A stretch of 55,929 nt of DNA, the filler included, from Sluysia triapertura (Eukaryota), in the NCBI GenBank assembly GCA_046118255.1. It is 3 parts of 3 records of this genome, joined end to end, with 100 filler letters (N's around TTAATTAATTAA, not from the genome) between each part and the next. Parts side by side here need not be neighbours in the genome. Positions count along the whole stretch, not along the records: positions 1 to 14,882 come from JBJNIA010245763.1; 2 more parts are not named here. One strand, 5' to 3'. Made by a program: the position numbers and the translations under genes. This document shows, one piece after another, positions 1 to 55,929 of the stretch (positions are counted from its first letter, which is position 1; every line of letters starts with the position of its first letter). The notes beneath the pieces are model-generated. The model did no database searches. It saw nothing but the letters and a program-made list of their open reading frames with translations, and had not been told where the DNA came from.

Positions 1-12478: not shown

Positions 12479-13304
12479 ATGGAACTCATCAATTTTGCTG
12501 TTTTAATACTAAGACTTCTTTGGGGCTTATTTATTGTATTTTACATGAATTCATGGATTTGTTTTAGTAAAATTCCTAAATGCGAATGTTTACAACAAAA
12601 TTATGAAAAGTTGTTAACTGTAAATCATAGAATTGATTTACTCATAGTGTGTATGAGTAGCGCTATGATAAAACCCACCGTTACTTGTTTATATGTCGTC
12701 ATGCCTTTGGCTTATAATGACATAATAATCTATAAAAGAGTTTTAACTAAAGATGATTTTGATTATTAGTATGAAGTTAACGACTATGATCATAATTTTT
12801 ATGATTACTATGAAGTTAACCAAAACGATGATTATTTCGACGACGATTATGAAGCTAACGATAAAGAATATGGTGCTATCAATGAAGATCTTCATGATAT
12901 CTTAAAATTTAAAGGAAACGTCAATAAATGTCCAAGAAAATGTATAAATCAATTTAGCAAGTTCGATTCAACCCAGTCTAACATGACTGCCTTTTGCCCA
13001 TTCGGTGCGGACAACAATGGAGTATGTATAAAAAGTGTAATCGACTGCTGCTATGCTCATGCAGTGTATGAATTGAAGGCTATCAAGAGAAATGATTCAA
13101 ATTATAACTATCATTCGTCTAGAATAACAGAACCAGTCAAGAGTTTTAGCTCAACTACGATTTCAACTACCAGCGACTTTATCATGAACAATCAAAAAGT
13201 AAATAATTCTTTTATTTACAGTGATAATATTATAATTTATATTTGTTATTCAGGTAAGGGAACGTGGAATTGCATTAGGAGCACACACAGAAGCCAGTAC
13301 TTAA
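12479..13304 (+). pseudogene. Putative secreted/membrane-anchored Cys-rich protein with D/Y-rich repeats, one in-frame TAG
   Basis: ORFs 12479-12769 and 12983-13198 share one frame broken only by TAG at 12767-12769. Hydrophobic N-terminus, DYYEVN-type repeats and Cys clusters. A plausible 55-nt GT-AG intron (13199-13253) leads to a last exon ending TAA 13302-13304. Confidence 0.5.
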
Positions 13305-13771
13305 ATTTCAAACTTTTAATAAATAAATTTTTGTGTAATTATTCCTTATTTTTAATTAAACAAGAATGTAAAGATTATTTTAGATTTTCAATTTTAAAAA
13401 ATAAACTTTTGATAAAATTTTGTAATTCCTTCGTTAACCTAAGAGCAATTAAACATTTAAACTTAATTTTTTATCAAAAAGAATTAAAACATAATTTGAA
13501 ATTTATTAATTATCAACAACCACAACAATATTAATACCGTATAACGAATAAGAATATCGTACTACGTCATTTTCGGAAGCAGAATATGTTAAGATGAACG
13601 CGCTCAATGAGTTTCATTATTACAAAATATACATTTTATGTTGAGCTTGGAAAAGTCGTTTTTGTCACTCTATCAAACAATTATTTGTACTTTCGATCTG
13701 TTTAATTGGATTATCACAATATCTTTATATGATTTGAAACCAGACGGTGAAAGAATCCATAATCTTCTGTG

Positions 13772-14882
13772 TGTAGTAGATAATTTATGTTGTAGATAAT
13801 TTATGTTAGTAGACTGTAGATTTTATGAATTAATTTAGATAAATTTATGTTAATAGATAATTAGATTATAATTTATGTAAAGTTCAAAAAACAATAAAAT
13901 TAAATTATGATTAGATAAAAATAAAATTTTAAAGTTAGTTTTTATGTTAGTAGATAATAATTTAAAAGTTCATAAATAATTATGTTAATTAGTAAATAAA
14001 TTAGATAAAATTAATTTCAAAAGTATTTAATTAACTATTTAATAATCAATCAAAAAATTTAAATTTATGTGCATTTACACGTCTCCGTTTATAATAATTA
14101 TTTCATTTTATCTTTTATATTGCTAAGAAATTTTACATAAATATCTGATGGTTCTAATTCAAAATACATAATACTTAAAGACAAATTTTAAAAATCTTTT
14201 GAGTCCGGCATAACATAACCTTTGGAATAATAGTATTTGGAATCGAAGGAACCTGGGAACAAATTTTGATTTGGAATCAGTTAAGATAATTGACTAGGCG
14301 AACAGATTGGACCATATTTCTTTGGAGATAATATTCATTTGGAATCACTAATCATTGGAGTCGTTACCAAAAAATTTACTATTGGAGAATTTATATCCAT
14401 ATAATCCACTGAACTGTAAGCTATTTATGTTAGGTTTCATACAGTGATAAACTGTATTAAAATCCACGAAAAATCATAACAAATTTTTTACATACCCAAG
14501 TATTCACCTGGGTCAAAATCATCTTTAAAATTTATTATATTTTTAATTTAGGAGAAATCCTAAAATTATTTAAATTAATTATCATTGTTATTATTGCATC
14601 TATTTATTATTGCACCTATTTTTGTATTTATCCTTCATTGTAATTACAACTAAAATTTTGTTAATAAAGTTTCATAGGATACAGTACGTATCAAATATTT
14701 TGTCTTTTGTTTTTTAATTATTAAGGAGTAGAAGTTAGGTTAAAACTTTAATAGAAAAAGAAGTTAATATTAATTAAGTATAATTAAAGACCCTCCGTTT
14801 TAGACATTAAGGAACGCTTTTCGCAGTTTTTTGACATACCTATAACTAAGTCTTCCGCGAGATATAAAACTTAGATTATAGG
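13772..14882 (+). mobile_element. LTR-like element copy C, truncated by the assembly gap
   Basis: Inverted relative to A, B and D. Starts with TGTAG/TAGATAATTTATG repeats, then CATAAATA (14136-14143), TTGGA repeats, GTAAGCTATTT (14416), hairpins, AATAAA and the conserved 3' block (14790-14862). Confidence 0.7.
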
Positions 14883-14982
14883 NNNNNNNNNNNNNNNNNN
14901 NNNNNNNNNNNNNNNNNNNNNNNNNNTTAATTAATTAANNNNNNNNNNNNNNNNNNNNNNNNNNNNNNNNNNNNNNNNNNNN
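14883..14982. other. Artificial contig linker N44-TTAATTAATTAA-N44
   Basis: Exactly 100 nt, with a six-frame-stop palindrome in the middle; identical to 28988-29087. Confidence 0.95.
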
Positions 14983-14984
14983 AT

Positions 14985-15230
14985 AGTAACGCTTACTTTT
15001 ATGGATTTTGGCGTAATAAACGCATTGTTTTATTTGATACATTGTTAAAAGGATTTAAGATGAATCTTGATGATAATAAAATTGATAAGAATCAAGGCTA
15101 CACAAATGATGAAATAACATCTGTGTTAGGGAATGAATTAGGACATTTAAAAATGAATCATGCATTACAAGTGATTGTTTTCTGTCAAGTCAATTTGTTA
15201 TTTATGTTTTTTACGTTTCATGTGTTTTTA
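14985..15230 (+). pseudogene. ZMPSTE24: Fragment of CAAX prenyl protease 1 (ZMPSTE24/STE24, peptidase M48) with altered zinc motif
   Basis: The frame starting just after the gap reads SNAYFYGFWRNKRIVLFDTLL...QGYTNDEITSVLGNELGHLKMNH..FCQVNLLFMFF. This matches the STE24 signature SNAYFYGF..NKRIVLFDTL / VLGHELGHW, but HELGH is NELGH. Similarity is lost after ~15230 and the 5' part is cut by the contig edge. Confidence 0.8.
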
Positions 15231-17063
15231 GCTCAAATTTTAAAAAATTGTTTACCATATTGTAATAAATTAATATATAGTGTTGAATATTTTTTTGTTC
15301 AGTTTTTATTAATAGTTAATTCGGGCCTTAAGCCCTTTTTGGTAATATTTAAATTTGTTGGTAATTTTAATTTAAAGATTTCGAATTTTCATAAAAGAAA
15401 AAAATATAAAATTTTTAATCATAAGATAAAAAATGAAATATTTCCCACAGCTCTTCATAAACGTTATCAAAATCGTAAATTAAAATATAAATCGTAAACT
15501 TGTATCAAAATAACGAAACCATAAATAGAAAAATACCTATTCTAATTGAATTTTTAATTATATACATATTATACTATGTTTTTAGGTTTCTTTTTTCTGA
15601 AGTCGAGAACATGGTGTAAGTAGCTACCATGGATGCATAATAACAGTCAATATAAAATCGTAGCTCCCTTACATAAAATTTATTTATGATTCCGACATTT
15701 TTATTCTAACATTTCCCTGGATATAAGTGGCTTCATATTTCGCAATATTGCTTCCACTTAAATTCAGTTTTCGCACTTAATTTTTTTAACTTTAGAGAAC
15801 AATCTCTATTGGGTTTTAAAGTAAGTACAGGGAAACAAATGAGTTATTCTCTTTTCTTTATTATTCATTATTTGTGAATAAATATATATTCTTTTTTTGT
15901 TTATAAAGGTTGATTTTATTCTTTTTTGAAAGATTCTCATTGCTAGAACCAAACTTACATTATATCTTCTTTTCGTTGCTTAATACCCAATTAAACTTCC
16001 TTCCTTTTTCTGCTGCGAGAGTTGTAAATTATAAATTACAATGAAGTAAAAATAGTATTTCAAATAAATCTAACATATTTGTTTCATAAAAACAACTTGA
16101 AGTGCCCTAATTTTAAAGGAAACGAAAAAAACTAAAACTGGAATTCATAAAACATAGATTTGAACAGGTTACTATTGTGGATCTAGTTTTATAAATTTTA
16201 AAATTACAATATTTATATTTAATTATTAATGAATTATTACTACATACGTTATTATTAATTTTATCTTTCAATCTATTATAAAAATTTATAAAAAAATTCA
16301 AACAATTATGATTGCAAAATTGGTGCTTAAGGCACTTAACTGATTCATTGTTAAAGAAAATATTTATAATATAATACAACATAGATTATTCAATATCCAC
16401 GAAATCGAAATTTTAATCACTCTTGATACATAGGTGTAATTAACAATATCAAATAAACAACTTTGACATCTTAGACTGGTCGTGGTTCCAAATAGTACAG
16501 GACAATATTTAAGCTTGTTGATACCATTTCTTTATGATTATATATATAATAGCATTCTGACTATCCACATGTAGGTGGTCTATAATTCTACCATTCTCCA
16601 ATACGTATATGTTAATGATGTTTGAACTCATTGCACAAAGAAACATTTCAAAACCATATAGCGAGGTCTATGGAAAATAATGGATAGCAAATATTCAACA
16701 TAATAGGTGTATTGCCTGTAATTCATAAAAATCGAAGAACACACAATCTAAAACTATTAACATAATTCGAATTAACGTTATTAATTTTATAAAATTTAAA
16801 GATAAGCATAATTGTATTACTCAATTTATCAACATATTCTAATTTTAAATTGACATAAAGGTCTTTATAAACCTTAAAGATTGAAACATGTTTAACACCA
16901 GAAACTTTAAAATTTAAATTAAAAACTTTAAGCTTTAAAATAAAGATAAGACTAATAAGTTTTAGAGTTCTCAAAATGGTCAATAAATTTTGAGATGTAA
17001 CATTTTGAATTAAGATTTCAAAATGTAGATTAAATTAAAAATAACATCTTGTGAAAATATAAA

Positions 17064-17493
17064 TTAAAATATATCCTTATTTAATACATCGTTTATATCT
17101 TCAAAATTGCTCAATGCATTTTCGAAATTATATAAAATAAGAGTAAAAAAATCATTATTTTTAATATTAGCCATGGATTTACAATTAAATCCAGTTATAT
17201 ATGTTCGTACCCAAATGTTTTTAACATTAACATCGTTATGAGTACGTATGGCGTTATCAAGTAAATAATATATAGCGGATAGAATACTATAAACTATTTT
17301 TATCACAAACACCTCTTTAATTTCACAAGTTGTGTTTTGTTTTAAACACTTTTCAATGTAATGATAAATAGAATACCCAAAATGATATTCTAATTGCTCT
17401 ACAACTACTTGAAATTCAATACCAATTCGGTAATACCGAACAAGGTATGGATGTCTAACTTTTGATAACGTTTCGATTTCATGTGAATAGAGC
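17064..17493 (-). pseudogene. Protein kinase-like (pseudokinase) exon of a divergent or decayed gene
   Basis: The open frame 17492->17064 reads HEIETLSKVRHPYLVRYY (alphaC Glu + HPxLV), ILSAIYYL, HNDVNVKNIWV (HxDxxxxN loop) and LILYNFENA (DFG replaced by NFE). The downstream continuation (15900-17050) has stops or frameshifts. Confidence 0.6.
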
Positions 17494-18829
17494 CTTTATT
17501 AAGATGGAAATGAAGAAATGAATATTAACGCAAATCGATAAATAATTACAAAACAAAGTAATATAAATGTATAATCATTCAAGCAAATATTACAGTTTTA
17601 CATTTTAGAAACTATCTCACAACAAATTATTTCACATGAGCAACATGTTTTCATATTGACAAAATTGTAAAAAAATTTAATTATTATTGTTTTATGTTGT
17701 GTTATCACTTTCTTATTGTCAATTACTAGCGTCATTCTACTGTTGTCAATCATTTATTTACATAATCGTTTATTGTATTACTATCGTTCGTTGTTATTTT
17801 ATTCTTGTTATCTTATTCTTGTTACTACCGTTCTATTCTTACTGCTACCATTGTATCACTGTAGCTTAACTTAGCATATTGTATCAACAATTTATAATGT
17901 GTTATTTATATTTTAATCTTTTATTCATTTGTTAAATTTTTATCAAGTATTAAGGTCGACCAATACAAGTTAAAGGTAACTGCATTGCTTTATCAATGAA
18001 ATTTATCATGAAATTAAGAATTGAAAGTGTATTTAAAAAATGAGAAAAATTACTGTTGAGTCTTGTGATTGTGACCGATTCAATCATTACAAAGAAAAAT
18101 GTACTGATAATGTTAAGCAGCATATGTAGCTTAATTTCGAAAAGTGCAATACTTAAATAATTGCTTCAACTAAAGATAAGATAATTGCATGTAATGATTT
18201 TTATGAACGAGAATGCAGCAGATGTAGTTGTAAAACACGATGCATATTTTAATAGATGTAAAACAAAGAATGAATTGGCTGAAGTGCAAATCAGTAGCGT
18301 CAAACACGCCGCCCACAAGAGCTTGAGATGAGGCCCCAAAGCTTGATAACAATGTATAAAATAATGTTATTTTAGAATTAGATTGAAATTTTAATTTAAA
18401 CTATTTTTAAGCATCTGAATATACCGCCTATGGCAATTGCGCGTCCCTTTTGATTCATGTTGTGGCTAAGTCGGTAAAGTAGATTATACCGAAGAGTCGT
18501 GCGATCGTTTTTTGGACAGTTTCTTCACAGTTGCAAATTGCAGGTATTATTTGTCTAATTTATTAAAACTCATCAAATAACTGACCGTAAGTAATAATTA
18601 AATTAGAGGACATTCAAATTGGAGTAAAAAATCAAAAAGGTAAAAAAATACGTGAAAAATCATAGTGGCAGTGTTTCAAAACAAGTACAATTAAATAAAA
18701 TATTTCGAAAATTTGTTTAATCATAGATTTTTTTATAAAATCTTGATTAGGTGTTTAATTTTCTTATAAATAAAACAATGTTTTTTATTTTTATTTTTCA
18801 GAAAAATACAATAAAATACAATATAAACA

Positions 18830-19110
18830 ATATACGGGAAAAATAAGAGAAGAAAATTTAAAAAATTAAAGTGACCTTAAGTCACAACAATCATTTTTAA
18901 AAAATCGTTTGAAAACTCCGAAAGTCAAGTTCAAACTAGTTTCATTATTTCGGAACTTATAGCCAAATGTTCAAAATGCTTCACAGACGGTGATTTTGTT
19001 AAGGAGTGCATGCTAAAAACCGCAGAAGTCAAAACTATTCATGGCATTTCACTATCAAGAAATTGTGTGATGAGAGAATTAATATTAGTCAAAATCTTGA
19101 AAATAATTTG
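18830..19110 (+). mobile_element. hAT (Buster/GTF2IRD2-like) transposase remnant
   Basis: TSFIISELIAKCSKCFTDGDFVKECMLKTAE..ISLSRNCV matches the IAK.KPF.GE.VK.CM..A / ISLSRNTV pattern of Buster-type hAT transposases. Frameshifted and truncated. Confidence 0.7.
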
Positions 19111-19169
19111 AGAATTATTCAACATTTTTCAATTTTCTTACCAATGCTTTTAGTAATCATCCACAGTTA

Positions 19170-20942
19170 ATGACTTTAATTACCAAACAAGAGCATAAAC
19201 TACAATCTGTAATTAGTCTCGGTGTCGATGACTTTGACGATATCAAATCAGACGCTAAATTAATATCAACATCTACACTAAATGATTATTCTCCCATTTC
19301 TACCATTATAAGATCAATACGTATGGAAGAGTCAGAAGATAAATTTCAACAATTCTATATTAGTAAGCATAGTAATCACATAATTGTTATCATTATTATT
19401 ATTTCTTTTATTCTTTTTATCAATCTCTCTCTGTTTATTTATTTTTTTAATCAAAATTCATTGGTGCTCAAATGCATGGACAGCAAGGTCAACAATTAGA
19501 TTACAATCTTAATGTTCAAACAGGTCAATCTATTGAAACATACGAAAATGAGCAAGTATATCAACAGGAAGAATATTACGACAAAGATATGTCCAGAGAA
19601 GTATTTACCAAGAACACAAACCTCTACATACATTCAAAAGACTGCTTGTCAACCACAAATTCAATCTACTTCATGTTCATCAAGTCTGGAGGAAAATCCA
19701 TGTTCATCTAAAATTCAGTACAATCAAATTTCATCAAAACTGCGAAATAATAAATGTTTATCAAGAGTAAAAAATAATCAAATAACATCAACTAGGTGAG
19801 ACAACACATGTCCAGCAAATATAAAAAATAGTATTTATTTTCCCAAAACCCAATATGTTACATGTTTATCGAAGTTACCAAGTGATCCGTGTTTATCAAA
19901 TATCGATTGTGCCCAAATAACATCAAAGAAAATATGCGATTTTCCAGAAAGCATGAAAATAGGAGTTATTATTTCATCAATTATAACAATAAATTTGAGA
20001 AAAAGTAGTGATGATATAATATCAAGCTGTAATCAAGTGGATTATAATTGCAATGAAGATGATTTTGCCTGCGTTAATTCAGAAAATGATTTTATAGACA
20101 GTGCAAGATCAAGCAATTTAGTTACCCGGATGGCAGCAAATTGCATTGCAGTTGGAAATTGTCAGGAAAATGAAGAAGAATTTATAAACGTTGCAAAATG
20201 CAAAGATGAAAGTGGAAATTGTAAAGGTGAAATAAAAGATGCTTCAAATTGTGTGGGTGAAAAGAAAAAATGCCAAACACTGAAATCAACACATAATAAA
20301 TATAAAGATAAAAAATTATATAATCAATGCGAAAAACCTAAACCAGCTTTTGCAACAAGCACAGCAATTCCTAATAGAAGTAAAAATTCGAAATCAGCTT
20401 GTTTAACAGATGCTTATTTAATATCAACTTTTTATTTGCTATGTCAACCGTGTATTTCTTGTTTTATTAACGGTGAAATTGCAAAAATAACTAAATGGTC
20501 ATGTAGTAACGCAATGAAGAAAATTGATACTATTTCAATACCGAAAAATAAATGCGATACTAAGAAAGAGTTTCAATATACACATTCGTTTAAAATGTAT
20601 TGTAGAAACATTAAAGTATTTTTACTTAATTTGCATTTAGTAATTGATTCTTGTGCTTGTACAAAATATAAAATTGAAAAATGTATTTATTTGATATCAC
20701 GATTTTTAAGATTTTACACTTCGGATGAAGTAGTGGTCAATTTTTTTCTAGATAAACATGAATGTATTGTAGATTTTTCTGAAAATATTTTGTGCAATTG
20801 GAGTTACATTATTGATGATTATTTTTCATTTCAAGTGCCAAAAGAAAATTCTATATTTTTCAATAGTCCATTATTTGACAACGATAAATCCGGTACTATC
20901 TTAACAACAGAAAAATTATTATCATCATCATGTTTCGTATAA
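19170..20942 (+). pseudogene. Large Cys-rich protein of unknown function with 9-aa repeats, interrupted
   Basis: 19512-20942 is one frame except for TGA at 19797-19799. There is 9-aa periodicity (LEENPCSSK/LRNNKCLSR/TQYVTCLSK/LPSDPCLSN). Upstream ORFs 19170-19499 and 19472-19711 look like an earlier exon or frameshifted part. Confidence 0.5.
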
Positions 20943-21684
20943 GAATATTTTTGAAGTTTTGTGTAATCTATAGTTAACACTTATAAACCAATTATTTTAC
21001 ATTCAATATATCAGAATATTTAAATTTTTCTTTCTTATCTTTTGAGAACGGGTAGAAAAACGGCTCTTTAATACACAATTTTGGTCATTATAGACATTAG
21101 TTTCACGAATATGATTTATTATTGGTGGTTATTATAATTTTGTCGTGTCATATAAACATTTGTGCTGTTTATATTTATTATTTTTTATTTGTGTTATTCG
21201 ATATTTCTATTAAAACATTATTGCTTATTATTTTCTTTTTATTGTTGTTAGTTACTGTCCTTTATTGAATATGAATAAACATTATTAATGCAGCCCTTTT
21301 TTAACGGTCAAAGCAATTTTTCATTTTATAAAACAGTACTTATTTTATTTATCCTCGAATGTATTGACAAACTGAAGACCTTCTGTTATATTTAGCAGTT
21401 TATGGCTTACTCTGCTCAGAAATCATCGCATAAGTCACATAATTAGAAGATCTAATAAGTTTTTCCCAATCTTTTCAACTTTCTTTAAATAACATTAAAC
21501 TTAAAACATACAAACATACAATAAAAAATAAAGTAATTTTACATATATATACATAATCGAGTATTAACAATAATAGAAGAGAATAATTTACTTTTGAATT
21601 ACATTTAGCTGACAAAAAATTCACATTATATTTACTCTAGATAACCCTAAATTTATTAATGAGTATTATAAATATTATAATTAC

Positions 21685-21687
<3 letters not shown>

Positions 21688-21737
<50 letters not shown>

Positions 21738-21770
21738 GTATTAGTATTATTATTATTAGTATTATTATTA
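21688..21770. repeat. (ATT)n microsatellite
   Basis: Direct reading; similar tracts lie at ~22050-22090, 23081-23125 and 24032-24070. Confidence 0.9.
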
Positions 21771-23077
21771 TATAAATATCATAATTATTTTTTAAATACT
21801 TGTTTTATAGCTCTTGTGTACTACAATTAATTGGTTTTATTTCAACTATAAAATATAAAAGAAAAACTAATTACAAGTTAAAATGAAATTGAATAAGTAT
21901 ATTCACATTATACAATAGAATTAATGGAACAATGCGTTTTATGTTTCTTTGAGAAATAAATATTTTTTAAAATCTGTTAATTTAGTAATGAAAATAATAA
22001 ATACTTAACTTATTAATTCACAATCAAATTTAGTTTTGCTAGTTTGTTTAATAATAATAATAATGATAATAATAATAATAATAATAATAATGTTAAATTG
22101 TAATAATTATTATAAAATATAATCATGTAATTTATAAAAATTTAAAAGTAAACATCTTAAAATATCATAAAATCAAAGAAAGAGAAATAAATTAATAAAT
22201 GAAAATAATAATAATAAATGAAAGACTATGAATTTAATGACACTGCCAGAAGAACAAAAAACGTAGAGTTTTATTAAAATGGAAATAAAGAAATGAATAC
22301 CAACAAATAATTGAATTTGTGTGTAAATTCTACTTTTAGGTACTAAATAGATGAAATTGCACACAGTATCACAATAATATATAAAATGAAATGAACTAAC
22401 TATAAAAAGAAGTTCGTCATATGATAGATTCAACTGCATGAAAAAATTATCTATAGGATACTGATTTTGGAATGGAAATAAAAATTTAATTGGCTTTATT
22501 ACAAACACTATAAAATAATACGTATTTTGACGCAAATGACATATTTGAGTAATGCTATCGTCGGAAAATTATGAAAAAAATACGATGATATCATAACTTT
22601 AATTCCAACACACTTTGAAAGTATCAGCTAATTGCAAGCATTTGCGTCAATTGACGCAAGTGAGCCTTCTAGGTATTAAAAATTCTGGCCTTTCTAGTGT
22701 TAAACGTATTCGAGATAAGTTTGACAGGTGTGTACTGATGAGTACACACCTGACAACTAATGCCAAGTTCATAATCTTTCTAAAAAAGATTGATCTGACT
22801 AACTAACTTTACATTACACATTCCTTTTCATAAACACATCTAAATTTACTTAAAATTTTAATTTATTAATGCAAATAATAAATATTTATACTGTAGTTCT
22901 AACTTATTGATATTTTAATTAATTAATTTCCACCAGAAGCAAATATAACTAATCTCCATGTGGTTACTGAACACCTTTCGAAGTTTTAGTAAAATCTTTA
23001 TTATTTTTCATATGTATTTATAAATCTTTTACTAACAAACTTAAATAATAAATAATTTTCTAAATCTATTAAATCGG

Positions 23078-23121
<44 letters not shown>

Positions 23122-24030
23122 CATTATCAATAATTACATTACAATAATTACATTATTATTAATTTTATAATAATGATTATTTTATAATTAATATTATTAT
23201 TAATTTTTAATTATTAATTCTATTTTTAATTTTTTAAATTAATTTCATAATTTCCAAATATATTATTTTTTATTTCAATATTTATTTTTAATAATTTTAA
23301 TTAATGCAACTGTTTTCCGGAAATTCAGTGTAAAAATAGTAGAATTTTCATTATTGTGTCTCTATAGGATTTTTAAGTATGGTTTTGAATAACTTAGAAA
23401 AATCTTGTATATTCTGAGGGCAATAACCAATCTCTCATCTGATATCTCTTACAAGTTCGTTTCCATTGTATAGACGATTGTTTAAGTTTATCGTACTTAA
23501 ATTAAATGAGGTATCTCTTTCTCAATTATTGTGCCTTATAGCTGTTAGAGTTGGTCAATAATTATTTTCTTTTTAGTCTCAAAAATGGAACCTTTTAATG
23601 TTAGAATGAATATTCTAGTATCGAGTCATTATTCGGAAAATTTGAATAAATATGTACTACCTTGATTAATATTACTACCTTAAGGTTCAACTTCAATTTC
23701 TTTATAGTAAACACTTATTCTAACGTAATCTTTAAATTAATCATATTAATTAAGTTTTTTCTAAATTATTTGATTGGCCCATAAATATTTTAAATTAATT
23801 CTCGATCTAAGTTATTTCTCTTATCTCATCAAATCCAATTATCTTATGAACTTAAATCGTCGTGTTTTCTGCTTTCAATATAAGTGTTTTTTTAACAAAT
23901 TATTTTTATTCTTTTTTGTAAAAACATTACCTAAAGGATACTGTGTTGTAAATTACTTTTTTATAATATTTTATATTAGGTATTAAGCTTTTATTAATCA
24001 AATCACTTACAATCGTCAATATCTTAGTAA

Positions 24031-24072
<42 letters not shown>

Positions 24073-27000
24073 TTATATTAATATAATCTTGCTTAAGTAT
24101 ATTACGATGTTTATGCACTGACAGTATTAATTTAATTTTTATTAATTTACTTTTACTTAATAATTTATTTCCTTTTGCTTCGAATACGTTTTAATCAAAT
24201 ACTTTTATATAACATATCTCTTAAGAATCTTAACATTCATATTAGAGTCACATTATTTTGAAAATACATATTAAAAGAATTTATTATTTTAATTATATGG
24301 CAATTTTATCTATGAAAAACATAATATAAAATTAAATTCAAAAAGTTATTTACCAAAAAAGTATCAGTGAAGTTACAATAAAAGTGATGTTTCCACCATT
24401 AGAATTTTCTTGTATCTAATGGTTTGATTATCTGTTGATTCGAAAACGAAGTAGTACTGATAGTGCTCTACTTTTTGGTTGATTATTAAGTATTATTATT
24501 TATTAGTTACCAATTATTAACGATTTCAATAAGGTTGATTATTTGCTGATCTGAAAACAATAATATAGTAAGGTAATACTTTGAAAGTACCTTAATGAAT
24601 TAAGATTTTCTTTATTTTCAGTTATTTTAAGTGTAGATATTTTGTACTTGCATCTATACCACCAAGAACTATTTCAGAACTAATGTTATTGACAGGATGA
24701 AGTTTCATACTGAAAATTCATACTGAAATGTAAATCTTTTCCAAATAAATTTTAATATTTAACGCAATATTCTTTATCATTTGAAGAATAATGTATTATT
24801 ATTATTATTACCACAATATTTCTAAATTATCTATGGTTTGTAGAATTATCGTGAAAATATCATGTATGTAAATAACAATTATTAAAATTTTAATTGATTA
24901 TAAAGTTGTTTTTTTTCAAAATATATTTTAAAAATATATTAGTTTATTACAAATTAAATTTTAAATTAATAAATAAATTACAAATAAACGTGTTTTCCAA
25001 AATAAAATCCACATAATCGATTTTATTTTGTAACATTCTTTATGTAAATTAAATATTTTTAATTTAATATATTATATTAATATATTATTTATTACTACAG
25101 TATTGTACAGTATTTTTATATTTTTAATTTATTATATTATATTTAAAATTTTCTTTTTGTTGTTTATTTTATTATTTTTATTTGGAGTTACACTCGTCTC
25201 TGTTACAAATGTGCTTTCTAGTCTTTCTAAAACAAAATAAACTATTACTCAACTAAGATTTATTAGAACAAATGATTTAAATATTATTAAAATAATAAAT
25301 ATTACAATAATTTTATACACAGTAAAGTTTATAGAAAATTAATTTAAATCGATAGGTCAATTAATTATTTATAATTTACTCGACTTTAATTGCTCGAATT
25401 GAATATAATTTTAATAAATTATAACAGTTTAATCATTATTATATAATTATAATAGTTTATATATTGTAACCAAATCGTAATCTTCCAAATAAATTAATCT
25501 AATTGTTCACAATTATTGAAATATCTACATATTTATTACTTACTGCTTACTGTTGTTATGATTATGATTATACATATTTATTTTACAGAAAATATTTTAC
25601 ATAAAAATTATACAAATGAGTATAATTACAAATTAATTGAAACTTTTTAAGAAAATAAAAATTAATTCGTGTTCTGCACTTTTTTTATACGAAACGATAT
25701 TAAACTAAAGTCAAACTTTGATTTCATAACTTTAATTTCGATCAAAAATAAACATATATAAGCTATAATTTGTAGTTACCAAACTAAATAATCATATAAT
25801 TATTTACTATTTACACGGAAACATTATTTATGTTTTTAAATTAATGACAATAATTTTATAACACAATTAAATGAATCTGAATCTTAATAAATTCTAAACT
25901 TTATCATAAAGTACATAACAATAAAAAGCATTCTTTTATAACAATTAATTATACACAAAGTATGCAAATGTTACTACCTGAATAACAATAAATTAATAAA
26001 AAAATTAAGCCTCGCCTGATCCTGAATCAGATTACTAAAGAAATATAAGATTCAATCAGTGTTTACAATGATTTCTATATTAAATGATAACAAAATGAGT
26101 TTCTTTACATAGTGTTTAGATAATTTCTAGAAAGTCGACTTAAGTAATATGTGCATGTCAACAACACATGCTTATTTCTTAGAAGTGGTTTTACGCCGAC
26201 CAATTTTAATAATCAATTTTGAAGATTAATTTCCGTCTTACTATTACCCAGAAATTATCCAAAGATAATGAATTTTGTGGCAAACTCTTACCTTTTATGA
26301 ATTACAAAATTAAAATTTAAAATAACAATATTTTTGATACAATAATATATAATATATAAATATAATCAAATATAAAACTTATTTCCAAAAGTAACTTTTG
26401 ATACCATGCACAACACGTTAGCGGAGCATCGAACGTCAATTTCAATAATATATGTATAAAATTATCTCTTATTGAGCATTATTTTGAAGTGTACTTTTAC
26501 TACATACATTCATTATAACAGAAATTTAACTTTATAACGAATAAAATTAATTAAACTTAATTATTTTAATTAATTAATTAAACGTAATATCTATGTCAAC
26601 TCGTTTCGCATTAATAAATTTCATAATTGTGTTTCGTTATATGTGCCGTTTTTTCATACGCAAACATCATACACAAATGATTTTCAAACAATTTTAATTA
26701 AATTAATTAAATGCTGATTCCTTCATTTTACAAATTACGACAACTTTGAATATGCATCATCTTTAACAACCTAACTGTTGCTCTAAAACAGAAAACAATA
26801 AAAGTATAAAAAGAATGCAATTTGTAAATTTATGAAATGAAAATGTATTTTATGATTAATCTGAATTTATATTTATTATATTATTATGTGAAATGAAAAG
26901 TATTTATGTGAATTTATTATAATTATTTATATTTATTAAATTATTTAACGTAAATTTAATCAAAGCGGAAAATTAATCTTAAAGTTAGTTTAAATTTAAT

Positions 27001-27279
27001 TTATAAATCTTTTATAATCATTATTCCTGTTGTATTTACCGCGACAAAAAATCTAATTTAAAAATTTTGTATTTAATTATATTTATATCATTTGCCTTCA
27101 CCTTAAAAGGGATATTGGATAATATAATAGAAATATTGGATGTTTTAGATTACTTTTAGGCAGCACTGAATTATTTTTAAACGTTTTCTTATTGTCCTTA
27201 CTCTGGATTAAATTCTCATTGGTTCTTCTTGAATGATTTTCATCAAATTTCTTGGCATAATAAATATTACATAGAAAAT

Positions 27280-28300
27280 AAAATGTGTGCAATAAATGGT
27301 TGTCAAACTAAAGATCGAAATCGGGACCTGTCGCTACTGACGGAGCAAGCAGTACTAGTTTCACTAATATAGTGAATTTTTTAATTGACACTTTCTAAGT
27401 CTCTACCACAGCAAATCAAAAACATTTTAAACTGAATAATTACATCAGAATAATGCACAGGTCTAGAGTGCTTGCAAGCTGTACAGAACTGTGATTTTAT
27501 ATGGAAATTTTGAATATTTCCTGAGCATTAACAGAATATGTCATTTATGAGAAAGCAAAATATAAACTTTTAAAATTATCAAATGAAAAAACGAATCAAT
27601 GAAAAAATAATGACTTCGGAAAAGTAAAAAATAGCCCAAATTTTTAGAAGAAATAAATCAAAAGTATAAGCAATTATTGTATTTGCTAAGCTTTAATATT
27701 AAAATAGTAAAATATTTTGTACAATGCAAAAAAGACTGTTTTGGAACACATTTATCTGAGAGATACCTAGTCTGATCAGTTTTCTTAGCTAGAAATAAAT
27801 TATTTCCACCAATTGTTCATCTTGTAACAAAGAATTTACATAAATACAATTCTTAAAGGAGAATTTTGGAAATATCTTCAAGTTTACTTATACCGATATT
27901 TAATAAAGCATTTTGTTTGATACAAAAAATTAAATGATGTAATGTAACAATGATTAAATATTAATTTTACAAGTTATTTTTGTTCGAAAATTTAATTTCT
28001 TAATGATATGCAATTTTTTTGTTTAAAAGATATAATAAGTGACTTTTAGAAGTCCCTTCCTTCAGAATTATAAAGGAATACTATCTAATTTTATAGAAAT
28101 ATTAAAAGCTGTCGAAAATATTTTGCTAAGATTCAAAACACTTGAACAAATATATCATTGGAACATAAAAATATGAAAAATGATTGCAAAATTTAAATTC
28201 GTTATTAAAAATACATTTCTTTTCTGCACATTTGAAATATGGAAACTCGTTGTGCATCATTTTGTGATGGCCATACGTCTTGTGTCTTTTAATTAACTCT
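27280..28300 (+). mobile_element. Possible THAP/P-element-like remnant
   Basis: MCAINGCQTK resembles the THAP N-terminal CxxxxC start and is followed by ~1 kb of decayed coding-like sequence. Weak. Confidence 0.2.
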
Positions 28301-28987
28301 TAAATGTTTTTTTAATATTCAAAACTCAGAAATCTGAAAAAGATTTAATCGCAATTACATTCACAATAATACAAATGATATAATATAACTAGTAAATATT
28401 AATTATTACATGTGTATGTTAAAATTACAAATTAAATAACCGTCAATTAACAACTAACTTAATAGAGCATTAACAATATAAAAATTACATAAATAAATAA
28501 CGCAACTAAAGCAGTAATGTTCCAAAAAAAATTGAAATCACTACAACTTTCTCATCATATGAAATTTATCCGTTAATCGACTTTATTATCATTATTATTT
28601 CAATTAATAATATTATTATTATTACTAACTATTATTATAGTGTTATTATTATTAATGCATAATTTTTATTAATTAATTATCTAAATACTTATTTTTATTA
28701 ATTTCGTAAATTTTATTTTTATTATTAATTTAGTTGTTACTTTTTAATTATTAATTTTTATATTATTTTTAATATTAATTTTATTGCTTAATATAAATCT
28801 AGAATTGACATAATGATGTCTGAAATGGCCGATGGATGTGAATAATTAATTTAGGGCTTAAATTTAAAATTAACTTTAATAGAAAATAAGACTTAAGGTC
28901 TTTTGAAAACTCATTATCGTTAAATTTGCTTTTGTTGAGGAAAATAAATTTTAAATAACAACTAAAATTGATATATTCTATCAAAGT

Positions 28988-29087
28988 NNNNNNNNNNNNN
29001 NNNNNNNNNNNNNNNNNNNNNNNNNNNNNNNTTAATTAATTAANNNNNNNNNNNNNNNNNNNNNNNNNNNNNNNNNNNNNNNNNNNN
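28988..29087. other. Artificial contig linker N44-TTAATTAATTAA-N44
   Basis: Same structure as 14883-14982. Confidence 0.95.
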
Positions 29088-29833
29088 TACATTACACTAA
29101 GATTTATTTTGTAATCATCAGTAAAGATTAAAAATAACTTTAACCTTTTAACAAGCATTTTAAGCTCAAATCTAATGCGTAAACCTTGTTTCCAAACTAT
29201 AAACCTTTTAACAAGCTTCAACAAATTATTTTAACATTCTTCAATCCAATTACAACTTTAACCATTACACAATTTTCAAATAAATCTTAAATAACTTTAA
29301 AGAAATTCGTTATCATACTGTGAAGCAACAACCACAAATGACACTTCTTTCACTTAATCTTCGTTGCTCCTTCACAGTGCACTAGTTCTTTTCATTTACG
29401 TCATTTTATATGTCAGAAATATTGAGAATAAAAAGAGAAAGTTCTTGTCAAAAGATATTAAAGATTTTTATGTGTTTATATTTTTATTATTATTATATTA
29501 TTATTATCATCAATGTTGTTATTTTATTATTATTTTCATCATCATTACTAATGTTATTATTATTACTATTATTATTATCACTAGATTCGCCGCCATTTTG
29601 TTTTATAACCTAAATAATAATAAAAATAAATAAATTAAAAATAGATGATTGGACCAGTTGCTACCAGTATCAACACTGACAGTCAATGTTACGTCGACAT
29701 TGAGCTGTCAGTCTTGATGATGGTCGGCTGGCATTTCTTACTTTTCTCTTCTCGTTTGCTTTACGTCACCCAATCAGATCAGTCTACAACAAATAATACA
29801 AAATTAATAAAATATACACATCTGATTGGGTGA
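29088..29833 (+). repeat. Dispersed module X copy 2
   Basis: C/A-rich arm, ATATGT..GAAAG..AAGATTTTTATG motif, (ATT)n, TGACA/TGTCA palindrome 29663-29724 and a perfect 14-bp CCAAT palindrome 29766-29779/29820-29833. Confidence 0.6.
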
Positions 29834-29943
29834 AGCAATTAAATCAAATTATACTTTTTGTGGCTTATGAATAAAAGAGTAATAGTTAAAAAGATTTTAT
29901 GAACATAGAATTTTTATCAAAGTAGTGGTAAACTTAAAAGATA

Positions 29944-30627
29944 ATGTCAAGACAATCTTGTATACGTAAACATGATGCTTTCAGAGTAATATTACTAAAC
30001 AGCAATGAAATAACGATGAAACAATCTGAGATACGTAAAGATGATCTATTTAGTATAATATTATTAAACAAAAATGAAATAACGATCAGACAATCTGAGA
30101 TACGTAAAGATGATCTATTTAGTATAATATTATCAAACAACTATGAGATAATGAAAAGATAGCTTTGTACACGTAAAGACGATGCTTTTAGTATACTGTT
30201 ATTAGATGTTTCTGAATTAATTGAAAGACAACTTGGTACACGTGAAGATGACGCTTTTAGTATGATTTCATTAGATGTTCATAAAACAATTAAAAGACAA
30301 CTTTGTATATATAAAAATGATACTTTTAGTGTGATGTTATTAGATGTTTCTCAAATAATGAAAGGACGGCTTTGTACATGTAAAGACGATGCTTTTAGTG
30401 TGATGTCATTGGATGTTTATGAAGTGATTAAAAGACAACTATGTATATATAAGAATGATACATTTAGTGTGATGTTATTAGATATTCCTGAAGTGATGAA
30501 AAGACGGCTCCGTACACGTAAACATGATGCATTTAGTATGATATTATTACAAAATTATGAAATATCTACGAGACAACCTGACATACGTAAAGAAGTTAAT
30601 ATGTTATTGATTGGACTTTCTAATTAA
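29944..30627 (+). repeat. Coding tandem repeat, ~9.5 x 69 bp (23 aa: RQLCIRKDDAFS(V/I)MLLD...), with one in-frame TAG
   Basis: Units start near 29950, 30019, 30088, 30157, 30226, 30295, 30364, 30433, 30502 and 30571. ORFs 29944-30162 and 30262-30627 share a frame. TAG 30160-30162 sits where most other units have CAA (Gln). Confidence 0.8.
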
Positions 30628-32010
30628 TTTGTTAATTAATTCAGTTAGTCATATTGGCTTTCAGTTAGATAAATTATAATTTTATAAATTTATTATTATT
30701 ACTATTATAAACATTTATCTTAAATGTACTATTAAATAATCTTTCCAATCACTCACATAAATTGTGTAGAAAAGAATTTAAATTAAATAAATTAACCTCA
30801 AAAATAAAAATATCATTTATAGAATTAGAAAATTGGACAATCCATGTTATCTCCACAAAATAACAATGTAAAATTCGAAAATACAAACAACAATCAAACC
30901 ACTATCCATAAGGCAACAGTAAACTTTTCCATCATTATTACACCGAGCATAAGAAAATTACTGTTTTACCGGTTGTATCTAGCCTATTTTTAAATATCTT
31001 TGTATTATTGTATTAACTGTTTGGTATGGTTTATCATACATTAAACTGATTGACTAGTAGAATATATTATTCTTTCTCTGTCATCGGTTGAAACAGTAAT
31101 TTGATATTGCTGCGTTTATACTTAACTGCAAAATAAAAATTAACAGTCCGCTTGTATCTACAAGTAACGTGTACGTTTGATAAATGCTAAATTACAATTA
31201 GTTTCGAAACCATCTGAGTCTATTAATTCCAAAATATAATTAAGCGATGCATTTTATTAACGCCTATTCTTTAACTTTAATAAATAAGTAACTATTGAAA
31301 ATATATATTGCCAAAAACTAATATTTAATTATGTATAAGAATTTTTTAAATGCAAAAATGTTTCATGAGTTTTCGTAAAATTTTATAACTTCTAACATAT
31401 TAAGAGTATGCACACTATTTAATATTACTACTGATTGTTTATAAAATACAATTTCGATCAAGCATAATCAGGAATTAATGGAAATCTTCAAATTTATTAT
31501 CTCTGGTCCTCCGCAATGATTTATTGAAATCTTTATATCTGGTCCTCCGAAATGATTTTATTTACTGTAGTTCAAAAAAATTTGTTTTTATATTATTGTT
31601 TAAAATTCATCCATTAACCATTCTATCCATTAAAAATTTAGTCTATAAAATATAAAAATATATCCATTAAGTGATATTCATTCTATTAATATTCACCCGA
31701 TTAATAGCTTTTCTAGAAATATATCGATTAATATATATCCATTAGTTAATGGATTTTTAAAAATGTTTCAATATTTCTTCTCTGTAATTAAATATTTACA
31801 TTAATATTTCAATATTTTTGTTAATATTTCCATTTATGTACTTATTTTTTTATTAATTTATAAATTTGTCTTTCCATTTATAAATTTTCTTTTATAATAA
31901 TAATATTTATATTAATAATATTCAAAGAATAACACAAACAAAACACTTTATACAATACAGTCATTACTCAATCTCTCGTCAAACACCGACAACGGAAGTC
32001 TCTCAGTCCA

Positions 32011-32496
32011 TCAAGCGATATTGTCTGTATCGTTTTCGTATAGATTAGGAAGAAATGAACACAACTCTTTGGATGGTAACTGAAAAAGAAGAGCTTCTAT
32101 GTATATTGTGCAATGTCTACTTAAATCAGAGGAACATGTTGTGGAGAGAGCATTAATTCGAATAGTCAAAGGAATTTCATTTAATGTGACAATGACCTCG
32201 AGCAACTGCTATATACAATGTGAAAAAATAATGGTTTATTAACTAAGTCATTCATCGTAATACGGAGTTTAGTAGCTGTTAGAGGAAAAACATGTATCGC
32301 TAAGTCAAAATCGAATTCGCTTTTAAATTTATTAGGTGTCATATGAGAGTTAGGGAAGAAGATTGGAAAATCATTTTCATCACAATATTTTCCTGCAGCA
32401 GATAGAAAGGTTTCGTTTGGTTCAGCCTTTTTGTATTCGATGGATATATGAGAATTGGTATACTGAAGGAGTAATAAAAGTATTAAAATGGTACAT
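32011..32496 (-). pseudogene. Frameshifted ORF with signal-peptide-like start, unknown function
   Basis: ILILLLLLQYTNSHISIEYKKAEPNETFLSAAGKYCDENDFP... continues by frameshift into ORF 32011-32205. Confidence 0.3.
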
Positions 32497-32579
32497 ATAA
32501 TTAAATAATAATCAAATATTAAGTTTACGAAACAAAATATTTATTTATGATTGAATTAGTTAACTATATATATAATTTT

Positions 32580-33032
32580 TTAAAGAAAACCTACACTGAT
32601 TTCTCTTTTCTTGAGAAAAGGGTTAGGAGGTTTATCATTTATCTTATAAAAATGCTTTAACTGCCTATGGCGTCTATTTCTTTTATGTGATTTCGTTAAA
32701 CCTGGTAAAATGACAGATTTTGGTCTCCGAATAACTAGGATTTTCGCGATTTTATTGGCGACTGTGATAATAATAGAACTATCGTAATTCAGCATGTCAG
32801 ATGAAGCATGTAACGTCAGAATTATAGAAGTGCCTAAACTTCTTTCTGTAGTAAATGCCGCAACGTTTAACCGTGCAACGACACATCGGGCAAGAAGGGA
32901 AGGTGTAGGAGAAGAATCAAAAGGAAAGAAAAGACAGTGGAAGTGAAATCTATGTGTACAGGGCTTGGCAACAGCGCTGAAGCAAATAGGGCATACAGAG
33001 AAGCGCATTGTTGTGGAAAGCATCCTGAACAT
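32580..33032 (-). pseudogene. Frameshifted RING-H2 zinc-finger ORF
   Basis: CPICF..PCTHRFHFHCL is in the annotated frame and the missing SCPMCR is in a shifted frame (32878-32895). Confidence 0.6.
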
Positions 33033-33436
33033 AATAATTTATAATAAGATAATAACTAATTTTGATTAGTATTAACAAAATTTATTTTAATTCCTATATT
33101 ACTAAACGAAAAGATTATAATTATTCTAAACAATGTAAAATTATACTATGTATAAGTTAGAAGCAAATGAACTAGTTGGTATTACGATGTGACTCTTTGT
33201 GAGTGGGAGTCAGCCCTATCACTTTAAATTGAAATGAGTTTTAATATTATTTAAGAAATTATTAAAAAGTAATTTATATTCTTGAAATAACTTCTTCATT
33301 TTATTAGATCTGTTTAACGTATTTACGTATGAAAAATTATGAAAGTAACATTTAAGACATTTATTAAAAACAATTATCAAAAATTTTATAAAAATTTTTT
33401 TATCAACACCAAATCTACGTTAATGGAAAATGTTTA

Positions 33437-34729
33437 CTAATTTTCGAACATGTTACATTCCACATTAAATAGAATCCTTAATAAAATAAAACTATGATCA
33501 TGATAATGTGATGAAAATTGTAAAAGATAAGGAATTTCTTTAATAAACAAACTTTGATTATTTATATTGTATTCAGCATTCTCTGATATAAAAATATATG
33601 GATAATCTTTAACTGTGTGGCTATTGATCTGAGAAGTTTTAGTAGATTTTATTTTCAATGTAGCTAATAAGTTGGTAATGCGTTCCAAATGATCTTGTCA
33701 TCATAGAGAGCATGTGAGATTCCTCTAAATCATGAAAGTGTATACAGACTTTACCATACATAAGGCACTTACCAGTATATGAAGGCCAATTCTATTGCAA
33801 TGTAGATAATGAGGAGGTCCTGTATCTGATGTATTTTATTAAGAAGATGAAAACTAAATTTATCTGAGATATTCGGACATTTTTTAACATAATTCAAGGA
33901 GAGTAATTCCTGAAAATTATTTGGAATCTCTGCGCATGATCTGTCATTTAAAGGTTCAGTAAACTAAATACTTGTAAAGCTGAATCGTTTTTATAATAAT
34001 CCGATCTTGCTATTGTTATTATTGAATGGTTGTCGGGAATAATCGAAATAAGGTAAATCTATAAAGTTTTTTTGAGATCGAGTAAATTTATATTACGAAG
34101 ATCATGAGAATATAGAAATTGTGCATTATTATGATAGATTATGTAAGTAGGTGCACTTCTGATCAATCTAACATTTACTACTGTAACATTTTGATGATTT
34201 AAAATATGTTTCATTCAGAAATGATACAGTTCAGAGTTGAATTAGAATAAATAAATGAATGAATGAATAAATCGTCATCAATAGTAATATTTTCAAATGT
34301 TATTATAATTTTCAATTTGTTTAAAATCATATTCAGTAGTCGATTAGCATGATCATATGACTTAAATTTTAGCATGAAACCAGATAAATAATCGGTTTCT
34401 TTATTCTCGTTTATCGGATCAATATATTTTTGCATCAACATTTTATAAAACTGGTTATCGGAATATTGGGCATATTAAAGAATCGATCATTACACTTCAT
34501 TATCATTAGCTCTCTTATGTTATAAAAGATAAGCATAAAATAAAATATTTATTTTAAATTCTAAATTTGAGTTGTATGGAATTAATTGGAAACATTTTGT
34601 TCGTATTAAAATAATTGTTAATTGGATTTAATACTAAATAATTGAATGTGGATTTAACTCAAATGATTGTGAATGAATTTACTGAATTGAGGACAGACAA
34701 TAGTTTAGATTGTCCTCATTGGTTGGCCA
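33437..34729 (-). mobile_element. LTR-retrotransposon internal remnant (PBS-like motif + decayed gag with zinc knuckles)
   Basis: TGGCCAACCAATGAGGAC at 34729-34712, broken ORFs 34211-34441 and 33437-33688, and a decayed double CCHC region (HYLHCNRIGLH..GKCLMYGKVCIH, ~33720-33830). Confidence 0.5.
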
Positions 34730-35399
34730 ATTATAAAATTCAGCAAATTTTATTAAAATTAAAATTTTATTACTTCTTTTTTATTGGTTTAACAAAGTAA
34801 AAATGTACAAAATAATTTTAAAATATTTATTTATTATTATTAACGAAAAACTGAAGCGTATTGCATAAGATTTAAAACATTTATTAACTAAAACTTAAAT
34901 TAGACTACATAAATTATTATGAAATGTTAAATTATTAAATAGAATTGTTGGCGGATTATGTTTTGGCATACCACAAGTCTCATAATGTCGAATAGTTCTA
35001 AGAGAAATACAAAAATATCGCTATAGACAGAAATTTAGTAAAAGCAGTTTTACCTTAATTTTAAAATAATCTTTCACGGTAGTAGCATATCTTTCATATT
35101 TGTTGGGATTCATTTCTAGATTAATTGACGAATTTGAATAGTTTGTTCTATTTTGTAATGAATCCAATAGATTGTTTATACGATTGAATTGGTATTGTCA
35201 TACAAACAATCACCAAGCGCTGACACATTATGCGAATATGGACAATGTTGGCTATATTTGAGACAACCCTGATTTTTTTATACCATACATGCATTTTGCT
35301 GATTTATAATATTTAAAATGATGAACATATTTAAAGTAATTGGTTGTCATCATGTTAGATGAAAAATCATTACATTTGACTATCGGATTTATTTCTCTA

Positions 35400-36467
35400 A
35401 AACATTTGTGGTGATCAACTTTCACTTATTAAATTTTATAAAAAATAATCCTTTAACATTTTAATATTCGCATGTTTATCTTCTCTACACTCACTAAAAC
35501 AGTTCATCTGACAAAAGCAAGTCATCCACAATCTCATAACATACAAACCACATTCGAAAGTATTCACTCAACACCTTCGTCGAATCAATTACAACACTTT
35601 AAATTTATCATTTGTTATCATATAATCCCTAATAACACAAAAGACAATACCACTTAAAAATAGCAAGAGAACAAATCACATCAACATTGTACAATCACCT
35701 TTCGAAGATACTAAGAGTTGGACTATCATTATCTTTTTCACATTCACTAAACCACACTCTTTTCAATGTATCTTTAGGTCACAATCTTCCAATATTCAAA
35801 TATTACTTTCAGTCAAAAACATTAATCACTATCTAAAAATTCATTCTAACGTTCTACATTTTACTGCATAGCATAAGAACTGCTATAAGAACGTCAATTA
35901 TATATGTAAAACTCACTTAAACTAACCTTTACTTAAAGATCTTTAGTTTCAAATATATTTAAATGTATTGGAATATGTTTAGAAATCTACGGGATTTAAA
36001 GTAAGATTATGTACGGTTTTTAAAGAATTCAAAAGTTCATGCAGTTTAATAACAATAATAACTATAACATCGTTCCTCTTGTTATTGCTCTTATTGCATT
36101 CAATTCAATCGTTTTTAGTTTTGGATTCAAAATATGTAAGAAATATAAAGAAAAGTAAAGAAAGGTCATGTAATGTTCAGCAAGAATTTATGTATTTTTA
36201 AATATTTTGTACTTAATTGATGTTAATAATTATAACATTATTGCTATTATTATTAATACTAATGCATTAAAATTCATTAATTTATTTAATATCTAAATCA
36301 GTATCTACCACTACCAATATTGACATTGCTGATTATTGTATATAGATTTATGTCAGCACTGATGGTGGCTCATCACTCAGTATTTCAATTTTTAATTTTT
36401 AATATTAGTCGTCCAATCAGTGTAATAATGATTATCAATTTTAGTGCTTTCTGATTGGACGACTAAT
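35400..36467 (+). repeat. Dispersed module X copy 3
   Basis: Homologous to copy 1. TGACA/TGTCA palindrome 36308-36368 and a perfect 17-bp ATTAGTCGTCCAATCAG inverted repeat 36404-36420/36451-36467. Confidence 0.7.
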
Positions 36468-36560
36468 CAAAGCAACCTGGTATACAAAATTTGTACAAGT
36501 AATTCATTATAAAAATTATAAAATTTGTACAATACAAAAAATTAAAAAGAATTAAACTAA

Positions 36561-37695
36561 ATGGATAAAAAATTACAGTACAATTCTAAACTTAATTCTG
36601 AAATCGAATTAATTTTATCATTTCGTCAATTAGTAAATGAAATTAAAAAGTTGAGAGAGCACAATATGATTCTATTTGTCAAATATCTGATATCCTAATG
36701 AAGTTTTCTTTAGTATCAACTGAGAATAGTAGCAGATTATTTAGTTTAATAATTAGAAATTTATATGCAAAATTCAAATGTTATTGTTTAGTGTATAGAA
36801 CGATGTGATCTGATTCTCGTACGCAATTCAGGATACATAATTCCAGTTTTAGAATGGATAAAAAATTGTTTCAAATTTATAGTTGTGAACGTTTAACGAG
36901 ATATATTATATTTTTCGATTCTCAATTACTTGCAGAAAATGTACTTAAAGAGGAGAAAAGTAATACTACTTTAAGTCAAATGAATAATGTGGATGAATTT
37001 ATGATTTTCTGAAAGGCTACGGTTGTAATAAAGAAAATAACGCCATTTCATTTAATATTTTGATGACTGTTTATAGTAAAGAAAATTTAAAGTATACAGC
37101 ACAAGATAATGTTTTACTACATGTTGCACATTTATTCCGTCATTTTACGTCTTTTCACAATGAATCACTAATACTGTTTTGTAATTATTTACTTTATTAT
37201 GCGTTAAATACGAAGGATGAAATAAATGTTCGTAGTTATTCTGCCAATCACGTGGCAAGTTATCTCATTCATTTTGACAATGACAATATAACTATTAAGT
37301 TTATACTTACAGTGATTGATCGAATTTTCAGAGGTGTTCTAAAGTTATTAGATTTTTCAAACTTTTTGATTTATAAGACAAACATCGCCTCTAGAAAGTC
37401 TAAAAAAGATAAATTGAATAAAATTGCTGATTATGGTGATGTTATTAGTGATGATTATACAAACATTTGTATGAGTATTAGTAGAGGCGGCGATGATATC
37501 ACAACTCGTGAATTGTATAATATTAGTACAGAACTTATGGAAAAATTATCCAAGCGTGATACAACAGATGTTTTTGCTCTATTAGAAATTTATTTATCCA
37601 AAACTAATATCGAAGTTAATTCTAATAAAATTAAATGCACAGACTGCTTAGAGTTACAAGACCTTTACAGGTCTTTCAGCATCCTAATAATGTAA
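36561..37695 (+). pseudogene. Decayed ORF of unknown function (211-aa open C-terminal part 37060-37695)
   Basis: A 211-codon open frame is unlikely by chance at this AT content. Upstream pieces (e.g. MDKKLFQIYSCERL from ~36855) are frameshifted. No family recognised. Confidence 0.45.
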
Positions 37696-40616
37696 TTATT
37701 TCTTTTAATTACCTTGTCTACAACTTAAAGTTTTATTTTATTTTAGACTCTTAAGTGCAAGAAAGGCTTCGTGACATCCGTAGAACAGAAATAACAAAAA
37801 TAAAATTTTTTAATGTAATAATGTATAATAATGTATAATCGTCAATTTGTTTTTAATTGTTGTCCGTAATCTTTTAATAAGAAAACGCAGTAATAAATTA
37901 AAAATTAACATTCCTAAAGAATTTATAAAGGAATTCGTATTTTACAATTTAAATAAATTTTATTTTAATGCTAAATTGCAATTTGAAAAGAATTTACAAC
38001 TAATTTTGCGTATTATAAAGTGAGCTCTCTATGATACTGGACTTACTCACTGAAAAGAGATTAATACAGGAGGTAAATATATGTTATATGTAACTTCTTA
38101 TTTTGGTACAACAATTATTATTATTTTAATAACTAATAACTTTTCAAATACCTTTATTAATCACAAAATAAATATTGTTGGTACACTTAATCAAACGATA
38201 TTAGAAAATTACAAAGTAAATGTTAATAATCAATAGTATAATTAATTTCAATAAAATCAAAAGATATTAAAGGATCTATAATGTAAATGATAATAAATTG
38301 ATAGTATAATTGATTATAGTAAAATGAAATGATATTACAAGAACTTTAACCTAAATGTTGCTTAATAGTACAATTCATTATAAAATCAAACGATATATAA
38401 AAATGTTGAGTTAAAAAAATTATCAGACGAAATAAATTTATATTAATTTTAATTGATTTTTCAAAAAATTCAAAATAATAAGTTCAATTGTTAATTTTAT
38501 AAGTAATAAAATTACAACTTTTATAAGGTGTCAATATTATTAATTTTAATAAATTATTATTTAAAGATTCGTTTTTATAATATTATCAAAAATTCAAAGT
38601 ATTAAATTCAATTATTAATTAAACTTCGTTACATAAAATTACGATTTTTATAATATTTGTTACAGTAAATTTTAAAAATAAATGTATGTGGTATAAAATT
38701 ATTCTAAATTTTAACTTAATTTGAGTGGATATTATGATAATTAAATTTAGTCTTAAGAATGAAAAACTAACGATTATATCTCTTTAACTATAAATCCTTC
38801 CAAAAAATAAAATTTTTCTAGAATTAAAATAATATTAGTCTTCTTTACGGTTAACGTTTCAACTACGGATCCTTCCAAAAATTTCCAAAATTAAAATAAT
38901 ATAAATCTTCTTTTTGTTAAGGTTTCTTTCCAAAAATTACAACAAATTACTTGTTAAAATCATAGAAATTGTTAAAAATTATTAAAAATTATTAAAAATG
39001 TTAATGTGTTATTTACCATATTTTGATTGATCTCAACCAACTTTTATTATGACACACAAGATATATTTAGGTATTATACTTTTACGATTTATTTTTAACA
39101 CTTTAAATAAAATATAATTAATAATAAAATATAACAGTTTAATAATAAAAATATAGTAATTTAATAATAATAGTCAAAATAAAAATTAATGCCACATTAA
39201 ACTAAAATTAAATAATAAATAAATCATTACATAAATTGAAATCATAAAAATATAACAAGGATATGACCAGGAGCGACGCAACAAAATATTAATTATTATT
39301 CACAATTATTTCTTAATAATAATCAAATATAAATTTCCAAAAAAAAACAAAAAACTATTCTAATAAAATTCCCCAAAAATATTATTATTTTTAATTATAA
39401 AATAAATTCAAAAATTGCTTAAATCAAAAATAGCATGGATCTTCTCATTTGCATTGTTAATCGTTGTTGTTACTGTTGTGTTGTTGGTGTGAGGTAAAAT
39501 ATTTTGATATTCCTTTTTCTATTTTCTCATCATCCAACCATTCCCAAAATTTTGATTAAACATTCTCTCACACAAATCACTGAAACATTCTTTGAGAATT
39601 AATCCGACAATAATAACTTTGACAGTTACATGGTACAGACTGTCAAAGTTTATTAGATACTAAACACAAAAAATTGATTTAGGATTATCTATTATTTTCC
39701 TTTACTCTACTCAATCTACTTTTACTTAAATTAATATCATATTAATATAATAATCATTATTATTGTTAACATAAATAAAAAATAATGAATTTAATTTTAG
39801 TTTTCAGAATTTAAATGATTTTCGGTTTTTCACACCAAATTTTCTAATGAGAAATGTTTTAAGCTTCCTATTCTCAAACGAACAATTTTTCAAACATTTC
39901 AAACTCACTTCTGAATTCTCCTCTTTCATAGCACCCATTTCATATTCCATTCATCATATTTGCATTACTCTAAGTACTAAAAATTCAACATTCCATAAAT
40001 AAAAATTAATTAAAATTTGACTTTGCTCAATATTAAGGCTTTCCTTGCATGAACTCGATCAAACCATACCTACATCAAAAGGTCTCTCAAAACAAATACA
40101 TGCACAATTTCAAACTTAACATAGCATTCCGCATTGAAGAGTTATTCACAAAAACGTACTTTTTCTTAATTAAGATAATTTATGATAGATTCATTACGTC
40201 AGTCTTTGAAAGGAAAACAAAAAATGCACTATATTTATTTATTGAATATTGTAAGTAATACATAAAATTGAAATAATTATTTAATGATAACGAAAATGAT
40301 CATCACAGTTAAAATTAATTATTTGATAATAATAAAATCACTTTTATTTCTTACATATTATAATGAGAGTAATCACGAAAAAAATGCTTCAAGATAATCA
40401 GTATTGATAATACTAATAATTAGTAGAAGAAGATAACAACAGTGTATTTCTACTAGTTTTCTAAAAATCAAAGATAAAACAATCGAATAAACATCTAAAT
40501 ACATAGTTAGTTATATTTCTAGCGCATCGTCTCATATCGTATTTGTTATTTTAGTAGTTTACTTTGCATTTTACAAATAATAACATAAGGCATGGTTGTG
40601 GTACTGTGTTTCTAAT

Positions 40617-43600
40617 TCAAAACAGCCCAACTTTACGTTTTAAATCATTTCGTTTCCAAATCGGTAAACGTATAAAATCGTTCTGATTTAAACCGAATAT
40701 TAATTGAAATTCATAGGTTGATAAATATTTCTGAAATTATTAAACTTTTTATTATTAGTTACTTATTATAATAAGTAGAACATTGTTTTAAATAATTAAC
40801 TAGCTGGCAATGAAAAATTAATTGTCAATTATGATCGGATGTTGGAAGATTTTTTAAGGCGGATAATGAAATGACATAATAATCATTTACTCTAAAAGAT
40901 TGTATTAATTGGTGCTGTCAGAATCGCGTTTCCTTTTAATTTATTTTAAATTGGCAAACAAAACTGATAATAAATGATATTACTTATAGAGGCAACTCTT
41001 ATCTGTGCTCGAAAATAAATGAAACAAACAAACCTCCAAATTATTAAAATCTAATCCTCGGGGATAGTTAGTTTTAGATCCGAGCTTCAAACTGTCACTT
41101 CGGGCAAACTGAACCAGATCAGAATATGGTATAGTATCAGGATCTTTCGAATAATTCATCTAAATAAATAAGATGAATCATTTTTAAATCTCTAAAACAA
41201 TTACAAGACGAAATTAATCTTTCGTGTTCACACGGATCAGTCGAACATGCCCAAATATGTATGGGAAGATTTTCAGTTATAACCTGGGTACTTCTCAAAC
41301 TGAGAGTTTTGTTGACCTAGAGTAAGGGTCTAATGAAGAAAATGCGTGGATGCGAAGGGATATTTTAAATTTTGAGCAAAAATATTCATCAGAAAGATAT
41401 TTGCTTCAAATAGTGCCACTTTTTGATTAAAATAAATATTTGTTCAATTTTTTATTTCTTAAATCAACTAATAAATACCACTCAAATTGGCAACTAACGC
41501 TATTTAAAACATAATTAGCAGCGTCATCGTCATCATCACCGTCGCAAGTATCACCCGTGAATTCCAAGCCTAATTGTGGATACTGTGACAACTGGGAACC
41601 ACGTGTCATAGATGCAGAAGTACATGGACTTACTTGACGTCTTCGTCTAGTTATTTTTAGACCTGTAACAGGATCAAGGCCTTGTGAATCATCATCTTGA
41701 TTCGCTGTTCTAGAATCAGCGACGAGTGGTTGAATACCTTCTGAATCTAATTTAATAAGGATATTTCGAATTGTTATAATATTCTAGGTATTATTTATAA
41801 AATAATAAGATGTTAGAAAGGCAATTTATTAAATCTTAAAATAAAAAGTATAAGGTAGTAGCAATTTATTTTATAGCTATTAGTTACTTACAATAGTAAA
41901 TAAGTAGGAAGTAAAACTATAACAGATTAGTAATAAAAGTTTCAGTGACTTACAATGTTCAGTTAATGAAGCGGTACTAGGCACCAAAGTGTCATGACTT
42001 ATGCTTTGTAACAATTTGCTACCATTAGTACTCATACTGGTGGCAGTTGTAATGCTTGTTACACTGGAACTGTTGTTTTGATTGCTATTATTACTTTGTT
42101 TTTCAATTTGATTTGTCGGCTTAATTCCACAATCAGTTGATTGGTCCATTATCGAATATAGGGGATTGTTGGACATCGAATTAATCAAACCACTACCAAT
42201 TAACGATTCCGACACATGCGACGTTGTATTTTCTATTAAATAAGTATTAACTTTAACGTAAAACAATTTAACCCTAATGGTACCACGATCTGACTCAGAG
42301 TCACATTTGATCTGTTAATTTTCATTAGTGTTTCAGAGTCACATCGTGGTTTGATTCGTTAAAAAACAAAAAGATGATTGGCTATGGTATGAAGAAGTGC
42401 AGGCGAGCTTCATCGATGGTGATAAAATGTCCTGGTAATTACATTTCATAAGCAACAATGTGAGCAAATCAAGTATACGGGAAAACAGTAAGGATTTTGA
42501 GAAAAATTAAAAAATATAATAAACTTGTATTTCATTTATTATTTGTTTAAATAATAACAAGTTTTTTCGTGACTAGGAACATCTAATAATGCAAACACAA
42601 ATTGTTTTTCAATGATTTATTTAAATATCATCTGAGAATGAAACAAGTAAAATAGACGATAACCAATAATAACTCATCCAACATTTTTCTATTAAATAAA
42701 TGAATAAATAAGTATACACACATTATGTATTAAGCATTCTATAAAATGTTTGTGTGTATTGTAGTTTCATCTATTATGCCAAGTTTTGTTTAAGATTGAC
42801 GAAGGTTTTTAAGGATTTTTTCATTCGATCGAGTTCCAGTGTGTTTTTGATAGTCCCTTCAAATTTGGTTTTGAAGTTAATAAAGCGGAAATGATTGTTG
42901 ATGTGGTTTTACTTAACATGCTTAAGGCTCGTCCACAAAATCTTTATTCACTTTACAACACTGTTTTCAATTAAAACTTGATCAGAATATTTTGTTCAAA
43001 TATATTATCTCTTGTGAGCCACAGATGAGATTGGGTTAGAAAATAATATATAATGTAATAATATGATAAAATGTAAAGTTGCAATGAATTATTCGATATT
43101 CCTTTCATGATTATTAATTATTACTTATGTTATTTTAAAATTTTCATTATTGTCACAATGTATTTCAGATATATCCCTGGCATATTTGTGTCTTGCATCA
43201 TCTTCGAGAAATGAGACAATATATAACCTTTACAACTTGTTTATATGAAGACTACTTATTTCCCTGTAGGCTTACCACTCGATCTACTGCAAATTCATGT
43301 AAATGTAGAATGAAAATCATTATTATTATTATTATAAACCCCCCAAATAATAATTAACCTTTAGAAACACATCGAGCCATAAATGGTCGTGTTGTGGAGC
43401 TAATATAGTCCATAGAAAATCCAAAATTGCGAGTCCTGTTTTTCAAATACAACAAATCTCGAGAGTTAGCTGGAAAAATAAGAAGCAGTCAAATTCGAAT
43501 TATTTAAAATACGCATAATTTGATAATATTATTTTTAATAGAAGATACATTCGACATTACTTGGTAAGCTGTGAAAAATCCTAAATGTAAGACGATGAGA

Positions 43601-46600
43601 AAGAAAGAGGATTATTAAAATGGAGAAAATAGAAAACGGCGAATAAAAGTAATGCTAACTGATGACATTAGATGAAAGTATTTTCGAAAAAATACAGCGA
43701 AAATACCAACAATTCCAAAACATTAAAACAGTAAATTTTTGTAATTTAAATAAATGTTTGTGCATTTTGTATTTTTAATTTGATTGGTTAACGATTTTTA
43801 AAGAATTTTACTAATGCATACATAGGCTATAGATAATTTGATAACTCTACGACAGGCAGATTATTTGGAAAATTTCTTTCAACATTTTTCGATTTTCTTG
43901 TTTTACAATTTGATTATATAAACAACTTTTGATGACATAATAATATTGACGAAAATATGTTTTGTAACATTCATTGTTAATTTAATTAAATGCATGCTGC
44001 AGTCTTCTCATCTGTTAAGAACTTTCATGTCCATATTTCATTGGCACATCATGGCTTCTCAATAAGCTGCATCAGAAAGAAACTTAAGTTGTTAGTGTTT
44101 TTAATACCCTTTAAAGACGCTAACTTACTACCTTCTATTGCAAGAATTGTATAAACATTTCGAAATTGTTATGACCAAACTTTCGAGCTGATTGGATGAT
44201 ATAAAAAATTTAGCCCACACACATGCATTACTCTGCTAGTCGTCCTTTTGGACTACCTTTTCACGTCCATCAATAATGTCGTGATTGCCGAACTAGAGTG
44301 GTTGGTATAGATCGAATTATATCGTGACGCTTAACCAAATGCAACATATATTTTGTCAGCACATCTATTTTCCATTGAGGGTTGAAGGTTGGATACATGA
44401 CAAAAAGTTAAAATTATTTCCTTACCAAAAAATGTAAAAGTACTTTCTTTATTAATATAACAACATTCTAGAATAGTACGAGAACTATAATGTTATTACA
44501 CCACGTAGAGGAGTCACAGTTTTCATGAATAAATCAAAGAACGTTTCCTATCACTTCATTGGATATCCCAATCAAATTATTACAATATGGATATTGTTTT
44601 CATAACACACAAATTTTATTAACCGAGGAAACATTTCTACGCACAATCATATATTTTTGAGTCATTTTTTGCCTCAAAAAGAGTGAAACATGGTGTCTAA
44701 TCGTTCTAATTAATGAATTGTTATTTACATTCGAGGCACCTTATTTTGGAAGGTTTAAATTTAAGTATTTATTCACAAATATTACGAATCCAGTTAAAAA
44801 ATAATCCGAAAGAAATATAAATTTCCTTAAAGTTTATAAATCTGACATTTACACGAGTAAAGAAATATATCACTTGTGCCAATAAAATTGAAGAAAAAGC
44901 ATTTTTTATCAATTAACAATTGACTGTAAAATGACGGATCTGGAATGTGGCATCTAATTGAAGACTAACTTCAAAATGATTCGGAAAATAATCTGTTTCA
45001 CAGTCACACCATTTATAGTATGACTTTATCAAAATAATTGTGTATTCCGAGAAACTGTTTATTTAGAATTTTATGCATGATTTTACTGCTGCTAGTGCCA
45101 ATAATGTCAAAATAATCTTTATTTGTAGATATGTCATTAATTATTTTCATAACTACAACTACTATTCATAGTTCGGTTAATGGCGAGTTTCATCAACAGT
45201 TAAGTCATTTTAATCGATTTATGCATTACGATAATGTGACTACTTTCTTCTACAATATTACAATTCATTTTTGCATTCATGGTTTTTTGTCCTGCCTGAT
45301 TGTTATTTTATTGAAGCACTTGTAAAAATAAAAAAGCATTTATAAAACATAACGTGTTTTTCAAGGACTATTTTAAACAATACGTTATTAAAATGAATTA
45401 TAATTAGTATAAACAGAAAACATTGCCAATTGTTGCTACAGTAACATGTTAATATATTTTTTATAATCTTTATTTGTTTAGTATGTTATCCAAGTTGCTT
45501 TTTCGACAGACTGACTCTCACGAATAACATCTAGAAAATTAAATCAAATATAATATCACAAAATGTAACCATCAACTTATAATAGTAACTTATCTTACAC
45601 TTATCAAAATGATCTCGAAATCGCATTTGAATACTGGGTTCTTTCTTGGCATCTGGTGTTCGAGAAGCGGATATGATTTGCTGATTTAATTTTCTTAGAG
45701 ATTGCCCTTTATCTGGTCCATAGAGCATCTGTTAATAAATTATTTCTCTTAATATAAACAAAATCAATGTCTATTCTTAATCACTAACAAACTCTGTACA
45801 AAAAATAATTCAATAATAGAAAAGGTACAGAAAGAATATATGCACACCAATGATGACTCATACATAATTCAATACACACACAGGCACAAAACCAACTTAT
45901 TACTCATCGTAGACCATTCATATTTAAAATATTTCTCTCTCCATTATTCACCTCAACTTATCTTCTATCAACAAATACGCCGAAAGTTAACTATGTACTT
46001 TTATAAACTACAATAAAAGTACATAAAATGTTTATTATTGTTCGTAAAACATTACTCAAATGATAGATGGTGAAATGAGATAGATATACAGAGAAATAGT
46101 TCATATGCGAATTAAATAAATCACCACTACCACCATTACATTATCAATGTCATCATTGTTGTTGTAGTAATTGTAATCAACATTATCATTGACATAATAA
46201 ACAAACTTTGTTAAAGATAAACAAAATTCAATATTTTCGAAAAGAAAATCTAATTAACTATGAAATTATTGTTCAATTTTCTTTATAAAATAAAACTATG
46301 TTTTATTAAATTAATAAAAAAGTTATAAATTTCTGTTATAAATATCTAATAATAAAACTGTCGAGCATTATTTTTATGAAACAGAAATCTTCAGAGTTAT
46401 AAATATGTTTATCAATTAAAATTCAGTCTCTATGAATAAATAAATCAAAGATTTTGCCGAAACTTTTTTATTTTTACTTATACACGAATAACCGCTTTTC
46501 ATAGTGGCCTCGATTCAATGATAATATTAATAGTTTAATACCATTGTTGCACGAACATCTTCTGCAGATTATATCTCAGCTGCTTCTGTTCAACTAAAAA

Positions 46601-49102
46601 TGGTGTGGAAAATTCCAATAGAAAGTTGTGCTTCTATAATTGTGCATTTTCTATGTTACTCTGTCACAATATTTCCATCATATAGAAGTTTGTTTCTGTC
46701 ATTTCTTTGGAGATTTATTATAGCTCTTTTGCAAGTTAAACCAATTTAAAATATAAATAAACAATCTAAGGGTTTACAGTTAATAAAATGAATAATTGTT
46801 GCTGAAACAATTTACTTTTCTCGCTCGTTATGGTCTTGTAATAGTCATTCTTTCAAAGACTTCTTTATTATTTTTTTTCTACTATATATAATACTCTCTA
46901 TCGTCGTTATTGAAATATTTATCAGCACATTTCTTGATCCTGATAATTTACCAAACTCTGAACTTATTGTGAGCTATACTTCTTAAATCAAATAATGATT
47001 GGGCGACCTGACTACTTAATGCAATGATATTAATAACAAAGACAATAGCAGTCTGTTATGGATATATTATGCTTGCAAAGTTAATTTAGATTCTAGGATT
47101 CCAAGAATACACAGTTCTACACTCTTTGAAATGGACCTCCAAAGTAGAACCCCAATATTTATTTTCATGTTCAATAGAAACTAATGACATTGAAAGATTC
47201 ATCTGTAAGAAGCTTTTATTATTTGATTTGTAGTAAATTGTGTTAAAATTTCTGTATGTTTCGGATATCAGTATTTTTATCTATTATTTTACTCTCACCA
47301 TACATTTTTGGAGAAAGTAGTTATTTTCCAACATTTCACATTTTCCGTGACATTGTTTGTATACACTTTTGATTAATAGTTTCATAGTATCCTTGGAAAA
47401 TGTTGAATTTTATCACAAAAGTTGTCTAAGTTGGCCACCAATATATATATATATATATATATATAACATTTCAAACATGACGGTCACCGACATTCTATTC
47501 ATGTTTCGATTAATGACTTCACTTCTAACCATTGATTGGGCCTCTTAAATTATTTCAATGGCTCTCAAGACTATTACTTAAATTTGACAATCACTTATAA
47601 TAATAATGATAATAATAATAATTATTATTATTATTGTCGATTTTATAAAGAAAAATAGACAAATTATTATCATACCTGGATTAATTTTTGAGCTCTTTGG
47701 TACGATTTTTGATTGGTTAATTGATCCATAGATTGACTATGATTAGCCAAGTCCGACGAAATGAATTGAGTACCGTCACCAATATCGGAAATAGAAGAAG
47801 GTAGTTTTGTTTCATCAAGCATTCGTTGTAGCACTGAAGGATTTCAATGAAAATCGTTAATTATACTCTGTAATATGCATCTGTAACTATTAGTAATGGA
47901 CAAAACTCAATTTTCTGGACACCTTGTGAAATGGCTGTACTACACTAATCAAAATACATGTTCTTACTACAACATTATCCATTTGTGAATCACATTTAAT
48001 AAAATATTGTTTCAATAGTGTGTTTATGTGTAATGATTATAAAAGATAGACCGGAAGAAAGATAATCAAATGCACCATTATCTAATGTTTATCTAATGAA
48101 TTATTATTATTATTATTATTACAGGGTTCCGTCCCTATTTCAATTTTGTTATAATTATTAAATTTTATCGATCCTTATTTCATTTATTGTTAATTTAAAA
48201 CTTAAATTTAAATTTAGTAAAACTTAATTATTCTTTTTGCAGTGAAATATGGCCAAATTGAAAAAAGGGCGGAATCCCTTTATTATATTATTATTATCAT
48301 AATCATTATTACTATTACTATTATAATTATAATAATAATTATTATTTTTATCACTATCATTAGTACAAGGTTTTCACCTTATTTCAATTTTGTAATTAAT
48401 TAAGTTTTACAAAATTTAAATAAATTAAATAAGGATTAATAAAATTTAACAATAATTATAACAAAAGTATTACATTATCATTATTATTGTTATTATTATG
48501 TACATCATGTCACCGCTTCGGAAAATACACTTGCAAATGATACATGAACATAATACTGATCGTTTTAGATTAATAAAATGCTCGATAAATAAAAAATAAT
48601 AATGTAAAACAATTGTAATTTGGTAGTTAATTTTGTATTGTATTCTTTTTCAATTCGAATATGTGTTGTTGCTATGAAACGACAACAAGGAATAATATGA
48701 AAAGTTTGAAAATTTCTCCGTACTGGAGAAGCAACTAGTAAATATTTCCTGTGTAACTACAGACAAAGATTAATTAATTAATTAATTAATTTTAATAATT
48801 ATATTGATATTCACAAAAATTACTCTTCTCTCGATAAATAACAGCACTGCACAACGGAGCCGGCCAGTCATCTCTGTCCAGAGCCGGTATCTCATCAGAA
48901 TTGGGAGCCTCTCCAGCCGGATACTTAGCTTGACTGATTATATAGGCCGGATCTTGGATTTCCTCGGACGATACACGATCGCCAGTACTTTGATCAGATT
49001 CCCATAATGTTTCCGCTTGTGCATACTTCGTTCGACCTACAGCCCACAATCGCGGCATCGACAATATGGATGTCAGACGTCCAGCAGTATCGGATATTGA
49101 TT
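40617..49102 (-). CDS. Actin-binding abLIM/UNC-115/dematin-family protein with C-terminal villin headpiece (3' exons; 5' end not identified)
   Basis: Phase-compatible GT-AG exons on the minus strand: 48824-49102 (AKYPAGEAP..IPALDRDDWPAP), 47676-47833, 45599-45728 (SASRTPDAKKEP), 43359-43469, 41954-42232, 41634-41746, optional 41284-41316, 41034-41159 (PYSDL..YPRGLDFNNLE) and 40617-40730 (KYLSTYEFQLIFGLNQNDFIRLPIWKRNDLKRKVGLF*, a canonical villin headpiece). No LIM-domain exons were recognised in the window. Confidence 0.85.
42380..42500 (-). mobile_element. Possible mariner transposase fragment
   Basis: HFITIDEARLHFFIP resembles mariner IVTGDETW.H.Y.P. Confidence 0.3.
43830..44000 (+). mobile_element. 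Possible piggyBac transposase fragment
   Basis: A broken reading DN..TLRQADYL..IFDFLV.QF...NIDENM resembles the DKL..IR...F...TIDE.M region around the first catalytic Asp of piggyBac. Confidence 0.3.
48122..48280. mobile_element. MITE with ~25-bp imperfect terminal inverted repeats
   Basis: CAGGGTTCCGTCCCTATTTCAATTT ... AAATTGAAAAAAGGGCGGAATCCCT, flanked by TA within an (ATT)n tract. A related partial inverted copy lies at ~48365-48465. Confidence 0.65.
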
Positions 49103-49524
49103 CTGACAATAAGGATAACAATATTAATAAGATTATTATTATAATCTTACAATGGAGTTCTCTTATTATTTATTATAAGCATAAACTAGATAGAAGAGAC
49201 GACTGTAGTCTTTAGGGATTATTTCAACATCAAAATAATCTCTGTGTGAATTACAAAAATACGATGTCGATAATTTGTGTATTAGTGAGACAATATTAAA
49301 ACTGGAAAATACAGCATTACCGAAAGATGATTTACTGATGCTTATTAATAAAAAGGAGGTTATTATGAAAATAAAAGTAATTATCGAAGTAAAAAATAAA
49401 CCAATAAGGATAGTAATTCAAGCATGAAAAAAGTGACACTGTTATTTATAACAATAATTATTTTGACAACCACAAAATGTTCATTAAACCTTATTGTGTT
49501 TATGATAATCGGATCAAAATAATT

Positions 49525-49670
49525 GATAATAATAATAATGATAATAATAATAGTAATAATAATAACAATAGTAATGATAATAATATTAATAGTAATGGTA
49601 TTAATGAAATTATCGATAATAGTAATAATTATAGTAATAATAATAACGATAATAATAGTAATGATAATGT
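49525..49670. repeat. Degenerate (AAT/GAT/AGT)n microsatellite
   Basis: Direct reading; it explains the poly-Asn ORF 49477-49677. Confidence 0.85.
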
Positions 49671-50564
49671 AACATAATATTCATCTATTTTTAAATTTAT
49701 AATCTTTCAGAATGTTAAATTTTGGTTGTACTGAATAATTGATTTTACTTTGAATAATTTTAAATTTATACAAGAATTATTTCTATTAATTAAAATCTTT
49801 TCATGATTTAATTTTAATGATAAATGGTGGATGTTACTATCGCAAAGCTTCATCGTTCGATACATTGGAATTTTCAACTATAAATTCAACGGGTTGATCG
49901 ATCTTAAGGCCAAGAAATTCTGACATTTGTAAAACTAAAGGGTCTTGGCTTTTACCAACATTAAACAAAATTAGATTATTTGATGTTGAAAAGCAAACAA
50001 AAAATAATCGTTATGTAGTTCGATAAAGACGCAATCATGAAAGAATTTAATGCATATAGGTGCACCAGGAATTCGAAATTTTACATGAAATTTTGGTTAG
50101 TTTTACAATCGTTGATCATTGAATGTGGTAGTTCACTACTACCTGGTTGGTGACAACTTGTTCTTGAATGAGGTCTCGCATCACATGGATTACGAGACAT
50201 TTTTAAGACACAACAACTCCATAATCACCTATTCTATATATATAAATGTTTTGTTGTAACTAAGAACAAGAAGCAAATTGAATTCATCTATGAATGTAAT
50301 TGGAAGAATAGTTTCTAATAACAATTTTTTAACATTAAATTAAATTCTGAAATATGATATACTGGTTTTAATATTGGCAGTTGCTGACTTCTCCATTCAT
50401 GTAACATGCAATTTTTCCGTCGTTAATCATTTTAATTTTTTAACTTTAGGTCAGCAAACAAGGCATTAAAACAACTAATTAAGATAATGCTAAAAAAATT
50501 TTAATCTATTTTTTAATCGTATTCAACTTTTTAGTTACAAATTGATGATTAGTTGTGCGTTCGT

Positions 50565-51350
50565 CATTGGTTGCTCAACCAGAGAAGAAGACAAAAATAG
50601 CAATGCTAGCTCTGATTGGACATCCAATGGAAGTACTGCAAAGTAATTATAAGACATCTAGCCTAACAGGCAAAATCAATTAACAAAACTGTCAGTGGTC
50701 ATAGTAAGTAGTGTTTATACTACTTTGTTTAATTAACCAAAGACCGCTAGCAGTTACTAAATAAAATAATTAAATGAGAAAGTAACAAAATTAAAAATGG
50801 TGATAATAATAATGTTATTATTATTATTAAATACATAAATCTTGCAAAATATTTTAATAAACACGATCTTCCTTTATTTCTTTCTCGTTCTGAACATATT
50901 TGAATTGTTTAAGATGTTAATTATAGTTCTAACGACGTGAGACTATAAGTTACAATGTTCCAAATGAAATTTAAATGTGTATCAGTGAATTTGAATGTTA
51001 CTTGATGTAATTATGGTTATGTGTGAAATGTTTTCAATGAATTCTTGATTGTCTGTTGTTCATTTGGTAGTGAATTACGAAGTGTTTTCAATTATAGACA
51101 AAATAGACGTACCAAATAAGCGTAGATAATATTTTCAGAATAAGCTAATAAAGAAAGCTTTTATTAATAAAAAAGTGTACCTCTTTTAAGAGAAGTTGCA
51201 CTAGTATTTTGATTTTGTATAGGTAAGGAACATATATTTTTACAATAATAATACTAGATGAAGCTCTTAACATCTACTATCGAATAAGTACGCTGAAACA
51301 TTTAAAATAAATCATTCACAAGAACTTTATCATAAGAACTTTTTCTTAAG
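50565..51350 (-). repeat. Dispersed module X copy 4 (inverted)
   Basis: CCAAT palindrome 50565-50584/50610-50629 (16/20 match), decayed CTAACAG..CTGTCAG pair (~50663-50695), (AAT)n, reverse complement of the AAATATGTT..AAAGGAAGAT.GTGTT motif (~50835-50905), then a G/T-rich arm. Confidence 0.55.
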
Positions 51351-53699
51351 TATTTCGTAATCTTCCAGTTAATTGACATTCTCCAGCATAATTTTGAAAC
51401 ACGAACTGATAAATCTTATGTTGTATAGATTGTTATGTTTTTGTAAATAATAGCATTTCGAGTATCAATTTTCGATTATTTCAATAATTAATTTATAGAT
51501 TAAATTTTGTAAAAAATATTTGTAAATTAAATTTTGTATTATATATATTATTAATATTCGAAAGTACAACATTTAATGTAAATAATATTATTACTAGTTA
51601 GAACTCTTTATGCAAAATTATTTATGTAAATTTATACGTCTATTATTAATAATTCTTAGTAAATTAGTAATACATTCTTAGTATAAAAAGAAAAGGTTAC
51701 ACATAAAAAACACACAATTTAAATTAAAAGTTATTCTTACAAACTATTGCGCTTGTGGAGAACATCTGAAAACATTAAAATAAAATTAACAATTTTTTCA
51801 ATACGTATTTTGGTTCTCAGATCGAGTCAATGCTGTCGTTATTTATCCGAACGGAACACAATTAATTAATTATTTGGAAATTTCTTATGTCTAATAAGTA
51901 AACTTATTTTCTGAATGATCACGCATTAATAAATTTTGCGTCAAACTCATAGGTAAAATCTTATGCACTTTAAAAAATCGCCAGGATCAAAATCTCAGTT
52001 AAAATCCTATTTCATTAATTTTATTCGACAGAATAAAACTTTATTTATAATATTTGTGTATTTAAAATACATATATACATATATTGTTGATACTCTGTTT
52101 CTAAGTTTTATTTGTAAACATTTAATCTTAGTTGTTTTTGATATAGAGATATTTGTAATTTCATTTTTAACGTTTGTTTAATAGAACCTACTATCTTCGA
52201 GTTGTTTTTGTTTATTAGTTAAAAAATAACGGTTGTATAAAGTTAAAAGAATAATTATTTAAAGTAAGCTTATAGTAATAACTTCCGTCCCACATCAGCA
52301 TACAGAACAACTCTTGTAGTAACATAAATAAAACAAATTAATCAATAAAGCATTAGGTAAAACTGACCCTCGTTCATAACGCTTTAGAAGCTAGGTTATT
52401 CTTTAACTTGTGGATACGTCTTTCTCGTAATATAAATCGTATTGCACAGGCGGACCCATGTCATATTAATATTATAATTGTTTCAAGCGCAGTAAAATTT
52501 GAACCTTTTAAAGAAATTAGTTTTGATTTATACATTTTTTATATTTTGAATTTTATTTCTCATTTTATTGACTTTCTTACTTGGAAAGGTAATTAATAGC
52601 AATTATCTTACTTTGGTTATCAATGAATGAACAATTTCGGACTTTTAATTTCGCGCCCATCTAACATATCCTACAATTAACTTTGCTTCATTTAGTTTAG
52701 ATATTGCGCTGTTTTTTTTACTAACGAGCCCTGCGCAAGATATTAAATTCGGAACCACTTACAACACCAAAAACCATTATATATATATATATATATAAAC
52801 ACAACAATTGTATCTGTAATCAACAGTATGCATGTTCAAAAAGTATATATGAAATAAAACAAAACAGCAAATTCATGGATTAGAAAACGATTATAAGATT
52901 ATACATAAATTTGCGTCGACAGCACATGTATTCATTTGTCCGCCCTCTAAGGCCCCTTTGGCCCTGTGTTGCGGTTCTATATATATATAATTCTGTTCTT
53001 TATTGATTATCTAACGAGATAATTAAAGAAACCATTGAAAAGTAATAAAAATAAATTTATTGATAATAATAATAATAATAGTTAAATCTTATACTAATTC
53101 ATAGATATCATTTATTCAACCATTTCAGTGTAATAATCCATTTAAATTAGATTTTCTTAAAATTACTGACCCAATTCATAATCAAGCAACCGTACCCTAC
53201 ACGCATCACATTGAGTTCAGTCTTCCATTTCCCCCTATAAAAATATCGATTTTTATAAAACATGATTGACAATTTGATGGCACAATCGATTTGTCGTATT
53301 TACAATACATACATTCCTATCTTCTGTTTCTATCACTTATTTCTTCTTCTACAGACATTATTTATGCATCAATTGATATACCAAAATGGGATTCCCTATT
53401 TGGATGACCTATTTGATATCATAGATTATGCACTTGAATTGTAGCGATTTTTTATTAAATCACTTGGATTTAAACAAAAACAATAGCCTTTCGCAATATA
53501 AAGAGTGATTGAAAAGTAACTCCCTATTTTAAAATACCTACAATTTAATTTAAATGTTTATCAACTTTTATATACATCTTACTTAATATATGCCAATTTA
53601 ATCTATACTCTCGTTTTCTTTCTAGATCTGTTTTGTGAATTTGTTTTAATTAATTTGTTTGAAATTTCAAAACCCTACAAAAATGGTTGTACGTTATGA

Positions 53700-54030
53700 A
53701 GTTTGGAGATCCATTGTTGAAGTGTAAAGATGGTGGATAACCATTAAGGGAGAACATGCTCAAATTGTCATGAATAGCTCATGATCACATTCAAATCCAG
53801 AGACCCATATCCCACAAAGTCAATTCGACAAGGTACAAGGAAAAGTTGGCTTAAATGCCGTCTTCGAAGACTGCGACATTCGTAAGGAATTTGGCGAGAT
53901 AATGTTGGCTTGGTTTAGAGATTGGGCTGATCTCTTTAAAACTATTCTCTGGAGTGATAAATACGTGAAGTTGTGGCTTTCATACAGCAAGTGTTTCTTG
54001 TGAAATCAATGGATGCGATTCCGGTCCACT
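53700..54030 (+). mobile_element. Tc1/mariner (DD41D-like) transposase fragment
   Basis: EDCDIRKEFGEIMLAWFRDWADLFKTILWSD resembles the D..RR.EFC...IL(W/F)SDE segment leading to the first catalytic Asp. Confidence 0.55.
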
Positions 54031-54317
54031 TGAGAAAGTGATGCTTACATTGAATTTTAAATAAAGTCCATGCAATATACTTTCTTCTCGTATTTATTAA
54101 ACGTATAAATTATATTTAAATTAGAAACTACAGATATTTTAAATAGAAACTACAGATATTTTAAATATTTCAAACCCCCTATATTTTAATGAATAATTCG
54201 TACTTGACTGCATATTATAAGCGATTTCAATGGAACAGCTACATGTTTGTGCGAAGGATAACCTTAGAACCAACTAGGATAGAGTTCAGAACTATTTTTA
54301 AAGATCGCTTCAAAACA

Positions 54318-54322
<5 letters not shown>

Positions 54323-54385
<63 letters not shown>
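54323..54385. repeat. (AAT)n microsatellite
   Basis: About 21 perfect units; another (AAT)n/(ATT)n tract lies at 54779-54842. Confidence 0.9.
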
Positions 54386-54386
<1 letters not shown>

Positions 54387-54778
54387 TATTCTATATAAAC
54401 GAAACATATTATCATTAATACTATTACTACAATAAATTAATTAGTATTAGATGTGACCGGCTTCAGTGCTTCTTGTAATATAAGCTACAAAAAATCAATT
54501 AATGAAAGGAAATTGTCTCATTTCAATATTTGATCGATATTTATTTGGCATTGCACATTTAATTTATTTGTTGTTAACTGAAGAAAATTGTGTAAATATA
54601 AATGTATTTCCTGACACACACACAGACACACACTACAAGTGTTTCTTCTACAATCAATATACAATATGTACGACGTTTTTCCTGCAGAAGACAATGTAGT
54701 AGTGACATATTTTTCATGCATAAGCAAGAAAATGATTTAGTTAATTTTTTAAATTGCAAATGTTGAATTGTTTATGAC

Positions 54779-54826
<48 letters not shown>

Positions 54827-54899
54827 TATTATTATTATTATTACTAAACAAACCGCAAACTTAAATAAAAATTAGATACAAGAAACAACAAATGTAATT

Positions 54900-55585
54900 T
54901 CCTCATCTTCTTCATGCCCTATGCGAGGATGACCCGGATAAACGATTCGAATTTTGTAAAGAATAACTAGTTTTTCCAAGCTTGCTTCAAACTGAATGGG
55001 CATGTTGACAGACACAATTGTGTTTATTGGGACAGTGAGAATCCTCATCGTATTATTGAAACGGAAATCAATGCTCCTGGAATCACAGTCTTGGCTAGAA
55101 TCGGCAGCACTGGCCTAGTTGACCCATTCTTCTTTGAAGAAACTGTTAATGGTGAACGTTACCTTGAAATGCTGAAGACTAAAATGTTTCCTATTGTTAA
55201 TGAGTTACCCCATTTCAGTGATCTTCATTTTCAACAAAGATGTTCGACAGTGGATTACTGAAACATTTACTGGACGTTGGATTTAACGCCGAGGACCAAT
55301 CTAATAGCCTGTCAGATCCCCGAGTTTTTTTCTCTGGGGCATTCTAAAGAACGAAGTTTATGCTAAAAATCCTAGGACAATTGATCAATGAAAACAAAAT
55401 ATTCAGCACAATTGAAACCCAATTTCAGAGGAAACTTATCAAAGTGTTGTCAGAAGATGTCATAATTGTATTGAAATTCAACATGAACATTTTGAACATT
55501 TGTACATACTAAATATACCTATTAAATTTGTCGTATTTTGATATCTAATTTTTATGCAGTTCGGTTACTTTTGGTAGCGAAATAT
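54900..55585 (+). mobile_element. Degenerate Tc1/mariner DD41D (rosa/Visitor-like) transposase
   Basis: LHALCEDDPDKRFEFC, CFKLNGHVDRHNCVYWDSENPH, PFFFEETVNGERYLEML, FQQ(D), GRWI*RRGP..P.RSP, FFLWGILKNEVY and HFEHL, with stops, frameshifts and deletions of catalytic Asp codons. Confidence 0.85.
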
Positions 55586-55929
55586 AAACGGAATCCTAAA
55601 ATATAAATAACTTTGTCTCCTTTTGTATATCATCTATTTTATTAGCACTGTACTTCTCTGAGATATTTAGGACTTTCTTGACGTTCCAGGTTCCATTCTT
55701 AACTTATTATTCCTGAATGAAACCCTACAAGGACATCTGACAATAAGAGAATGTTCTGATGTATAAAATTTCAGCAATATATGAAATACACAAATATAAA
55801 CATGAACAAGCAAAATAAATAGACAATCCATTGTCTTCCGTTCTTGTTTTTGGGAGGCTTCTTTTCTGCAGCACTTATATTCACTGGACAGTTCTTCGGA
55901 TAACTGAAACAAAAATTGTTTTCTAGTTA

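Follow-up and report, generated by a model that had tools for sequence, protein, structure and literature searches.

The hairpins of a dispersed repeat in the Sluysia triapertura genome covary beyond chance and are a real feature, and hairpins 1 to 3 lie within a complete predicted intron for which the GTAAGC motif would serve as the donor, a point absent from an earlier note on this DNA. The covarying intron structure is one without an Rfam model. With a probability of about one half, we read the five copies of the repeat found in the window (the whole stretch of DNA analysed, 55,929 nucleotides with filler included, G+C ~24%) as solo LTRs of an unknown retrotransposon, whose R region would hold the whole intron together with an export or packaging signal for unspliced RNA. 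It is likewise an even call that the repeat works like an LTR leader, and it was assigned to no LTR family because target-site duplications were not found.

Self-comparison and profile search identified four copies of the repeat within the first 15 kb, copy C on the plus strand and copies B, A and D on the minus strand. The unit is ~1.1 to 1.25 kb long, and its parts run in the order of an AT-rich head, a TATA box, an AUG-poor exon 1, a GT...AG intron with hairpins 2, 1 and 3, hairpin 4, a conserved block, a hexamer, a CA, and a U-rich tail with terminal AACA. Copy A (1270 to 2474, minus strand, ~1205 bp) has its predicted intron at 1544 to 1803 and ends in TGAACA. Copy B (8360 to 9476, minus strand) has its predicted intron at 8562 to 8820 and is missing the 3' tail, where another repeat adjoins, while copy C is cut short, past the hexamer, by the N gap that starts at 14883. 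Copy D (5495 to 6741, minus strand, ~1247 bp) is decayed and terminates in TGAACA; it reads AT at the donor (position 6146) and has lost hairpins 3 and 4, hairpin 1 being the only one kept in full. Copy E (51419 to 52505, plus strand, ~1087 bp) carries its own TATA (51682), donor, acceptor (intron 51898 to 52184), block (52365 to 52424) and tail, which ends in TGAACC. Copies A, B and C are 63% to 71% alike among themselves, in comparison to 46% to 53% for D and E against the others. The copies would be what is left, as solo elements, of two or more old subfamilies, with A/B/C in one and D/E in another. A sixth copy near 37900 to 38950 was considered and rejected, the region being TTGGA-rich and ATG-poor yet matched by no part profile; ATG-free runs at 38630 to 38960 and 37910 to 38375 (minus strand), a TTGGA cluster and a short internal duplication were observed there.

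The earlier note had described three hairpins kept by compensatory changes, and its coordinates and arm sequences for hairpin 1 in four copies match the window exactly. Hairpin 1 (14494 to 14513 in copy C, plus strand) has 8 bp and is followed by YAAAATC, with three covarying positions in A to D. At its position 6 there is a pair, A·C on the sense strand and G·U on the antisense strand, that is unchanged in A, B, C and D, so that the A·C mismatch which had been called invariant is so in these four copies, but not in E, where hairpin 1 is shortened to 3 bp and the pair is gone. Hairpin 2, present as described in C (14439 to 14457, plus strand), B (8779 to 8796) and A (1762 to 1780), has 6 bp followed by YAAAAT, with two covarying positions among these copies and two new pair types in E; YAAAAT trails both hairpins 2 and 1 in A to D, and on the sense strand the decayed hairpin 2 of copy D still has two G·U pairs. 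Hairpin 3 (14547 to 14564, plus strand, 7 bp) was also confirmed with its GAAA loop in C (14548 to 14563), B (8677 to 8692) and A (1661 to 1676), with two covarying positions among the three and three new pair types in E. Its GNRA loop holds for A, B and C, but the loop of E is GACA, which is not strictly GNRA, and D has no hairpin 3; the first G and last A of the loop are kept on the sense strand. A fourth hairpin was newly found at 14678 to 14692 (plus strand, 5 bp), starting at the predicted first base of exon 2 directly after a conserved TTYRTAG, with two covarying positions in A, B and C, and is missing from D and E.

Over the four hand-anchored stems, 9 of 26 paired positions vary, and all nine covary and remain Watson-Crick with no breaks, in agreement with the compensatory changes claimed earlier. 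Because the hand-anchored stems were picked post hoc, from five sequences in all, an unanchored scan of the pairwise alignments was also performed. The results showed four covarying stems for C/B and three for C/A, in comparison to null means of 0.15 and 0.19, and none of 300 simulations was as high; the remaining four copy pairs were weaker, with one stem each (P 0.02 to 0.17). No covarying stem was found in any of the four control alignments, two of other repeats in the window and two of other parts of the family. The dispersed repeat pairs 2575 to 2870 / 39510 to 39825 and 11548 to 11825 / 35546 to 35823, which served as negative controls for covariation, are 72% to 74% identical. A covariance model, trained only on A, B and C, picked up copy D (52 bits) and also the unseen copy E (51898 to 52058; 35.9 bits, E-value ~1e-3), the next match being at 20 bits. 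Among the 16 pairs examined in copy E, 15 are Watson-Crick and one, in hairpin 2, is U·U, and six pair types are new in comparison to A to C. As the model itself rewards pairing, this result is tilted in favour of the structure, but a separate mark of copy E is its ATG-free run, the fourth longest in the window.

The predicted GT-AG intron of copy C occupies 14416 to 14677 (plus strand, 262 nt), with the donor GTAAGCT and the acceptor TTTCATAG, and the homologous predicted introns measure 259 nt in B, 260 nt in A, 269 nt in D and 287 nt in E, all with GT...AG boundaries except D, where the donor reads AT. Hairpins 2, 1 and 3 fall within its 5' half. A GT donor and a YAG acceptor with an AG-free zone, as in U2-type introns, were found in A, B, C and E. 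In A, B and C, the 126 to 231 nt leading up to the acceptor hold no YAG, E being less clean, and no U12 donor was found in the introns of A to D. The AATAAA that had been noted after the hairpins is indeed present (14663 to 14668 in copy C, plus strand), but it lies in the intron interior, ~10 to 15 nt upstream of the conserved acceptor AG, where it may act at the branch point, and it is missing in E, which retains GTAAT. Because of this branch-point position and the loss in E, it is unlikely to be a poly(A) signal. As contigs of run X1 read through introns of the neighbouring NUBPL gene (a 2886-nt contig crosses them), the run was taken to behave as DNA, and none of the predicted introns matched among the 15 joints listed, of 182, in this DNA-like run.

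Upstream of the predicted transcript, copy C has a U3-like AT-rich region at 13768 to 14134 (plus strand, 5' end approximate) with AATTTATGT / TGTAGATA repeats, which is 72% to 86% similar to positions 9325 to 9466 of copy B and holds 9 ATG in comparison to 6.8 expected, i.e., the chance level. It is followed by a putative TATA-like box at 14136 to 14143 (plus strand), which reads CATAAATA in C, TATAAATA in A and B, and TATAAAAA in D and E. Exon 1, predicted at 14170 to 14415 (plus strand) from a putative start site, contains no ATG where ~5 are expected, and TTGGA eight times where 1.0 is expected, with TCCAA absent; copy B likewise has eight TTGGA and no TCCAA in this exon. Its predicted length is 186 to 304 nt among the copies, and between B and C it is 49% identical and hardly alignable, with the TTGGA motifs and the absence of ATG nonetheless kept.

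The loss of ATG begins just 3' of the TATA box. Summed over the five copies, the observed and expected numbers of ATG are 25 and 23.5 upstream of TATA, which is the chance level, in comparison to 11 and 68 downstream of it, with 3 versus 24.5 in exon 1, 4 versus 20.6 in the intron and 4 versus 23.3 in exon 2, while CAT on the same strand is near expectation. In A to C, ATG is the most depleted of the 64 triplets (1 versus 28.5), and the longest ATG-free runs on both strands of the 56 kb are those of A (928 nt), B (869 nt) and C (574 nt), all on the GTAAGC strand. We therefore judged the strand of GTAAGC and TATA to be the transcribed one, since the ATG boundary at TATA outweighs the folding and Sm-like evidence for the other strand, and the earlier view that the TATA strand is the driven one gains from the same boundary. 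The folding evidence consists of z scores slightly better on the opposite strand for C, A and D, and a consensus folding energy of -18.9 kcal/mol there in comparison to -13.8 kcal/mol on the GTAAGC strand. Coding in exon 1 or in the spliced form was rejected, the stop-free stretches of 36 to 105 aa being copy-specific and without a start. In copy D a perfect 15-bp inverted repeat (6132 to 6146 / 6365 to 6379) links the region around the donor to that next to TATA; such pairing between the two regions is significant in D only (P ~0.02), in comparison to P of 0.15 to 0.51 in A, B and C. In A and B, GTAAG occurs at TATA on the opposite strand.

Exon 2 contains a GC-richer block at 14788 to 14862 (plus strand), 93% identical between B and C and unstructured. 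Its folding z scores of -0.7 to +1.1 on either strand are not better than those of shuffles, and the block is therefore taken to be conserved as sequence. Within it, no stretch that is invariant in A to D is longer than GTCTTCC (14850 to 14856, plus strand), a match to the miR-7 seed that is kept in four of the five copies and reads GTCTTTC in E; the GY box of this sequence is named as a miR-7 target in a passage of PMC2760746. The block is followed by the hexamer WATAAA (14863 to 14868 in copy C, plus strand), probably a poly(A) signal. In A, D and E the motif GRACYCA comes next and ends 22 nt past the hexamer, an arrangement that occurs at these three sites and nowhere else in the window; then come ATAATTGT and a tail ending in TGAAC(A/C) ~50 nt past the CA. 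WATAAA-N15-GRACYCA is thus the likely poly(A) signal, ~200 nt after the intronic AATAAA, and a role of the hairpins or of the first AATAAA in poly(A) control, which the earlier note had proposed, is not borne out. The 3' order fits a poly(A) signal, a cleavage site, a downstream element and a short U5, although the second hexamer could alternatively be a second TATA plus initiator. An IRES-like role, also proposed, is unsupported; no ORF follows the unit in any copy.

The description of the repeat as a diverged LTR-like family stands in part. The TATA box, the poly(A) hexamer and a GT-rich stretch occur in U3-R-U5 order, as judged by sequence, with the tail seen in A, D and E. The 3' terminus is CTGAACA in A and D, which agrees with YNYAACA at six of seven positions, and TTGAACC in E, the ends of B and C not being visible. 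For the 5' terminus (TGTTRNR or TG...), there are sites ~260 to 370 bp upstream of TATA in all five copies, which are taken as candidates since TGTT is common at 24% G+C. A target-site duplication of 4 to 6 bp was not found: A has none, D has a lone 4-mer 1.8 kb off, and the candidates of B and E are AT-only or have one mismatch; old copies may have lost the duplication. Neither a PBS nor a PPT was found in the window at copies A to D, and a Pfam search of 63 of the 64 window ORFs of at least 70 aa, the one left out spanning an N gap, gave no RT, integrase, gag or GIY-YIG domain. Because target-site duplication, PBS, PPT and internal gag-pol were all unfound, the LTR identity is not established.

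The family also has no counterpart in Rfam, a match to which the earlier note had named as counting against it: Rfam 15 gave no window matches at the gathering threshold, and E-value scans of copies A, B, C and D returned nothing under E 0.26. C/D and H/ACA snoRNAs were rejected, since the C box is absent from the introns of A to D, the hairpins of at most 21 nt are far too short and no Rfam snoRNA score came anywhere near the threshold (E at best 0.26), and pre-miRNAs were likewise rejected by hairpin length. RNase P/MRP and twister, considered on the basis of motifs, were dropped without Rfam support and with the GC-richer block unfolded. The short SL exon of a spliced-leader gene does not match exon 1, predicted at the length given above.

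Retroviral packaging signals lie downstream of the major donor, and the repeat resembles a retroviral 5' leader in having a structured module just 3' of a strong donor, present in unspliced RNA only, and a tetraloop hairpin; the viral acceptor, by contrast, is far downstream, whereas the predicted acceptor here lies ~260 nt from the donor, still within the repeat, and no viral genes are seen. A foamy virus splice donor inside R (PMC3185757) and the export of unspliced MLV RNA (PMC4015919) are precedents in the passages of those sources. The solo LTRs of animal Metaviridae (Ty3/gypsy) and other elements, as outlined in passages of PMC3601003, share with the repeat an AT-rich region, a TATA box, a 3'-end hexamer and a GT/T-rich stretch, 3' ends to which those of A and D are close (YNYAACA), and a long R with stem-loops. 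They differ in that R here would be ~800 nt long with a complete donor-to-acceptor intron, and in that target-site duplication, PBS, PPT and internal domain are unfound and the 5' end is approximate. The ta-TRIM solo LTRs of taeniid tapeworms give rise to short internal transcripts or spliced lncRNAs, like the candidate here, but they have 4 to 5 bp target-site duplications, and a conserved structured LTR intron is not described in the passages of PMC4558846. BARE keeps separate RNA pools for translation and packaging, although its intron is in the coding region (PMC3735527, in part). In the part of PMC4402516 concerned, the splice donors lie near gag, outside the LTR, and do not match. Titles, abstract openings and term counts of open-access papers gave no description of a whole structured intron inside an LTR R region.

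In the mechanism that we propose, Pol II would make a capped ~800-nt RNA from the unit, and both the spliced and the unspliced RNA would reach ribosomes and be scanned by them, which would be the reason for AUG avoidance in the intron as well as in the exons. In a full element, the AUG-free leader would feed a downstream start codon. A protein may bind the repeated module of hairpin plus YAAAAU, and the intronic hairpins would then mark unspliced RNA for export or packaging. Since splicing removes the hairpin module, only intron-containing RNA would be exported or packaged and copied, and the intron would for this reason persist in each new repeat. The order of the parts matches the LTR features in passages of PMC3601003, and the logic matches the retroviral and BARE precedents. 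If the copies are LTRs, their R region contains a whole spliceosomal intron together with an RNA signal backed by covariation, the survival of an intron through repeated reverse transcription would be explained, and the family would offer a small self-contained test case for the sorting of spliced versus unspliced RNA by an invertebrate retroelement.

The main alternative to LTRs, possible but doubtful, is a multicopy family of host lncRNA genes that are transcribed by Pol II and were spread through DNA duplication. In this reading a ~450 to 530-nt spliced RNA would act in the cytoplasm through TTGGA protein-binding motifs and the miR-7 site, and the hairpins would either form a small RNA carried by the intron or act as a switch for its retention. 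The retention of promoter, intron and tail is what is expected of DNA duplication, both the target-site duplication and a coding partner are unfound, and local duplication would also account for four copies lying within 15 kb next to a host gene. The hardly alignable exon 1 with its kept TTGGA and missing ATG would suit such a family as well, motif-level conservation being described for lncRNAs such as Cyrano (PMC7798263, in part), and so would GTCTTCC as the longest invariant run of the block: Cyrano and the GY-box 3' UTRs of E(spl) have this miR-7 seed match in their most conserved noncoding block (passages of PMC7798263 and PMC2760746), but here the repeat is multicopy and the predicted site is broken in one of five copies, namely E. 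An excised nuclear intron, moreover, has no reason to avoid AUG, the hairpins suit neither snoRNAs nor pre-miRNAs for the reasons given, the pile-up of related contigs suggests a family on the scale of transposons, and an integrase-type AACA closes the tail in A and D. If the copies are lncRNA genes, they represent a family of structured ncRNAs that has not been described before and that covaries naturally over many copies. It is unlikely, though worth stating as the boldest reading, that the repeat is no LTR but a previously unseen class of ncRNA genes that stand alone, are transcribed by Pol II and have been amplified in a little-studied animal lineage. Each would make an AUG-free RNA with a variable TTGGA-rich exon, a miR-7 site and a structured intron, and this intron would choose between splicing of the RNA and its export and copying in full, and in this way preserve itself. 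There is a small chance that the unit belongs to a Penelope-like or some other retroelement that retains introns, as its pseudo-LTR or 5' leader, or that it is a non-autonomous element which was copied in full. Penelope-like elements carry a hammerhead in the pseudo-LTR, and no hammerhead core (CTGANGA..GAAA) was found on either strand in A to D, nor an RT or GIY-YIG domain in the ORFs searched. In its favour, the TG...CA ends here come without a target-site duplication, and a 5'-leader spliceosomal intron with conserved splice sites survives transposition in genomic copies of Penelope; the same source, however, as far as its passages go, gives the Penelope intron as 75 bp and the promoter as TATA-less and internal (PMC2377424), whereas here a TATA box and ~260 to 370 bp upstream of it are kept.

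Two further explanations concern the hairpins. DNA template switching in short inverted repeats, which can create and repair stems (PMC8794818, in part), would have made the paired changes without RNA selection, and the small set of five sequences and the post hoc choice of stems leave some room for it. It would erase the A·C mismatch, however, which is kept in all four full hairpins with covarying neighbours, the two other repeats and two other family parts had no covarying stems, and the loss of ATG and the splice signals would be left unexplained, so that we consider it very improbable. Hardly any weight, finally, is given to an Sm-bound snRNA-like molecule read from the opposite strand as hairpin, Sm-like site and hairpin with G·U. 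Hairpin 1 does have G·U in place of A·C on that strand, folding z is slightly better there in three of four copies, and the Sm site RAT4-6GR, absent from the sense introns, occurs in antisense in three of four, as the Sm-like GATTTTGA at the foot of hairpin 1. The site is missing in B, though, Rfam gave no snRNA match, and the expression signals all favour the other direction, as do the first G and last A kept in the loop of hairpin 3 and the two sense-strand G·U pairs in the decayed hairpin 2 of D.

In run X1, which may be the source of the assembly, the summed depth of contigs at least 80% alike is 6515 and 8443 at the hairpin bins of copies A and B and 778 at D, in comparison to 26 to 269 for the NUBPL gene; these depths are no copy number. 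This pile-up over the hairpin bins relative to NUBPL suggests that many related sequences exist. Pattern scans had no matches in metagenome contigs and no phage match; a lone pattern match in a viral contig was rejected as a chance match in coding DNA, and the other viral scan had none. No tRNA was found in the window.

Several other features of the window were observed. A second repeat at 8081 to 8390 adjoins the 3' end of copy B and is 70% like 26520 to 26710; it has the highest contig pile-up of the stretch, and a clean terminal inverted repeat was not found. An ORF relic downstream of B (7098 to 7615, minus strand), frameshifted into pieces of 95 and 87 aa and with raised contig depth, was rejected as the gene of the element, homologs not being found. 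Long cysteine-rich open frames at 19800 to 20942 and 12401 to 13534 (both plus strand), and tandem 69-nt (23-codon) units with the frame mostly open at 29940 to 30590 (plus strand), have no convincing Pfam family. The gaps at 14883 to 14982 and 28988 to 29087 are identical, each of 100 nt (44 N, a 12-nt stop-codon linker and 44 N), and a fragment of Peptidase M48 (Ste24-like) lies directly after the first at 14985 to 15240 (plus strand). The NUBPL/Ind1 gene lies between copies A and D at 3450 to 5206 (plus strand), with predicted GT-AG introns of ~50 nt and ~830 nt. Its protein is 54% to 60% identical to the best relatives, which are many animals and one choanoflagellate with no close relative among them; a second protein search gave no matches. 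Because of this low identity the host lineage would appear to be a long-branch one, probably an animal.
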